Shown here: in pieces, positions 1-64,000 of the stretch
Layout: each line of letters opens with the position of its first letter
How positions within the stretch are numbered: position 1 is the first letter of the stretch
Source of the DNA: a virus
Lineage: Duplodnaviria > Heunggongvirae > Uroviricota > Caudoviricetes
Length of the DNA stretch: 64,000 bases
Direction: 5' to 3' (one strand)
Virus record (IMG/VR): IMGVR_UViG_3300029914_000004
Notes under the pieces: generated by a model
Seen by the model: only the letters and a program-made list of their open reading frames with translations
Database searches by the model: none
What the model was told of the DNA's origin: nothing
Position numbers and translations under genes: made by a program

Positions 1-214
1 AATATCAGCATTCATAATGGGAACCCATTGAATGTTTTCTAAATAAGCAAATCTAGTCAACAGCAAAGGAGTTAGCCCATCTCCAAAATTTTCTACTTTC
101 TTCCACCAATATACTTTTGTTTTTTTGTGATTTCTCATCAAATCTCCCAACAATATTTAATCATTATATGATTATTTATGTGAATAATCAGATTTTAACT
201 TCATAAATATATGC

Positions 215-634
215 ATGATTGTGAAATTTTATACGTTAATTGATATAACTAAAACAAATGTAACAAGAAATTTTAAATCGCAGGGATCATTATTGTCTCA
301 GCGAGAATGGGATTTTTTGCGCAATAAGCAACGAAATTGGGAAGTAGTTATACAATTGTTAGGATTAAGATTTCAGCCAATGAAAATTTCTGATCCAATA
401 AAATTAATAAATCAAAATTATAATGATTATTCTTTTGGTAATGCTTTTTCTGAAGTAAAAAATTTATCTATATGGAAATTTTATTGTAACTATGACATAG
501 AAACATCTATAGATTTTTTAATATCTGATTTCAATGATATTCCAATTATAAGTGGATTGGATGAGACGATTACTTTAAATAATTCATGTTTCACTACAAT
601 CAATGAAAAAACAAATTTGTTAGTAAAAGTATAA
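215..634 (+). CDS. hypothetical protein (late-type)
   Basis: 139-aa ORF; TAAATA motif immediately upstream (about 204-209). Confidence 0.7.
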   Translation: MIVKFYTLIDITKTNVTRNFKSQGSLLSQREWDFLRNKQRNWEVVIQLLGLRFQPMKISDPIKLINQNYNDYSFGNAFSEVKNLSIWKFYCNYDIETSIDFLISDFNDIPIISGLDETITLNNSCFTTINEKTNLLVKV

Positions 635-665
635 ATATATATATAGATGTAGGACGAGGGCTATA

Positions 666-938
666 ATGTCACCAGAATTAGAAAAAACAAACTTAGAAGT
701 CCACATAGAACTAACAAAAATTCGGGATCAAGCAACATCAAAAGCTATTGAAGATATCAATGATAAAATAACAAATATTCTTGGAGAAATTATAAATTTA
801 AAAAAAGATATAAATATACTAAATGAAAAGAGAAATTCACAAATTATTCATGTTGGAGCAGCAATTATTACACTATTGTTGGGTATGTTAGGAGCATTAC
901 TAATAAAAGTATTAATTCCTTTGTTTTTGGGGAAATAG
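666..938 (+). CDS. small coiled-coil protein with C-terminal transmembrane helix
   Basis: heptad-like N-terminus, hydrophobic C-terminus IIHVGAAIITLLLGMLGALLIKVLIPLFL; AGGA RBS. Confidence 0.65.
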   Translation: MSPELEKTNLEVHIELTKIRDQATSKAIEDINDKITNILGEIINLKKDINILNEKRNSQIIHVGAAIITLLLGMLGALLIKVLIPLFLGK

Positions 939-946
939 GACAAAAT

Positions 947-2110
947 ATGTTATTAACTGATTTTAAAAATAACGTTACGATAAATGATTTGAATTCATTA
1001 TTGCAGGAATATTTTAACTATGATATTCCGTTAGAAAAACTGAATATATCAATAGCTATAAATTTATTAGAATCTTCTCGAAAAAAAATTAATGAAGTTA
1101 AAAATAGTGAATTATTTCATACGAGTGAAAATAGTCCCTCTTATCTTGGATTACTAACTACCGAAAAATTGTTGGAAGCTTGGATTGATGCATCTCAAAT
1201 ACACACAGAAGATATTATTAAATTACGAGGAAAGAGCTATTATTTTAGTGGCGGCGATGGCGGCGATTGGTATAGAGTTAATAAAACAAGTGATGGAAAA
1301 ATAGTTTCTAAAATAGTTACTAGCGGTGATATAATTTCTGATTTAAATAATGCTAAAGAAGATAAAGATGAACTAAAACCAGAATCAAAACCTGAAGTTG
1401 GAGATCAATCAGAACAAGAACCAGAGCAAACACAAGTAAATAATGTTGTGCCAAAACAAGTAGATTCAGTTCCAACAGAAAATAATCAAGATTGGAAAGA
1501 TCATGCAACAAATAATATTACTCCTGCTGCTTCTCACGTTGCAAATTTTCTAGGTGCAACAGTTGGAGCATTTAAAGCTGGTTTGAAGGGAGAAGGAATT
1601 CATAAAGATTGGGGGAAAATGCTACCGTCCGTTAATCCAAAAAATATGAAGGAATTGAAAGGTATTATTGATAAGGATTTTTTAAATCAAAACACATTTT
1701 CAAAATTAAAAGCACCACAAAAAAGTACACTTGAAAAATTTTTCGCATCAATGTATACTCCTGGAAAAATAATATCACATGATGATGTGATAAATACAAT
1801 CAAGAAAAATAAGTTATTCTCCAATATTCCACCTGATGTAAAAGCACAAATTGCTGCTATTTCTTCAGTGTTAAACAAATTTGCACAAAAAACTAATGAA
1901 AGCATCATAAAAGACAAAGCAATAAATATGTTGTATGAGAATTTTAATTCTAATATTTCTTATAATTCTTTTTCAAAACAGCAGGCCAAATTAATTTTAG
2001 AAGATGTATTTGATATTATTGAAGAACTTCATGAAAATAAGCAATATAATAATTCATTAGAAAAAATGATTAAAACTGCTAGATCAGTTATTGATTATAT
2101 TAGAGAATAA
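947..2110 (+). CDS. hypothetical, probably virion-associated protein
   Basis: 387-aa ORF in late-gene cluster with an acidic low-complexity linker. Confidence 0.6.
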   Translation: MLLTDFKNNVTINDLNSLLQEYFNYDIPLEKLNISIAINLLESSRKKINEVKNSELFHTSENSPSYLGLLTTEKLLEAWIDASQIHTEDIIKLRGKSYYFSGGDGGDWYRVNKTSDGKIVSKIVTSGDIISDLNNAKEDKDELKPESKPEVGDQSEQEPEQTQVNNVVPKQVDSVPTENNQDWKDHATNNITPAASHVANFLGATVGAFKAGLKGEGIHKDWGKMLPSVNPKNMKELKGIIDKDFLNQNTFSKLKAPQKSTLEKFFASMYTPGKIISHDDVINTIKKNKLFSNIPPDVKAQIAAISSVLNKFAQKTNESIIKDKAINMLYENFNSNISYNSFSKQQAKLILEDVFDIIEELHENKQYNNSLEKMIKTARSVIDYIRE

Positions 2111-2221
2111 TATATGATAATTTGTAACACAAAAATTTTATAAAGCGATCAATTATTGTTCATAACAATTTTAGATAAATACATTATGGAATTAAATATT
2201 TAACAGATTCAGGAAAAATAT

Positions 2222-3058
2222 ATGAAAAAATTGGTTGAAAATGTAATTAAAAGTAGAGCAAGACAGATGTTACGAGAAGGCGAAGTAGAGAATGCTGAGT
2301 CTGTATTGGCTGCTAAAGATTTGGTTGATCGCCTTCAAGATACTATTGAAGAACTTGGAAAAATGTCTAATGATGAATTGCCCCATCTTGTTGACGCCAT
2401 CAGAAGCAGTTTAGGAACTGACAAAGCTACAGCTTATCAGCAATCCGCTAGTTCTGTAATAAATTCTTTGCTTGATTCTGTTAAAGAAAAGAAGACTGAA
2501 TTAGAAAATGCAACGCTTGTTCTATCAGGTGATGCAACTGCTGATACTTCTTCTGATTTAACATTACCTGATGATGAATCTGGGGAAGATGTTCCAGAAA
2601 TGGATTCAGATGCATTAGATAATGATTTCGCTGAACCATCTAAGACAAAAAATCCACTTGGTCGTGAACAAAGAATGCCAGCAAAAGAAAGTCTTCGTAG
2701 AAAATTTAATAAAAAATTAAATGAAGGGTTGGCGGAATCAAAGAAAATGCTGAATGCAAAGATTATTGCAATTTCTGAAGCTTTGAAGAAGACAGATAAA
2801 AAGAAAAAGCCAATTGTTGCAAAAAGACTGGCTGAAGCATTGAGAAGTCTTGTAACTGAAGCGATTAAGAAAGAAGCTAAAGATATAAAAAAAGTAAAAA
2901 AATTAGATAAGAAGAAAAAAGTAACAGAAACACGAGTTGCAGCCACAGTTGCAGCAAAAAAGAAAGAACAACCAGAAAAATATTGCAAAAATAAGACCTG
3001 TTTATATAGAACTGATGCAGATTATTGTCCAAAACATAAACAAACAGAAAAGAAATAA
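2222..3058 (+). CDS. acidic/basic coiled-coil protein, possibly head scaffold-like
   Basis: several L/V-x-E motifs (LVEN, LREG, LNEG, VTET) like T4-type prohead protease sites; AGGA RBS; TAAATA upstream. Function is inference. Confidence 0.5.
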   Translation: MKKLVENVIKSRARQMLREGEVENAESVLAAKDLVDRLQDTIEELGKMSNDELPHLVDAIRSSLGTDKATAYQQSASSVINSLLDSVKEKKTELENATLVLSGDATADTSSDLTLPDDESGEDVPEMDSDALDNDFAEPSKTKNPLGREQRMPAKESLRRKFNKKLNEGLAESKKMLNAKIIAISEALKKTDKKKKPIVAKRLAEALRSLVTEAIKKEAKDIKKVKKLDKKKKVTETRVAATVAAKKKEQPEKYCKNKTCLYRTDADYCPKHKQTEKK

Positions 3059-3070
3059 TATAGAGGAAAA

Positions 3071-4066
3071 ATGAAATTTATTTATTTGAGTATTGTTGGC
3101 TTATTATTTTCGATTTCTATGTTATCTGCTCAAAATATTTCACCAAAGCAAATTAAATGGCCTCTTATTACCGGTAGTGGTTCTCCCAGTGTTGTTGGGG
3201 CCATATGTAACTCTTCTAATTATGCTCAATCATATCAAGATATATCTGAGACTCCAAATGTTCGTTATCATTGCTCAACTGATGGATGGGAATTGGAATT
3301 TAATATCACCCAATCAGGAATAGAGTATTTGCGCCCAACAGTCGATACTAATAACCCAACATTAGTTGGAAATATAACCGGTACTTGTAGTGGTATTGGA
3401 TTTAATGAAGTAGCAATAGGTCCATTAGATGCTGTATATACTGGAAAATCTGGCAACGGGCCAGTTGGACCATCAGCAACTCAAACCATAACAGGATTAA
3501 GTACATTGCCTACATATGGAGGATCTTACACTTCTATAATATTTTCAAATTGGCAACCAACAACCAATACTTACAACGGATTAGTACTGAATGTTGTTGC
3601 AGAAACATCAGGTGGGTTTGGAACAGGATCATGGTTAGCATATAGTACTGATGGTGGGGTTACTTGGAATTATGATCATATAAATGGAGGCGCTTTATTT
3701 CCAACATTAACAACTAGATCGTTTATCATTACTGGGGCTACACTTTCTAATCTTCAAGTATCTATTTGCGCTGAAGCTAATGGTACTTTGTCGTCTCATA
3801 ATACAACCAATACAATTGAAGATGTGTGGACTACTGGAACCTATGGTGGAAGTGTTGTTAAAGCATCGTTATTTCAATCTTCTATAATTTATAGTGCTGC
3901 ATTAACTCCATTGCCAGCATGTTCTTCTTCTTTGGTTGGATCACGAGCAGTGGTCAGTGATGCAACGATTCCTACATATATGGGAACTTATGCAAGCGGT
4001 GGAGCAATTACAGCAGAAGTGATATGTAGTTATGATGGAAGTTCATATGCGTGGAAAACAAATTAA
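3071..4066 (+). CDS. Thr/Gly/Ser-rich beta-structured protein with signal-peptide-like N-terminus (possible fibre/adhesin)
   Basis: MKFIYLSIVGLLFSISMLSAQ leader; C-terminal LPACSSSLVGSRAVVSDAT...VICSYDG module. Confidence 0.55.
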   Translation: MKFIYLSIVGLLFSISMLSAQNISPKQIKWPLITGSGSPSVVGAICNSSNYAQSYQDISETPNVRYHCSTDGWELEFNITQSGIEYLRPTVDTNNPTLVGNITGTCSGIGFNEVAIGPLDAVYTGKSGNGPVGPSATQTITGLSTLPTYGGSYTSIIFSNWQPTTNTYNGLVLNVVAETSGGFGTGSWLAYSTDGGVTWNYDHINGGALFPTLTTRSFIITGATLSNLQVSICAEANGTLSSHNTTNTIEDVWTTGTYGGSVVKASLFQSSIIYSAALTPLPACSSSLVGSRAVVSDATIPTYMGTYASGGAITAEVICSYDGSSYAWKTN

Positions 4067-4080
4067 ATCGGAGTTATTCA

Positions 4081-4551
4081 ATGCCTCAAAATAATAAAAA
4101 AATTGATCCAATTTTGAAAAATACTTTAATTTCAGTTCTTGCTTTTTTAAAACACAAAGCAGAGGATAAAGGATTATCTCCAGTTATTAGTGTAACCAAA
4201 CTAGTTGATTTGCTTAAATCTTCTGGAATGACAATTACTTATCAACAATTATTGGATATGACTCATGATCAATCTATTTCTAAATCTATTAAATCCATCA
4301 ATAAAAATCAAGTAACAATTTCTTTGGGAGGAGAGGAAAATGAGGAGCAACCATTGCAAGATTTTGGTGGAGAGCCAGAAAGCAGCGAAGATGAATTTAA
4401 TCCAGATGATTTTCAAGCTCCTGAAGAAGATGAAGAGGGAGAAAATCCAGAAGCTGCTCCTGTTGAAAATGAAGCTGAACCGAATCAATATGGAAGACAA
4501 AAGAGCATAGTTGGCTCAATGGCTCATAGAGCTATGTCTCGACCAGATTAA
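4081..4551 (+). CDS. hypothetical protein with acidic C-terminal tail
   Basis: ORF; start moved to ATG 4081 after GGAG. Confidence 0.6.
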   Translation: MPQNNKKIDPILKNTLISVLAFLKHKAEDKGLSPVISVTKLVDLLKSSGMTITYQQLLDMTHDQSISKSIKSINKNQVTISLGGEENEEQPLQDFGGEPESSEDEFNPDDFQAPEEDEEGENPEAAPVENEAEPNQYGRQKSIVGSMAHRAMSRPD

Positions 4552-4596
4552 TTAAATAACTCTTGACTTTTATGTATAACTTGTTATAATTAATTT

Positions 4597-5292
4597 ATGT
4601 TAGTAGAAAAATTCCCATATAAACAATTATCTCGTGATACTATCAATGGTAAGAGATTTTATTCTTGTCCTGATGGTAGAAAATTGCCCAGCGTAACAAC
4701 TATTTTATCTGCAACAAAAACCTCAGAAACACAAGAAGCATTAAATAATTGGAAAAATAGGATTGGTAAAGTCAAAGCTGCTGAAGTATTGGTAGAATCA
4801 TCTGGAAGAGGAACACGCCTTCACTCTTTTTTGGAAAAATATATTTTAACTGGAAATACTGGAATCCCTGGAACGAATCCTTATTCGATTCAAAGTCATA
4901 GTATGGCAAATCATATAATTAAAAATAGTTTATGTAATGCAACAGAATTTTATGGCTGCGAAATTGGATTATTTTATCCAACTATATATGCAGGATCAAC
5001 TGATTGTATTGCATTATATGAGGGAGAAATAGTAATCTTGGATTTTAAGCAAAGTAATAAATTAAAAAAAGAAAGTTATTTAGATGAGTATCGCGCACAA
5101 CTTTGTGCATATATGTTGGCGCATGATGAACTATATGGAACAAAAATAACTCGTGGAATTAATATGATTTGCACCCCAGATTTACAATATCAACAATTTG
5201 AAATTAATAAACATAATTATAATAAGTATGCCGACTTGTGGTGGGAAAAATTAGAACAATATTATGAACAGGAGATTCTCAATGGCGAATGA
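4597..5292 (+). CDS. PD-(D/E)XK (lambda-exonuclease/MGME1-like) exonuclease
   Basis: LPSVTTILS, RGTRLH, YAGSTDCI, ILDFKQS, QLCAY motifs; sigma70 promoter upstream. Confidence 0.85.
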   Translation: MLVEKFPYKQLSRDTINGKRFYSCPDGRKLPSVTTILSATKTSETQEALNNWKNRIGKVKAAEVLVESSGRGTRLHSFLEKYILTGNTGIPGTNPYSIQSHSMANHIIKNSLCNATEFYGCEIGLFYPTIYAGSTDCIALYEGEIVILDFKQSNKLKKESYLDEYRAQLCAYMLAHDELYGTKITRGINMICTPDLQYQQFEINKHNYNKYADLWWEKLEQYYEQEILNGE

Positions 5293-5710
5293 TAAAATTA
5301 AATGGCTGGGAAAACCTGAAGAAAGAATTTTAAGCATTAGGAAATTTAGAAAATATATCGATACAATACCATTCCATCAAGCAGTTAAATTTACGCAAGA
5401 AAATTGGATCAATTGCCCAAGAATAAATAATTTACAGTTTGATATTACTGAAGTGGACCAATGGCCAACTCCTTGGGAATTATTTGGCAACTCAGTATTT
5501 TGCCAAAATTCTCAAGTGCTAGGAGCATTTTATACATTAATTTTAAGTAAACACATTGACGTTCATACAATTGAATTGATCATTGTTGATGATATTATTA
5601 ATGGTGTCAAAGGAGCAATTGTTTTAGATAAAAGCCCATTGAAATTGATTCAAGGAACACCATTAAAAACAATATCAATATCTGACTTAACAAACAAATT
5701 AGGAGAATAA
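5282..5710 (+). CDS. conserved phage hypothetical protein
   Basis: ORF overlapping the exonuclease end; WPTPWEL motif. Confidence 0.6.
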   Translation: MANDKIKWLGKPEERILSIRKFRKYIDTIPFHQAVKFTQENWINCPRINNLQFDITEVDQWPTPWELFGNSVFCQNSQVLGAFYTLILSKHIDVHTIELIIVDDIINGVKGAIVLDKSPLKLIQGTPLKTISISDLTNKLGE

Positions 5711-5712
5711 AT

Positions 5713-6015
5713 ATGGAAGATGAAATTTATAGTTTTAAACTTACAACTGGAGAAGAAATTATTTCAAAATTAATAGGAGAACATTGGAACAATGATTATC
5801 TCATTTTGGATGAACCCAGAACATTAATGATGGGACAAAATGGAAATTTGAGTTTAGCTCCAGTATTATTTTCGGCTGACCCCACGCATCATATATTTTT
5901 ATCTAAATCTGCTATTGCTTGCTGGTCTAAATACATTAGAGAAGAATTAAAAACTGGATACTTGAGTTCAGTATCAAAATTGGTAATTCCAAATAAAAAT
6001 ATTATAATGGGGTAA
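5713..6015 (+). CDS. Sm-like fold phage protein
   Basis: FKLTTGEEII...LDEPRTL pattern; GGAG RBS. Confidence 0.55.
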   Translation: MEDEIYSFKLTTGEEIISKLIGEHWNNDYLILDEPRTLMMGQNGNLSLAPVLFSADPTHHIFLSKSAIACWSKYIREELKTGYLSSVSKLVIPNKNIIMG

Positions 6016-6016
6016 T

Positions 6017-6265
6017 ATGCCTTCTTTGGCTAGAATAACTGATAAAGATAGTAATGGGGATGCTATTACTAACGCATCGCTGTCTGTTATATGCGATAAT
6101 CTTTATGCAGCCAGAAAAGGAAGCATATTGTCTGGTGGAGATTCTATATTAAGTGGGAGTTCATCAGTTAATATAGAAAATCAACCAGCAGCTATTGTTG
6201 GATCGAAAACTAAAAAAGGTTATACTATAATTAAAGGAAGTCAAACAGTATTTGTGGGGAATTAA
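6017..6265 (+). CDS. PAAR-domain spike tip protein
   Basis: PSLAR..D, YAARKGS, QPAAIVGS and G...VFVG repeats typical of PAAR. Confidence 0.8.
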   Translation: MPSLARITDKDSNGDAITNASLSVICDNLYAARKGSILSGGDSILSGSSSVNIENQPAAIVGSKTKKGYTIIKGSQTVFVGN

Positions 6266-8053
6266 ATGAGTAATTCATTGTCAGGTTTTCAAATTATGGC
6301 CGCGCAAGGTTTATTAAATGGTAATGGATTGGCTCCTCCAAATATTTCAGCAAACCTTGCGTTATATAATTCGTTTGCTCCTGTAAATAATTTTATTACA
6401 ATTTATAATAATGCAAATGCAGCCAATGTAACTTTGCCAAATACATTATTATTGCAAAGTATTGGAGCTAATACATTTCCTCATATTTTTGGGCAAGTAC
6501 CGTTTGATTTTAGTTCTGCTTTGACTCCAGGACTTTTATTTAATAAAATACCACCTAGAATTTCTTATTGGTTCGGTAATGTTGCATCCAATAGTATTTT
6601 AATACAAGTTTTAAATCAAGCACAAGTTTATTCACAGCAATCTTCTGATTTAATTAATAGTGCAGCATCTACTCAATGGCCAAATGGTCCTTCTTCAACT
6701 GCTTCTGGAGGATTTTCATCAATTGCAGGAAATAATATAACTGCTGTATCATTAGCTTTTCAACAATTGGGTACATTGATGGATATGTCTGTTCCATTAA
6801 ATGGATTTAGTAATGCTGGATGTTTTAAACAAATTTTGGATTCAGGTAATGATAGTATAGGAAACTTGCATTTAAATTTTTTTGGAAAAACTTTCATTGA
6901 TCCAATAACAGGAAATTCATATATTATTAATGCTGATTTACTAAATTTAATAATTGATAATCCAATGGGAAGAAACGATGATGATTCATTTCAAGTTGTT
7001 GCTCTTAATCCATTGGATTTATTGCTGGGAACTATGGCAAATTCTGCTTTAACTGCAACTGGTGACTTGGATGCTGTTGTAACATTTTTTAAAATTAATG
7101 GTTCTGCTGCATCATTAATAAATCAGTGGACTGATTGCTTAAATATTCCGTTCATGCTTGGAACACAAGCAGCTACAGAAATTAGAACATCTTTAAATTT
7201 AAATTCCACTGATATTTTTGATGCATATGATTTTATAAAATTACTAATTTCTAATATTAAAGGTCTAAGTAATTTAATATCATTGGCTGATCTGGGAACA
7301 ATAATGAGTCATATTTCTTTATTGCCAAACTCAAATTTATCAGCAATGATTTCTCCATTATCAAATACAGATTATAGTAATTTGCAAGCGACTATGGGAA
7401 AAGGTTCAGGGGCCAATGGCAATCCAACTGTTGCTGATATATTGGGATCTACGAATCTAAATGATGCATTAGTTAATACAATGATTGGCTTTTCTCCATT
7501 ACTTATTACTTCTTTATGGGCTAATATAAGTTCAGACACTGGAAATATAGCAAATGCATTATTGCATGGAATATCTTCTCCAGTGTTTTTAAGTAATGGA
7601 AATTCTTATACTGATATAAACTCACTGAGTTCAAATGCTGTAATATTAATAAATCAAGAATCTTTAACATTAACTAACGAAGTGTCGAATCCAAATTTAT
7701 TTTCAGACTATAATGGAATAGCAGAAACTCATAATAATAGTATTTTACTATCCCCAATTGATGGCGTTGATACTTGGGATTTAACACCAGATAATATTTC
7801 ATTATCTGGATTTCCTCAGCAATTAGCTTCCATGGCAATAGAAAATGTAGAAATATCTGGATTAGATGTCATTATTCCTTTATTTGACTCAACTGTTGTT
7901 GGGCAAGCATTAAATGCAATTGTTATTGAAGCTATTAATAATAGAGCATTATCTAATGCTGGATTAATGGGAAGTAGTTTCGATGCAAATCCAACAACTT
8001 TGGCAACTTCTCCAACCGGCACAAATACTATAGGTGGCGGCAGAATAAAATAA
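6266..8053 (+). CDS. probable baseplate/tail-associated structural protein
   Basis: 595-aa Asn/Ser/Ala-rich ORF directly after PAAR; function inferred from context. Confidence 0.5.
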   Translation: MSNSLSGFQIMAAQGLLNGNGLAPPNISANLALYNSFAPVNNFITIYNNANAANVTLPNTLLLQSIGANTFPHIFGQVPFDFSSALTPGLLFNKIPPRISYWFGNVASNSILIQVLNQAQVYSQQSSDLINSAASTQWPNGPSSTASGGFSSIAGNNITAVSLAFQQLGTLMDMSVPLNGFSNAGCFKQILDSGNDSIGNLHLNFFGKTFIDPITGNSYIINADLLNLIIDNPMGRNDDDSFQVVALNPLDLLLGTMANSALTATGDLDAVVTFFKINGSAASLINQWTDCLNIPFMLGTQAATEIRTSLNLNSTDIFDAYDFIKLLISNIKGLSNLISLADLGTIMSHISLLPNSNLSAMISPLSNTDYSNLQATMGKGSGANGNPTVADILGSTNLNDALVNTMIGFSPLLITSLWANISSDTGNIANALLHGISSPVFLSNGNSYTDINSLSSNAVILINQESLTLTNEVSNPNLFSDYNGIAETHNNSILLSPIDGVDTWDLTPDNISLSGFPQQLASMAIENVEISGLDVIIPLFDSTVVGQALNAIVIEAINNRALSNAGLMGSSFDANPTTLATSPTGTNTIGGGRIK

Positions 8054-8091
8054 TTCTTGACTTGCTTAACTATTTGTGTTAAAATCATTAA

Positions 8092-8541
8092 ATGACTAGA
8101 AAATACATAAATCTCGCAATATTGGGAAGTTTTTTGCTTTTTGGGATGACTGTTAAAGCAGAAACTTATACCTCTAAAGACGTAACGTGTCTAGCCTCTG
8201 CCATTTATTATGAAAGCAATGGAGAACCATTAAAAGGGCAATATGCAATTGGTGAAGTTATTATGAATCGACTTCACGCAAGAATCTCAAACTCAATTTG
8301 TGGAATTGTTAATCAGCATGTTGGCAAGCATTGGCAATTTGGATTCAACTCTCAAAAAAATAAAAGAATTCCAAATAATCATCTTGATTATTTTTTAATG
8401 ATTGCTCAGCATGTAATAGATGGGTCAGACAATTTGATTTTGCCCAAATATGTTCTATATTTCAATAATCTTCCATTTCACTCTAAAAAATATCATTTAT
8501 ACTGCAAAATAGGACACCAATTATTTTTCGTAAAGCATTGA
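8092..8541 (+). CDS. SleB-like cell wall hydrolase (Hydrolase_2)
   Basis: CLASAIYYESNGEPLKGQYAIGEVIMNR, ICGIV..QF, CKIGHQLFF motifs. Confidence 0.85.
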   Translation: MTRKYINLAILGSFLLFGMTVKAETYTSKDVTCLASAIYYESNGEPLKGQYAIGEVIMNRLHARISNSICGIVNQHVGKHWQFGFNSQKNKRIPNNHLDYFLMIAQHVIDGSDNLILPKYVLYFNNLPFHSKKYHLYCKIGHQLFFVKH

Positions 8542-8598
8542 AAACAATAACTTTAAAAAATAGTTGACATTTTTAATTTTTTGTTGTAATATTTAGAT

Positions 8599-8808
8599 AT
8601 GAATGATACTGACTCAAATAAGAAAATCGTGAATGTCAATCAGATTGTCGAAGCAATCGAAAAAGCCAATATTGTACTCGAACGAGCGAAAGCCTCTGGA
8701 AATGTTGAAGCAATTTCCACTTGGACTCGAATCTTGGCTAGTCTTCAATGGCGCTGGCGTGATGCTAAAATTGAAATGGATACTCATGGTAGATATTCAT
8801 TTCAGTAA
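8599..8808 (+). CDS. small hypothetical protein
   Basis: ORF downstream of TTGACA promoter. Confidence 0.55.
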   Translation: MNDTDSNKKIVNVNQIVEAIEKANIVLERAKASGNVEAISTWTRILASLQWRWRDAKIEMDTHGRYSFQ

Positions 8809-8941
8809 AAGATAATATGACCAAAACGCTAACCTATATTGTGTTGGCATCAAAATGGCGTCAATTTAAGAATGAAGATAAACTTTGGGAACTGTCTTTG
8901 GAAAATATTGAAAAGTTTCTTGAAGAAAGATTGGCAAAATA

Positions 8942-9175
8942 ATGGAATATAAAGAATTAGTATTATCTGTATATTCTGATGCTAAAATAGTAAACATTAC
9001 AGGACAGCATCGCCATGATTTACGAGATGTAACTCAAGAAAATAGCAATTTTGTTGGAATAAAGACCGCAAGAAAATATCTTGCTTATGGATACGCCTGC
9101 GGAAGCGAAAATGAACTTTGGCATCGAGTATGGATTAGAATACAGCAAGAATTGGAAAGAAAGCTTTCAAAATGA
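8942..9175 (+). CDS. family A small protein
   Basis: VLSVYSDA...LW..VW.RIQQELERKLSK; tandem paralogue. Confidence 0.7.
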   Translation: MEYKELVLSVYSDAKIVNITGQHRHDLRDVTQENSNFVGIKTARKYLAYGYACGSENELWHRVWIRIQQELERKLSK

Positions 9176-9405
9176 AATCTTATAAAGCAAGAATTTTACA
9201 AATTTATCCAGGTGCTTTATTAATGGCTTCTATGGACGGCGAAGGACTTGTTTATATTGTTGATACTTATAAAGGCGCTTTTTCTATTTTAATATTTCGG
9301 AATGCTTTTTATGATCAGAAGCTATTTGAAGAATATAAAACATCAATATGGAAGAGTTTATGGTTAAGACTTCAAGAAGAGTTGGAAAACAAACTAGCAG
9401 AATGA
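9172..9405 (+). CDS. family A small protein
   Basis: ILQIYPGA...IWKSLWLRLQEELENKLAE; ATGA overlap. Confidence 0.7.
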   Translation: MKSYKARILQIYPGALLMASMDGEGLVYIVDTYKGAFSILIFRNAFYDQKLFEEYKTSIWKSLWLRLQEELENKLAE

Positions 9406-9581
9406 AAGTTTTGTCAGTTTATCCAACTGCTATTCGTGCAGAATTATCTGGCTGGATAACCATTTGGGATGGAAATGGTACTGGAATGTTGGCAAAATGT
9501 TATCCATATGAAAAGACTAAAGCTTGGGATTTTGCTTGGGAAGAAGTTAAAAAAAGATTGGTGAAAAAATTGGAAAAATGA
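9402..9581 (+). CDS. family A small protein
   Basis: VLSVYPTA...AWDFAWEEVKKRLVKKLEK; start at ATG 9402 in ATGA overlap. Confidence 0.7.
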   Translation: MKVLSVYPTAIRAELSGWITIWDGNGTGMLAKCYPYEKTKAWDFAWEEVKKRLVKKLEK

Positions 9582-9802
9582 AAACTGCTGAAGATCGCGT
9601 TATAAAAATGTTTCGTACTGCTTATATTTCCATTCACGAATGGGAAGTGTCCATATGGAGTGGATGTGGAAAGGGACGTTTTGCAACAGTAAAACGACAG
9701 CCAATTCTCGGAGAATTATCATTGGCAGATGACACCAAAAAAGCTTGGGAAATGGCTTGGGATAAGATTCAAGAGGATTTAATACAGAAATTGTCTGAAT
9801 AA
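9578..9802 (+). CDS. family A small protein
   Basis: AWEMAWDKIQEDLIQKLSE; ATGA overlap. Confidence 0.7.
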   Translation: MKTAEDRVIKMFRTAYISIHEWEVSIWSGCGKGRFATVKRQPILGELSLADDTKKAWEMAWDKIQEDLIQKLSE

Positions 9803-9841
9803 TGGCAGGCAAGATGCTGAAAACAAACGATTTGTTTACTA

Positions 9842-9870
9842 TTGACATTTAGTGCAAGATTTGATATACT
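9842..9870 (+). promoter_or_regulatory. sigma70-type promoter (TTGACA-N17-TATACT)
   Basis: consensus hexamers with 17-nt spacer upstream of ligase; similar promoters near 4564, 8058, 8563, 23310, 25852, 29839, 30712, 32018, 35649, 37230, 40925, 54157, 57156, 58689, 62005, 62706, 63328. Confidence 0.85.
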
Positions 9871-9896
9871 TTATATAGTGAAAGAGGATATAAACG

Positions 9897-11906
9897 ATGA
9901 ATATTCAAGGACTTGTGAGCCAATTGAATGAGCAACTTCAGACTGCGCAGAAAGATTATTATGTTGGCACTCCATCAATTTCTGATGCTGAATATGATGC
10001 ATTGGAAGTGCAGTTGATTGCTCTCGTTGAAACGAATCCTCAGTTTGCTTCGATTGCAACCGTGTTAAATTCTGTTGGCGATTCAAAAAACTCAGAAACT
10101 CGAATCCTTCACGACCGACCAATGCTTTCAATCGAAAATTATTATACTTCAGAAAGTTTTTGTGAAGCTGCCAAAAACTATGGTTATTTTCTTTTGGAAG
10201 AGCCAAAGCGAGATGGAATTTCTTGTGAATTGAAGTATGAAAATGGCAAGCTTTATCAAGCTGTCACTCGCGGCGATGGCGAAGCGGGCGAAGATATGAC
10301 TGCTCAAGTTAAGCATTGCAAAGCAATTCCTCAAACAATTTCAGTAAAATATAATGTTCGTGTTCGCGGAGAATTGGTTATGCGTAATTCAGAATTAGCG
10401 CGAATTAATTCTCTTGGTGGAAAAATTCATTCCAACACAAGGAATTTGACAGCCGGTACGATGAAACAAAAAGATTTGAGTGTTGTTGATTCTCGTGAAA
10501 TTATTTTGGTTCCATGGGATTTGTATTCTCCCACTGAAGATGCAAAACTTCCTGATAGTGCATATGATCGCATGAAGTTGACTGAATCTTTTGGATTCCC
10601 AAAGTATGAAGGTGTTCGCATTCCCAGCGCAGAGATTCATTCAACACTAGTATCTTTGCTGGCTACACTAAAGAATTCAGATATTACTGCTGATGGAGTT
10701 GTGATTAAAGTTGATAGTCACAAGCTTCGCAATAAGCTTGGTGTTGGAAACAAGTATACAAAGTATCAGCATTGCTTTAAGCCGCAGAATCTTGCTGCTG
10801 AAACAACATTGCTTTCAATCGAATATGGTCTTGGTCGCACTGGAAAGATTACGCCAGTTGCAATTCTCGCTCCTGTAAATCTTGGCGGAGCAATGATTTC
10901 CCGCGCTACTCTTTGCAACGAAACATATATGGAAAATTTGGGAATTATGATTGGAGCGACTGTAAAAGTATTGCGCTCTGGAGATGTGATTCCATTTATT
11001 TGTGGTGTTGTGAATTCAAAGAATGCAAAGCCATATGTTTTCCCAACCACTTGCTTGTCTTGTGGAACAAAGTTGAAGACTGATTTGACTGCGAAGATTG
11101 TTCAGCGTTTTTGTGAAAATAGTGCTTGTCCTGGAAAAGCTGCGGAGCAGTTTGCATACATTTCTCATCGTGATACTTTAGAAATCGATTGTCTTGGCGA
11201 CAGTATGGCAATTGAACTTGTTGAGCATAAAATTGTTGATATTGCAAATTTATTTGAATTTGGTAATGATATTATTTCTAGTCAAAATAGAAACCACGGC
11301 TATCCTACAACAAATGATTTGGCAAATACATATGGTTTTCGCTCTGGTGTAAACATTCTCAAGATGGTAAAGAGTTTGGAAACAGCCAAAAAAGCAACTT
11401 GGGATCGCTGGTTTGCTTCTCTTGGAATCGAAAATATTGGTCATTCTCTTGGAAAAGATATTGCAATTGCATTAAATCTTACTTCAGAAGATATGAAGTC
11501 ATTGCCAAAATTGCTTCTCAACTTGCCTGCATTAAATTTAAATAAGTTGGGGCCAGTTAAGACTGGCGCTATTATTGATTGGGCCAAGAATGCAAGCAAT
11601 ATCACTCTTTGCAATCGTCTGTATAATGCTGGAGTTCGCCCAAGTGTAAAAAATGTTCCTGTAGTTGCTTCTGGCGCTAAGTTGTCTGGTATCAAATTTG
11701 TAGTAACAGGCACTCTTTCAATTGGAACTAGAAAAGAAATTTCTGCTCAGTTGGTTGCATTGGGTGCTGAAGAATTGAGCGCAGTATCTTCGTCTTGTAA
11801 TTTGCTTGTAGTAGGAGAAGATGCAGGAAGTAAATTAGAAAAAGCACAAAAGAAAGGAATTAAAATTGTTGATGAAAAATGGGTCAAGGAAGTTTTGGGA
11901 CTTTAA
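9897..11906 (+). CDS. ligA: NAD-dependent DNA ligase
   Basis: domain Ia YY..P.ISDAEYD, motif I EPKRDG, TRGDGEAGED, OB-fold GRTGKITP, Cys4 Zn finger, C-terminal BRCT. Confidence 0.95.
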   Translation: MNIQGLVSQLNEQLQTAQKDYYVGTPSISDAEYDALEVQLIALVETNPQFASIATVLNSVGDSKNSETRILHDRPMLSIENYYTSESFCEAAKNYGYFLLEEPKRDGISCELKYENGKLYQAVTRGDGEAGEDMTAQVKHCKAIPQTISVKYNVRVRGELVMRNSELARINSLGGKIHSNTRNLTAGTMKQKDLSVVDSREIILVPWDLYSPTEDAKLPDSAYDRMKLTESFGFPKYEGVRIPSAEIHSTLVSLLATLKNSDITADGVVIKVDSHKLRNKLGVGNKYTKYQHCFKPQNLAAETTLLSIEYGLGRTGKITPVAILAPVNLGGAMISRATLCNETYMENLGIMIGATVKVLRSGDVIPFICGVVNSKNAKPYVFPTTCLSCGTKLKTDLTAKIVQRFCENSACPGKAAEQFAYISHRDTLEIDCLGDSMAIELVEHKIVDIANLFEFGNDIISSQNRNHGYPTTNDLANTYGFRSGVNILKMVKSLETAKKATWDRWFASLGIENIGHSLGKDIAIALNLTSEDMKSLPKLLLNLPALNLNKLGPVKTGAIIDWAKNASNITLCNRLYNAGVRPSVKNVPVVASGAKLSGIKFVVTGTLSIGTRKEISAQLVALGAEELSAVSSSCNLLVVGEDAGSKLEKAQKKGIKIVDEKWVKEVLGL

Positions 11907-11922
11907 TTTGAAAGGAAATATA

Positions 11923-12180
11923 ATGGCGTATTAAAAAGCTTCAAAAACTGGTCCTATTGCTGGCACAGTAGTTTGTGCAACTGGAACTTTTGAAAACTGA
12001 TTGTGTGCTGAAGATATTAAATGTTGAATAGAAGATGAGGGAGCAATTTTATGTAAGTGTCGTTACAGATAAATGTACTTTATTGATCGCTAGAAAGCTG
12101 GCCAAACAACTGCAAAAAGCGATTGATAAGGGAATGAAAAATGGTATTGTGATTATATGGATAAGAAATATTCAGAGGTA
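11923..12180 (+). pseudogene. decayed stand-alone BRCT-domain gene
   Basis: broken frames give GPIAGTVVCATGTFEN*, IEDEGAI, VTDKCTLLIA, KAG, LQKAIDKGMK with several stops and frameshifts. Confidence 0.6.
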
Positions 12181-12187
12181 ATATAAT

Positions 12188-12451
12188 ATGAAGAAATATA
12201 TTTTTTTAGGATTACTTTTATTTACAGGTTGCGGCCATAACAAATTAATGAAGATGTATGGATATTTTTATATTCAACCGAATTATGGGACTTATGTTGT
12301 AATGTTATCAACTAGTGATGGATATGATAGTGATGGAGATGTTACTGTAACCAAAAATCTTTCTTTTGAAGAAGCAACAAATGTATGCAATAATTTAAAT
12401 AAAGACTTGTCTCAGAATATAAATGTTGGCCTTAAATATAAAGATAAATAA
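12188..12451 (+). CDS. putative lipoprotein
   Basis: lipobox LFTG-C after a hydrophobic leader. Confidence 0.6.
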   Translation: MKKYIFLGLLLFTGCGHNKLMKMYGYFYIQPNYGTYVVMLSTSDGYDSDGDVTVTKNLSFEEATNVCNNLNKDLSQNINVGLKYKDK

Positions 12452-12487
12452 CATCGTTACAAGAGTTAATATGAATGGAGAAAATTT

Positions 12488-13180
12488 ATGAAGAGATATT
12501 TTTATATTATTTTTATTCTAATTTTTTCTACTCACTATGCTTACGGAAGACCTGTGCATCATTCGCGTGGTCATTCTATAAATCATTTATTATTGCGTTC
12601 ATTCATTCATTCATTCTGGAACCCAATGTTTCCTCCAAGTCATGCATCATTGATTCGACAGAACAAAGAAATAGACAGGATTGGCCTTCATCGTATCAAG
12701 AATGATAAAGAACTTACAGAACTTGTCAATTCTGGCGCGTTGGTTCCTCTTCCTCTTAATTCACATTTGACTGTAGATCCTCGTCTTCCAGTAAATAGAC
12801 GATATTGCAGACCATGGACAGCAGAATTTCTTACTAATTTAAGTGATGATTTTTATGCCAAATTTGGTTCTCCAATTAGAGTAAATTCTGCTGTCAGAAC
12901 AGTAGAAGTACAAAAGAAGCTTTTAAAATATAACCCAAATGCTGCCCCAATTTCTGGAGATTCAGCATCTTCTCATTTGGCAGGACTCACTGTAGATTTG
13001 GAGCGTAAGAATTTAACTATAGAGCAAGTTAGATTTATTGAAGTTAAATTATTGCCATTGCAAAATCAAGGACTTATTGAAATTGAAGAAGAACATCGTG
13101 AATTATGTTTTCATATTATGGTATCAGGCCGGTATGGAGATTTTTCAGAATCAAATGAAAATTTTTATAATTTAAACTAA
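12488..13180 (+). CDS. DUF5715-like (peptidase M15-fold) secreted protein
   Basis: signal peptide; VNSAVRT...Q, SSHLAGLTVDL, EEEH...CFHIMV motifs. Confidence 0.7.
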   Translation: MKRYFYIIFILIFSTHYAYGRPVHHSRGHSINHLLLRSFIHSFWNPMFPPSHASLIRQNKEIDRIGLHRIKNDKELTELVNSGALVPLPLNSHLTVDPRLPVNRRYCRPWTAEFLTNLSDDFYAKFGSPIRVNSAVRTVEVQKKLLKYNPNAAPISGDSASSHLAGLTVDLERKNLTIEQVRFIEVKLLPLQNQGLIEIEEEHRELCFHIMVSGRYGDFSESNENFYNLN

Positions 13181-13196
13181 ATATTTAGAGGATTCA

Positions 13197-13712
13197 ATGA
13201 AAAAATTATTTATTGCCATTGCCTTGCTCAATCCAATAATTGGATTGAGCCAAAATTTATCTTTTCCAACTGATGAAGAAATATTAAATGTAATTTCAAA
13301 TGAAGAAACAAGTATTAATAATTATGAAACTTTTTTAAATACACATTCTTTATTAATTGATGCCAATGTAATAGATGAAAATAAAAAAGAAATAAAAGCT
13401 ATTCGTTATGAAATTTCATATTATAAAACCCATGGTGATAGTGCAATTTTATTAGTTTCATTACTATCTTCTATAGATGATTTAACATTATCATCTTCAA
13501 TAACTCGATCAGACATTATTACCAATGGAATAGGATATTTGGGGAAAGATAAAAATAAAGTATCAGAATGTATTGAAGCTGCCAATTTAATTTTAAAAGA
13601 TCAAAAACTATTACTTGACTCCTCAGTTGATTTATTACAACTGACTTTAAAATATGTTGCAGTTGAAGAACTTATAATAAGTAGCAAATCATCCATTAAA
13701 AATAATAGTTAA
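13197..13712 (+). CDS. secreted hypothetical protein
   Basis: signal-peptide-like N-terminus; GAGG RBS. Confidence 0.55.
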   Translation: MKKLFIAIALLNPIIGLSQNLSFPTDEEILNVISNEETSINNYETFLNTHSLLIDANVIDENKKEIKAIRYEISYYKTHGDSAILLVSLLSSIDDLTLSSSITRSDIITNGIGYLGKDKNKVSECIEAANLILKDQKLLLDSSVDLLQLTLKYVAVEELIISSKSSIKNNS

Positions 13713-13721
13713 AAGGATTAT

Positions 13722-14084
13722 ATGAATTTTTTACAAACAAATGGTGATGAGTGCAGTGTTACTGCATTGGATATTTTATCTGCTGCATTCTTTTTTAAAG
13801 GAATGGTTTTCGGGCAAATTGAACGAGATATTCCAGAAACATTCATTATTATGGCTGACGATCAAAATAATACATTTGAATTAATTACTACTGATAATTA
13901 TATTGCTTGCGTTCTATCTGAATTGGAAGAATCAATAAATGAAAAAGGTTGGAGGCCAATTGCAATCGAATTTTGTGAAGATGACGAAGATTTCACTATG
14001 ATTGATTTGCATTATTTTGGTGATCCTTCAGAAAAAGATATTGCATTGATTAATTCAATGTTTACAGAAGATAAGGAAAAATAA
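13722..14084 (+). CDS. acidic hypothetical protein
   Basis: ORF with AGGA RBS. Confidence 0.55.
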   Translation: MNFLQTNGDECSVTALDILSAAFFFKGMVFGQIERDIPETFIIMADDQNNTFELITTDNYIACVLSELEESINEKGWRPIAIEFCEDDEDFTMIDLHYFGDPSEKDIALINSMFTEDKEK

Positions 14085-14647
14085 TGAAAATATTTTCTAT
14101 TGGTACTCGCAGTATGCTTTTTGGGGCACACTGCTTCTTTTTACACCCGTGGTTTGTAGCATTTTCTTGGTATAAACTTTATGGTTTTCCATTTGATCCC
14201 AGATTGTGGGTTGCATTTTTCTTTCATGATTTCGGATATTTTGGAAAAACCAATATGGATGGTCCAGAAGGCGAGACTCATCCTGAATTTGGTGCAAATA
14301 TAATGACATTTTTATTTGGAGAAGAATGGGGAGATTTTACGAGATATCATTCTCGTTATTATGCCAAAAAGAATGGTAAGCCAGTTTCAAAATTATGTTT
14401 TGCAGATAAACTTTCATTTGTTTACACTCCAAGATGGCTTTATTTACTTATGGTTACTTTAACAGGAGAAATTTATGAATATTTGGAAAATGGAAAATCT
14501 GCTGATAATGATCATTGGAAGCCAACAGGAGATGATGCGAAAGTGTGGCATTCTCAATTAAAATCTTATTTTATAAAATGGGTTAATGAACACCGAGATG
14601 GGGTAGAGGATACTTGGACTGCTAAAAGACATTTAGGAAAAGAATAA
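14084..14647 (+). CDS. HD-superfamily-like protein
   Basis: H...HP, HDFGY, HPEFGA, YHSR, ADKL spacing. Confidence 0.55.
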   Translation: MKIFSIGTRSMLFGAHCFFLHPWFVAFSWYKLYGFPFDPRLWVAFFFHDFGYFGKTNMDGPEGETHPEFGANIMTFLFGEEWGDFTRYHSRYYAKKNGKPVSKLCFADKLSFVYTPRWLYLLMVTLTGEIYEYLENGKSADNDHWKPTGDDAKVWHSQLKSYFIKWVNEHRDGVEDTWTAKRHLGKE

Positions 14648-14898
14648 CAATGGTGAAAAACAACAAGTACTATTATTTTAAATGATGTATTGGCTGATGA
14701 CGCTTTTAAATTTGAGTGGACATATAGCAAATAATAAATATAGGATAAAATATGAGAACAGATCGAACCGATTTTAATGAATCCTGGTTAATGGAAATGC
14801 CAGAAAGTATTGGAACTTTTGAATTATATGATATGATTGAATATAATTATTATAAGGTTGAAAAAATCAGAATTTGCAGAATTTAGATATGTTTTATT

Positions 14899-15171
14899 AT
14901 GATACAAAAAATGGATGCCACACAATTCGATTGGATTATTTGGAGAAATGGTAACGTTTGGGATGATTTTCATATTCCTTGTAGAACGCTTGCGTTAATT
15001 GCAAATCGTGATATACTAAGAACATATGCAATTGGATGGTGCTACGGAGAAAATTTAATTTGCCGCCCAAAAGAAAATCATGTCGCAATAATGTTTTGCA
15101 AAAATGAAAAGCAATTTTGGTTTCATTTGAGACTAAATGAATTTGAAAAAATATTTCAGGAAGAGAAATAA
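14899..15171 (+). CDS. hypothetical protein
   Basis: 90-aa ORF abutting radical SAM gene. Confidence 0.55.
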   Translation: MIQKMDATQFDWIIWRNGNVWDDFHIPCRTLALIANRDILRTYAIGWCYGENLICRPKENHVAIMFCKNEKQFWFHLRLNEFEKIFQEEK

Positions 15172-15172
15172 A

Positions 15173-16132
15173 ATGATTGATGATTTAATAAATATAGGAT
15201 TCTATACACTTTCAGATAATCGCTGCTTAAACTCATCTTCAACTTCAGATTTGCAGAGATGTGAATTATTAGTCTCTTCAAGATGCAATTTCAAATGTAG
15301 TTATTGCAGAAATATCGGTGGGCCAGATATGCCTTATTCGCAGGCAGAAAATGTTGTACGTTTATGGGCCTCGCAAAGATTAAAAAATATAAGATTTAGT
15401 GGCGGAGAACCCACGCTGTATCCTGGCATTGTAAAGCTTGTATTGCTGGCAAAAGAACTTGGATGTGAGCACGTTGCAATTTCAACCAATGGTTCTGCAT
15501 CGAAAGATATGTACGATTCTTTGTTGCAAGCAGGATGCAATGATTTCAGCGTAAGTCTTGATGCTTGCTGTGCTGCTGACGGCGATGTTATGTCAGGCAC
15601 AAAAGGGCAATGGGATAAAATTGTTAGCAATATTAAGTATCTTTCGTCCAAGACATATGTGACTGTTGGATGTGTATTAACAGATGCTAATGCAGATAAA
15701 GTTAACGATATTATTACTTTTGCTGATTCTCTTGGAGTGTCAGATATTCGTATAATTCCCGCTGCCCAAGATGGAGACAGGTTGAAGAATGTTTTTGTGG
15801 CAACAGAATTACTTGATAAGTATCCAATTCTAAAATACAGAATTGAAAATCTTCAAGAAGGGAAACCAGTTCGTGGGTTGGGAAATGATGACACAGACAA
15901 GTGCGGGTTAGTATTGGATGATATGGCTGTTTGTGAAAACAAACATTATCCTTGCATAATTTATTTGCGAGAAGGCGGGCAAGCTGTTGGCTTTGTGAGT
16001 CCAAACATTCGTAAAGAAAGATTGGAATGGTATAAGAATCATAACACCAAGACTGATCCAATTTGTTCTAAGAATTGTTTGGATGTTTGTGTTAGCTTCA
16101 ATAATAAATTTCAGAAATATCATTCTAAGTAA
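15173..16132 (+). CDS. radical SAM enzyme
   Basis: CNFKCSYC cluster motif, SGGEPTL, STNG, SVSLD; Cys-rich C-terminus. Confidence 0.9.
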   Translation: MIDDLINIGFYTLSDNRCLNSSSTSDLQRCELLVSSRCNFKCSYCRNIGGPDMPYSQAENVVRLWASQRLKNIRFSGGEPTLYPGIVKLVLLAKELGCEHVAISTNGSASKDMYDSLLQAGCNDFSVSLDACCAADGDVMSGTKGQWDKIVSNIKYLSSKTYVTVGCVLTDANADKVNDIITFADSLGVSDIRIIPAAQDGDRLKNVFVATELLDKYPILKYRIENLQEGKPVRGLGNDDTDKCGLVLDDMAVCENKHYPCIIYLREGGQAVGFVSPNIRKERLEWYKNHNTKTDPICSKNCLDVCVSFNNKFQKYHSK

Positions 16133-16164
16133 TAAATGGGAATTACTCCCGTAATGTCGATGCA

Positions 16165-16455
16165 GTGACTACAGTGCTTGAAAGGAAGCAGCAAATGAAC
16201 GATGAGAAGTTCCCACTGAGAATCAGTAAATCGGTGGCTCCATTCGGCTATTCGATGCACGCAGATAGAACAGTTAACACCGACAGCAATGTGACTTATA
16301 GATGCACTGGAATGATTGTTACTATTGCTGAAGATAGACAAAGAGCAAAACGGGAATACTGCCCATTTCAAGTGTCTATCGACCCGCGAGACATGGCTGT
16401 AGACACTGCTTGCACCTTGTTCTCTCAGCATTGGGATCAGCAGGAACACGAATGA
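16165..16455 (+). CDS. hypothetical protein in a higher-GC patch
   Basis: ORF in visibly GC-richer DNA; start uncertain. Confidence 0.4.
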   Translation: MTTVLERKQQMNDEKFPLRISKSVAPFGYSMHADRTVNTDSNVTYRCTGMIVTIAEDRQRAKREYCPFQVSIDPRDMAVDTACTLFSQHWDQQEHE

Positions 16456-16681
16456 CGATCAGGCGAAAATTATTAAAATGACAAATGAAAAATTTGTAAA
16501 TCAATTTATCTAGACTGTTGTGAAATATATGGAGGATTGGTGTTATATCTCTCTCTCATAGAGACAGTATTTTTATGAACGAATATTACTGTCAAATCTT
16601 TGTGATAGAATAATCTTGGAAACAAGCATAAACTTATCTAAAAGAAGTAATGATATTTGAATTATCATCATAAATAGTAAT

Positions 16682-17251
16682 ATGAAACTAAATGAAATAA
16701 TTTTAAACGAGCATGTAGTAAATTTATATTCAAGCGAAGATAAAAATAAATATGTGTCTAAAGTTTGGGATATGCTACAATCAAGTTACGAAAAATCAGG
16801 AGGATTCAAATCAGCTTCATCCCCAGAAGAACTTATTAAAAAATCAGGCTTATGGAAATTAGTTACTCGTAATGGAAATATAACTGCTCTTAGAATATAT
16901 AAAAATCAATTTGGAAAAAAAGCAATTGCGGCTGGAACAAATGGAACTACTCAAGGCAAAATAGATTACATGTTTATCAATAAAGAAGATATATCATTAG
17001 GAAGAGCATGGGCAGAAGTTAGTGGAGCACCAGAACATATAATGAAACGATCTGGAGCAATTCCAATTCCAGCCAAATTTGCAGAATTTTTAACAAAGAA
17101 GCTAATATTAAAAATTAGTGATGATGGCTTTCATTATATTAGATTAATAAAAGGTGAGCCATTTGAAAAAATTATTTACGGAACTGCTTCATTGACTGAT
17201 TCTGAAAAGAAAGAAGCTGAAAAATTGGATATAGATTTCAAATTAATTTGA
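16682..17251 (+). CDS. late protein with MKLNE N-terminus
   Basis: TAAATA upstream; LxE motifs at N-terminus. Confidence 0.6.
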   Translation: MKLNEIILNEHVVNLYSSEDKNKYVSKVWDMLQSSYEKSGGFKSASSPEELIKKSGLWKLVTRNGNITALRIYKNQFGKKAIAAGTNGTTQGKIDYMFINKEDISLGRAWAEVSGAPEHIMKRSGAIPIPAKFAEFLTKKLILKISDDGFHYIRLIKGEPFEKIIYGTASLTDSEKKEAEKLDIDFKLI

Positions 17252-17294
17252 CTTTTCTATATTGGTGTTATAAAATAAGAGTAGAGGAAAAATA

Positions 17295-17861
17295 ATGTTT
17301 GTGATATATTTGCATGGTTTCGCTGGAATTGGAATGGGAGATAAAAGTCAAGCATTTGTAAATGCTTTTGGAAAAGAGCATGTTTCTTCTCCAGATTTGC
17401 CAGTTAATCCCATTGAAGTTGAAAAAATTATTAATAATATAGTTAGAAAAAATGAAGATTATCCATTAATTTTTGTCGGAACAAGTCTGGGTGGATTTTG
17501 GGCAAATTACTTTTCTCAAAAATGGGACACTCTATGTGTAATTGTGAATCCAGCAACCAGACCAAGCAAATCTTTAAAAAAATATTTAGGAAAAACTATT
17601 AGCAAATATACCAAAAAAGAAATTATTGTAACTGAAGAAGATTTATTGGAATATGCAAAAATAGAAAAATATTTGTCAGAAAATACAAACGAAAATAATA
17701 TTAGTATGTTCATTGCCAATGATGATAGTATAATTTCGCCAGAAGAAACATTAAAAAATTTGCCAAACACATCATATGTCGAATTAAAGAATGACGGCGG
17801 CCATAGATTTGAAAAATATTGGAATGAAGTAACTGCAAGAATTCAAGAATTACTTAAATAA
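17295..17861 (+). CDS. YqiA/YcfP-family alpha/beta hydrolase (esterase)
   Basis: YLHGF, GTSLGG nucleophile elbow, NPA, DGGHRF. Confidence 0.85.
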   Translation: MFVIYLHGFAGIGMGDKSQAFVNAFGKEHVSSPDLPVNPIEVEKIINNIVRKNEDYPLIFVGTSLGGFWANYFSQKWDTLCVIVNPATRPSKSLKKYLGKTISKYTKKEIIVTEEDLLEYAKIEKYLSENTNENNISMFIANDDSIISPEETLKNLPNTSYVELKNDGGHRFEKYWNEVTARIQELLK

Positions 17862-17933
17862 GTTTTAGGAGAAGCAAATGAGTGTTTTTAAAAATATAAG
17901 TGCTAAATTAGAATCTAATGAACAATTTTTTCG

Positions 17934-18419
17934 TTGTATGTTAAGGAAAATTTGGATTTAAATAGGATAGAGATTCGATTATTAAAATATCCATTTACTG
18001 ATACAACTAATAATATTTGGGATTATTTAAATTTAATTAACATTGAAACTATTATACCAAATTCAGATGAATTAGAAAAATCTGGAAATTTTATAACTGT
18101 TTACCAAATAGAACGAATTTTGTTCAAAGCCATAAATCAAATTTTTACTAATACGCATCGTGGTTTTGGTAATATTATTTTATGTGGGAAAGAATTTAAA
18201 GAAGCAATCAATAATGTAAATATTAATAATTTTAGAAAAAATTTAGATATTAAAATCATTGAATCTTCAGAAATTCCATCTAAAGAAGCAATTATAACTC
18301 GTGTTGGTTGCAGCAATAGTGATTTTCCATTTTTCTATTATGAAAATGGTGATGGTAATATTGAATATAAAAACCATCCATATTTTCAGAAATATGTTGT
18401 TCGTTTGAAACTGTTGTAA
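17934..18419 (+). CDS. hypothetical protein
   Basis: 161-aa ORF. Confidence 0.5.
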   Translation: MYVKENLDLNRIEIRLLKYPFTDTTNNIWDYLNLINIETIIPNSDELEKSGNFITVYQIERILFKAINQIFTNTHRGFGNIILCGKEFKEAINNVNINNFRKNLDIKIIESSEIPSKEAIITRVGCSNSDFPFFYYENGDGNIEYKNHPYFQKYVVRLKLL

Positions 18420-18475
18420 TATACTAAATACATACCTGCACCATAATAAAAATTAAAATATAGAGGAAATATAAA

Positions 18476-21400
18476 TTGAACGATTTTTTAGTTAACCCAC
18501 ACCCATCCCAAGTTACAGTATTTGAAGACAGCTTTTCTGAAGAAGTATGGTCAAATACATATAAAAATTATAAAGACAAAGATATTAATGATACTTTTAA
18601 TCGTGTTGCACAAGCAATTGCAAGCGTAGAAAAAACAGAAGATTTAAGAAAAGAATGGGCAGAAAAATTTTATGATATGATGTGTAATTTTTCTGTCGTT
18701 CCTGGTGGAAGAATTTTAGCAAATGCAGGTACAGAATTTCGTGGAACAAGTTTAATTAATTGTTTTGTTGGTCCAACTCCAAAATATGATTGCGATAGTT
18801 TATCTGGAATTTTAGAAGTTTTAAGAAGCCAATCAATTACTTTAAAGAGCGAAGGTGGGTGGGGAAAGAATTTTTCTTTTATCCGACCAAGAGGAACTTT
18901 TATTAAAGGAATTGGTGTTGAAACTCCTGGAGCAGTAAAGTTTATGGAACTATTTGACAAGAGTTCTGAAATTATTACAGCAGGTTCTGGAAAGAAAGCT
19001 TCAAATAAAAAAGCAAAAGGAAAAATAAGAAAAGGGGCGATGATGGGAATTTTGGATATTTCCCATCCTGACATTATTGAATTTATTACTATAAAGCAAA
19101 CTTCCAATAGATTATCTAAATTTAATCTTAGTATAAACTGCTCTGATAAATTTATGGATAAAGTATTGTTAGTTAGTAAATTAAAAAAAGAAAGTGGTAG
19201 CCAGGAACAAATCGATGAAATAACATGGGATCTAATTTTTCCAGATACAACTTATGAAAAATATAAAGAAGAATGGTGCGGCGATATTCAAGATTGGCAA
19301 GAAAAAAATTATCCAGTAATTGTTTATCAAACAGTAAAAGTAGATTGGTTATGGAACCTTATTACTCAATCAACTTATTCAAGAAATGAACCTGGAATTT
19401 TATTTTTAGATCGTGCAAATAAATTTAATGAATTAAATTATGCTGAAAAAATATTTGCAAGTAACCCATGTGTTACTTTGGATTCATGGGTAACAACAAG
19501 TCGCGGAGCAAAACAAGTTAAAGAATTATTGGGAATTCCATTTACTGCTATTGTTGATGGTATTTGTTGGAATAGTTCTGAAAAGGGATTTTTTGTATCA
19601 GGAAATAAGCCTATTTTAAAAATAAGTACAATAAATGGCTATACCTTAAAAGTTACAGAAAATCATAAAATAAAAATTTTAAGAAATAATAAAATTGATT
19701 GGATTGCTGCTGGAAAATTATCTATTGGTGATCAAATTTTTATTAATAATCATTCGTCAGTAGATGTTAAAATATCTGAAAAAAATGATGCTATTGGATA
19801 TGCGTTAGGATTGCTGGTTGGGGACGGAAATATTAGTGGAAAAAATGCTCATTTATGTTCTTGGGGAAATACAGAAGGAGTTAAAAATGTTCGTAATAAA
19901 GTTATGCAAGAATTGCTTCAATATGCTTCTCCAGCAAAAACTTTTAAAGGATGGCATGAAGTAAAAGGAAGAAATGAATATCGAATTCAATTTAAGGATT
20001 TGCATTCTTATGCAATATCATATGGACTTACTTCATCAAATAAACATGTAAATAAAACAATTGAAGAAGATATTTATATCAGCAAAGGATTTATTCGTGG
20101 GATGTTTGATGCTTATGGGTCTGTTCAAGGAAATAGAGATACAGGTTTGAGTATTCGTCTAAGTCAAAGCAATTTAGAAGATTTGCAAGCAATTCAACGA
20201 ATGTTAGTTAGATGGGGAATTGTTTCTACCATATATGAAAACAAGAGAGATGAATGTTTGAAGGATATGCCTGATGGAAAAGGTGGAAAAAAAGAATATC
20301 TATGTAAAGCAAATCATGAATTGGTATTATCTAAAAGTAATATAGAAAAATATTTAAATATTATTGGATTTTATGATTCAGATAAAAAAGAAAAATGTGA
20401 AAGACTTTTAACTGAATATGTTTATGGATTACATAAAGAAACATATTTAGCAGAAATATCCTCAATTGAAAATTTTCCAAATGAAATTGTAGCGGATTGC
20501 GAAATCCCTGGAATTAATGCATTTGATTGTAATGGATTGGTAATTTCAAATTGCGGAGAGCAATTACTTTCAAATGAAAATATTTGTTGTTTGGGATCTT
20601 TAAATCTAACTCAATTTATTAATAAAAATAGAACTGGATTTGATTTACATAAATTAGCGAAATATACAAAATATTTAATAAGATTTTTGGATAATGTAAA
20701 TGATTATTCAGATGCTCCTCTTCCAGAATACATTAATTCAATGAGAAATAAACGAAGAATTGGCGCAGGATTAATGGGATGGGGAAGCGCATTATTTATT
20801 CTCAAAGTCAAATATGGTTCCAAAGAATCAACAAAGCTAAGAACTGAAATTTTAAAAACTTATACATTGGCTGGTGTTGAAGCGTCATTGGATTTAGCTG
20901 ATGAAAAAGGAATGTTTAATTTATGTGAGCCAGAAAAACATGCCTTTAGTCCATATTGGGATAATATTGATTTGCCAGAAAATCTTCGTAAAAGAATTCT
21001 CAAGAATGGTATTAGAAATTCTTCACTATTTAGTTGCCAACCAACAGGAAATGCTGGTGTAACAGCTCAGATTGTATCGGGTGGAATTGAGCCCGTATTT
21101 ATGTCTGAATATATTAGAACAGTTATCGTATCTTCAACGCCGGATCATATTAAAGATGTAACTCCAAATTGGAATCAAGGAGAATGGGCTGAGACTAATA
21201 TGTTTAAATTCTCCCAAGAAGGAGATGAGCAAATTTTACGCGGTGTGGATAGTAATGGAGTTGTATATAAAATCGATAAAAATAGAGGATTAACAAAAGA
21301 AGTTCTATGTCAGGATTATGGAGTTAGATATTTAACTAAATTTGGAGAGTGGAATCCTTCTGCTGATTGGGCAGCAACAACTACTTCTTTATCAGTCAAA

Positions 21401-22147
21401 GATCATTTGGTTGAATTAGAGGGATTTGCAAAATATTTAGATAGCAGTGTATCAAAAACGATTAATATTCCCAATGATTATCTATTTGAAGATTTTCAAA
21501 ATATATATTTAGATGCATACAATACTGGGTATATCAAAGGATGTACCACATATCGTTCTGGATCAATGACTTCTGTTCTTTCAGCAGTTGATCAAAAAAA
21601 TGATGATATAGATGAAGAAGTTATTTTAGAAGATGTAAAATTGCCTGATAATATGTCTGCTGAAATGAAAGTTCTGCATGATCATGAAGGTGATAGTAGT
21701 CGTAAATGGTATGTAACGATTAGTTTGAATGAAAATAAAGCACCAGTGGCAATATTTGTTCAAACCAATGCAATGGAAAAATCAGTAACAACGAATGATG
21801 CTATTGAAAAATTATTTGCGTTGGCTAAAGTAAAAGGTATTCCAGAACAATATATAGAATCAACATTTAAAAAATGCAATAATGATTCTAATAGTGTTAA
21901 AATTGCTAGAGCAATCGGATTATTATTACGTCATGGAGTAAGAATCAAATATATTGTTGCTGAAATAGATAAAGTTGATGGCGTTACTTTTTCAAGTTTT
22001 CTATTTCATATTAAAAAGATGCTGGGAAGTTTTGTGAAAGATGGCGAAAAAATTGATGGGGCCAAATGCACAGAATGTAATGGTCAACTTGTTTATGAAT
22101 CAGGGTGCCAGAAATGCCTGCAATGTGGAAATTCAAAATGCGGATGA
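18476..22147 (+). CDS. nrdJ: class II (B12-dependent) ribonucleotide reductase with intein
   Basis: PGGRILANAG, NP|C-G-E split by intein, QPTGN, VSKTIN, GCTTYR; C-terminal TSCPD-like and CxxC..CxxC Zn ribbon; no nrdB-like gene in the window. Confidence 0.85.
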   Translation: MNDFLVNPHPSQVTVFEDSFSEEVWSNTYKNYKDKDINDTFNRVAQAIASVEKTEDLRKEWAEKFYDMMCNFSVVPGGRILANAGTEFRGTSLINCFVGPTPKYDCDSLSGILEVLRSQSITLKSEGGWGKNFSFIRPRGTFIKGIGVETPGAVKFMELFDKSSEIITAGSGKKASNKKAKGKIRKGAMMGILDISHPDIIEFITIKQTSNRLSKFNLSINCSDKFMDKVLLVSKLKKESGSQEQIDEITWDLIFPDTTYEKYKEEWCGDIQDWQEKNYPVIVYQTVKVDWLWNLITQSTYSRNEPGILFLDRANKFNELNYAEKIFASNPCVTLDSWVTTSRGAKQVKELLGIPFTAIVDGICWNSSEKGFFVSGNKPILKISTINGYTLKVTENHKIKILRNNKIDWIAAGKLSIGDQIFINNHSSVDVKISEKNDAIGYALGLLVGDGNISGKNAHLCSWGNTEGVKNVRNKVMQELLQYASPAKTFKGWHEVKGRNEYRIQFKDLHSYAISYGLTSSNKHVNKTIEEDIYISKGFIRGMFDAYGSVQGNRDTGLSIRLSQSNLEDLQAIQRMLVRWGIVSTIYENKRDECLKDMPDGKGGKKEYLCKANHELVLSKSNIEKYLNIIGFYDSDKKEKCERLLTEYVYGLHKETYLAEISSIENFPNEIVADCEIPGINAFDCNGLVISNCGEQLLSNENICCLGSLNLTQFINKNRTGFDLHKLAKYTKYLIRFLDNVNDYSDAPLPEYINSMRNKRRIGAGLMGWGSALFILKVKYGSKESTKLRTEILKTYTLAGVEASLDLADEKGMFNLCEPEKHAFSPYWDNIDLPENLRKRILKNGIRNSSLFSCQPTGNAGVTAQIVSGGIEPVFMSEYIRTVIVSSTPDHIKDVTPNWNQGEWAETNMFKFSQEGDEQILRGVDSNGVVYKIDKNRGLTKEVLCQDYGVRYLTKFGEWNPSADWAATTTSLSVKDHLVELEGFAKYLDSSVSKTINIPNDYLFEDFQNIYLDAYNTGYIKGCTTYRSGSMTSVLSAVDQKNDDIDEEVILEDVKLPDNMSAEMKVLHDHEGDSSRKWYVTISLNENKAPVAIFVQTNAMEKSVTTNDAIEKLFALAKVKGIPEQYIESTFKKCNNDSNSVKIARAIGLLLRHGVRIKYIVAEIDKVDGVTFSSFLFHIKKMLGSFVKDGEKIDGAKCTECNGQLVYESGCQKCLQCGNSKCG
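19469..20551 (+). mobile_element. 361-aa intein with LAGLIDADG endonuclease domain
   Basis: starts CVTLDSWV, ends GLVISN followed by Cys+1; blocks LGLLVGDG and RGMFDAYG. Confidence 0.9.
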
Positions 22148-22157
22148 AGGGGGAATT

Positions 22158-23030
22158 ATGGGTTGGACTCAAACTATGGATGGGGACTTTGTGTGGAATA
22201 CTATGAGAAAACCAAGAAAGAAATCTACAAAAAATCTGTGGGAGTTCATTTTTAATGAAAATCCCACAGAACAGGAAAAGTTAGAGGCTGTTAAACAAAA
22301 TGGTTTGCTGCTCGAATTTATTGAAAATCCTTCATATGAAATAATGACAGAAGCTGTACGACAAAATGGAATGGCGATTAGATTAATTGACAATCCAGAT
22401 GATGATTTAAAAATTGTAGCAGTTAAACAAAATGGTTATGTTTTAAAATTTATTGATATTCCAAATGATAAAATTATAAAAGAAGCAATAAAAAAGGATT
22501 ATATTCTAATTAAAACACAAAAAAATCCAAGTGAAGAAATTCAATTAATTGCTGTTAAAAAGAGCAAATCGGCATTTAAGTTGATTGGGAACCCAACAGA
22601 ATTGGTTCAAATTTATTGTGTTGAGAAAGAATCAAAGCTAGTTGAATATATAAGCAATCCGTCTATGGCAGTTCAACTAGCTTTGGTTAATAAAAATCCA
22701 TATGGTATTAGATATATTAAAAATCCACCAGAAGAAATTCAATTAGCTGCGCTGGCAAAAAACAAAAATGTATTAAAATTAATAAATAATCCCAGCGAAA
22801 ATATACAAATTATTATGGTTAAAAAATGTGGAAGTTCGCTTTCATTATTTCCAAATGCAAGTAAAGAAGTTCAAATGGCAGCGATCAACAAAGCTGCAAC
22901 AGCCATTAAATATGTTAAATTTCCAGATGAAGAATTACAAATGACTGCTGTGCAAAAAAAGAAAAGTGCATTGAATTTCATTAAACATCCAACTGCTGCT
23001 GTGAGAATGATGGCAAAAATAGGCTACTAA
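22158..23030 (+). CDS. 22-aa repeat (DUF4116-like) protein, diverged copy
   Basis: about 11 repeats AV.QNG..I.FI.NP.EE.Q; start set at ATG 22158. Confidence 0.75.
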   Translation: MGWTQTMDGDFVWNTMRKPRKKSTKNLWEFIFNENPTEQEKLEAVKQNGLLLEFIENPSYEIMTEAVRQNGMAIRLIDNPDDDLKIVAVKQNGYVLKFIDIPNDKIIKEAIKKDYILIKTQKNPSEEIQLIAVKKSKSAFKLIGNPTELVQIYCVEKESKLVEYISNPSMAVQLALVNKNPYGIRYIKNPPEEIQLAALAKNKNVLKLINNPSENIQIIMVKKCGSSLSLFPNASKEVQMAAINKAATAIKYVKFPDEELQMTAVQKKKSALNFIKHPTAAVRMMAKIGY

Positions 23031-23038
23031 TATTTGGG

Positions 23039-23067
23039 TTGACAATTGCAAATTTATTTGATATACT
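23039..23067 (+). promoter_or_regulatory. sigma70-type promoter
   Basis: TTGACA-N17-TATACT. Confidence 0.85.
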
Positions 23068-23073
23068 CTTAAT

Positions 23074-23280
23074 ATGTTCAAGAAAAAGAGTCTACCACTG
23101 ACGGATTTCTTCAGCGATACAGAGAACGCTCCAAAATTTAAAGTCAAGCGCGAATATTGCTCTGGCCCATCGCGCGGGATGATAACCACTGAGATTACTA
23201 CTAAATCCTTTAAAATCAACAAGTTGGTTAAGAACAAAAAGAGCGGAAATTATCGTGTTCTTTCTGTTGAAAAACTCTAA
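23074..23280 (+). CDS. small basic protein
   Basis: ORF after promoter; its 3' part lies within an inverted repeat. Confidence 0.5.
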   Translation: MFKKKSLPLTDFFSDTENAPKFKVKREYCSGPSRGMITTEITTKSFKINKLVKNKKSGNYRVLSVEKL

Positions 23281-23301
23281 GTTGTTGATTTTAAAGGATT
23301 T
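23203..23301. repeat. perfect 20-bp inverted repeat
   Basis: AAATCCTTTAAAATCAACAA (23203-23222) / TTGTTGATTTTAAAGGATTT (23282-23301). Confidence 0.9.
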
Positions 23302-23368
23302 CTTTTTTGTTGACTTCCATCCCAAACTTTGATATACTATATTTGTTAGTGAGAAAGAAGAGAACAAA

Positions 23369-23713
23369 ATGGCAAAAGTTCATCGTGGTTACATTTTTAA
23401 GACTGACGGGACAATTGTAAAAGTCCGTCCTGCAAATGGCAAGAAATTTGACTACAAAGAATTGAATCTGGCAGTCGGCGGATACATTGAATCATTGGTC
23501 AGCGGCATCAAGAATTGTAGACAGATGTACGCAAACGAAGAGGGTATGCTGAAAAATTTGCCTCCCAATCCACATACGCAAAATATTTGCAATATGAAAG
23601 TTTACGCTATGAATGGATACACGCCGTATTGGCGCGTTTCTGGAAATATAATTTCCATTCTTTCTGAAGAGTCAACTACTGATATTCTTCCAACTGTTTC
23701 TGAAGTTCTGTAA
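23369..23713 (+). CDS. DUF3846-like protein
   Basis: V.P.NG..F...EL...VGGYIE, MYANEEG.LKNLP.N. Confidence 0.75.
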   Translation: MAKVHRGYIFKTDGTIVKVRPANGKKFDYKELNLAVGGYIESLVSGIKNCRQMYANEEGMLKNLPPNPHTQNICNMKVYAMNGYTPYWRVSGNIISILSEESTTDILPTVSEVL

Positions 23714-23919
23714 ACCAGAAAGGAATCAATGAAAGATACACAGAAGTATAAAGTCGAAGGAAATGTGAATACCATCGCTGTTTTGTCGAGTGCTACAAAA
23801 GCTGAAAAGCTTGCGAGAGATCATTCTGATGAACACCAATATGCTGCGGTGTATTCGCGTGAATATCCAGGAGCTGAATATATGCTTTATAGTTCCTTTA
23901 GAAGTGGAAGGAGAAATTA

Positions 23920-24360
23920 ATGACAAGCGTATTTCCAACAACAGGAATGGTGATAATTAACTCGAATTGGCGTAAGAGAAATGTTTCTGTTCATCCTCTT
24001 GAGCAAGCTGCTGTTGACGTTATACAAGCTATCAATGATCTTCCTGTTACAGATTATGGAAAGAGGCAAAATGAAGGAAATGGGATGGCTCGGTCTGAAT
24101 ATTGCTTGCAGAGAGCATTAATATTGATCAATAATCAAATTAACAAAGACAAGTTGCCAGTTCATCCTCTTAGCATGGCTTGTAATGATATTCTCACTGT
24201 TTTGACAGAATATGCAACAGTCGATTATGCAAAGATTCAGTATGATGAAACTGTATTGAAGTCTACTGATACTATTCTTCACAGTACACTTGATTTGGTT
24301 ATTGATCAAATCGCAAAAGACAATGGAAACCAACTACCGCAGCATATCATTGTTACTTGA
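23920..24360 (+). CDS. hypothetical protein with internal duplication
   Basis: two copies of VHPL..A..D.....V.DY.K.Q; GGAG RBS. Confidence 0.6.
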   Translation: MTSVFPTTGMVIINSNWRKRNVSVHPLEQAAVDVIQAINDLPVTDYGKRQNEGNGMARSEYCLQRALILINNQINKDKLPVHPLSMACNDILTVLTEYATVDYAKIQYDETVLKSTDTILHSTLDLVIDQIAKDNGNQLPQHIIVT

Positions 24361-24370
24361 GGAGTTAATT

Positions 24371-24679
24371 ATGAACAAATCAAAAATTACAAAAGAAATT
24401 CTCCCAATCAATGATGCAATTGATCATCCTCTTGTAGTTGGAGATTTTGTGACTGCTGTTTGGGATAGTGGCAATCTTTGCTTATTCAAAGTAATGGGAT
24501 TCGCAAAAAGAAAACGCTGGCTGTTATCTGGGGAAACTTATATTAAGCTAGATCGTGTAAAAAATACTGCTGCTTGGACCAGATATGAAAATGTAAAAAG
24601 GAAGCCTGTGCTCAAAAGAGGAGAGCAAGTGACTTGGGTTGATCCAAACTATGTTTTAATTCACTTTTTGAGCCAGTAA
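24371..24679 (+). CDS. family B-like (SH3/KOW-like) small protein
   Basis: DAIDHPLVVGDFV...YVLIHFLSQ. Confidence 0.6.
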   Translation: MNKSKITKEILPINDAIDHPLVVGDFVTAVWDSGNLCLFKVMGFAKRKRWLLSGETYIKLDRVKNTAAWTRYENVKRKPVLKRGEQVTWVDPNYVLIHFLSQ

Positions 24680-24825
24680 AACATGGAAATATAATATTGA
24701 GATATATTACTAGAAGAAAAAGACAATATACTGCTTTTTATAAAAAATGACAGTGATGAATTTCTTTAGATGAAAGCATGAGAATCAATTCAAAAAGATA
24801 TTGAAGAAAAATTGATGAGGCAATT

Positions 24826-25137
24826 ATGACAGAAAAAGATTTTTCAAAATTCACAGGATATGATGCTTTCGGTCAATCAGTTGTCGCTGGAGATTATGTT
24901 TCTGCTCCTTTTGGAGACAATAGCGATGCTACTTTATTTGTAGTTGATCGCATACTTCCTAATTGGAAAGGAAAATATGGCTCTGGTGGAGGAATATTAC
25001 TATCTATTCATAACAGAGAATCAAAATATTTGTCTGAATGGCAGCGAAGAAACACCAAATTTACCACTGTTCGTGTCTATAAGCAAGTTGTAAAATTGCT
25101 TCCGAGCCAAGTGATGCCGTATTTGCTTAGTAAGTAA
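24826..25137 (+). CDS. family B-like small protein
   Basis: DAFGQSVVAGDYV...VMPYLLSK. Confidence 0.6.
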   Translation: MTEKDFSKFTGYDAFGQSVVAGDYVSAPFGDNSDATLFVVDRILPNWKGKYGSGGGILLSIHNRESKYLSEWQRRNTKFTTVRVYKQVVKLLPSQVMPYLLSK

Positions 25138-25317
25138 AGGAGAAAATTTGGAACTAAATGATAAAACATTAGCTGAATTAGCAGAATATTTGCAAATGAG
25201 ATATGCTCGTTGCAATAAAAATATAGAGTTATTAGGGGACGTGCAAACTACATTGAGTTGGTTTACCCTTATATGGGAAAGAGATTTTTTCCGTGATAAA
25301 TTTTTGGAAAAATAATT

Positions 25318-25821
25318 ATGAATGAAAAAGAACAAATGGCTGCTGTTCGACAAGATGGTCGTGCAATTGAATACATCGACAATCCAAGCGAAGCTGTGCA
25401 ACTGGCTGCTGTTCAACAAAATTATCGTGCAATTCAATACATCGACAAGCCAAGCGAAGCTGTGCAAATGGCTGCTGTTCAAGAAACTAGTCGGGCAATT
25501 TGCTACATCGACAAGCCAAGCGAAGCTGTGCAACTGGCTGCTATTCAACAAAATGGTTGTGCAATTTACCACATCAGCAAGCCAAGCGAAGCTGTGCAAC
25601 TGGCTGCTGTTCAACAATATGGTCGTGCAATTCAATACATCAGGAATCCAAGCGAAGCTGTGCAAATGGCTGCTGTTCGACAAGATGGTCGTGCAATTGT
25701 ATTCATCGACAATCCAACTGAAGCCATGCAAATGGCTGCTATTCAACAAAATGGTAAGGCAATTGAATATATCAAGAAGCCAACAATTAATGTCAAATTA
25801 GTGGCTAAATTGGTGTCTTAA
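25318..25821 (+). CDS. 22-aa tandem-repeat protein (7 units of 66 nt)
   Basis: Q[ML]AA[VI]QQxGxAIxxIxxPSEAV repeats with near-identical nucleotide scaffold. Confidence 0.85.
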   Translation: MNEKEQMAAVRQDGRAIEYIDNPSEAVQLAAVQQNYRAIQYIDKPSEAVQMAAVQETSRAICYIDKPSEAVQLAAIQQNGCAIYHISKPSEAVQLAAVQQYGRAIQYIRNPSEAVQMAAVRQDGRAIVFIDNPTEAMQMAAIQQNGKAIEYIKKPTINVKLVAKLVS

Positions 25822-25898
25822 AATATTCAAAACAAAGCACTTATTTTATTGTTGACAAACAACCCAAACTTTGGTACTATTTAATAGTGAGGGGAAAT

Positions 25899-26228
25899 AT
25901 GACCATTGAATTGACTCGTGAAGGGATCAATGAACAGCTCAGAACGAATGATAGAGCAGTTGCTCGTGCTCTCATTGTAATCAACAACAATCAGACTTTT
26001 GATGAGCAAGCGTGTGAGCAAACCACGCATCACAATGGAACTGGATTTACCAGTTTTGACGCGAAAATGGGAACTTCAATGGCTAATTTCTATGTAAAGT
26101 ATTGCTATCTTTCGCCTAGGCAGTTGGCGTATTGGCGCAAACTTGACAAGAATGGAAACATTCGCATTGGCAAATATTGGCGGCAACTAGTTGACGCTGC
26201 AAATGCCAAGAAAAAGGTGGCTGTTTAA
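25899..26228 (+). CDS. conserved phage hypothetical protein
   Basis: RAL......QT.DEQ...HNG.GFT..DA...TS motif; promoter and RBS upstream. Confidence 0.65.
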   Translation: MTIELTREGINEQLRTNDRAVARALIVINNNQTFDEQACEQTTHHNGTGFTSFDAKMGTSMANFYVKYCYLSPRQLAYWRKLDKNGNIRIGKYWRQLVDAANAKKKVAV

Positions 26229-26938
26229 TGAAAATTAGTTTTCCGTCAATCGCCAATGAAAACTCGTATGTTTATACGTTTGACAGTTATAGCTATAACA
26301 ATTCTTCAGCAATTTGTTCTGATTTTTTATATAAGAAAATAAATGACGAAAAATGGTCCCTCGACCATTCAGTAACAGTTGATTTGTTGGGAGATTATTT
26401 GGCATCATTATCTCTCGCCATGCTATCAAATGATGATTTGAGTCGAGAAATTTCTTGGAAACTTCCTTCCGAAGTTAACAAAAATGAAATTGAATTTGCA
26501 TCGTCTATAACTTATAAAAGTGGAAGCAAGACGCGCTATTATTCAATGGAATTGAGAAAAATTTCTTCAGTTCAATCAAAGAAATATGATCGCAGATTTG
26601 AACAAATAAACAGTGATATGGATGGCTCCCCAAGATCAATTTTTGAATTAATAACTGGCAATAATGGCTGGTCTAATTTATATAAATACGGTCTTGCCGC
26701 TGAAATTCGTGACTGGTTATTTAACAATGGAAACAAACGCACAAAGCGCAAGAGTTCTTATATGCAGCCACCGGCTGAATTTTTGAATTGGACTTCTGAT
26801 GATACCAAAGTTCATGAAATTAGAAATGGTTGGGAAGCTTGTAAATTTGCTATCGCTTCTTATCAAGCAAAACAAAATGTAGCGTCATCCATTTCTTGTT
26901 TTAAGAATTATGCACTTCAATCAAAGTTGGAGAAATAA
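26228..26938 (+). CDS. hypothetical protein
   Basis: 236-aa ORF, translationally coupled. Confidence 0.6.
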   Translation: MKISFPSIANENSYVYTFDSYSYNNSSAICSDFLYKKINDEKWSLDHSVTVDLLGDYLASLSLAMLSNDDLSREISWKLPSEVNKNEIEFASSITYKSGSKTRYYSMELRKISSVQSKKYDRRFEQINSDMDGSPRSIFELITGNNGWSNLYKYGLAAEIRDWLFNNGNKRTKRKSSYMQPPAEFLNWTSDDTKVHEIRNGWEACKFAIASYQAKQNVASSISCFKNYALQSKLEK

Positions 26939-27258
26939 TGAAAAGATCAGAACGCCGTAAATTTATTTCCAAACTGTTTGCAGATTTGAATTGGTTAAAA
27001 TCAAAAGAAAATGCTGATCGAATGGAGTATAAAGGAATCATAGCAACTGGAATTGCGCAAGACGCAGCCGCTATGATTTTTGATTTTGCTGAAAAAGAAA
27101 ATATATCTTTAATTCAATTATTGGATTGGTTAGTACTTGGTATTGCCATGCAGCGTGATCCAGATAGCCAACTTAGAAAAGATTTTATGAAAATATGGCA
27201 AGCGATTGAACCACTGGCAGTAGAAGATTTCAGAAAAAGAATTAAAAGAGGAGAATAA
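26938..27258 (+). CDS. hypothetical protein
   Basis: coupled ORF with GGAG RBS. Confidence 0.6.
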   Translation: MKRSERRKFISKLFADLNWLKSKENADRMEYKGIIATGIAQDAAAMIFDFAEKENISLIQLLDWLVLGIAMQRDPDSQLRKDFMKIWQAIEPLAVEDFRKRIKRGE

Positions 27259-27498
27259 TGAATGATATTACTAATTTATGTCTTGTGTGGTTGCATTTAC
27301 TATGGATTTAGTTATGCTTCTGGCTCTACTTTTCACTTAATGTCAACTAATTCTCAAAGTGAAAAGTTACGCGAATATTCTGAATCAGATAATAAGATAA
27401 AGCAATCATTTGCAAAATTTATGGTGATTCTAACAGTTGTTCTCAAATGGCCAGAAATTTTATTTAAAGAATTAACACGATAAGAAAGGAAAATCATT

Positions 27499-27696
27499 AT
27501 GATGGGATTACTCTATAAGTCCAAAAAGTTATTGAAAGAATCAGTTGGTAAGCCTCTGCGTTATGAAGAGACTTCGATGTTTGGCGAAGAATATAAATCA
27601 AACGGAAAGTTTTGTGGCGTTGGCCCAAGTCCATATGAGCGCAAGTGGTATGCAGAAGTGACTATGGAAAATGGTTTAATAAAGAAAGTCTCTTGA
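27499..27696 (+). CDS. small conserved phage protein
   Basis: L.Y.ETSMFG.EY...G....VGPSPY.RKW.A.VTM.NG.I.KV. Confidence 0.65.
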   Translation: MMGLLYKSKKLLKESVGKPLRYEETSMFGEEYKSNGKFCGVGPSPYERKWYAEVTMENGLIKKVS

Positions 27697-27978
27697 AAGG
27701 AGAATTTATGTTACCGCCAAAAGGTTTTAGAGTTATAAAGATTAGACAATCTCCCACTCTTACCACTCTTCTTAAAACAGTTTTCTGTATTTGTGGAATG
27801 GCGACACTTGGAATTATTGCTTATCTTTTCATCATTTTGAGTTAAAACCATGACAAATAAAATTTGGTCATGAAAGGTAATCGACATATCTATTTAATTT
27901 TTTATTCAGATAGAATTGAACAGATTACTCCAGAATAAGCATTTATTTACAAATTATCAGAATAGAGGGAAATTTTAA

Positions 27979-29064
27979 ATGATTAATTTTTTGATTTTGT
28001 TTTTTGTTCCATTGACTGTGGCAATTATTATTCATTTGCTGTTGCACAAAAATGTGTCGTGGATTGATGTTGCTATTCAATCTGGAATTGTTGCTGCATT
28101 CATAGGAATTTCTTTGACTGTTTGCTATTATTCTACTATTACAGACACAGAAATTTGGAATGGACAGATCACTGCTAGATCAACATATCATGTGAGTTGT
28201 TCTCACAGTTATAGGTGTAATTGCTATATAACAAGTGATAGTAAAGGAAATACTACTGAGCATTGCTCGACTTGTTATGAACATAATTATGACGTGGATT
28301 GGGAATTGGATTCTAATACTGGAGAAAAAGTTTTAATTGATCGAATTGATCGTCAAGGACTTAATATGCCTGATCGATGGGCCAAAGCATATATTGGCGA
28401 ACCATTTTCAAGTTCTCATAGTTTTCAAAATTATATTAAGGCTAATCCTGATTCTGTTTTGTTTGGATCAACTGGTGATGTAGAAAAGTACAAGCAATGG
28501 ATTCCAAAATATCCTGACACTATTTATGATTATTACCGTCATGATTCAGTAATTAATATGGGAGTTCCAAATCTTGATTTAAATGTTTGGAATTGGTTGA
28601 TTCAAAATGACAATAAAATTGTGGGACCATTAAAACAAGCAAATATCATTTTGATTTTTGTCCCATTGTCAAATCGTGACTATGTTGCTGCATTAAAAGA
28701 TGCATGGTTTGGTGGAAAAAAGAATGACATTGATATTATCATTGGCTCTAAAAATGGGCATACTATTGATTTTGTGGATGTAATGAGTTGGACAACTAAT
28801 CCAGCATTTAAAGTTCAATTGAAGAATGAAATATCAACGATTGGCACACTGGATCAACGAGATCAAATTAACTCAGCAATTTTTAATACGACTAAAGATA
28901 AATTCGTTCGTTTGCATATGAAAGATATGAAATATTTAATGCGTTCATATCAACCGTCACGAAAGTCAATGATTATTATTTTTGTGATTAGTTTGATTTT
29001 TAGTATTGCGTATCCAGTAGTGAAATGGTTCGCGCTCAACAACAGTGATCCAAATGACTATTAA
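27979..29064 (+). CDS. membrane protein with Cys-rich extracytoplasmic domain
   Basis: two N-terminal and one C-terminal TM segments; CSHSYRCNC...CSTCYEH. Confidence 0.75.
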   Translation: MINFLILFFVPLTVAIIIHLLLHKNVSWIDVAIQSGIVAAFIGISLTVCYYSTITDTEIWNGQITARSTYHVSCSHSYRCNCYITSDSKGNTTEHCSTCYEHNYDVDWELDSNTGEKVLIDRIDRQGLNMPDRWAKAYIGEPFSSSHSFQNYIKANPDSVLFGSTGDVEKYKQWIPKYPDTIYDYYRHDSVINMGVPNLDLNVWNWLIQNDNKIVGPLKQANIILIFVPLSNRDYVAALKDAWFGGKKNDIDIIIGSKNGHTIDFVDVMSWTTNPAFKVQLKNEISTIGTLDQRDQINSAIFNTTKDKFVRLHMKDMKYLMRSYQPSRKSMIIIFVISLIFSIAYPVVKWFALNNSDPNDY

Positions 29065-29209
29065 TTGGATAAATCATGAATGATTTTGACATTTTATGAA
29101 GCTGTAGAAATTCATGTTATTGTAATATTTTTGATTCTTATTGGCGGAATTAGAATTGGACAAGGTTCTGTAAAGTAATTTAACTTTTAACTTTGAAAAG
29201 GAGAAGAAT

Positions 29210-29800
29210 ATGAAGTATGCTTTGATTGCAGTTGGTTTAGTAGTAGTTTTGGCTGTTCTAGTTTTTGGATCATTGGGAATTGGTTATGTTGGATTCAGTA
29301 ATGATGCGAATCGTTTTGAAGCTGACATTCCTGCGCAGTATGTTCAAATGCAGAATGTATATGATAATGGATGGAAGGAAGTGATGGAAACATCGCAAGT
29401 TCCTGAAAATTATACTGAGGATATGAAGAATGTTTGGCAAGCTTCTTTAACTGGTCGATATGGGGCGAACGGAAGTCAAGCAGTACTTCAATTTATCAAA
29501 GAAAGCAATCCCAACATGGATGCAAGTTTATATAAGCAAGTCCAGGAGAAGATCGAAGAGTTCCATAGTACATTTTCAACTTCGCAGACTCGTATTATTA
29601 GTTTGAAGCAATCATACAATCAATATTTGACAGCCACAACTTCTGGTCGATTTTATAATATGGTTGGGCATTATCCTCATCTTCGTGTTGGTATCCCATA
29701 TGGTTCTGTTGATGATTTTGCAATTTTGACCTCTGGAAAGACTACACAAGACTTCAAAAATCACTCTGCTGAGGTATTGCAGCTTAGACCAAAGAAGTAA
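29210..29800 (+). CDS. membrane-anchored LemA-like protein
   Basis: single N-terminal TM then helical domain; adjacent to the previous membrane gene. Confidence 0.55.
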   Translation: MKYALIAVGLVVVLAVLVFGSLGIGYVGFSNDANRFEADIPAQYVQMQNVYDNGWKEVMETSQVPENYTEDMKNVWQASLTGRYGANGSQAVLQFIKESNPNMDASLYKQVQEKIEEFHSTFSTSQTRIISLKQSYNQYLTATTSGRFYNMVGHYPHLRVGIPYGSVDDFAILTSGKTTQDFKNHSAEVLQLRPKK

Positions 29801-29884
29801 CTTGTTGAAACTAAATAACTTAAAAGCCAATATTTTTATTGACATTGGCTTTTTAATTTGATATACTTGTATTTAGGTGAGCAT

Positions 29885-30100
29885 ATGAGAGATTGCACTG
29901 GTGAACAGCTAAAAGCAGGAGATTATATTTTATATAATGCTATTTTCAATGATAATAATTATTTTTTCTGCGTTACTTCAACAAATAATTTTGTGACTAA
30001 AGTGAAAAATATGGAAGGAGGACGATATACAGTATCGATTCCAGAAAGAATCAAATTGCTTTCTAAAGAGGAAGCATTGATTTATAAGCTGGGACAATGA
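29885..30100 (+). CDS. family B small protein
   Basis: MRDCTGEQLKAGDY...EEALIYKLGQ. Confidence 0.7.
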   Translation: MRDCTGEQLKAGDYILYNAIFNDNNYFFCVTSTNNFVTKVKNMEGGRYTVSIPERIKLLSKEEALIYKLGQ

Positions 30101-30244
30101 CAGATAAAAATGGAACAGAGTTAAAAGTTTTTATTTGAAAATCAACAAAAATAAGAAGGAGGAGAATAAAATGATATTTGTGTTTCTTGTTATATTTTTT
30201 ATTTGCATCGCAATTTTTGGTGAAGTTGAAAAAGGGGATAAATA

Positions 30245-30688
30245 ATGGAAAATGAGAAGAGATTTTATATTTTGGTTCCTAAAACAGTTCAAGTGAAGAC
30301 TGTAGTAAATACGCAGCATATGGTATCAAGTACAATCGAGACATATCCAGTTGAAACAATAACGTCTTTTAGAATGGTTCCTGGTCGTTTGCTGGCGCAG
30401 ACTTTTCATATTGGTAGAAAGATCGAGTCGTGGCGGCGATCCTTGGGAATTCAATATGAAGATATTACAGCAATTTCTCTCAGCGTCCGTAATACTCGTG
30501 AATTGCAAAAAGTTAGCAAGGAATTGATGAGTTTCAAGCTTCGTGAACCTGCTTTTTACGATGAATTTTACGACACAAATCTTGATTTTTATGGTACGAC
30601 TGATAGCGTTCAAACTGCGACAGTTATTGGGCCAGTTTTTAAGGAAGAGTTGGACAGTATTATTGGCCATTTAGAACTGTATGAATAA
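30245..30688 (+). CDS. PTH2-like peptidyl-tRNA hydrolase fold protein
   Basis: MVPGRLLAQTFH, ISLSVRNTREL, FYD, QTATVIGP resemble the PTH2 motifs GK.AAQ.AH, V.L.V...EL, D, T...IGP. Confidence 0.55.
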   Translation: MENEKRFYILVPKTVQVKTVVNTQHMVSSTIETYPVETITSFRMVPGRLLAQTFHIGRKIESWRRSLGIQYEDITAISLSVRNTRELQKVSKELMSFKLREPAFYDEFYDTNLDFYGTTDSVQTATVIGPVFKEELDSIIGHLELYE

Positions 30689-30744
30689 GAAACAAAGAAC
30701 TTATTTTCTTATTGACAAATAAATTTATTTAGGATATTCTTTAT

Positions 30745-31182
30745 ATGAATGAAAAAGCACAACTGGCTGCTGTTCAACAATATGGTCGTGCAATTGAATA
30801 CATCAGCAAGCCAAGCGAAGCTATGCAAATGGCTGCTGTTCAACAAAATGGTCGTGCAATTTACCACATCAGCAATCCAAGCGAAGCTGTGCAACTGGCT
30901 GCTGTTCAACAATATGGTCGTGCAATTGAATACATCAGCAAGCCAAGCGAAGCTGTGCAAATGGCTGCTGTTCAACAATATGGTTGGGCAATTCAATTCA
31001 TCAGCAATCCAAGCGAAGCTGTGCAACTGGTTGCTGTTCAAGAAGATGGTTGTGCAATTCAATTCATCAGCAATCCAAGCGAAGCCATGCAAATGGCTGC
31101 TATTCAACAAAATGGTTGTGCAATTAAATTCATAAAAAATCCAACAATTAATGTCAAATTAGTGGCTAAATTGCTGTCTTAA
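30745..31182 (+). CDS. 22-aa tandem-repeat protein (6 units of 66 nt), paralogue of 25318
   Basis: same repeat; near-identical C-terminus and about 40 nt of 3' flank. Confidence 0.85.
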   Translation: MNEKAQLAAVQQYGRAIEYISKPSEAMQMAAVQQNGRAIYHISNPSEAVQLAAVQQYGRAIEYISKPSEAVQMAAVQQYGWAIQFISNPSEAVQLVAVQEDGCAIQFISNPSEAMQMAAIQQNGCAIKFIKNPTINVKLVAKLLS

Positions 31183-31212
31183 AATATTCAAAACAAAGCA
31201 CTTATTTTATTA

Positions 31213-31241
31213 TTGACATTTAAACTTTAGGATGATATACT
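31213..31241 (+). promoter_or_regulatory. sigma70-type promoter
   Basis: TTGACA-N17-TATACT; preceded by AAAGCACTTATTTT also seen near 25836 and 40906. Confidence 0.85.
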
Positions 31242-31441
31242 GTATTTGCAGTCAAATTTTAGGAGGCGTTATGGAATATGAATTAGTGGAAGATATGGAT
31301 TTTGAAAATGATGTTGTTCTGTTATTTGATGAAAACAGAACTGTTGATTTCGATGAATATGACGTAAATCTTGAATATGGAGATGAACTGGCAAAGCGCG
31401 GCGTTATTTTTTTCTTAAACTACTAAACGAAAGGAAATGAA

Positions 31442-31849
31442 ATGCTGAGCGGAAGTTGGAAGCGTGGTATGGATGCTGCATCTGCTGCGGCCCTGAGTAG
31501 CAACGGGCCGCAGAAGGGATTTCGCCTTGGCGCAGCACTTTATGCTGGTTCAAATTTGCTGGCTGCTGGGCATAATTTTTGGGGAAAGACTACTCCGATT
31601 TCCTCTTTTGATTCTTACAACGGCAATGTTCACGCGGAAATCAGTACGCTTGTGAAACGTAGATATTACGATAAGTCGAACAATCTTATTCTCTATGTTT
31701 CGCGTACTACTACAAATTCGCGCCAAACAGTTGAGCAATATGGATGTTCCCGTCCGTGTAATCGTTGCATGTCTGCTATAAAAGTTGCTGGCGTTCGACG
31801 TGTTCGATTCTTTGACGAGAATGGCGAACCTGCTGAAATCAAACTTTAA
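31442..31849 (+). CDS. Zn-dependent CMP/dCMP/tRNA deaminase-superfamily protein
   Basis: GAAL...AAGHN, VHAE, SRPCNRC, AGVRRV motifs. Confidence 0.85.
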   Translation: MLSGSWKRGMDAASAAALSSNGPQKGFRLGAALYAGSNLLAAGHNFWGKTTPISSFDSYNGNVHAEISTLVKRRYYDKSNNLILYVSRTTTNSRQTVEQYGCSRPCNRCMSAIKVAGVRRVRFFDENGEPAEIKL

Positions 31850-31954
31850 CTTGTTCATTCTAAAGGTCCAAAAATGGCTAAATTGCCCCATAAACCGCTC
31901 TAAGCCTTTGGTAATGTCTAAGTACCAGAAAGCAAAAAGAATCGCTACAAAGTC

Positions 31955-32014
31955 CAAAATAAGTATAGTGTTTTCAACGAGATACAAATCATTGAAAACA
32001 CTATACTTATTTTG
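31955..32014. repeat. perfect 23-bp inverted repeat directly upstream of a TTGACA box
   Basis: CAAAATAAGTATAGTGTTTTCAA / TTGAAAACACTATACTTATTTTG with 14-nt loop. Confidence 0.9.
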
Positions 32015-32837
32015 TGCTTGACAAATAACCTAAAGTTTGGTATTCTATATTTGTTGGTGGAGAGAATATGCCAGAAGCAATAGATTGGTCGAGTCGAAGG
32101 GCGATTGCGTGACGTAAGAATGACTGATAATCTGTCACTGCAAGATGGCAACACAGATTACGCTTGGGGAAAAACTTGAATCTTTTGGCTGGTCAATTCA
32201 GATTGTAATTGCATGTAAGAATATCGTGATTGCTGAAGAACGGTTGGAAGCCCTGAAGATTGACAAGTATGGACGGAGAAAATAATGGACGAATTTTACA
32301 ATTCGCTGAAACAGTTTGTTGATGGCTGGTGTCAGAACGAAAACAATAAACGGCGAATCAGTGACAATATTAGTCGTTCCAATTATGAAATTTTTTGGCT
32401 GAAAAATGAAATTAGCAAATTGGAATTGAATCTTTCTAAAAAACCATCTACCATTCGCCAGATCAATCAATACGAGCATCAAATTTTGGAGTTGAAAGTT
32501 AAGCTGGCGTTTGATCCTTGGTATGGTGCAAAGATTCAAGAGATGGAGAATGAAAATGACTGACAAAATGTTGAAAATTCTTTTGAAAAAACTCACGCCA
32601 TTTTCTGACACTAAATAATGGTATTGTTTTGCCAATAGAAATGGATTGGCTTATTAAGAATGGAGCAAAGAATCCTTATCCAAATCAAGATAACAATTTT
32701 GGTTATTGGATTAAAGGTGTAAAGACTGGTGAAGGCAGAAGTAGCTGTTTTTATTTTATTCCGTCTGGAGAAATTTTGAAACTTCTAATCAAGTGGCATC
32801 CGAACGAACCATCATTGCTTTAAGAAAGAGAGAAAAT

Positions 32838-33221
32838 ATGTCAAATAAGATTTTTACCGCAGAGATGTTCACAGCGACGAAATGGGACACAGCACAGGAT
32901 AAAGCTGATTTTGCTAACAAGTTTGTTAGTTTTGTTGAGTCAGGGTTCAAGGAAACACTCTTCACGAAGAAATTTTATACTCGTCTTTCAAATTGTTTTG
33001 GACACATCGCGTCCTATAACAAGCTTGGATTTTATGATAAATGGTTTTCAGATTTTGATTCGCAAGTGCGATTTTTAAATAACGCATTGACTCATCCAAG
33101 CTTTGGTGATGCGTCATACACTTATTCAGATGTTGAAAGAGCATTGAAGATGATAATTACCAATCGCCAGATGATTTCAGGAATTACCACCAGAATGATT
33201 ATGGAAAAATTGATGCGATAA
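32838..33221 (+). CDS. hypothetical protein
   Basis: ORF; ends MEKLMR. Confidence 0.6.
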   Translation: MSNKIFTAEMFTATKWDTAQDKADFANKFVSFVESGFKETLFTKKFYTRLSNCFGHIASYNKLGFYDKWFSDFDSQVRFLNNALTHPSFGDASYTYSDVERALKMIITNRQMISGITTRMIMEKLMR

Positions 33222-33436
33222 TGCGCGATAAAAATTGCAAAATATTAAAAGCAAATGACTATATTTTAATACATTTTTCATCCCAAGATGTATTGGCTCA
33301 AGTTATTGAGCCACAATCTAACAAGTTTAATCAAGCATGGTGCAGAATTCATAATGGCAATCAAACAATTATTGCTTTGAGTGCGTGTAGTTTAATTACA
33401 GAAAACGATGCACTAATTTGGAAGCTGGCGCAATGA
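33221..33436 (+). CDS. family B small protein
   Basis: MRDKNCKILKAND...DALIWKLAQ. Confidence 0.7.
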   Translation: MRDKNCKILKANDYILIHFSSQDVLAQVIEPQSNKFNQAWCRIHNGNQTIIALSACSLITENDALIWKLAQ

Positions 33437-33657
33437 CAGATAAAAATGGAACAAAGTTAAAAAATGGAGATTGGGTTAAAACATCACGTTGGCAAGAAGG
33501 TTGCTATGTTACAATAATGGGAAAAATTATAAAAATTATATACTTTGACAATCTTGCTATTATACAAGACGATAAAGGTTTTATGATTCGTAGAGTCAGT
33601 AATGAAATTGAATTGGCCACAATGGACGAAATGTTAATCTATAAGTTGGAGAGATAA
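33433..33657 (+). CDS. family B small protein
   Basis: MTDKNGTKLKNGDW...EMLIYKLER. Confidence 0.7.
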   Translation: MTDKNGTKLKNGDWVKTSRWQEGCYVTIMGKIIKIIYFDNLAIIQDDKGFMIRRVSNEIELATMDEMLIYKLER

Positions 33658-33888
33658 ATGTTAGATCGCTGCGGAAAAGAATTAAAAGTTGGAGATTGTA
33701 TACGATTTTCTCCTAATCCTGCACACGATACTTTTGATGAAATTTCTTTTATATATAAAATATATACGCAGCGTTCAATGAAAGACGCGGCTATATTTAA
33801 ATATAAAGATGTATTATATGCCAGAAATTCATGCGAAATAGAAAAAATTACCAATGAGGAGGCATTAATTTGGAAATTAGAAAGATAG
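33658..33888 (+). CDS. family B small protein
   Basis: MLDRCGKELKVGD...EALIWKLER. Confidence 0.7.
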   Translation: MLDRCGKELKVGDCIRFSPNPAHDTFDEISFIYKIYTQRSMKDAAIFKYKDVLYARNSCEIEKITNEEALIWKLER

Positions 33889-34103
33889 ATTGCTATAAAA
33901 AGCCAATAAGAATTGGAGATTATGTTTTATATTTTGGATTTAACGCAGTGGGAATAGTTATAGATTCAATTTCTTGCTACAACGATGAATCGTGTGTTTC
34001 ATTCTTTGGAGAAAATTACAACAACAAACTTTATTGGTTGGCATCATCGCAATTAAAAATAATTACCAAAAATGAAGCTTTAATTTGTATATTGGAAAAT
34101 TAA
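33870..34103 (+). CDS. family B small protein
   Basis: IDCYKKPIRIGDY...EALICILEN; start uncertain (ATA 33885?). Confidence 0.6.
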   Translation: MEIRKIDCYKKPIRIGDYVLYFGFNAVGIVIDSISCYNDESCVSFFGENYNNKLYWLASSQLKIITKNEALICILEN

Positions 34104-34112
34104 GAAAATTAT

Positions 34113-34343
34113 ATGACAGACAAAAACGGAAAAGAATTAAAAGTTGGAGATTATGCTTGGTTTTCAATAGAAAAAATTGAAACCAAATATGATAAAATTT
34201 TAATTAAACTTACCAAAGACAACTCAACTAATTATGACTGTTTATATAGTCTTGGCGAAACTCTAAGAAAAGGTGTAGCACGACCAGAATATTGCACGTT
34301 GGCAACATTAGACGAAGTGCTGATTTATAAGTTGGAAAGATAA
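34113..34343 (+). CDS. family B small protein
   Basis: MTDKNGKELKVGDY...EVLIYKLER. Confidence 0.7.
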   Translation: MTDKNGKELKVGDYAWFSIEKIETKYDKILIKLTKDNSTNYDCLYSLGETLRKGVARPEYCTLATLDEVLIYKLER

Positions 34344-34545
34344 TGAAAGACAAAAACGGAAAAGAATTAAAAGTAGGTGATTGGATTATTTTTCTGGAGG
34401 AATAGAACAGATCAGAGGTTTCTCTAGTATTGATTACAACTTAATAGCAATAATTAATATTGGGATATATACTACATGGAGATTTGGAGAGGAAATTTGG
34501 CTTGCTGAGAATGATGAAATATTAATACACAAATTGGAGGCATGA
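34343..34545 (+). pseudogene. family B gene frameshifted in a T5 run
   Basis: MKDKNGKELKVGDWIIF then continues in another frame to EILIHKLEA*; adding one T at 34389-34393 restores the frame. Confidence 0.65.
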
Positions 34546-34642
34546 TGAAATATAGAACTGATGAGCGTATTAAATAATGATGATTATGGTTGGCACTTAT
34601 TTTTCACTTGACTTTACTCTTAAAGTTTGATATCATTTTTAT

Positions 34643-35652
34643 ATGAAGAAATTATTTCAAACATTATATGGGTCATCTTTGTATGGAACAGCCACAGCTA
34701 ATTCTGACATAGACATCAAGGTTATTATTCTTCCTTCTTTAGATGATTTATTGCTAGGAATTTCTCCCAAGAATAAAGTCAAAAACAATAATAAAAAGTT
34801 TGGAGAAAAAAACACTGCTGAAAACATTGATATTGAGGAAATTCCATTACATATGTTTGCTAAAGATTTTATGGAAGGACAATCTTATGCAATTGAGTTA
34901 GCTTTCGCAGTTGAATGTGTTGATGCTGAACAAGCAATTTACGATGGAAGATTTCCAAAATTTGTTTCAGAATTAAGAAGTAAATTTTTGACTTCAAATA
35001 TTTTTGCTATTTGTGGTTATAGTTTGCATCAGGCGAATCTATATTCTGATAAAGGCGATAGATTGTGCGCTGCTTTTGAAGCTGAAAAATTGTATTCTGA
35101 ATTTCCACTATTGGATAAAATTTCAGATCATTCTGAAAACTTCAATAAAGAGGCAAATATTGTTCAGAATAAATTTCCTAAATATTTTCAAGTGACTGAA
35201 TATGCAGTTGACGCAACCAAAACTGTAATGCGCCCATGCGTTAAACTTCTTGAAAAGACTCTTCCATATTCAAATACTTTTGAAACAAACCTTGCAACTA
35301 TCAAAAAGCAGATTGGAAAGTTTGGTACAAGAGCCAAAGCCGCTTCTCTATCTGGCGCAGACTGGAAGGCAATTTCTCATAGTTTGAGAATTGTAAATGA
35401 AGGAATTGAGTTGCTTTCTGGAAAAAATTGATATATCCATATCCTAAAGAATATTGTGAATATCTGCTTAGTATTAAGCGCGGAGAACATTCAATTGAAG
35501 AAATTTCTGCCTTAATTAGTGATGGAGTTGATAAATTGAAAACTTTGTCTTTGAGTTCTAAATTGCCTGAATGCAATGCAGAACTTACAGAAAAATTCAA
35601 TATTTGGTTTTTGGAATGGTTGAAGAAATTTTACAGTTTGAAGGATTGTTGA
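34643..35652 (+). CDS. Pol-beta-superfamily nucleotidyltransferase (RlaP/PF10127-like), split by a -1 frameshift
   Basis: YGSSLYGT....SDID motif; ORFs 34643-35431 and 35428-35652 join at the A6 run 35422-35427. Confidence 0.7.
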
Positions 35653-35846
35653 CATTTCTTCTAGATTGTGGTATACTAATTATGAAAGGATTATATGACT
35701 AGTGCAACAGATTTCTATTTCAAGATTGACAAAGGCACTTTTTATTTTCCAATTATAAGCGAAGAAATTTCTTTTGATTTGGAAGATATAATGGCTTTCG
35801 CAGAAGCATATGCAAAATATGTAATTGAAGAGAAAGAAGGAAAATA

Positions 35847-36833
35847 ATGACTCCTGATTATGGAATAATTTGCGGCAGATTTCAGATACCAGAGTTGCAT
35901 GATGGCCACAGAGCATTGCTCAATGCTGTTGGGCAGTTGCATCCTAGAGTAATTGTATTCATTGGATGTGTTCCTGCTGGTGTGGCACCGACAAAAAATG
36001 ATCCTCTTGATTTTGATACCCGCCGACGGATGGTTCAACAGTTGTATCCAAGTTATGAAGTGTATCCAATTCATAATCGCAAGAGTGATGAACTATGGAG
36101 CGCAGATTTGGATCGACTAATTACTGAAAGAGTTCCATATGGAAAAGCAACATTGTATGGAAGTCGAGACAGTTTTGCTAAGAGTTACACTGGAAAGCGT
36201 AAAGTTGTTGAATTGACACTGGCTGTTTCCAGAAATATTTCTGGAACTGATTTGAGAAATGAAATTGCGAATGTGGTGCAGGACAGTCCAGCATTCCGAG
36301 CAGGAATTATTTATGGACAGTTGAACACGTTTGATCGCGTTATACCCACAGTTGATATTGCGATTATTCATCGAGGACTTCCAAAAATTGATGGAGTATC
36401 CAAAAATGATAACGGCGATACATACGTTGTAAATCCAACATGCGGGATTGAACTTCTGTTGGCAAAACGAGCAGATGAAGCTGGCTGGAGATTTCCTGGT
36501 GGTCACGCTATGGGGAAAAATCGCCCGCAGAATCAGAGCTATGAACACGATGCAAATATGGAAAGTTACGAGGAAACAGCAAGCTATCCTGAAAATTTGA
36601 AGTATATTGGAAGCACCCAGATTGATGATTGGCGTTATAAGGACACCCCTGAATCTATTAAAACTGTTTTCTTTCTTGGCGAAGTTATGACATTGGCAAG
36701 TGTTGGAGGAGATGATATTGCTACAACACGATTCTTCCCAATTGAAAAAGTAAGTGAAGAAATGTTTGAGCCAGAACATAAAATATTATTCAATATGTTA
36801 ATGAATTATTTAAAGAAGGAAAAGTATTTATAG
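35847..36833 (+). CDS. bifunctional NMN adenylyltransferase / Nudix hydrolase (NadM-Nudix type)
   Basis: GRFQ..ELHDGH, NDPLDFDTR, YGSRDSF, ISGT.LR; C-terminal Nudix box WRFPGG...ESYEET and GGDDI. Confidence 0.9.
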   Translation: MTPDYGIICGRFQIPELHDGHRALLNAVGQLHPRVIVFIGCVPAGVAPTKNDPLDFDTRRRMVQQLYPSYEVYPIHNRKSDELWSADLDRLITERVPYGKATLYGSRDSFAKSYTGKRKVVELTLAVSRNISGTDLRNEIANVVQDSPAFRAGIIYGQLNTFDRVIPTVDIAIIHRGLPKIDGVSKNDNGDTYVVNPTCGIELLLAKRADEAGWRFPGGHAMGKNRPQNQSYEHDANMESYEETASYPENLKYIGSTQIDDWRYKDTPESIKTVFFLGEVMTLASVGGDDIATTRFFPIEKVSEEMFEPEHKILFNMLMNYLKKEKYL

Positions 36834-36868
36834 TGCAGCAGTAAGTGAAATTATTGAAAGTCTAGAAG

Positions 36869-37054
36869 ATGAAAGAAATCTCTGATAAAGAAAAGAAAAT
36901 TTATTTAAAATTCTGTGATTGGGATATTGGACCAAAAAATTATTATTCTGGCCCTGCATATTATATTCATCCTGATACAACCAAATTTATGTTTATTGAT
37001 AATGCTTTCAATTATCAAATGCAATTGGATGGGCACGATGAAATATCCAAGTAA
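36869..37054 (+). CDS. small protein, tandem paralogue 1
   Basis: KIYLKFCDW...AFNYQMQLDG. Confidence 0.55.
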   Translation: MKEISDKEKKIYLKFCDWDIGPKNYYSGPAYYIHPDTTKFMFIDNAFNYQMQLDGHDEISK

Positions 37055-37241
37055 AGAAGAAATGAAAATTTACTTAAAATTTTGTGGATGGTGGGAATTA
37101 AATAATGATGAGTGGTTTCCTATTCCTTTATTGTTTCCGCCAAATCCAGAGCCAAGCGAAGCTACTGGATTTTACACAATTTTAGAAGCATTTAAATGGC
37201 AAATGAAAAAAGATGGGCAACTTGACAATTTAGACCAATAA
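37038..37241 (+). CDS. small protein, tandem paralogue 2
   Basis: KIYLKFCGW...AFKWQMKKDG. Confidence 0.55.
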   Translation: MKYPSKEEMKIYLKFCGWWELNNDEWFPIPLLFPPNPEPSEATGFYTILEAFKWQMKKDGQLDNLDQ

Positions 37242-37276
37242 TGATATACTAAGAACATAGAAAAAGGAGATTCAAA

Positions 37277-38695
37277 ATGCCGAGGCCGCTCGTAATTAAC
37301 CCACTTTTAGACGATGATAGTTATAAAAAAACTCACCCAAAAATGCTTCCAGATAATTTAACTGAGGCAATGAATTATTATTGTAATCGCGGAGGAATTT
37401 ATAGCGAAGCTGTGTTTTTTGGTCTTCAGTATCAGTTAATCTCTGAATTTGAAGGGAAGTTTTTCACTCAGGAAAATCTTGATGAAGCATATGCAGATAG
37501 CCAGATTCATTTTTATGATGGATTTCCTTATCCTAAAGAACAGTGGCAGTATATATTAGACAAATATGATGGAAGATTGCCTATTGAAATTAAAGCCATC
37601 AAAGAAGGACAGCCATTTAATATCTCCAATGATGGAGTAAATACTGTTGTATTTACAGTAGAAAGTACTGATGAAAAATGTGCATGGCTCCCAGGATGGT
37701 GCGAAACTCGTTTAATGCGTAATTGGTATGGTAGTATTGTTGCTACTCAGAGTCGAGAAGTTAAAAAATTGGCCAAGGAATATTTGACATTAACGGCTGA
37801 TTCTTATAATTCTCTTCCATTTATGTTGCATGATTTTGGAGGTAGAGCAGTATCTTGTACTCATCAGGCTGCACTCGGAGGCGCGGCTCATCTTATTAAT
37901 TTTAAAGGAACTGATACTGGAATTGCTATGAGTCTTTTGCATCAGTATTATGATGCACCACGAGTTTCTGCTTATAGCGTTCCTGCTTCTGAACATTTTG
38001 TTATGACTATGGAAGGACCAGAAGGAGAAAGAAGTGTAACTGGAAGAATTCTTGGAGTATATAAAGATGCTCCAATCGTAAGTATTGTTATTGATAGTTA
38101 TGATGATGAATATTTTGTTCGTGAAATTCTTGGTGGGACATTTCGTGACCAGATTTTACATGGAAAGAGCAAAATTGTTGCAAGACCTGATTCTGGCGAT
38201 CCAGAAATTAAAGTTCCAATTCTTTTGAATATCCTTGGTGATAGATTTGGTTATACCATCAATAACAAAGGATTCAAAGTTTTGAGCCCTTGTGTTGGCA
38301 TTCTTTGGGGAGATGGAATGGATATTTTTAGTATTCGCAAATTATATGAAGCTTTGCGTCTTGCTGGGTGGAGTGTTGAAAATACTGTAGTTGGAATGGG
38401 TGGCGGTTTATTACAGAAAATTAATCGAGATACGAGTCGAGCCGCGATGAAATTTTGTAATATTGTTTTAAATGGAGTAGATACACCAGTGTATAAAAAA
38501 CCAAAAGATGATCCATTCAAAGCCAGCTTTGCTGGAAGGCCAGCATTGGTTTATAGTGAAGCAACTGGTTTATATAGAACGGTTAAAGATAATGGAAATG
38601 GAGTATATGGAAATTGTCTTGAATTGGTTTTTAGAAACGGAAAAGTTCTTCGTCATCAGACATTGGAAGAAATTCGTCAGTTGGCTGATGTATAA
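37277..38695 (+). CDS. nadV: nicotinamide phosphoribosyltransferase (NAMPT)
   Basis: DSYKKTH, FFGLQY, LHDFGGR, GGAAHL.NFKGTD, SVPASEH, SIVIDSYD, RPDSGDP, GDG, GMGGGLLQK..RDT. Confidence 0.95.
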   Translation: MPRPLVINPLLDDDSYKKTHPKMLPDNLTEAMNYYCNRGGIYSEAVFFGLQYQLISEFEGKFFTQENLDEAYADSQIHFYDGFPYPKEQWQYILDKYDGRLPIEIKAIKEGQPFNISNDGVNTVVFTVESTDEKCAWLPGWCETRLMRNWYGSIVATQSREVKKLAKEYLTLTADSYNSLPFMLHDFGGRAVSCTHQAALGGAAHLINFKGTDTGIAMSLLHQYYDAPRVSAYSVPASEHFVMTMEGPEGERSVTGRILGVYKDAPIVSIVIDSYDDEYFVREILGGTFRDQILHGKSKIVARPDSGDPEIKVPILLNILGDRFGYTINNKGFKVLSPCVGILWGDGMDIFSIRKLYEALRLAGWSVENTVVGMGGGLLQKINRDTSRAAMKFCNIVLNGVDTPVYKKPKDDPFKASFAGRPALVYSEATGLYRTVKDNGNGVYGNCLELVFRNGKVLRHQTLEEIRQLADV

Positions 38696-38770
38696 TTGCC
38701 AGAATAAAGTGGTAACGCTATTGGTGTTAAGATTGACAGCGGATTCTTAGGAAACTTGGAGGAAAAATAA

Positions 38771-38950
38771 ATGCACCCTTATGACCAGCTAGTAAAGGAT
38801 ATGCTTGCTTGGGTGCATGAGCAAAGCACACCTAAATGTTCGTGGTGCGAAAGACAATTCGCTGTTAGTCAAGGTTTTTGCTCTCAGAACTGCTGCAACG
38901 AACAAAGAGAATACGAACGTAAGCACGGTATTGCAGCCGATACTCTGTAA
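38771..38950 (+). CDS. 59-aa Zn-finger-like protein (CxxC...FCS..C)
   Basis: below ORF-track cutoff; GGAGG RBS; CSWC, FCSQNC. Confidence 0.55.
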   Translation: MHPYDQLVKDMLAWVHEQSTPKCSWCERQFAVSQGFCSQNCCNEQREYERKHGIAADTL

Positions 38951-38979
38951 GGTATCACTGAATGTATTAAAATAATTTT

Positions 38980-39129
38980 GGCTAGGCCAGTCTTCAGAGA
39001 TTGGCTCTCTGATCGCAGTTGCTGACGGCAGAGTGACATAATATAGAGGGGTTCATACATAAAATCCTTGCAACAGGAAAAGATATGGATGAGTATATAA
39101 AGATGGTTAAACTCCATCCCTAGCCACCA
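38980..39129 (+). ncRNA. 150-nt tRNA-like RNA candidate with 7-bp acceptor and ACCA end
   Basis: GGCTAGG/CCTAGCC-ACCA enclosing several hairpins. Confidence 0.5.
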
Positions 39130-39147
39130 AATTTATAAAGGAAAAAT

Positions 39148-39345
39148 ATGAAATTTATACCAAACTATTCAAAGGCCCCAGACATTGGCGAAGAAAAGAT
39201 TAAGAGAAAATTTATAATTTTTCCTCGCCAATGCCCAATGACTGGGACATATTATTTTCTGCAAACTTGCACATTTCACTATAAATATGGCTCATTTTGT
39301 AGCGATACCAATGATTATTGGTATCTAGTAAAAATTACTGATTAA
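39148..39345 (+). CDS. small protein, paralogue of 39791
   Basis: F..FP..CPM.GT.Y.L. Confidence 0.55.
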   Translation: MKFIPNYSKAPDIGEEKIKRKFIIFPRQCPMTGTYYFLQTCTFHYKYGSFCSDTNDYWYLVKITD

Positions 39346-39358
39346 GAAAGGCAAAATT

Positions 39359-39577
39359 ATGATGTGTAATTCATGTGGAAGCATAAGAATATTGGAAGTA
39401 TCTGGAAAAGTTTCAGATGCGTGTTTTATTACTTTTGCAAATGAGGAGCATGATGGATATGTTCCTTATAATTTAAGAATTGGAGGCGGGGATTATTTAG
39501 AATTTAATCTCTGTATGGAGTGTGGGAAAGTGCAAGGAAAATTTCCAGTTGCTGAAGTGAATCTTGAAGGAAGATAA
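39359..39577 (+). CDS. small Zn-ribbon protein
   Basis: CNSCGS...CMECGKVQG. Confidence 0.6.
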   Translation: MMCNSCGSIRILEVSGKVSDACFITFANEEHDGYVPYNLRIGGGDYLEFNLCMECGKVQGKFPVAEVNLEGR

Positions 39578-39790
39578 GAAATTAACTATGATTTCGCTGA
39601 GCCCTCAATTGTGGCTGCCGTTTTATAGAAGAAATAAAGATGGAACTATTGTATTTAATGGTTCTATTGGTTGTTTAACAGATGATTGTAAATACTGGAA
39701 TGATAAAAGTTGTAATCCAGGAGTTAAAGACAATAATCCAGATTTATGTAAATTGCCACAAGATCCTTGGTGGCCAGATTGGAGTAAATT

Positions 39791-40006
39791 ATGAGATGGA
39801 AAGCACAAAAGAATATAAAAATTGGAACAGTTAGAATATTTCATCATTTTGCACTTTTTCCTATAACTTGCCCAATGAGTGGCACTACTTATTGGTTGGA
39901 ATGGGTTAATGTTTCTCAACAAATGGATTGCCCTCTTAAATGGGATTCTATAGGATTTAAGAATGATAATAGCAAAAAATATTGGAAAGTAGTTAAAATA
40001 AATTAG
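39791..40006 (+). CDS. small protein, paralogue of 39148
   Basis: FALFPITCPMSGTTYWL. Confidence 0.55.
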   Translation: MRWKAQKNIKIGTVRIFHHFALFPITCPMSGTTYWLEWVNVSQQMDCPLKWDSIGFKNDNSKKYWKVVKIN

Positions 40007-40335
40007 GAGAATTATGAATTATTGGATAATTATTATTCCAACAGTTGAAACATTTGTTTTCTATGGATGGGAAAGAGAAGCATTTTTTGAAACTGAGAAT
40101 AAATCAAAATGGTATAATGTTAAAGGAAAATATAAACTTGCAGATAAAAAAGATCCCAAAGATTTTGAAATGGTTCAATTGGAAATCATAGGATCGCAGC
40201 AAGATAGAAAAGCGCAATCTGATATTCCTTATATGCCAAGAGAGGGATGGTTTTAAATGATTAAGTGGGAGATAAATATTTTAAAATAATTTTGCATTTA
40301 TTAAAAATTTACAAATTCTCAGGATAAATAAATAT

Positions 40336-40509
40336 ATGAAGAGCATGATTACAACTGATACAATTTCTAAAAATATTTTACGAGAAGTGAAATATGATGC
40401 TACAGGAAATGTTATTACTAATGGAGAATTTATTACAGTGAAAGACGGCGGGCAAATATTAAATCAAAATAAATTTGCAGCCGCTGATAAATTCGGAGTA
40501 TATTTGTAA
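40336..40509 (+). CDS. 57-aa late-type ORF
   Basis: TAAATA just upstream; followed by terminator-like hairpin. Confidence 0.4.
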   Translation: MKSMITTDTISKNILREVKYDATGNVITNGEFITVKDGGQILNQNKFAAADKFGVYL

Positions 40510-40669
40510 ACGCCAGGATTCAAAAAGATTTAAAAGATCCTGGCGAAAGTCAGGATCTTTCATTTGCAGTAAAGAATAGTTATCCGTTCCGCTTCACGTT
40601 AACCGAGCACTCTTTATAAAGAGAATGGAAAATATCAAAGATAACTATAATGTAGTAAAAATGTTTTAT

Positions 40670-40744
40670 GGGGCAGTAGCTCAGAGGGAGAGCGCTGCGT
40701 TAGCATCGCAGAGGTCGAGATTTCAAAATTCTCCTGCTCCACCA
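40670..40744 (+). tRNA. tRNA-Ala(AGC)
   Basis: acceptor GGGGCAG/CTGCTCC with G3:U70, ACCA; stem CTGCG/CGCAG, loop TT-AGC-AT. Confidence 0.85.
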
Positions 40745-40818
40745 TAAAGTTTTTGCTTGGGGTGGTTACTTATTTGACAGATTTATATAAACGAATTAAA
40801 GATTGGAATGAAAAATAT

Positions 40819-40893
40819 GGGGAATAAGTGTTGATAGGAGCACGATAGATTCGCAATTTATAAGGGTGAGGGCAGTTCTCACATTCTCCACAA
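40819..40893 (+). tRNA. tRNA-Ala(CGC), non-canonical T-loop
   Basis: GGGGAAT/ATTCTCC with G3:U70; loop TT-CGC-AA; T-loop GGCAGTT. Confidence 0.7.
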
Positions 40894-40971
40894 GTTATTG
40901 AAAATAAAGCACTTATTTTTTACTTGACAAATGATCTAGAATTTAGTATTATTAAAGAGTAGCAAGAATAT

Positions 40972-41064
40972 GGGCTATGGGGCTGCTAGGGTGGCCACTG
41001 GTTTTGCACTCCAGAATCATCGAGAAATCGATACAGCGGGATTCAAATTCCCGATAGTCCACCA
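40972..41064 (+). tRNA. tRNA-Ala(TGC) with long variable arm
   Basis: GGGCTAT/ATAGTCC with G3:U70, ACCA; loop TT-TGC-AC; 22-nt variable arm. Confidence 0.8.
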
Positions 41065-41075
41065 AAAAATTTAGG

Positions 41076-41104
41076 TTGACAAACAAAGTAAAGTTTGATA
41101 GTAT
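41076..41104 (+). promoter_or_regulatory. sigma70-type promoter driving the ncRNA/tRNA run
   Basis: TTGACA-N17-TAGTAT. Confidence 0.7.
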
Positions 41105-41119
41105 AAAAGAGTAGCAAGA

Positions 41120-41522
41120 AATTGGTGCAACACAGCACGAAGTAGCACTCCAAATGCAGCGAATGAGAATTCGTTCAACAGATGGACAGACACATAATGT
41201 TTACTTGTAAAAGTGTTCTGACCTTAACGTGCCTGCGATAGTGAGTTGAATGGTGAAATGCCAGAAGAAAGTTCACCAGCCAATGAAGTTTAAAAATCGC
41301 TTTAGTAGCGATCTGATAGTAAATCAGTTCAGGAAGTATTTGACAATTGAAGAGAATATTGCAGAGCAACAGTGCTCTGTTTGAATATGAAAGTTACACC
41401 CGCCTACGTGGCAGTCCTAACTGAGACAGCATCACGACTTCAGGTGGCACGATGGTTGTAACGGGGCAAGCTTTCAGACTAATTAACAATTAGCGGCTGC
41501 GTACTGCCCGTAAAGTACGCAT
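41120..41522 (+). ncRNA. about 400-nt structured ncRNA candidate
   Basis: no credible ORF; many hairpins (GCGAAT/ATTCGT, GGTGAA/TTCACC, ATCGCT/AGCGAT, CAGAGCA/TGCTCTG, TGAAAG/CTTTCA, TGCGTACT/AGTACGCA). Confidence 0.65.
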
Positions 41523-41541
41523 AAAGTTTTGAAGTAAATAT

Positions 41542-41627
41542 GCCGTAATGGTGGAACGGAATACACTTTGGACTTAAAATCCAACGCTCTTATGAGATTG
41601 AGGGTTCAAATCCCTCTTACGGCACCA
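41542..41627 (+). tRNA. tRNA-Leu(TAA), class II
   Basis: TTGGA-CTTAAAA-TCCAA; long variable arm; ACCA. Confidence 0.9.
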
Positions 41628-41638
41628 AAAAGTTTAGT

Positions 41639-41756
41639 AGATCAATAGCTCAATTGGTTAGAGCAACGAGATTAACAGATCAAGTCGTAAAGCCACAAGC
41701 CTAAGATACTTGAAGTCACTCGTCGGTTGAAGGTTCGAGTCCTTCTTGATTTACTA
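41639..41756 (+). tRNA. tRNA, probably Leu(TAA), with 41-nt anticodon-loop insert
   Basis: intact D and T arms, stem ACGAG/CTCGT, 48-nt loop 41671-41718. Confidence 0.65.
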
Positions 41757-41767
41757 GAAAAGTTTAA

Positions 41768-41880
41768 CTCTGAGTCGCAAGACTATCGAAGTGACTAGGA
41801 AACTAGCTGGCATAACGAAATATTATGTTGGACCTTGAGAGTGACCACAGATGAATCTCAGTGAAAGCTAGAGATTTCAG
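41768..41880 (+). ncRNA. multi-hairpin spacer RNA candidate
   Basis: GTC-GCAA-GAC, CTAG-GAAA-CTAG, CATAAC/TTATG hairpins; CTGAG/CTCAG long-range pairing. Confidence 0.35.
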
Positions 41881-41894
41881 AGTTATAAAGTTTT

Positions 41895-41971
41895 GCCGCG
41901 TTCGTATAACGGATTATTATGCTCCGCCTTTAACGGAATCGATATGGGTTCAAATCCCATGCGCGGCACCA
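41895..41971 (+). tRNA. tRNA-Lys(TTT), C33
   Basis: loop CC-TTT-AA; GCCGCGT/GCGCGGC, ACCA. Confidence 0.75.
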
Positions 41972-41985
41972 AAGTTTAGATGTAT

Positions 41986-42062
41986 GCGTTCGTCGTATAG
42001 CGGCTTATTATACTTGTCTCTTAAACAAGCTGACGTGAGTTCAAATCTCACCGAACGCACCA
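41986..42062 (+). tRNA. tRNA-Lys(CTT)
   Basis: CTTGT-CTCTTAA-ACAAG; ACCA. Confidence 0.9.
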
Positions 42063-42078
42063 AAAGTTTTATAGTTAT

Positions 42079-42198
42079 GAGATTGTAGCTCAATTGGTAG
42101 AGCAACGCCCTTTTTTCGGGATGCTTCTTTGAGAGAGCATTCGATGGATGCTTTCAAAAAGGCGCAGGTTGTGGGTTCGATTCCCACCAGTCTCACAA
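42079..42198 (+). tRNA. tRNA-Lys(TTT) with 44-nt anticodon-loop insert
   Basis: GAGATTG/CAGTCTC; CT-TTT[insert about 42115-42158]AA. Confidence 0.7.
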
Positions 42199-42250
42199 AG
42201 ATTTGAAATTAAAACCATCTTCGCATAAATAAAGATGGAGGATCAATTAA

Positions 42251-42865
42251 ATGCCATTAGTAAATTGTCCAAAATGTAATACTGAATTTGAGAATAAAGG
42301 AAAATGGGGAACCAAAAAATTTTGTAGTAGAAAATGTGCCAATTCAAAAGATCGGCCACAAGAGTTAAGAGATAGAGTTTCTAAAAAATTAAAAGGAAGA
42401 ATTGGAAAAAGTATTTTTCTTTCTCCAGAGAAACTCATAAGTCGTAATCTTAAACTTAGAAAAACTTGGGATTTAAAATATGAGAATATTCCATTTGAAG
42501 AACTTTCTTGGGATTTACAAAGATTGCGAGTAATAAAAGAACAAAATAATTCTTGCGGAAAATGTGAAATTACTGAATGGTTTGAAAATCCAATAACTTT
42601 AGAAGTTGATCATATAGATGGAAACCGAAAGAATAATTGTAGAGAAAATTTAATTGCTATTTGTCCAAATTGTCATAGTATTACTACAACATGGCGCGGA
42701 AGAAATAGAAAAACTGTGGATTATAAAACTGATGAAGAAATTTTAAATGTTATTTTACAAACTGAAAATATTCATCAAGCATTAAAATTTCTAAATATGG
42801 CATGTCGAGGAGCCAATTATAAAAGATTACAACAGTTAATGGAAAAAAATAATATCTCTTACTAA
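42251..42865 (+). CDS. HNH homing endonuclease with N-terminal FCS..C Zn finger
   Basis: CPKC, FCSRKCAN, CGKC, LEVDHIDGN..NN.RENL..ICPNCHS; TAAATA upstream. Confidence 0.9.
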   Translation: MPLVNCPKCNTEFENKGKWGTKKFCSRKCANSKDRPQELRDRVSKKLKGRIGKSIFLSPEKLISRNLKLRKTWDLKYENIPFEELSWDLQRLRVIKEQNNSCGKCEITEWFENPITLEVDHIDGNRKNNCRENLIAICPNCHSITTTWRGRNRKTVDYKTDEEILNVILQTENIHQALKFLNMACRGANYKRLQQLMEKNNISY

Positions 42866-42871
42866 ATTTAT

Positions 42872-42976
42872 AGCCGTATAGCTCAATTGGTTCAGAGCAT
42901 TCCCCTTATTTAGGGCCTGTGCATCAGACCTTAAATAAGGGAAAGGTTGATGGTTCGATCCCATCTACGGCTACCA
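42872..42976 (+). tRNA. tRNA-Ile(TAT) with 27-nt anticodon-loop insert
   Basis: AGCCGTA/TACGGCT-ACCA; stem TTCCC/GGGAA; 34-nt loop 42905-42938. Confidence 0.75.
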
Positions 42977-42990
42977 CAAAGTTTAAATGT

Positions 42991-43051
42991 TGGCTTGTAG
43001 CATAATTGGCAATGTGTGACCCTGTTAAGGTCAAAGATGATGGTCCAGCCA
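42991..43051 (+). pseudogene. T-arm-deleted duplicate of tRNA-Asn(GTT)
   Basis: identical to 47275-47351 except GTTCGAGTCCCTCTGAG is replaced by T. Confidence 0.85.
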
Positions 43052-43062
43052 AAATTTAAAGT

Positions 43063-43181
43063 TTCGCTGTAGGGAAAATATACCCCGCTGCATGAGGCAG
43101 AAAGATATTGAGGGGCTGGTCAACGGCTATAGACGCCCAGTGAGTAAATATTTGATGGTGCAAATCCATCCGGCGATACCA
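43063..43181 (+). tRNA. tRNA-like element with shrunken anticodon loop and very large variable insert
   Basis: acceptor TCGCTG/CGGCGA + ACCA, T arm GATGG-TGCAAAT-CCATC, CTGC-ATGAG-GCAG arm. Confidence 0.5.
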
Positions 43182-43188
43182 ATTTTAT

Positions 43189-43323
43189 GGGATGGTAGCT
43201 CAGTAGAAGAGCAATGGCTATGAGGGGTAGTCTAGCGACGGTTAGATGAGACTCAAGTGCAAAAGTCATACGTCGAGAAGTCTGAAGGCCAAGGACATTG
43301 TGCAAATCCCTCTCATCCCATCA
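43189..43323 (+). tRNA. degenerate tRNA-like element with about 60-nt anticodon-loop insert
   Basis: GGGATGG/TCATCCC, D arm GCTC..GAGC, TGGC/GCCA stem; T stem poorly paired. Confidence 0.4.
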
Positions 43324-43395
43324 ATTTTAAAGAAAAGATGTTGGGTTCAATGGTCCGACTTCAAACTAACGTTAAGTCAAGTTTGAATAGTTTAA

Positions 43396-43469
43396 GCGGG
43401 GATAGTTTAAATAGTAGAATATCTGAGTTTCCGCTCAGAAGATGGGTTGCAAGTACCCTAACCGCTCCA
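43396..43469 (+). tRNA. degenerate tRNA-Gly(TCC)
   Basis: CTGAG-TTTCCG-CTCAG (6-nt loop); two acceptor mismatches; TCCA. Confidence 0.5.
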
Positions 43470-43480
43470 ATTTTATATAT

Positions 43481-43565
43481 GCGGGAGAAGCCTACTTGGT
43501 ATGGCACTGGTCTTCCAAACCAGAGATGAAAATCGCTGCGAGTTCAAATCTCGTCTCCCGCTCCA
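43481..43565 (+). tRNA. tRNA-Gly(TCC) with long variable arm
   Basis: GCGGGAG/CTCCCGC-TCCA; CT-TCC-AA; 14-nt variable arm. Confidence 0.9.
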
Positions 43566-43845
43566 TATTTATACATATGGAATAAAGGAAGAAAATTAAA
43601 ATGAAATATTGGTGTAAAAATTGTGAACATCTTCTGCCATTGAAGAACAATGAAAGAACAGAAAATTTCAAAGAATGGTGGATAGAAAATCGAGAACAAT
43701 TCAGAGAACTGCATCTCAATGGAGAGTGTGAAATAAAAACAACTCAGATACAGAAGGTGAATTTATATGCATAAACTTTTGTTTTTCTTAGCATTTGTTA
43801 TAATTGTATTTGTGGTGCATATGTTGAAGTGTAAATAAAGTTTGT

Positions 43846-43916
43846 CGCGGGGTGCAGGTTGCCGTTTCAGGCTCATAACCTTGAAATGTACGTGAGTTTC
43901 GATACTCCCTCCGCAT
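43846..43916 (+). tRNA. degenerate initiator-like tRNA-Met(CAT)
   Basis: CGCGGGG/CTCCGCA with C1:A72 mismatch, CT-CAT-AA; shortened D arm; no CCA. Confidence 0.45.
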
Positions 43917-43967
43917 CTTTTGAGCAGACACGCCGCCATGTTAATAACAAAAGATGCGTGTGAAAGT

Positions 43968-44190
43968 TTAAAATAATAATTTTTTAATTTCCTCAAATGC
44001 AGTATCAGGAGAATAAACACCATCATTAAATGATAAAACTTCCCAACCCGAATTTGTCAATTCTTTGATTTTTATTTTATCTCTGTTTTGAACTTGTTTT
44101 AAAGAAAAATTTTTAATTTTTAGTTGTTTGTAATGCCATGGTCCATTCCAAAGAATAGCAACTTTATAATCATCAAGAATAATTGTTTTG
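43968..44190 (-). pseudogene. inverted remnant of a Vsr/DUF559-like endonuclease C-terminus
   Basis: IILDDYKVAILWNGPWHY...QNRDKIK...GW.V; no credible N-terminus. Confidence 0.5.
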
Positions 44191-44304
44191 CATTGAAACC
44201 TCATATAAATAAAGATATGGCAGGACAAACTTGCAAAACCTCACAAGTGAACAAATATTCACAAGATATTTGTTCTTGCTGCCAATAGTATTTATCTTTA
44301 TTAA

Positions 44305-44375
44305 GGCACAGACAAGGATTTGCGCTCACCCTCATAAAGTGGTGCGAGTGGGATTATTCCCCACCTGTGCCACCA
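44305..44375 (+). tRNA. tRNA(CAT) Met/Ile2 with truncated D arm
   Basis: GGCACAG/CTGTGCC-ACCA; CT-CAT-AA; T-loop ATTATTC. Confidence 0.55.
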
Positions 44376-44757
44376 AAAATAACTAGGAGTTATCAAATGG
44401 CTTATTTACTTAAAAAAGGATATAAAATAGACAAAGGGATCAGAATATATGATAATGAAGAATCATTATTGCCTTGGTGTGATTTTAAAAATTGTAATAC
44501 ATTGGCGTCTCATAATGCTGATCAATATGTTGAGTTAAAATGCAATAAATGGTAGAATTGGTTATCATATCCAAAATTTTTATGCAAAGAACAGGAATTA
44601 ATGGGATGTGATCATCATCCAGTATCTTCAGAAATTGTTTATTTGGATGGACATTCAGAATTTTTTATTAAAATTCCACAAACAAGATGGCATAAACATA
44701 AATATGAGTTTATATTAGCTTTGATTTTTGCGGTACTTTGTGCGATAATTATTTAAG

Positions 44758-44786
44758 TTGACAAAAGATTTTAAAAGTTGTATAGT
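44758..44786 (+). promoter_or_regulatory. sigma70-type promoter
   Basis: TTGACA-N17-TATAGT. Confidence 0.8.
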
Positions 44787-44798
44787 AAAAGAATAGAG

Positions 44799-44869
44799 AT
44801 TTGCAGCACGCCGTAAATGTCTTATGACCTACCTCCAATTTGTTATAGACAACGATTCGTGTTGCAAAT
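44799..44869 (+). ncRNA. small three-way-junction RNA candidate
   Basis: ATTTGCAGCACG/CGTGTTGCAAAT closing stem with two inner hairpins. Confidence 0.45.
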
Positions 44870-44892
44870 AAAAGATATTGGTATAATGAGTA

Positions 44893-44963
44893 GTGCTTGT
44901 AGCTCAGTGGTAGAGCAGCCCCATTAAGAGGGCTGGTCGTTGGTTCGATTCCAACCAAGTATC
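44893..44963 (+). tRNA. tRNA, probably Leu(TAA) short-arm; anticodon uncertain
   Basis: canonical D and T arms; GCCCC-ATTAAGA-GGGCT with one mismatch; no CCA. Confidence 0.55.
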
Positions 44964-45058
44964 AAAGTTATACTAGGCGCAGATAGACCATAATTGGTTC
45001 GCGGCCATGTTGGGAACGTCTCGTGAAATCCATCGCGCCCGCGATCTGAAGTAAAGTT

Positions 45059-45213
45059 TGTGTTAGTTGCTGTATTATTAGCCGAAGGAGCAAGAGCACC
45101 AGATGGAAAACTGGAGATTTGGCATTACGCCAACCAATTGCGTAATGTGTCTGTGATCTAGCTAGGCGAGATGGGATTATCACTATTGGTAGATAACTCC
45201 ACTGACTAACACA
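45059..45213 (+). ncRNA. 155-nt multibranch RNA candidate
   Basis: TGTGTTAGT/ACTAACACA closing stem; CATTACGC/GCGTAATG, CCAG/CTGG, GTGAT/ATCAC helices. Confidence 0.5.
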
Positions 45214-45245
45214 ATTAGATATTAAAAAAAGTAGTGTCGCTGTAA

Positions 45246-45311
45246 GTATAATGTCGTCTAATGGAAGGATAGCGTGAACGCAAGATGCGAGTTCGACTCT
45301 CGCCTTATACT
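45246..45311 (+). ncRNA. tRNA-like RNA lacking an anticodon loop
   Basis: acceptor GTATAA/TTATAC, D-loop TAATGG, perfect T arm GCGAG-TTCGACT-CTCGC, anticodon arm only GCG-TGAA-CGC. Confidence 0.6.
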
Positions 45312-45368
45312 GAAGACACTTGAGAGTTTTCTTTAAACGAAAACTCTCCGCGATTAGTAATACAAGTA

Positions 45369-45478
45369 TGAAATGTCTGACTTGAAGCGCTCTCTGGCAA
45401 GGGCGTAAAGGCCAGATCGATGCAATATCCAAAGGCCAGAGTGCTGATGGAAGTGCAAAGTTCAAGTCAGACATTTCA
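45369..45478 (+). ncRNA. 110-nt rod-like RNA closed by a perfect 18-bp stem
   Basis: TGAAATGTCTGACTTGAA/TTCAAGTCAGACATTTCA; inner CTCTGGC/GCCAGAG. Confidence 0.55.
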
Positions 45479-45489
45479 GTAATTTTATC

Positions 45490-45615
45490 GGGGAGAAACT
45501 ATAGAGTTAGCTATAATGGGGAGAACTAAAGCGATGGCTGGCGATGGCCCAGAAGGAGCTACTTTAGTTTTATGATCTAGAAATAGTTGCTGGTTTCAAC
45601 ACTAGCGCCCCGCCA
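45490..45615 (+). ncRNA. CCA-ended tRNA-mimic candidate
   Basis: GGGG/CCCC-G-CCA; T-like arm GCTGGT-TTCAAC-ACTAGC; AACTAAAG/CTTTAGTT helix. Confidence 0.45.
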
Positions 45616-45698
45616 ATTTAGTAGTGACATTTGTTAGGCAGAGGTTAACGGTTTAGGGCACTCTGCCTGATGATGGAAAGAAATATACTAAAAAGACT

Positions 45699-45911
45699 GT
45701 GCCGAACGAAATATATGAAGCACTACTTGAATATATTGAAGAGTACAACCTTGATTGTGCTGACAATTTTCGATATTCTCCAAAAAATGATCCAGAAGGA
45801 ATGGATGAATATTTAACTATTTCTCAACGTGGGTGTTGTGGTCGTGCTGACTTTTTAGCATGGGAAAATAATGGGCAAGAGTGGGTTATTGGTTGTAATT
45901 ATGGACATTAA
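45699..45911 (+). CDS. small hypothetical protein
   Basis: GCCG..D...G..W.IGCNYGH. Confidence 0.55.
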   Translation: MPNEIYEALLEYIEEYNLDCADNFRYSPKNDPEGMDEYLTISQRGCCGRADFLAWENNGQEWVIGCNYGH

Positions 45912-45931
45912 ATTTAACAAAAAAGGAAAAT

Positions 45932-46450
45932 ATGATCACATTAGAACAATGGTTAAAAGCAATTAAGTATAGAATCACTGAGGGATCAGATTATAATTGG
46001 GAAAGCTATGGACCAAATGCATATAGTTTGGATTATTGGGATCAACTCCACAATGGAGTTGACACTTCAATAATTATCGATAAATTAACTGGAATTGTTT
46101 ATCAATGCGAAGTTTGTGATTATGAAAAGAATGTTGCATATCGCATTATCAATCCAGCCTTTAAAGACAGTCATATTGGAGAAGCTGAGCAGAAAAATCT
46201 TGATCATGGTTATGTTGATGAAGCTTGGGAAAATGTTCCATATTGTGACTCAGAAGTTGATGATTTCCTAGAGAAACTACATGCCATTGTCAATCATGAA
46301 TCATACGATACTCGTTCAAGTGTTTCACTAGATTTAGATGAAAAAACAACATTTACATTGATGAAGATGGCGCATGAAAAAGATATAACTTTTAATCAAT
46401 TAATTTGTAATATTTTAAACGAGGTGTTTTTGAATCCAAATACAACATAA
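45932..46450 (+). CDS. conserved phage protein
   Basis: MITLEQW..AI.YRITEGS.Y.W; C-terminal L..L.KMAHE.DITFNQ. Confidence 0.7.
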   Translation: MITLEQWLKAIKYRITEGSDYNWESYGPNAYSLDYWDQLHNGVDTSIIIDKLTGIVYQCEVCDYEKNVAYRIINPAFKDSHIGEAEQKNLDHGYVDEAWENVPYCDSEVDDFLEKLHAIVNHESYDTRSSVSLDLDEKTTFTLMKMAHEKDITFNQLICNILNEVFLNPNTT

Positions 46451-46462
46451 CTAGATTTATAT

Positions 46463-46540
46463 GGCTCTATAGCTTAATTAGATTAAAGCACTTCACCGTC
46501 AATGAAGGAGATGGGGATGCAACTTCCCTTGGAGCCGCCA
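46463..46540 (+). tRNA. tRNA-Asp(GTC), C33
   Basis: CTTCA-CCGTCAA-TGAAG; G73, CCA. Confidence 0.85.
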
Positions 46541-46679
46541 ATTTTTAAATAGTCTGGTTAAGTCCAGCAAGCGCAGGATACGCGAGAGTTAATGACTCTT
46601 CCACCAGCGCCTTAAATTTAGGAGCAAACTGCCAGAAAATTAGGAATTAGTTCTACTGCTATTAGAAAAAGATTAAAAC

Positions 46680-46755
46680 GGCAACTTAACACTGATGGTC
46701 AGTGTGCTAGACTGAAAATCTAGAAAACTCAGATCGTTACTGAGAGTTGCCACCA
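46680..46755 (+). tRNA. tRNA-Phe(GAA)
   Basis: CTAGA-CTGAAAA-TCTAG; T-loop ATCGTTA; ACCA. Confidence 0.85.
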
Positions 46756-47158
46756 TAAGTTTAGGAGTATTATGACAACAATAACAATTAAGGAAGCAGC
46801 GATTCTTTCTTATCTGTCAAAACAGCCAATTGAATCTGAAAGAATTGAATTAACAAAACGCTTGGGTGTAGAAGCTAAAGAACTTGCTATTTCTTTGATA
46901 AATAAAAAATAATATGAAAATTGAATTAGATTTGACTGAAGATGAAATAAAAATGCTCAAAAAGCTTACAACTACTGGTGGAAATAGAGCCGCAGTTTGC
47001 AGACCAGTTCATGATTCAGTATATTCAAAAATTTGCAAGGCAATAAAGTTAGAAAAAGAAAATCAAGAACCAGTTAAATTTCTTGGATTTTCTGGACCAT
47101 TGATGATTTTTCTGATTATCCATTATTAGCAGAAAATCATAAGAAATAAAATTAAGTT

Positions 47159-47261
47159 CATTCAGTAATTCATTTATCATAGTAGCGAAGTAACGCATGA
47201 GTAAAATCGGAAAAGGTTGTTAGCCAATCCATGATAAAATTCTAGATGGAATTACTGAATG
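47159..47261 (+). ncRNA. about 100-nt rod-like RNA candidate
   Basis: CATTCAGTAATTC/GAATTACTGAATG and TTATCAT/ATGATAA stems. Confidence 0.45.
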
Positions 47262-47274
47262 TTAGTTTAAATGT

Positions 47275-47351
47275 TGGCTTGTAGCATAATTGGCAATGTG
47301 TGACCCTGTTAAGGTCAAAGATGATGGGTTCGAGTCCCTCTGAGCCAGCCA
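47275..47351 (+). tRNA. tRNA-Asn(GTT)
   Basis: TGACC-CTGTTAA-GGTCA; G73, CCA. Confidence 0.85.
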
Positions 47352-47379
47352 AAAATTTAGTTGTTGAAGGGTGTGCCGA

Positions 47380-47769
47380 ATGGCAAGTATGACAAAAGAT
47401 CAAATTAGATATAATGATCCTACAACTGGAAGAAAAAAATATCTTATTAAAAAGGTAACAGATCGCAGAATTACAATTCGCAAAAAAGTAGTAGAAATTT
47501 TGGGAGGAAAGTGTTTGCTATGCGGTTATGATAAGTGTGGAAATGCATTATGCGCACATCATCTTGATCCAAAAGAAAAAGAGTTTGGTTTAAGTTATAA
47601 AGGTTTGTGTAGGAGTTGGATTAAAGTTCTTTCTGAATTAAAGAAATGCGTTTTGCTTTGCGCTAATTGTCATGCAGAAGTGCATGATGGATTGATTATT
47701 CCTAATGAATTAATAATACAAACTAGAAAACGTGTAGAGTGTGAAGAAAGTTTAGTTGTTCCTTCGTAG
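47380..47769 (+). CDS. HNH endonuclease
   Basis: GGKCLLCGY.KC..AL..HHLDP..K.F...ELKKCVLLCANCHAEVH; stop overlaps the next tRNA; flanked by TTTAGTTGTT direct repeats (47356, 47751). Confidence 0.9.
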   Translation: MASMTKDQIRYNDPTTGRKKYLIKKVTDRRITIRKKVVEILGGKCLLCGYDKCGNALCAHHLDPKEKEFGLSYKGLCRSWIKVLSELKKCVLLCANCHAEVHDGLIIPNELIIQTRKRVECEESLVVPS

Positions 47770-47885
47770 CTCAATTGGTAGAGCGGGCGGCTGTGCGAGA
47801 TAGATAATGGAATTTAACCAGTTCAAATCTGGAATCTCGAAAAGTAACCGTCAGGTTGGGGGATCGTGGCCCTCCGAAGGAGCCA
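47760..47885 (+). tRNA. tRNA-Asn(GTT) with 50-nt insert inside the anticodon
   Basis: TCCTTCG/CGAAGGA-GCCA; GGCGG/CCGTC; CTGT[47795-47844]TAA. Confidence 0.75.
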
Positions 47886-47890
47886 AAAAT

Positions 47891-48028
47891 TATAGTGGTG
47901 TGTTTTGAACGGATAACAAGTCAGACTCTATGTGTATACAACGGTGATATGACACTGATTGGGATGGCCGACTGTTGCGAACGGGAATATGACCGTGAAG
48001 TGCCCCAAAGTCTGTGTCTGCCACTATA
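47891..48028 (+). ncRNA. 138-nt structured RNA candidate
   Basis: TATAGTGG/CCACTATA closing stem; CAGAC/GTCTG pairing; GC-richer than flanks. Confidence 0.45.
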
Positions 48029-48381
48029 AATAATTTTATACAATTGTCAGTCAATGATTAGGAAAATATTTCAACAAGGAGAAAATATGGTATATATAAA
48101 TAATAACGGAGTTGTTTTAACAGGAACGGATGCGTGGCCTGTGAATCCATACAAGTCCGAGTCTACAACAAAAATTTTTGAAAATAATGGAGTATCAGAT
48201 TTTACGACGGTACATTTTATAGCAGATGATCCTGGTATTCCGAGAAAATCAGCACGATATAATAATAAACAGAAATTAATTTCAATTTGTGAAAATAATA
48301 ACATATTATATGAAGTCGTTCCTGACGAGTAAAATTATATTTTCTGAAGTTAACATACTATAATTAATCATAAATAATAGT

Positions 48382-48612
48382 ATGAATTATAGTAAACTAT
48401 ATAAAAATATCATTAATAATGCGAAGAATAGAAACAATAATTTATGTTATATTGAATCTCATCATATAATTCCGCGATCTTTGGGTGGAGAGAATGGCAG
48501 TAATAATTTAATAAATCTTACTGCGATAGAACATTTTATATGTCATTTCTTATTGACAAAAATGTATAAAATAATACCGAATTGGTCTAATGGCAATGAC
48601 GCTTCGCTTTGA
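48382..48612 (+). pseudogene. truncated HNH endonuclease running into tRNA-Gln
   Basis: Y.E.HHIIPRSLGG.N...NL..LTA.EHFICH.LL.K, then tRNA sequence. Confidence 0.75.
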
Positions 48613-48650
48613 ACGAAGAAGCACAGATTCGATTTCTGTATTCGGTGCCA
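48576..48650 (+). tRNA. tRNA-Gln(TTG)
   Basis: CTTCG-CTTTGAA-CGAAG; ACCGAAT/ATTCGGT-GCCA. Confidence 0.85.
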
Positions 48651-48895
48651 AAATATTATGAAAAATAAACCAAAAGTTGGACAAAAAATTAGATTAAATA
48701 AATTTGGAGTTAGGCAAATTTATAATAGTTCTATAGCTCCGTCTGGTTTACTGAGGCAAGTGTTTACAATTACTGAAGTAGACGAAGAATCAATGACAGA
48801 GCCAGAAAAACTTGGATGATTGAAGTTGATGATCCAGAGTTAAATCAATTTATGCTTGACAACTGGTGTTTTGATTTAGTGTCATAAATATTAGT

Positions 48896-49384
48896 ATGAG
48901 ATTAAATGAATTTCAAAATAACACAACTTCTACTGAAGTGACCAATTTTGTTAAAGATATAATGCAAATATTGGGTTTATCATCATTTAAATCTCCAGTA
49001 ATTATATATGACGATAATTTTCCTGAAAAAACATTGGGCAATTGTTCATGGTATATTGGAGAAAAAGAAGTTGAAATTCACATTAATATAAAAGTTTTAG
49101 ATTTCAATGACGAAATGATTTTATTTAGGATTTTGGCACATGAATTGTGTCATATGGCAGAATATTTATTGTATTGGATTCCTACTTTAGAAAAACAATT
49201 AAAAATTGTTCATGGAAAAGTTGGATATGAAAAAGAAAAATTTAGAGATTGGTGTAATAACGAAATACAAAAAGCAAGTCATGGACCTCAATGGCAACAT
49301 TTTGCTGATTTATTAAATAGTGAAGTTCCAAATTTTGTTACAAAAACATCAGACAAAAGTTATGATTTAACCAGCAAACAGTAG
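48896..49384 (+). CDS. SprT-like zinc metalloprotease
   Basis: ILAHELCH...HGPQW; MRLNE N-terminus; TAAATA upstream. Confidence 0.75.
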   Translation: MRLNEFQNNTTSTEVTNFVKDIMQILGLSSFKSPVIIYDDNFPEKTLGNCSWYIGEKEVEIHINIKVLDFNDEMILFRILAHELCHMAEYLLYWIPTLEKQLKIVHGKVGYEKEKFRDWCNNEIQKASHGPQWQHFADLLNSEVPNFVTKTSDKSYDLTSKQ

Positions 49385-49521
49385 TAAGCAGAATAACAGA
49401 TAACAAAACTGTAATATGTAAAAAGTAGTTTGCTAAATTTGGAGAACGACTGTAGCCTGATAAAAAGTCGTGGCAGCTTGGAGAGACAGCGAAAATAATT
49501 TAATATAAATGAAGATTTATC

Positions 49522-49550
49522 TTGACAAAGGATAAATAAAGATGTATACT
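49522..49550 (+). promoter_or_regulatory. sigma70-type promoter
   Basis: TTGACA-N17-TATACT. Confidence 0.85.
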
Positions 49551-49580
49551 ACAAGAGTAGTCAGAAATTTGGAGAATAAA

Positions 49581-49655
49581 ATGACATTCAGACATACACA
49601 TATCGAGCCAAGTGACCCACGCATTACAGTCATGGAACCCCGTTTCTGTGTCTGA
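49581..49655 (+). CDS. 24-aa peptide MTFRHTHIEPSDPRITVMEPRFCV
   Basis: GGAG RBS 6 nt upstream, own promoter and terminator. Confidence 0.45.
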   Translation: MTFRHTHIEPSDPRITVMEPRFCV

Positions 49656-49676
49656 AGCTAGATAGTTTGTATTATC

Positions 49677-49708
49677 AAACCTTCTGGCAAATGTCAGAAG
49701 GTTTTTTG
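49677..49708 (+). terminator. intrinsic terminator
   Basis: AAACCTTCTG/CAGAAGGTTT followed by T run. Confidence 0.75.
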
Positions 49709-49925
49709 ATGTTGGAGTGAACATGAAAGAATATAGAATTACAACTCAGAATATAGATTACGGCCAAGAAAATGATTGCGTTATTGATGAGAATGATCCA
49801 ATAAACGAGATTAAGAAATCACTCTTGCTTGGTGGGTTAGGGATGAATAAACCAAAATTGAATACTGAGTTAATTGATAAATTTTGGCCCAAGAAAGATT
49901 AGCAGTGAATTTACCTGCAACAAGT

Positions 49926-50014
49926 GTGCTAGAGGCAACTATCGGTTTGTTGCGCCAGATTGTGACCCTGGACTCGAAAGAGTATTACGGATTCGACTTC
50001 CGCCTAGCACCCCA
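49926..50014 (+). tRNA. tRNA-His(GTG) with long variable arm
   Basis: TT-GTG-AC; C73; 15-nt variable arm ACTC-GAAA-GAGT. Confidence 0.85.
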
Positions 50015-50038
50015 TGTTTAGTAGTAAAGTTTAAATGT

Positions 50039-50126
50039 CGGAATGGCGGCAGGCCTGGTTTGCCTCCACGTTTGGGGCGTGGCGTTCGTAAGAACATCGT
50101 AGGTTCAAATCCTATCATTCCGACCA
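50039..50126 (+). tRNA. tRNA-Pro(TGG) with long variable arm
   Basis: CGGAATG/CATTCCG-ACCA; TT-TGG-GG; 16-nt variable arm. Confidence 0.85.
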
Positions 50127-50167
50127 TAATATTAATAGTAATGTTTCATGTTTATATAAAGTTTAAT

Positions 50168-50246
50168 CAGAGTGAGGGCCATTTGGAAGGCCACTTGGTC
50201 CGGAGCCAAGAAAATCGTGAGAGTTCAAATCTCTCCACTCTGACCA
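50168..50246 (+). tRNA. tRNA-Pro(CGG), C33
   Basis: CTTGG-TCCGGAG-CCAAG; ACCA. Confidence 0.85.
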
Positions 50247-50277
50247 TTTTAAACTAAATACATCTGGAGGGTTTACT

Positions 50278-50574
50278 ATGTATTCAGATGAATTTAGAAA
50301 ATATATGAAAGTAGTTGATGATAATTCTGAAGAAGATTTAGATCAATGGGGTAGACTTGTTAAGAAAATGTTTGGAGAAGATTCTTATGTTGTTAAAGAA
50401 AAAACATCATATGGTCCCAAATATAGAGTTTATGCTAGATTTTATCCACAAGCAATATTGGGGCTCAAAGGAGAAGATGCTGAAATTGAAAAAGCTGTAG
50501 AGAAAGCAAAAGATACTATAGAACATTACAAAACTCCCAAAAAAGCAGTCATAAAATATGAAGGTGGGTGGTAA
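50278..50574 (+). CDS. late-type hypothetical protein
   Basis: TAAATA and GGAGG upstream. Confidence 0.55.
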   Translation: MYSDEFRKYMKVVDDNSEEDLDQWGRLVKKMFGEDSYVVKEKTSYGPKYRVYARFYPQAILGLKGEDAEIEKAVEKAKDTIEHYKTPKKAVIKYEGGW

Positions 50575-50943
50575 ATGAAACTTTGGTTAGATGATATTCG
50601 TGATCCAAAGAGATATGGTTATCATGATATGTATTGGGCTAAAAATTATAATGAAGCGATTGCTGCTTTGAAACTTGGTAAAGTAACATTTGCTTCATTA
50701 GATCATGATATTGGTGCTTGTGAAGATTGTGTAAAATCGTTGTCACACATTGGAGACATGCGCTCGCCTGAGACAACATTTTTTAATCATTGCTCACATG
50801 AAAAATCTGGTTACGATGTAATTTGTTTTATGGAAGATAATGATATATGGCCAACAGACGGTGTAAAAGTTCATAGTATGAATCCAGTTGGCAAAGAAAG
50901 AATGAATCAAGTGATTAGAAAGCAGTATGGAAGAACTTGGTAG
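50575..50943 (+). CDS. cyclic-phosphate-processing receiver-domain (cREC-like) protein
   Basis: MKLWLDDIR, W.KNY.EAI, SLDHD.G, GYD, VHS.NPVG. Confidence 0.75.
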   Translation: MKLWLDDIRDPKRYGYHDMYWAKNYNEAIAALKLGKVTFASLDHDIGACEDCVKSLSHIGDMRSPETTFFNHCSHEKSGYDVICFMEDNDIWPTDGVKVHSMNPVGKERMNQVIRKQYGRTW

Positions 50944-50955
50944 GTATTAATTTGT

Positions 50956-51029
50956 GGAGTATTAGATTAACAGTGGATCGTATCCCTTTCAAGGATAAGG
51001 AGTGGGGGCAGCACCCACATACTCTACCA
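50956..51029 (+). tRNA. tRNA-Glu(TTC)
   Basis: TATCC-CTTTCAA-GGATA; T-loop GGCAGCA; ACCA. Confidence 0.8.
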
Positions 51030-51169
51030 TAAGTTCAAATGCATTTTGCGCTACCTTGCACCTGAATATGAATATACTTGTTGTACTTGTAATAAATTAT
51101 TTAGAACTGATAGAAAGAGAAAAACACAAAATGTTTGTTGTAGCAGAGAATGTAGTTGGCATCAAAAAT

Positions 51170-51245
51170 GATCTATTAGAATAGTTGGTTAGTTCGCAAC
51201 TCCCTCAAAGTTGAAACGAGAGTTCAAATCTCTCATAGATTACCA
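51170..51245 (+). tRNA. tRNA-Glu(CTC), C33
   Basis: CAACT-CCCTCAA-AGTTG; ACCA. Confidence 0.85.
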
Positions 51246-51263
51246 TAAAGTTTGATGATTTAT

Positions 51264-51339
51264 AGGCCTATAGCTCAAGCGGCAGAGCACACGATTGATA
51301 ATCGTGAGGTTGAATCTTCGATTGATTCTAGGCCTACCA
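51264..51339 (+). tRNA. tRNA-Ile(GAT)
   Basis: CACGA-TTGATAA-TCGTG; ACCA. Confidence 0.9.
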
Positions 51340-51350
51340 AAAATTAATAT

Positions 51351-51428
51351 GCGCTCGTATGCCGCTTCGCTTCGAACGAAGAGAAAGCTAATGGATACAT
51401 ACAGGTTCGAGTCCTGCCGAGCGTTCCA
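51351..51428 (+). tRNA. rearranged tRNA-Arg(TCG) with no D arm 5' of the anticodon arm
   Basis: GCGCTCG/CGAGCGT-TCCA; CTTCG-CTTCGAA-CGAAG only 7 nt after the acceptor; 19-nt segment containing GCTAATGGATA 3' of it. Confidence 0.65.
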
Positions 51429-51441
51429 CATTGGAGTTAGA

Positions 51442-52070
51442 ATGAATTGTACTTTATGTAATAAAGAAACAAAAATCCAAAATTTTGTTCGCAATCTTGC
51501 TCAGCAAAATTTTCAAATAAAAATAGAGAACGATCTTTTGATTCACGAGTAAAAATAAGTTCGTCTTTAAGAAATTGTAAATCTCTTTCAACAAGTATTG
51601 AATGTTCAATTTGTGCTAGGAAATTTTATAAATTTGAGTCTAAAGGTAGAAAATATTGTAGTCTTAAATGTTGTGGAATTGCAAAGAAAAATAAATTCAC
51701 TGCTGATTTTTCTCTGAATGGAAAGGGAAATCATAAAAGAGTGTTAATACATGAGCGTGGTTATAAATGCGAACGATGTAAAAATAGTGAATGGATGGGA
51801 ATAGAAATTAATTTGCAATTAGAACATAAGGATGGAAATCATTTTAATAATGAAAAAACAAATTTAGAGCTTTTATGCCTCAATTGCCATAGTCAAACAT
51901 TAACATTTAATCGTAAGAAAACAGCAAAACTTATTTCTGACGATGAATTTTTAAAAGTATTAAATTCATCTAAAAATATTCGTCAATGTTTATTAAAATT
52001 AGGTTTGCAGCAAGGTAGCACAAATTATGATAGAGCCAAAAGATTATTAAGAAGAAATATGCAGCCGTAG
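51442..52070 (+). CDS. HNH endonuclease with Zn fingers, frameshifted at an A5 run
   Basis: MNCTLC; one extra A at 51471-51475 gives NPKFCSQSC ... LEHKDGNHFNN..NLELLCLNCHS. Confidence 0.75.
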
Positions 52071-52147
52071 CCTAGTGGATTCAGGCACCAGTCTACGAAA
52101 CTGGAGAGGAAACTCTAACGCAAGTTCGAATCTTGTCGGCTGCACCA
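52061..52147 (+). tRNA. tRNA-Arg(ACG) with long variable arm
   Basis: CCAGT-CTACGAA-ACTGG; AGAG-GAAA-CTCT arm; overlaps the HNH stop. Confidence 0.9.
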
Positions 52148-52158
52148 AAAGTTTAAAT

Positions 52159-52234
52159 GCAATTATAGATTAGCGGCTAAATCGGATGGTCTACACCCAT
52201 TTCATCACAGGTTCGAGTCCTGTTAATTGCACCA
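52159..52234 (+). tRNA. tRNA-Val(TAC), C33
   Basis: GATGG-TCTACAC-CCATT; ACCA. Confidence 0.85.
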
Positions 52235-52236
52235 AG

Positions 52237-52401
52237 TTTTCTCTGCATCGTGGAATGGACACGAGGCGTTTACCAGGTGATTTGACGCTAAGTTTACTGA
52301 TTTGCATTGCGATCACGGCAATGCAATGGTTGGTCTAAGAGACTAGTAAAATAGTGGTAATATATCAGTTTAGCGATTGATAAGTAACCCACCAGAGAAA
52401 A
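52237..52401 (+). ncRNA. 165-nt multibranch RNA candidate
   Basis: TTTTCTCTG/CAGAGAAAA closing stem; TTGCATTGC/GCAATGCAA, CGTG/CACG, TATCA/TGATA helices. Confidence 0.5.
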
Positions 52402-52466
52402 ATAACTTGTAGCATTATTCTATATTGTGCTATAATAAAGAAGTAAATCAAAGGAGAAATATATTC

Positions 52467-53441
52467 GTGAGTACTTTAAGTACTAAATATTTACCACTCC
52501 CATCAAAAGTTAATCCGGATAAATTAGAAACTCTTTTAAAGAAGCAAGGAAACAAAAATAATATTATTCAAGATGTATATTCTGAGGTTATAGATTTCAT
52601 CACTCAAAATAATCTCATATCAAATGAATTATTAATACCAGAAAAACCTCCAATCCGCATGTTAGAAATAGGCAAAGTTCTATTGTGTGTCATTGAAGAT
52701 TATTCCAAATTTAATACTGAAATGCTCCCCAAAAAATATGTGGAGAATTTTCATTTTTCTTGGGTTAAAAAAGGGTATCGAGTAATTTGGATTAAAAGAT
52801 TTGAGTGGGAAGATTTGAGAAAGCGTAATGTATTACAATCTTTAATTCTTCATGCTTGCGGTAAAACAAAAAATAGATTTTTCGCAAGGAAAACATACGC
52901 TGAAATTATTCCTAGTAAAGATTTAAGAGAATTTTTTAACAATTCTTCTTTTTATGGTTATCGCAATGCTTCGTTTGCTGTTTGTTTAAAAGATAAAAAG
53001 ACTAATGAAATTTTAATGGCTATGAATTTTGGACACCCATATTATGGAAAAAACAAGTATGGAGAAGGCGCTGTAGAATGTATCAGAGCAGCTTCTAAAC
53101 CTCACACAGTTATTGTTGGCGGAATGTCAAAATTAATGAAATTTATGATTGAGCAGTTCGGAAATACTTTTAAATCTTGCGTGTATTATATTGACAGTTC
53201 CCATTATGGGAGTGGATCGATGGGGGCGGCTGGATTTACTTATTCTCATTTTGCTGGAGGAGCGTCACATAATGTTTGGAAAAAAACAGGAAGTATGTTT
53301 ATGAGAACACCAGCATTACATCAGGAAATAATGTTTATGATTAAACAAAACGAAATAGTTGCAGTTCCAGATGTGGGAAATGAAACTTTTATATTTAATA
53401 CCAGCAACGAAATTGGTAATGCAAGTTCAACAGATACATAA
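52467..53441 (+). CDS. Hef-like putative homing endonuclease
   Basis: GYRVIWI..FEW, R.FARK, GGMSKL.KF, YID motifs; free-standing inside the tRNA array. Confidence 0.55.
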   Translation: MSTLSTKYLPLPSKVNPDKLETLLKKQGNKNNIIQDVYSEVIDFITQNNLISNELLIPEKPPIRMLEIGKVLLCVIEDYSKFNTEMLPKKYVENFHFSWVKKGYRVIWIKRFEWEDLRKRNVLQSLILHACGKTKNRFFARKTYAEIIPSKDLREFFNNSSFYGYRNASFAVCLKDKKTNEILMAMNFGHPYYGKNKYGEGAVECIRAASKPHTVIVGGMSKLMKFMIEQFGNTFKSCVYYIDSSHYGSGSMGAAGFTYSHFAGGASHNVWKKTGSMFMRTPALHQEIMFMIKQNEIVAVPDVGNETFIFNTSNEIGNASSTDT

Positions 53442-53510
53442 AGATTGTGTAAGTATGTATTTTCTTGGATCAAAACCAAAGGATACAAATTTCATGATAA
53501 ATAATAATGT

Positions 53511-53585
53511 GCCGAAATGGTGAAAGTGGCATCACGAGACTCTCGTAAAGTTTAATTACGTCCTCAATTGACGTTTTCGGCTCCA
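53511..53585 (+). tRNA. tRNA-Thr(CGT)
   Basis: AGACT-CTCGTAA-AGTTT; T-loop CTCAATT; TCCA. Confidence 0.75.
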
Positions 53586-53598
53586 AAGTTTAATATGT

Positions 53599-53675
53599 GG
53601 CCCTATAGTCTAGTTGGATCAGGCAACTGCCTTCTAAGCAGTATCACGGGAGTTCGAGTCTCTCTAGGGTCACCA
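53599..53675 (+). tRNA. tRNA-Arg(TCT)
   Basis: ACTGC-CTTCTAA-GCAGT; ACCA. Confidence 0.9.
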
Positions 53676-53687
53676 AAAGTTTACTAT

Positions 53688-53762
53688 GCCTCTTAATAAT
53701 AGGTAGCGATTTACTTCACTTGTAATGAAGATAGCTCGGCGCAAGTCCGGGAAGAGGCTCCA
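53688..53762 (+). tRNA. tRNA-Thr(TGT)
   Basis: CTTCA-CTTGTAA-TGAAG; T-loop CGCAAGT; TCCA. Confidence 0.8.
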
Positions 53763-53771
53763 AAATATTAT

Positions 53772-53848
53772 GCTCTCGTGGTCTAAATGGAGAAGGCGCT
53801 TCTTTCCTAAAGAAGAAGATGGGGATTCAAATTCCTCCGAGAGTACCA
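53772..53848 (+). tRNA. tRNA-Arg(CCT)
   Basis: CTTCT-TTCCTAA-AGAAG; ACCA. Confidence 0.85.
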
Positions 53849-53861
53849 AATTTAAATATAC

Positions 53862-53936
53862 GCCCTTTAATAATAGGTAGCGATTTGCAACTCCAGTAAA
53901 GTTGATAGCTCGGCGCAAATCCGGGAAAGGGCTCCA
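53862..53936 (+). tRNA. tRNA-Thr(AGT), paralogue of Thr(TGT)
   Basis: CAACT-CCAGTAA-AGTTG; D and T arms nearly identical to 53688; TCCA. Confidence 0.8.
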
Positions 53937-53943
53937 TTCTATT

Positions 53944-54153
53944 ATGACGAACAAAGAATTTGTTCAATCACTATATCCGCAAGCATATTGTATTCATGCA
54001 ACGTGGCTTCCTTTTAAATCGTATGTAATATGGTGTGTTAATTTTAATAATTATCTCCATAATATGACAAATTATTGCTCAACTGAAAATGATGCATGGA
54101 AACAAGCGGCAATAAAAATTCATGAAAAATTAATTCAAAAATTAGAAAAATAA
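53944..54153 (+). CDS. family A small protein
   Basis: FVQSLYPQA...DAWKQAA..IHEKLIQKLEK. Confidence 0.7.
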   Translation: MTNKEFVQSLYPQAYCIHATWLPFKSYVIWCVNFNNYLHNMTNYCSTENDAWKQAAIKIHEKLIQKLEK

Positions 54154-54860
54154 TCCTTGACATAAATGAATAAATGATATATCATTAATAGTGAAAGAGA
54201 TAAAATATAATTTTATCATTGGTAATTCTTCCATTTGTGATACTTATATGTTTCTGAATTATTATTTGGCAAAAACATGACTCATAGTGAATTTAAAATC
54301 AGTGAAAAATTTACTTGCGGCGATCATATTTGGATGACTACTGATGTTGGCTCTCGCGTTATTGTGGCAATTCAAATTGATGAAGTTAATAAATTAAATT
54401 ATGAGGATGCAAAATCAGAAGGATGGTTTGTTGGTCCTCCTTATGCTGTAAATGAAACTGTATTTGATGAGTACGATATAGTTTTTTGCAAGAAATATTA
54501 ATACGGAGAAATTTTGATTATAATTTGTATATTAGTATTGGGATTAATAGCGATAATTCTTTATTATTCAATAAAATTGCGAAAAGCAAATAATTGTATA
54601 AAGAAAAAACAATTTATTATAGATAACCAATCAAAAGAATTGAGCAGATTTCATTTGTCATGGTCTGTCAATCCGCATGTATATAAAAAGAATAAAACTT
54701 CAGGGATTGGATTTTGTGATGTTTGCTTTAGTGATGACGAAAATGATGGAAACCACATTAAATAATAAAGAGAAATGCACTTGCAATTATATATCAAAAA
54801 CGAGAATGAGTGCAAATTCTTAATAACGAAAAATATTAACTATAAATTTAGAGGATAATT

Positions 54861-55808
54861 ATGAAAAATCTGTATTCAATTGTATTACTATTTTCTGCAT
54901 CTCTTGCTTTGGCTTGCCCTACCCCGCCTCCCACACCAAAGCCAACTCCTACACCAAAACCAGCCCCAATTTTAACAGTTAATTCAGCATCCAATTCTTC
55001 ATCAAAATCCAATTCAACTTCAAAATCTAATTCTTCATCAAAATCCAACTCAACTGCAACAACAGGAGCAAGCACATCAAATGCAACAACAGGTCCAAGC
55101 AGCGCAAATTCAGTAACTGGGCCTAGCACATCATCTGCTACAACTGGAGATCAGTCTGCGACAACTGGAGATCAAAGTGTTACTTCTGATTCAGGCAACC
55201 GAGATGCTATGCTATTCATTCCTTCAGTAGTTCCAGTAACACCACCAAGCACATTGGCAGTAGGAAATATTGTTCAAGTCACATCTGCTTGTGGTCCATT
55301 ACAAAGAATTGTTCAAAATCCAATTAGTGGAACATTTTTTGGAGTAGTTAAAAAATCACAAATTATTCAAGGAAATACTGATACATTAGCTCCTTACTTA
55401 GACGAAAAAGGATTGCCACAATATTATAATGATGTTCCATTGAATGATGGCAGAAAAGGATATACTCGTTTCGGCCATCAAGTAACTCAATATACTACAA
55501 TAGTTGGATTGAGTGGAGTTCGTAATGTTGCGGCTGGCGCCGGCGGAGGAAGTTCTTGGGGACAAGTTGGTGGAGGATCAAGTGCTTCAATTCAGCAAAT
55601 TGTAACAACAATTCAATTGCAAATATGCGAAGTTGGTACTTTTGTTCAGCCTGCTCCAGTTGTAACTCATACTCTTACACAAGGTCCAATTACTGTCCCA
55701 GATGTAACTATTATGGTTGTGGATGAAAACTATACTAAAAAATTAACTCACAAAAAAGTATCGCCGCAATCTTCAACAGTTAAGAAACCAACCAATTGTG
55801 TTAAATAA
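54861..55808 (+). CDS. secreted Pro/Thr- and Ser-rich protein
   Basis: signal peptide; PTPPPTPKPTP; SNSSSK and ATTG repeats. Confidence 0.7.
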   Translation: MKNLYSIVLLFSASLALACPTPPPTPKPTPTPKPAPILTVNSASNSSSKSNSTSKSNSSSKSNSTATTGASTSNATTGPSSANSVTGPSTSSATTGDQSATTGDQSVTSDSGNRDAMLFIPSVVPVTPPSTLAVGNIVQVTSACGPLQRIVQNPISGTFFGVVKKSQIIQGNTDTLAPYLDEKGLPQYYNDVPLNDGRKGYTRFGHQVTQYTTIVGLSGVRNVAAGAGGGSSWGQVGGGSSASIQQIVTTIQLQICEVGTFVQPAPVVTHTLTQGPITVPDVTIMVVDENYTKKLTHKKVSPQSSTVKKPTNCVK

Positions 55809-55823
55809 ATTTTAAGGATAAAT

Positions 55824-56141
55824 ATGTTTTTTAGAAAAATTCCAGTGGTTATAGAAGCAGTTCAAATCAAAGCATCAGATTTTAATGGATCGACATTTGA
55901 TGGTTGCCCGTTTTCAGACACGCCAAAATGGTTATTGAAAGCATTAAAAGATGGAACAGTATCAATATACAAAGATGATCGAGATTATGCAAGATGGCAA
56001 ATTAAAACTTTAGAAGATGGCCCAAATGGAGAAGCAAAACATATTGCAGATCCTGGAGACTGGATCATTAAAGGAGTTAACGATGAATTATATTTCTGTA
56101 AACCTGATATATTTAAAAAGACATATGTAACTCTTGAATAA
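55824..56141 (+). CDS. conserved phage protein (PGDYG-like)
   Basis: K.PVVIEAVQ, TLE.G, PGDWIIKGV..E.Y.CKPDIF.KTY. Confidence 0.75.
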   Translation: MFFRKIPVVIEAVQIKASDFNGSTFDGCPFSDTPKWLLKALKDGTVSIYKDDRDYARWQIKTLEDGPNGEAKHIADPGDWIIKGVNDELYFCKPDIFKKTYVTLE

Positions 56142-56400
56142 AGGATTTCTATGATTAGAATGAATAACAACGATGCAGTTATCATCGCTTGTATTGCTCA
56201 ATTTTCAAAAATTCCTAAAAAGAATCAAGATGAATTATTATCAGAATTGAATGATAAACAATTAAAATCTCTTTGTAAATTTATAATGCATCCTGCTTTA
56301 ATTGATGGAAAACCAGACTCTGAAGAAGCAAAAGTTGCAAAATATTTTATAAAATGGGTTGAAAATAATAAAGCCAATAAAGAAAAAAGAAGGAGAATCA

Positions 56401-56742
56401 ATGAATCAAGAATTAAAAAATAAATTATTTGAACGATTCCCCAAAGAATGGTTTCCAGCAGATATATCAATTGGTGACGGTTGGTTTCAAATTCTTTATG
56501 ACTTATTAGCACAATGGGAATTATTTGTAAAGAACTTTGGCGAACCAAAATTTAAAATTCTTCAAATAAAACAAAAATTTGGCGGATTAAGAATTTATAC
56601 AAATCATGGAGCAGAAGAAATTATTCGTCTAACTACCAATATGGCAGAAAAAAAATCAAGTATCACTTGTGAAGTTTGTGGCTCTCCTGGAATATTTAGA
56701 GAAGATGGTTGGCTTTCTGTTAAATGTGAACAACATAAATAA
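56401..56742 (+). CDS. conserved phage protein with Zn ribbon
   Basis: GDGWF, QIKQKFGGLR.Y, CEVCG.PG, WL...CE.H. Confidence 0.75.
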   Translation: MNQELKNKLFERFPKEWFPADISIGDGWFQILYDLLAQWELFVKNFGEPKFKILQIKQKFGGLRIYTNHGAEEIIRLTTNMAEKKSSITCEVCGSPGIFREDGWLSVKCEQHK

Positions 56743-56744
56743 AA

Positions 56745-57130
56745 GATTCTTTAGGGAAGTTGCCCTGAAAAGGCATCTTTTAAAGAGTAACAAGTGGAGG
56801 AAAGTAAGCCTAGCGCGGCAGAAATCAAGAGTCTAGACAATGTTTTGAAGATGCACTACAGTCTAGCGTATAACCACAGGGATGTGAAAAAGTACCTAAA
56901 TTAATCGACAGATGGCTTTATCTCCATAGCAATATGGCTAGTATCCTCCATCATCGTTAATTCAGCAAATTAGTAGCAAATTATGGTTTTGCCCACCCAG
57001 TACGAGAGGAACTGTGGGTTTGATCGAGAACAGGGATTGAAGACATCTTTACCTTTGTATCGAGACGACCATAATAGCCCTTAGAGTTTTTGGCTGAGAA
57101 GCACACCTTTAGATAAATTTAAATAACTGC
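56745..57130 (+). ncRNA. about 385-nt structured ncRNA candidate
   Basis: ORF-free and GC-richer; CTAGAC/GTCTAG, GATGG/CCATC, CCCAC/GTGGG, ATTATGGT/ACCATAAT helices. Confidence 0.55.
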
Positions 57131-57190
57131 TTTAATGTCAATGACTTAAAAATCATTGACATTTTGCTTTGGATTTGATATAATGAAAAT

Positions 57191-57790
57191 ATGGAACAAT
57201 ATCCGACAATACTTGGTAGTTCAAAAGCGCCATTAGGAAAGCCGTGTATTGCTTTCTACAAATATGATGGCAGCAATTTACGTTGGGAATGGAACCCAAA
57301 GAAAGGTTGGCATAAATTTGGGACTCGTCACCAATTATTTGACTCTTCTAACCCATTGTTTGGCCAAGCAATTCCAATCTTTTTAAACACGATGGGAGAT
57401 GAAATAGTTGAACGAGTAAAGAAGATCAATAAGAAAATACATAGAATCACTGCGTTCACAGAATTTTTTGGACCATCCAGTTTTGCTGGAAAGCATGAAA
57501 TTGACGAGCTGAAAGAATTGAGATTGTTTGATGTTTATTTGTTTCATCAGGGAATGATGCTGCCAAAAGAATTCGTTAAAACTTTTGGAGATTTGCCTTA
57601 TACAGCACAAATTGTTTATCAAGGAAATTTAAATAAACAATTTATTGATGATGTTCGTACTGGAAAATATCCTGTGATTGAAGGAGTTGTAGCAAAAGGA
57701 AATGATTTTAGTGTAAAAATTAAAACAAATTCATATTTTCAAAAACTAAATGAAGTGTATGGAACTGCATATCGTCAGTATTGGGAATAA
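57191..57790 (+). CDS. compact ATP-dependent RNA-ligase-like nucleotidyltransferase
   Basis: motif I KYDGSN, FTEFFG, LFD, EGVV, VKIK. Confidence 0.7.
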   Translation: MEQYPTILGSSKAPLGKPCIAFYKYDGSNLRWEWNPKKGWHKFGTRHQLFDSSNPLFGQAIPIFLNTMGDEIVERVKKINKKIHRITAFTEFFGPSSFAGKHEIDELKELRLFDVYLFHQGMMLPKEFVKTFGDLPYTAQIVYQGNLNKQFIDDVRTGKYPVIEGVVAKGNDFSVKIKTNSYFQKLNEVYGTAYRQYWE

Positions 57791-58371
57791 ATAATAGTAA
57801 TGTGTTCGCAAATAATATGAAAATTTTTGAAAGGAGAAATCATATGCAATAGTAAATCAATAAAGGAGAAAATTGCAAATGAGTAAATCTTATCGCAAAC
57901 CATATTCGTCGCCAACTGGAAGTCTCAGTGCAAAAAAAGATAAACAAATGGCCAACCGATCAATTAGAAGAACACAAAATAATTATTTAAAATTAAATTG
58001 GGATGAAGAGGATTTTTTAATTCCAAATAAGTATGAATGCGCAAACAATGAAATTTATGGTTGGAGTAGAGATGGAAATAATCGATATCAAGAACTAAAT
58101 ACATCTTGGAATCGATACTGTTTATTTCTCATTGGAAATTATTATTACAAAAACTATAATATTTTTCCTCCAATATGGTACGCTAGATTAGTAAGAAAAT
58201 AGGAGTATTATATGAAAAAAGAATTAATTAATATAGAAGAAGCAGTAATTACTTATTATATAAGTGAAGGAAGAGAAAGAGATTTAATAAATGGGTGTAT
58301 TTGTTGGTATGACAACGGCGAGTTTGAATTTGATACAACTTGCCCAGTTCATTTTGCAAAGGAAATAGAAT

Positions 58372-58554
58372 ATGGCATTGTATGAATATAAATGTAGCAA
58401 ATGTGGAAATAGATATGAAAAAGTGCAAAGCATGAACTCAAAATCAGATACTATTTGTTCTAAATGTTATGGAAAAGTTGAAAAAGTGTTATTTCCATCT
58501 GCATTGCAATTTAAAGGTTCTGGTTGGTATGTAACAGATTACGCTGGCAAATAG
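58372..58554 (+). CDS. FmdB-family zinc ribbon protein
   Basis: LYEYKCSKCG...CSKC...FKGSGWYVTDY. Confidence 0.85.
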   Translation: MALYEYKCSKCGNRYEKVQSMNSKSDTICSKCYGKVEKVLFPSALQFKGSGWYVTDYAGK

Positions 58555-58566
58555 CAAGGAATAAAT

Positions 58567-58643
58567 TGAGGCATAGTTTAATTGGCCAAAACATTCGGCT
58601 CTGACCCGAAAGATTCTAGGTTCGACGCCTAGTGCCTCAGCCA
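58567..58643 (+). tRNA. tRNA-Gln(CTG)
   Basis: TTCGG-CTCTGAC-CCGAA; TGAGGCA/TGCCTCA-GCCA. Confidence 0.9.
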
Positions 58644-59076
58644 AAAATTAGAAAGGAAATATTAAATAGGTTTGGGTTGCATTCTTTCTTGACATTTAAT
58701 TTAAAAGTTGATATAATCATTATATGAAAAGCTATCAATGGGCAAATACTCCAAAAATAGCATGAAAACTCATGGTTAGAGATTGAAATTGAATTATTAA
58801 GAAAGTTAGAGAAATGACTAAAATAGATAATGAAATTTTACAATCAATTATTTATTCTCCATCTTTAGAAGAATTTCATGGAGATTGGGATCCTCAATGT
58901 AGGTGGGTTAGTAGAATAACATTAATCCAACTTAAATATATGATAAAACAAAATTGGATTATATCCAAGTTTGGGATGTACAAAGCAAGTAATAGTTTTG
59001 CCTATTTTAATGGATACACAGAAGGAATTGCGTTTACTCCAGATAAAAACACTGAGCTTTTAATAAAATTAATGAG

Positions 59077-59847
59077 ATGAATTGGATTATTCAAGATTCG
59101 ATGACTTGGGCGGCATTGCAAAATAATTGCAATCCTCTCATTACTGCTCTTCAAAAATTGAATAAGAAATTCCATACTTGCGGAGTGATTCCATTTGATA
59201 ATGTAATTACTGGTATAGAAAATATTGATTTATCAAAATCTACTATGTTTTATGGCGGAACATTGCTTCCAATATTGGCCAAAAAATTGAATACTAATTT
59301 GGAAATCTTTTGGGAAGATGAATGGTTCTATCCTGCAATATGGGCAGCAAATAGAAATGATATGCTTAATCAAGAAATTACAGAAAGAACTATTGGTGAT
59401 TTAAAAACTAATTGGATTTTCGAGCCCACATTTATTAAATCAAAAGAAGTAAAAGAATTAACTGGAATGGTATTAGAAGGTGAAGATAAAGATTGGTGGC
59501 TAAAAGAATATTCTGATTTAACGTCTGATGTAGAAATATGTTGCTCTCCTGCACAAAATATAGAAAAAGAATGGAGATTCTGGATCATTGACGGAAATAT
59601 AGTTACTGGATCACAATATAAAAGGAATGGATGTTTAGCAATAAAATCTCCAATTGAAAACAGTGTTTTCAATAAAGCAATAGAATTATCCAATAGCTGG
59701 CTGCCAAACCCAAATATTGTAATGGATATTGCTGAAATGCGGAATGGAACTTTCAAAGTTGTTGAATTTAATTCAATTCATTCAAGTGGATTTTACAATG
59801 CTAATGTTGAGAATTTCATCAATGCAATGGAAAATAAATATGACTGA
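59077..59847 (+). CDS. ATP-grasp protein (DUF4343/R2K-like)
   Basis: FIKS, K..TGMV, EWRFWI.DG.IVTGSQY, VMDIA, VVEFN..HSSGFY. Confidence 0.8.
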   Translation: MNWIIQDSMTWAALQNNCNPLITALQKLNKKFHTCGVIPFDNVITGIENIDLSKSTMFYGGTLLPILAKKLNTNLEIFWEDEWFYPAIWAANRNDMLNQEITERTIGDLKTNWIFEPTFIKSKEVKELTGMVLEGEDKDWWLKEYSDLTSDVEICCSPAQNIEKEWRFWIIDGNIVTGSQYKRNGCLAIKSPIENSVFNKAIELSNSWLPNPNIVMDIAEMRNGTFKVVEFNSIHSSGFYNANVENFINAMENKYD

Positions 59848-60064
59848 CAAGCAATTTGTAAAATCATTTTATCCAAACGTAAAATTATGTAAAGCAACAA
59901 AATTTTATAGAATGAATTTTCCAAAAGATTTAAATATTTATTGTATCTATCACTATGATTATACAATATTTTTTGATTTACCGTGGGAAAAAACTTCAAA
60001 ATTAACATGGAAGCACGCTAGAGAAAAAGTTGAAAATAAATTAATTAAAAAATTATCTTATTAA
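59840..60064 (+). CDS. family A small protein
   Basis: FVKSFYPNV...TWKHA.EKVENKLIKKLSY. Confidence 0.7.
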   Translation: MTDKQFVKSFYPNVKLCKATKFYRMNFPKDLNIYCIYHYDYTIFFDLPWEKTSKLTWKHAREKVENKLIKKLSY

Positions 60065-60076
60065 CCAGGAAAAAAC

Positions 60077-60367
60077 ATGAATATACAAGAGCAGATTCGT
60101 AATATATATCCAAATGCAGTCTTAATTAAAGATTGTCATAATTATGGAAAATTGGAGATAAATTTAAATTACATTGTATTACACGATGTAATTCCATCAG
60201 AAAATATTAGTAGCAAAATTAATGATGAAATAATTTTAGATTTCATGCAAATTAGAAATAAAACAGAAATACATCCTTTATCAACATGGCAATCAACATC
60301 TGAAGAAGCATGGCAAGAAGCATGGAGATTAATTCAATCTAAAATGGAATCAAAATTAGCATCATGA
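60077..60367 (+). CDS. family A small protein
   Basis: IRNIYPNA...EAWQEAW..IQSKMESKLAS. Confidence 0.7.
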   Translation: MNIQEQIRNIYPNAVLIKDCHNYGKLEINLNYIVLHDVIPSENISSKINDEIILDFMQIRNKTEIHPLSTWQSTSEEAWQEAWRLIQSKMESKLAS

Positions 60368-60612
60368 CTTTAGAAGAAAATATACAATTTGTACGAGCAA
60401 TGTATCCAGATGCAATTGCTATTAAAGGAATCAGTAGGTATGCAATTATAACTATTTCTCAAAGAACACTAGAAGAAATTGAAAATTATAAACATACTGA
60501 ATTAACCTCACAAACCTATGAAATTAGCAGATGGGTTAAAACCATTGATGAAGCTTGGAATGACTCTGCGTATTGCTTAAATAAGAGATTAGAAGATAAA
60601 CTTGCATATTAA
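60364..60612 (+). CDS. family A small protein
   Basis: FVRAMYPDA...EAWNDSA..LNKRLEDKLAY. Confidence 0.7.
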   Translation: MTLEENIQFVRAMYPDAIAIKGISRYAIITISQRTLEEIENYKHTELTSQTYEISRWVKTIDEAWNDSAYCLNKRLEDKLAY

Positions 60613-60632
60613 ATACAGAAAAGAGAAAAACT

Positions 60633-61250
60633 ATGATAGATTTATCAAAAAAACCAGTATTGGTTCTTAACACTGCATTTGAACCTTTGAATGTATGCAG
60701 CGCAAAACGCGCCCTTAAACTTATTGTTAAAGGCAGAGCGAAAATAGAAGAATCACATTTACAAAAAGTTCATACTACAAAAATGTGGGATGAGCTAACT
60801 GGAGAATTTGTTTTAATTGATCTATTTTTGCCAAGTGTCATTAGATTACTATCCTACAGATTTATTCCTGTACGCACACAACTTCTAACTAGGAAAAATA
60901 TATTTAGCAGGGATAAAAATACTTGTCAATATTGTAATCATGTATTTTCTCCAAAAAATTTAACTCTCGATCACATTTTACCAAGATCAAAAGGCGGAAA
61001 ATCAACATGGGAAAATCTTGTTGCGTGTTGCCATGAATGTAACACGTACAAAGGTGACACATTGCTATGTGATCTTAGAGATATGAAATTAATTAAAAAC
61101 CCCAAATCAATTAATTCTCATACTTCTAAGCATTTGCTTAGAAATCAAGGAGCTGATGACCCTTTTTGGCGCAAATATTTATTCTTCGATAATGATAGTG
61201 AGGAAAATCAATGGACAGAGGAAATAGGAGATACAAAACTCAAAAAATAG
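60633..61250 (+). CDS. McrA-like HNH endonuclease
   Basis: VLVLN..FEPL, PSVIRL, RKNIF.RD..TCQYC, TLDHILPRSKGG..TWENLVACC..CN..KG. Confidence 0.9.
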   Translation: MIDLSKKPVLVLNTAFEPLNVCSAKRALKLIVKGRAKIEESHLQKVHTTKMWDELTGEFVLIDLFLPSVIRLLSYRFIPVRTQLLTRKNIFSRDKNTCQYCNHVFSPKNLTLDHILPRSKGGKSTWENLVACCHECNTYKGDTLLCDLRDMKLIKNPKSINSHTSKHLLRNQGADDPFWRKYLFFDNDSEENQWTEEIGDTKLKK

Positions 61251-61489
61251 CAGAACGTAGAGCCAAACAACTGAAAGATTATCATAATAAATTTGGAGTA
61301 TTTAATATATTACCAGAATCAGAACTAGAAACTGGTTATTTTAAAAAAAATAATGGATTTACCATTAAAAAAGAATCTTCCAGATTGTGGAATAAAATAC
61401 TTAAAAATAAAAAAGCTAAAAGAAAATACGAAAAGAGAAACCCACTTATTGAAAAATAGGTGGGTTTCTCTTTTCGTATAAATAGTAAT

Positions 61490-61972
61490 ATGAATAATAC
61501 ATTCAATAATTCTATTGGTGGCTCATCAATTACTATAAGTGGCACGACTGCTACTTCTTTCGTCAATGCTGTTAATTCAGCTAACATATATGGCATAACT
61601 GCAAATGTGACTGCAAATAAGATCAATATAATTTATGCAAATCCTGGGCCATTTTATATAAATGAAACTGATACTAAAAATACTCCTCTGGCTAATGCTG
61701 GAATAAAAACAGGAGAATATGGAATTTCTTCAAATTTGACAGTAATTTCAGGAAATGTAGCAAGTCCATCTTTTAATGCCAATAGTTATTTTAGCTTAGG
61801 TGTAAATTGGAATTCCATTATAAATGCCATGCCCAAATCTGCTAGAAGAGCATTTAAATGTAGCAACATTGCTACTCCAGAACGAAAAGCAGTTGGCACA
61901 ATAGGATTTCGATCATTAAATAATTTTGCTAACACCCACAGTCCAACAGCAGGCCATCCTTGGAGTACTTAA
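61490..61972 (+). CDS. late-type Asn/Ser-rich structural-protein fragment
   Basis: TATAAATA upstream; SFVNAVNSANI.GITA beta-rich motif. Confidence 0.45.
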   Translation: MNNTFNNSIGGSSITISGTTATSFVNAVNSANIYGITANVTANKINIIYANPGPFYINETDTKNTPLANAGIKTGEYGISSNLTVISGNVASPSFNANSYFSLGVNWNSIINAMPKSARRAFKCSNIATPERKAVGTIGFRSLNNFANTHSPTAGHPWST

Positions 61973-62049
61973 CTTCTTTAGTATCAAACATATAAATCAT
62001 ACTTGACAAATCTATTTAAGTTTGCTATACTATATTCATAGTGTGAATT

Positions 62050-62709
62050 ATGAATAATATTCAGCAAACTCGATATAAATACCCAAGAACTTTCCATTTC
62101 CCAGAAAGCCCTGGTGCCATGAATGACGATAGGATTCTTGATCCAATAGAGTCTTATGCAAAATGGGATCATGAAGTCGTGATTACTGAAAAGAGAGATG
62201 GCGAAAATTTTTCAGGATATAATGACGGCTAGCATGTGAGAAGTTTGGACTATGAAGCGCATCCAAGCAGAAATCGAATCGCTGCACTTCACGCTCGTTT
62301 CTCTTATCTTATTCCTGATGGTTGGAGAATTTGCGCAGAAAATCTTACAGTGAAACACAGCATCAAGTATAAAGATTTGCAAGAAATTTGTGAAGTATTT
62401 GGAATTTGGAATGGAGAAACTTGTTTAAGTTGGGACGATACTGTGATATTTTCTGCATTATTGGAATTACCAACAGTTCCTATTTTATGGAGAGGAATTT
62501 GGAATCCTGAATATTCTAGCGTGTTTGTAGATCAAATTTCAAGAATGATAAATCCAGAAACTCAAGAAGGATTTGTTGTTCGCCCAACAGCATCATTTCA
62601 AATGAAAGATTTTAATCATTTGGTTGGAAAATGGGTTAGAAAAGGTCACGTTACTTCTGGAGAACATTGGATGCGTTCTCAAATTGAATATAATGAAATC
62701 AGTGGTTGA
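62050..62709 (+). pseudogene. Rnl2-type RNA ligase interrupted by an in-frame TAG (62230-62232)
   Basis: KYPRT.H.P.SPG...DD, TEKRDGEN, *HVRSLD..HPSR, ENL..KHSI, EGFVVR, KWVR..HV; both parts in the same frame. Confidence 0.8.
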
Positions 62710-62808
62710 CAAAATTTAAGAAAAAGGATAATATGAAATATATAGCTTGTATACTTTTACTATTAATTTTGGGATGCACTACTAGCTGAGGCTGGTGAAG
62801 GAGCAGAG

Positions 62809-63168
62809 ATGATTCAGCAATACGGGTTTGTTGCAGACTTCGATAACGAGACAGAGAATCTAGTTCCTCAAGAATCTGGCGAATGGGTTACTCACGCGGA
62901 TCACGTTGCGAAGTTGCAGCGGTGGAAGGATGCGCCGAGCGATCTGGTGGAACAGATGTGCCACGCATACGCTGGGGCTACAGGAGATCACCGCGCAAAG
63001 ATGACCGCTGCACTCTCTGTAGAACAGTCGCATCCTCCTTCTGGATGGGTATCAGTGGAGGCAGTGCAAGAGGCTATTGTGAAGTGCTACAAAACATATT
63101 GCGGTGAAAGCGAGATCGTATTTGCTGAATATATGTGTAAGTATCTCTCCTCTGCCAAACCGAAGTAG
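62809..63168 (+). CDS. hypothetical protein in a GC-rich patch
   Basis: GGAG RBS; visibly higher GC than flanks. Confidence 0.55.
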   Translation: MIQQYGFVADFDNETENLVPQESGEWVTHADHVAKLQRWKDAPSDLVEQMCHAYAGATGDHRAKMTAALSVEQSHPPSGWVSVEAVQEAIVKCYKTYCGESEIVFAEYMCKYLSSAKPK

Positions 63169-63386
63169 CGTGTGACAGTGGAAGCAGAGACAGAGGAGTG
63201 CCTTCCATTTGATATTGTTTTGAAATGGAGAAAGATTAACCGCAAGTAACCGCTCCCAACGATAAATATTTTAATTTTCATGATGTTTTTATATGAAAAG
63301 TTTTCAAAAAATAACAAAATAATGAGTTGACAAGGATAAATAACTATGATACTATAAATACAGTAAAGAAACACACAAATAATATG

Positions 63387-63466
63387 ATAAACATCAATCA
63401 GTAGTGTAAATTTAAAATAAGAAAAATAACTAGTATAATAAATATCAATCAGTAGTGTAAAATTAA
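63387..63466. repeat. two 29-nt direct repeats, period 51 nt
   Basis: ATAAA[C/T]ATCAATCAGTAGTGTAAA[T/A]TTAA at 63387 and 63438. Confidence 0.85.
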
Positions 63467-63476
63467 GGATAAAGAA

Positions 63477-63575
63477 ATGAAAAACAAAATGCGTAATCTC
63501 TACAATAGTTTCTGTGTATGGTATTTGAGTTCACCGCTCTATTGGCTAGTTATGCGTATCGGGATGGGGATGTAA
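63477..63575 (+). CDS. 32-aa hydrophobic peptide
   Basis: AAGGA RBS; followed by terminator. Confidence 0.4.
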   Translation: MKNKMRNLYNSFCVWYLSSPLYWLVMRIGMGM

Positions 63576-63592
63576 AAGTTCATTAGAACTTT

Positions 63593-63622
63593 AAAAAAGC
63601 CCCAATAATATTGGGGCTTTTT
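63593..63622 (+). terminator. intrinsic terminator (bidirectional type)
   Basis: AAAAAGCCCCAAT/ATTGGGGCTTTTT. Confidence 0.85.
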
Positions 63623-63630
63623 AATTTTGT

Positions 63631-63708
63631 AGCTGAATAGCGCAATTGGCAGGAGGCAACAGACTCAAAATCTGTACAGTGTGGGTTCGAGTCCCACTTC
63701 AGCTACCA
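63631..63708 (+). tRNA. tRNA-Leu(CAA) with short variable loop
   Basis: ACAGA-CTCAAAA-TCTGT; variable ACAGT; ACCA. Confidence 0.85.
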
Positions 63709-63728
63709 AAAGTTTAAATGTAAAATGT

Positions 63729-63806
63729 GCCGTTGTAGACCAATTGGAAGGAGTCACTTGACTTAGAATCAAGACAGTATGGGTTCGAATCCCTTGGACG
63801 GCACCA
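63729..63806 (+). tRNA. tRNA-Leu(TAG) with short variable loop
   Basis: CTTGA-CTTAGAA-TCAAG; variable ACAGT; ACCA. Confidence 0.85.
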
Positions 63807-63820
63807 AAAGTTTTAAATGT

Positions 63821-63914
63821 ATGAGTGAAGGGCAATCCGGTTTGGCTCAGCAGTCTCCAAAACTGCCGTCTCTGAGAAGAGCAAATGTAGGTTCAAATCC
63901 TACCACTCATGCCA
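63821..63914 (+). tRNA. tRNA-Trp(CCA) with long variable arm
   Basis: GCAGT-CTCCAAA-ACTGC; 20-nt variable region; GCCA. Confidence 0.85.
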
Positions 63915-63927
63915 AAGTTTTAAATGT

Positions 63928-64000
63928 GCGTTAGCTAGTGAGACGATGGACACTGACTGGCCGTAACCCAGTTCTCTCTTTGAGAGCGATGGAGGTTTGA
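63928..64000 (+). tRNA. tRNA-Tyr(GTA), cut by the window end
   Basis: ACTGG-CCGTAAC-CCAGT; long variable arm. Confidence 0.7.

Follow-up and report, generated by a model that had tools for sequence, protein, structure and literature searches.

The window analyzed here, a 64,000-nucleotide stretch of tailed-virus DNA (IMG/VR record IMGVR_UViG_3300029914_000004), carries at positions 47760–47885 a tRNA-Asn(GTT) gene with an encoded CCA, interrupted between anticodon nucleotides 35 and 36 by a 50-nt insert (47795–47844). The gene and its immediate neighbors are arranged as follows.

47275–47351, plus strand: another tRNA-Asn(GTT), without an intron, a short distance upstream of the HNH gene (called by ARAGORN and, at 48.2 bits, by Rfam).
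47371–47769, plus strand: HNH homing-endonuclease ORF (PHROG HNH families, E 9e-21), with its stop codon within the first 10 nt of the intron-bearing tRNA.
47760–47794, plus strand: exon 1 of tRNA-Asn(GTT), with the acceptor 5' strand, D arm, anticodon stem 5' strand and loop nt 32–35 (C U G U) (ARAGORN -i).
47795–47844, plus strand: mini-tRNA-shaped insert (intron), 50 nt (ARAGORN -i; comparison with contig L003; same-site homologues in L004, L076 and ~28 IMG/VR contigs).
47795–47801, plus strand: 5' strand of helix P1, G1 followed by CGAGAT; G1 faces A47840 in a non-Watson-Crick pair.
47802–47816, plus strand: linker and weak small hairpin P2 (constrained folds give a small hairpin in most variants).
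47817–47833, plus strand: T-arm-like hairpin P3, an A.A pair and CCAG/CTGG stem with the 7-nt loop TTCAAAT at 47822–47828.
47834–47840, plus strand: 3' strand of P1, ATCTCG and A47840, the latter facing G1; it abuts the 3' strand of P3, giving 7 + 5 stacked positions.
47841–47844, plus strand: single-stranded 3' tail AAAG, 4 nt, at the position of discriminator plus CCA.
47845–47885, plus strand: exon 2, with loop nt 36–38 (U A A), anticodon stem 3' strand, variable loop, T arm, acceptor 3' strand, G73 and CCA.

The interrupted gene is easily overlooked. It is missed by default ARAGORN and by Rfam at the gathering threshold; with the insert left in place, the RF00005 score falls below threshold, and Rfam returns only a 14-bit partial match in which the hairpin of the insert is taken as the T arm. 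With introns allowed (-i), ARAGORN reports tRNA-Asn(gtt) at [47760,47885], its 50-nt intron following nucleotide 35. Removing the 50 nt leaves a GUU anticodon in a 7-nt loop, U1-A72, G73, and a perfect acceptor stem (TCCTTCG/CGAAGGA), which bears out the Asn-like body described in the initial annotation. The same annotation had placed the junction at 35/36, with CTGTTAA restored on removal, and this placement is now fixed by a homologue: an intronless tRNA-Asn of another phage contig (L003, 8042–8115) is identical to the spliced form over nt 8–48, including nt 8–35 of exon 1, and therefore only the 35/36 junction gives back CTGTTAA. Moving the junction by 1 nt yields the anticodon GGT or GTG, in agreement with the earlier remark that other junctions give other anticodons. 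Among the DNA contigs of four peat runs, contig X3 covers 47298–48753 with zero differences. One X10 contig joins 47794 to 47845, its shorter side being only 28 letters; considered as a spliced or intron-free form of the window phage, it most likely represents the intronless tRNA-Asn of another phage instead.

Outside the anticodon loop, the host tRNA has been kept in good order. Its acceptor stem differs in sequence among lineages and keeps complementarity, together with U1-A72 and G73; in more than 12 lineages, identity elements persist in the exons and stem changes are compensated, and the cloverleaf stays perfect in many diverged ones. The T arm of exon 2 has an unusual loop, ATCGTGG, and the same A54/U58-type T loop is present in the host tRNAs of L049 and L113. 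The notion that the T loop of the insert replaces a defective host T loop was discarded, as the host tRNAs of L076, L079, and L088 have canonical T loops.

The insert itself is highly structured. Its two main helices, CGAGAT/ATCTCG and CCAG-TTCAAAT-CTGG, had been pointed out previously, and both covary across homologues. In an alignment of 14 variants (A3), pairs 9–14/49–54 of P1 covary, with five pairs altered on both sides, as are all five pairs of P3; overall, 81% of cells are paired and 10 of the 12 pairs have changed on both sides. The covariation score is 0.738 versus 0.185 ± 0.032 in shuffled alignments (0/500 reaching it) and at most 0.20 when the partner strand is slid. These figures cover P1 and P3, the P2 region not being alignable; the P2 linker contains a TGG reminiscent of a D loop. 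The same-site homologue in L004 likewise has compensatory changes in both helices. Aligning inserts across phages, a check put forward with the initial annotation, showed that they are built alike. Seven positions, mostly beginning with a G.A pair, form a closing stem; it encloses a small hairpin and a stem of five positions capped by a 7-nt loop of T-loop type, and 4 nt overhang at the 3' end. The 7 + 5 geometry recurs in L004, L076, L108, L088, and the Sinorhizobium phage phiM12, and by its stack, 7-nt loop, and covariation, the window insert belongs to this mini-tRNA-shaped family.

The resemblance to a tRNA extends to sequence motifs and ends. The P3 loop, TTCAAAT closed by G47821-C47829, conforms to the T-loop motif (7-nt loop, U1, R4, A5, G-C closed); the loop matches U-(U/G)-N-R-A in most variants (L154 and L178 begin with G instead), and the closing pair (36/44 in A3) is G-C in 13/14 sequences. 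A covariance model of the family (R1) scores 70.2 bits at the window insert, finds no other full copy within the window, and gives 46.7 bits for phiM12, which lies outside the seed alignment; its P3 segment also finds the true T arms of the ordinary tRNAs of the window, so that the description of the hairpin as T-arm-like holds. At the top of P1, pair 8/55 is of the G.A type in 13/14 sequences. The T-loop motif and this G.A pair are the only nucleotides that stay constant among the variants. The last 5 nt of the insert are unpaired in the minimum-energy folds of most variants, and the inserts of L078, L178, and L113 end in NCCA where the window has AAAG; variants L166 and L102 are exceptions to the 4-nt overhang. 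In the window, G1 is flush with the stem, the overhang is AAAG, and excision at these ends leaves the loop CTGTTAA. In sum, the insert is a three-helix RNA, conserved and covarying, with the shape of a tRNA's acceptor/T-arm half. It begins at the place of a tRNA 5' end and stops at that of position 76, and it is not a random disruption of tRNA-Asn.

A three-helix junction of ~50 nt falls within the size range of hammerhead and pistol ribozymes, and one may ask whether the insert is a small self-splicing or self-cleaving RNA. We consider this very improbable: no Rfam ribozyme matches the insert even at E 10, the variants share no conserved core apart from the T-loop motif and the G.A pair, and two precise cuts plus a ligation would be required of an element too small for a group I core. 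The earlier judgment that 50 nt is too short for a group I intron stands as well, with no match to any Rfam intron or ribozyme family up to E 10.

Inserts of 46–52 nt interrupt the same tRNA-Asn site in ~28 IMG/VR contigs and in numerous contigs from metagenomes; among cultured phages, phiM12, phiM7, and phiM19 of Sinorhizobium have them. The intron family as a whole ranges from 46 to 52 nt and up to 60 nt. Besides L003, Ochrobactrum phage ORM_20 has an intronless tRNA-Asn allele. An exact search of IMG/VR with the insert hairpin and the 3' strand of the closing stem returned no match, and a search for relatives with the ORF at 52425–53441 found none. The mini-tRNA family is absent among 65 inserts at the same site in cellular genomes. 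By these sequence comparisons, the mini-tRNA introns are a conserved, virus-only family, not described in the literature searched. In locus L113, four different tRNAs carry NCCA-ended introns, Leu-TAA and Thr-TGT at 34/35, Ile-TAT at 36/37, and Asn at 35/36; cutting each exactly from +1 to the CCA end brings back the canonical 7-nt loop in 4/4, and the nucleotide at −1 is U in 4/4.

As archaeal tRNA-Asn introns also lie at exactly 35/36, a bulge-helix-bulge (BHB) intron cut by an EndA-like endonuclease has to be weighed. This is the least probable of the explanations considered, and the comparison goes against it on several counts. The initial annotation had noted the lack of a clean bulge-helix-bulge, and the folds agree: the anticodon stem is separated from P1 by 5 nt versus 8 nt on the two strands, and the insert lacks a 3-4-3 motif. 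Base pairing of the 3' end (CAGCCG) with the exon (CGGCTG) characterizes the archaeal 35/36 introns, which reach 8/12 at most on our mini-tRNA measure; the mini-tRNA geometry is seen in none of them. A search of the 127-kb fragment, which is 49% complete, did not find the EndA-like family PF01974, and the carriers are bacteriophages, e.g., of Sinorhizobium. A metagenome scan had also brought up inserts of the forms 'AG'...CAG/CCG/CGG and 'TATCC...GGTAAG' as candidates for further phage classes; these turned out to be archaeal introns.

Three more tRNA genes of the window (41639–41754, 42079–42196, and 42872–42976) bear inserts, of 41, 44, and 27 nt, respectively. The count of four such genes (Asn with Leu, Lys, and Ile) given in the initial annotation is therefore right, but the other three inserts are of other structural types, without the mini-tRNA architecture. 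The shortest of them, 27 nt at 42872, folds as a long perfect hairpin with ends compatible with a 2-nt 3' stagger. RNase III was considered for the Asn intron and set aside, as the 4-nt overhang and the asymmetric 5-by-8 junction do not fit. The tRNA array also contains a truncated Asn copy at 42991–43052.

HNH homologues abut intron-bearing tRNA-Asn genes in L049, L088/L062, L123/L056/L072, and L063/L067, and an HNH gene adjoins the intron-bearing copy of phiM12; the order intronless Asn, HNH, intron-bearing Asn recurs in L123 and L056. Over all loci examined, the association of HNH genes with introns amounts to 10/64 versus 34/582 tRNAs, counts that are confounded by redundancy and usable only as a recurring-layout pattern. 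Because the HNH gene abuts the tRNA in several lineages, this adjacency suggests mobility of the intron at the DNA level.

Such an arrangement invites the view that no working tRNA is made. The insert would then act as a selfish element or confer immunity by disrupting the HNH target site, and would be tolerated since an intact tRNA-Asn adjoins; its RNA would perhaps be processed only to free the mini-tRNA, or would remain as a decoy or masked tRNA. We think this unlikely, with evidence on both sides. An intronless Asn gene is indeed adjacent, and the intronless Asn–HNH–intron Asn order is found in two lineages; the array holds other debris, such as the truncated Asn copy; the phiM12 copy is annotated as a pseudo tRNA in GenBank; and healthy-looking exons could result from recurrent homing into tRNA genes that are still intact. 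On the other hand, the intron copy of L004 is the sole tRNA-Asn within 10 kb of its tRNA array, and in L113, introns occupy 4/10 array tRNAs, and the locus lacks intronless duplicates. The more than 12 lineages mentioned above keep their identity elements and compensatory stems, and excision at the mini-tRNA ends produces exact 7-nt loops at three loop positions, a regularity needless for a purely selfish insert.

We return to splicing, and to the proteins that might carry it out. Of the two ORFs named as ligases in the initial annotation, that at 62050–62709 encodes an RNA ligase (PF09414) and contains a TAG in frame, whereas that at 57191 has only a weak PHROG RNA-ligase match (E 7e-7). In a crude test, ORFs gain less length when TAG is no longer read as a stop than when TGA or TAA is dropped, and general stop-codon recoding is unsupported by it. 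An Rnl1 (PF09511) is present in 5/5 informative carrier genomes versus 3/8 complete genomes without an R1 match (small, related samples; p about 0.04, uncorrected). No RtcB was found in the four carrier genomes searched, and neither PF01974 nor any other candidate nuclease in the 127-kb record, itself 49% complete. A cREC_REC ORF (50575–50943) lies inside the tRNA array, and an AAA_33 kinase sits beside two RNA ligases at 103.6–107.9 kb of G000. The Rnl1-type ligase lies at about 107.3–107.9 kb of G000, and that of phiM12 at 135.1–135.7 kb.

Proteins probably have to remove the insert and re-join the tRNA halves, a form of tRNA splicing so far undemonstrated in bacteria. This is the best reading of host tRNAs kept intact through compensatory changes, of a conserved structured insert with tRNA-like ends, and of the Rnl1-type ligases in carriers; to that extent, the protein-dependent splicing proposed earlier is retained, with masking and a non-functional selfish insert as alternatives. 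As to the route, we tentatively favor an RNase P-type cut at the 5' junction, a second cut after the overhang, and sealing by an Rnl1-type ligase, with the intron traveling alongside an HNH gene. Host RNase P would recognize the 12-position stacked helix with its T loop and cut the precursor 5' of intron G1, the −1 nucleotide being U35; some endonuclease would cut after the 4-nt 3' overhang; the tRNA body would hold the halves together, with 3'-OH and 5'-phosphate ends; and a phage ligase of the T4 Rnl1 type would seal them into the loop CUGUUAA. At the DNA level, the free-standing HNH endonuclease would accompany the intron, which probably interrupts the HNH target site, as in collaborative homing.

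An acceptor/T-arm minihelix is a minimal RNase P substrate, and the window insert has the 7 + 5 stack, the T loop, and U at −1; but G1 faces A and the tail is AAAG rather than CCA, and because of this tail and the G.A mismatch of the top pair, the fidelity of RNase P here is uncertain. Also counting against the RNase P/Rnl1 route, RNase Z usually cuts after the discriminator, and we know of no bacterial nuclease that cuts precisely 3 nt past the discriminator regardless of sequence. Furthermore, Rnl1, kinase, and cREC domain make up a general RNA-repair kit of large phages, equally suited to a cyclic-phosphate pathway. Since an intronless tRNA-Asn lies 400 nt upstream, the intron-bearing copy need not decode.

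The cyclic-phosphate pathway would be a T4-style heal-and-seal reaction used for splicing, in which a dedicated phage or host endonuclease cuts both junctions, leaving 2',3'-cyclic phosphate and 5'-OH ends; the phage kinase, together with an enzyme that processes cyclic phosphates, would heal these ends before Rnl1 seals them, with the mini-tRNA shape as the handle of the enzyme. We give it a modest chance. With a single enzyme making both cuts, the precision of the 3' junction would be easier to explain than with RNase P and a second nuclease, and the tail can partly pair with loop nt 32–35, leaving U36-A37-A38 as a 3-nt bulge. The cREC_REC ORF and the kinase beside two ligases are in keeping with it, as cREC has been tied to RNA ligases and cyclic ends by Iyer et al. 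(PMC7824862). Conversely, the 127-kb fragment offers no candidate for the nuclease and the insert no bulge-helix-bulge, the tail–loop pairing is weak and missing in the NCCA subfamily, and the NCCA ends and the U at −1 are left unexplained.

In its fuller form, the RNase P/Rnl1 proposal would amount to a third kind of tRNA splicing in phages, whereby mini-tRNA introns are excised by the cell's end-processing (RNase P and a tRNA 3'-end nuclease), Rnl1 re-joins the halves, and the intron doubles as the immunity half of a homing-endonuclease cassette against rival tRNA genes. We offer this as speculative. To our knowledge, bacterial-type tRNA genes are thought to hold only self-splicing group I introns, protein-dependent tRNA splicing being treated as an archaeal and eukaryotic trait. 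Widespread, virus-only introns that cannot self-splice by known ribozyme mechanisms, in host tRNAs that stay intact, imply an undescribed splicing route in infected bacteria. Mini-tRNA splicing would also account for the 'enigmatic' introns of Lak megaphages, and phage Rnl1 ligases would gain a physiological substrate and, if true, a programmed splicing role besides damage repair. In practical terms, annotation can be corrected for intron-bearing genes now missed or labeled pseudo, tRNA-OTHER, or tRNA-Thr, and with family members in phages phiM12, phiM7, and phiM19 of Sinorhizobium meliloti, the question is answerable in a laboratory system.

Among known systems, the group I introns of cyanobacterial tRNA-Leu(UAA) and Azoarcus tRNA-Ile also occupy the anticodon loop of bacterial-type tRNAs, are often linked to homing endonucleases, and occur as intron-plus and intron-minus alleles. 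Group I introns are at least ~200 nt long and self-splice through a catalytic P1–P9 core with a guanosine-binding site, features for which the 50-nt Asn insert, lacking a catalytic core and any Rfam match, has no counterpart. Archaeal and eukaryal BHB introns, for which EndA/Sen makes the cuts and RtcB or Trl1 the ligation, are similarly short and protein-spliced, and some are non-canonical, including those of archaeal tRNA-Asn at 35/36; the Asn insert differs in having no 3-4-3 motif, in a tRNA-like fold of its own that is not built by pairing with the exons, and in that EndA was not found in the 127-kb record nor RtcB in the carrier genomes searched. Embedded tRNA-shaped elements cut by RNase P and RNase Z/E are known from mitochondrial tRNA punctuation, the mascRNA of MALAT1, and spacer tRNAs in rRNA operons. 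The insert shares with them the embedded tRNA shape and, by prediction, element ends that are cleavage sites. Unlike their flanks, which are not re-joined, those of the Asn insert are two tRNA halves needing ligation. In T4, Pnkp and Rnl1 repair the anticodon loop after PrrC cleavage. The proposed route would likewise have an Rnl1-type ligase seal an anticodon-loop break, whereas T4 answers damage rather than performing programmed splicing. Collaborative homing, reportedly described by Bonocora and Shub in 2009, pairs an ORF-less self-splicing group I intron in a protein gene with a free-standing endonuclease. In the phages studied here, a free-standing endonuclease gene also adjoins an ORF-less intron that would interrupt its target, but this intron sits in a tRNA gene.

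The closest precedent is that of the Lak megaphages, mentioned in the initial annotation and confirmed here, in which 'enigmatic' tRNA introns were reported as short conserved inserts in anticodon loops, with intron-plus and intron-minus alleles and an unknown mechanism (Devoto et al. 2019, Nat Microbiol, PMC6784885). Going by that description, which includes no formal definition, both sets are short, non-group-I anticodon-loop inserts conserved between phages, with intronless alleles. The structural family, covariation, end rule, and HNH and Rnl1 links described here have no counterpart in that paper (PMC6784885). The phage studied here, from peat and with 33% GC, has kinship to Lak phages only via an endonuclease fragment, and its intron family, unlike that of the Lak report, extends to cultured Sinorhizobium phages.

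The initial annotation described the gene at 47760-47885 as a tRNA-Asn split inside its anticodon, and its account of the sequence is confirmed. The locus consists of three adjoining features:

47275-47351, + strand: intronless tRNA-Asn, 400 nt upstream of the split gene
47371-47769: HNH endonuclease ORF (PHROG E 9e-21), ending within the first ten bases of the split tRNA-Asn
47760-47885, + strand: split tRNA-Asn(GTT), with the insert at 47795-47844

ARAGORN in default mode makes no call at 47760-47885; with introns allowed, it returns a tRNA-Asn(gtt) interrupted after nt 35 by a 50-nt intron. The Rfam tRNA model does not reach threshold there, and its sole alignment (14 bits) takes the insert hairpin as the T arm. 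The exons form a perfect 7-bp acceptor stem with U1-A72 and G73, and CCA is encoded. An intronless tRNA-Asn from another large phage contig (L003, 8042-8115) matches nt 8-48 of the spliced form letter for letter; therefore, only cuts at 47794/47795 and 47844/47845 give back the loop CTGTTAA. The proposed 35/36 junction thus holds, as a one-base shift yields GGT or GTG. The T loop of the host tRNA (47863-47869, ATCGTGG) has A54 and U58, not T54/A58. Two other lineages, L049 and L113, also have swapped T loops (ATCGTGC, ATCGTTA) in their intron-bearing tRNA-Asn genes, and because of this recurrence the swap is probably a functional variant rather than decay.

The insert is no random disruption but a structured RNA that is conserved. 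In L004, a close relative whose NadV is 85% identical, the same site holds a 50-nt insert in which CGAGAT/ATCTCG is replaced by GGTCT/AGACC and CCAG/CTGG by CTGG/CCAG, so that both helices still pair. Pattern scans anchored on the Asn exons only found same-site inserts in about 28 IMG/VR contigs, representing eight sequence variants, and additional variants in metagenome contigs. We aligned 14 variants using MAFFT, anchored by exon letters with no fitting to structure, and scored them against one structure: 81% of cells pair, and 10 of the 12 pairs change on both sides. Covariation was 0.738, compared with 0.185 +/- 0.032 in shuffles (0/500 as high), and fell to 0.20 or less once the 3' partners were slid by 1-3 columns. 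The exception is position 1 of the closing stem, where 13 of the 14 sequences have a non-standard pair, in most cases G opposite A. The window and nearly all variants share the following anatomy.

Anatomy of the mini-tRNA introns
Closing stem: 7 positions, G1 facing A, then 6 bp
Linker: 12-19 nt, usually a small hairpin, often with GGT recalling the D loop
Second stem: 5 positions
Loop: 7 nt, T-loop pattern U-(U/G)-N-R-A
Hairpin 3' strand: continues directly into the 3' strand of the closing stem
3' end: four unpaired nt past the closing stem

With 7 + 5 stacked positions, a T loop of 7 nt, and a 3' overhang of 4 nt, the insert has the dimensions of a tRNA acceptor/T-arm domain complete with discriminator and CCA. 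A covariance model built from the alignment (R1) finds one full copy in the window, at 70.2 bits, and its partial matches there, to the hairpin segment alone, are all genuine T arms of ordinary tRNAs. Moreover, in three contigs (L078, L178, and L113) the overhang reads ACCA or GCCA and position 1 is a normal G-C pair. Because of these T-arm matches and NCCA ends, the likeness to the top half of a tRNA is more than an impression.

The 192-kb contig L113 carries four such introns in a single array:

Leu(TAA): junction 34/35
Thr(TGT): junction 34/35; 129 nt, with a D-arm-like segment
Ile(TAT): junction 36/37
Asn(GTT): junction 35/36

In each of the four, excision from the first stem nucleotide through the A of CCA leaves a canonical anticodon loop of 7 nt, with U33 and A37 in place. 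The intron ends are thus set by the intron, not by host position. A U, the nucleotide preferred by bacterial RNase P at position -1, precedes the intron in 4/4, for which our own count of possible loop positions gives a chance expectation of ~4%. The same contig, with its four NCCA-ended introns, encodes a tRNA with a CTA anticodon (amber suppressor; 4353-4427), and so TAG is probably a sense codon in this phage.

Are the interrupted tRNAs used? Across more than 12 lineages, their acceptor stems differ wholly in sequence yet still pair, U1-A72 and G73 persist, and CCA is frequently encoded. In L004, the interrupted gene is the sole tRNA-Asn within 10 kb of array, and in L113, 4 of the 10 tRNAs in the array are interrupted, with no duplicate of any of them in the locus. 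These patterns argue, short of proof, that the exons are in use and that the insert is therefore removed. That the insert is instead a selfish or decoy element, never spliced, seems unlikely: the window does hold an intact tRNA-Asn, and repeated homing into intact genes could refresh exons, but the lasting integrity of the exons and the absence of intronless duplicates from the L004 and L113 loci speak against it.

For removal of the Asn intron we tentatively favor a route through RNase P and a ligase, possible rather than probable. RNase P would cleave 5' of intron G1, a second endonucleolytic cut would fall past the 4-nt overhang, and a T4-type RNA ligase 1 (Rnl1) would join the 3'-OH and 5'-phosphate within the anticodon loop. 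This route is weakest at the 3' cut: the window tail is AAAG, not CCA, and no bacterial nuclease is known to us that cleaves three nt past the discriminator regardless of sequence. The main rival, protein splicing by a dedicated endonuclease plus heal-and-seal repair enzymes, appears rather doubtful, and gene content supports it and the RNase P route equally. The relevant genes of the 127-kb virus record containing the window are:

62050-62709: PF09414 RNA ligase, one of two in the record
50575-50943: cREC_REC ORF (PF20274, E 3e-21), mid tRNA array
127-kb record: Rnl1-type ligase (PF09511)
127-kb record, beside the ligases: AAA_33 kinase

The cREC domain is a predicted processor of cyclic phosphate ends in the literature, and a jumbo-phage survey by Iyer et al. 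(PMC7824862) treated the ligases and cREC as repair enzymes only. The ligase that the initial annotation placed at 62050 is present, with a single in-frame TAG (62230-62232); a pseudogene, a readthrough site, and local recoding are all possible. A CTA-anticodon tRNA was not found in the 127-kb record, and a crude ORF-length test did not support general TAG recoding in this phage. No RtcB, EndA, or RNase Z-like domain was found in the record, which is ~49% complete, and RtcB was found in 0/4 carrier genomes searched. Rnl1 occurs in all five informative carriers (the 127-kb record, G001, and the complete G002, phiM12, and G017) and in 3/8 complete genomes without an R1 match (p ~0.04, an uncorrected, hand-worked Fisher test on small, related samples).

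Besides the window, at least four intron lineages have homologues of the HNH ORF adjoining intron-bearing tRNA-Asn genes; an HNH gene also lies beside the phiM12 copy, and the layout intronless Asn, HNH, intron-bearing Asn is also found in L123 and L056. Since HNH genes of this family also adjoin ordinary tRNAs, the link counts as a recurring layout and not as a clean statistical association. The layout is consistent with a mobile cassette whose intron would interrupt the HNH target.

The initial annotation counted four insert-bearing tRNA genes. The other three are real, and none fits the mini-tRNA rule:

41639-41754, + strand: 41-nt insert in the anticodon loop
42079-42196, + strand: 44-nt insert in the anticodon loop, Lys-like
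42872-42976, + strand: 27-nt insert in the anticodon loop

All score 52-58 bits in Rfam with the insert skipped by the model. The 3' exon at 42079 shares 88% identity with an intronless L004 tRNA-Lys(TTT). The tRNA at 42872 follows an HNH ORF (42251-42865) by 7 nt; its insert lengthens the anticodon stem as a nearly perfect 14-bp hairpin, and the anticodon arm becomes a hairpin of ~20 bp. These inserts are structural types other than the Asn intron.

The array itself runs from 40.6 kb to the window end, with at least 28 genes, all on the + strand. Directly after the tRNA at 42872 lies a 62-nt tRNA-like remnant (42991-43052), whose first 53 nt (to GATGG) equal the intronless tRNA-Asn at 47275-47351 and whose remaining T arm (17 nt) is deleted, evidence for duplication and recombination inside the array. 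In five tRNAs, an extra hairpin or a long stretch in the variable region brings the length to 85-94 nt; the norm for these isoacceptors is a class I tRNA whose variable loop is short:

40972-41064, + strand: tRNA-Ala(TGC)
43481-43565, + strand: tRNA-Gly(TCC)
50039-50126, + strand: tRNA-Pro(TGG)
52061-52147, + strand: tRNA-Arg(ACG)
63821-63914, + strand: tRNA-Trp(CCA)

The 127-kb record has 33% GC and large-phage gene content (NAD salvage genes, an NAD-dependent DNA ligase, and an intein-bearing ribonucleotide reductase), and many peat metagenome runs contain DNA of this phage. The intein, in the reductase large subunit (18476-22147), has a LAGLIDADG endonuclease domain and is a further mobile element of the genome.

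Devoto et al. (PMC6784885) reported ‘enigmatic’ introns in Lak megaphage tRNAs; a later paper defining the mini-tRNA family or proposing a mechanism was not found in the literature searched. At 35/36 of their tRNA-Asn, three cultured Sinorhizobium phages (phiM12, phiM7, and phiM19) share one and the same 46-nt family member (phiM12, KF381361.1 94960-95081, equal to L318 1495-1616), and thus offer a laboratory handle on these introns. The phiM12 intron, which lies outside the seed alignment, scores 46.7 bits against R1. Because of the intron, GenBank annotates the gene wrongly in these phages, as a pseudo ‘tRNA-OTHER’ of 77 nt or as ‘tRNA-Thr’. The tRNA-Asn allele of Ochrobactrum phage ORM_20 is intronless.

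The insert is neither a group I intron nor a bulge-helix-bulge intron. As the initial annotation held, its 50 nt leave no room for a group I core, and Rfam gives no ribozyme or intron match at E up to 10; likewise, five nt face eight nt on the opposite strand between the anticodon stem and closing stem, a junction without a bulge-helix-bulge motif. A scan for the same exon pattern, in one genome per prokaryote species, found at least 65 cellular inserts at the 35/36 site of tRNA-Asn. Among the matches listed, the recurrent recognizable types are archaeal (Nitrososphaera, Nitrosocosmicus, Aenigmatarchaeota, Methanosarcinales, and others), and most other rows, many of them bacterial, have no ARAGORN tRNA call and look like chance pattern matches. 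Archaeal tRNA-Asn genes (GTDB genomes L200-L310, e.g., L223, L233, L254, and L272) carry 40-60-nt introns at this non-canonical site; these, Woesearchaeota included, make up a few conserved sequence types, and ARAGORN misses many. In many archaeal introns at the site, the 3' end CAGCCG pairs with exon CGGCTG. On a 12-point mini-tRNA measure, family members score 8-12, nearly all at least 9, whereas no archaeal intron among the matches listed reaches 9; thus, in this sample, the mini-tRNA family is found in viruses only.
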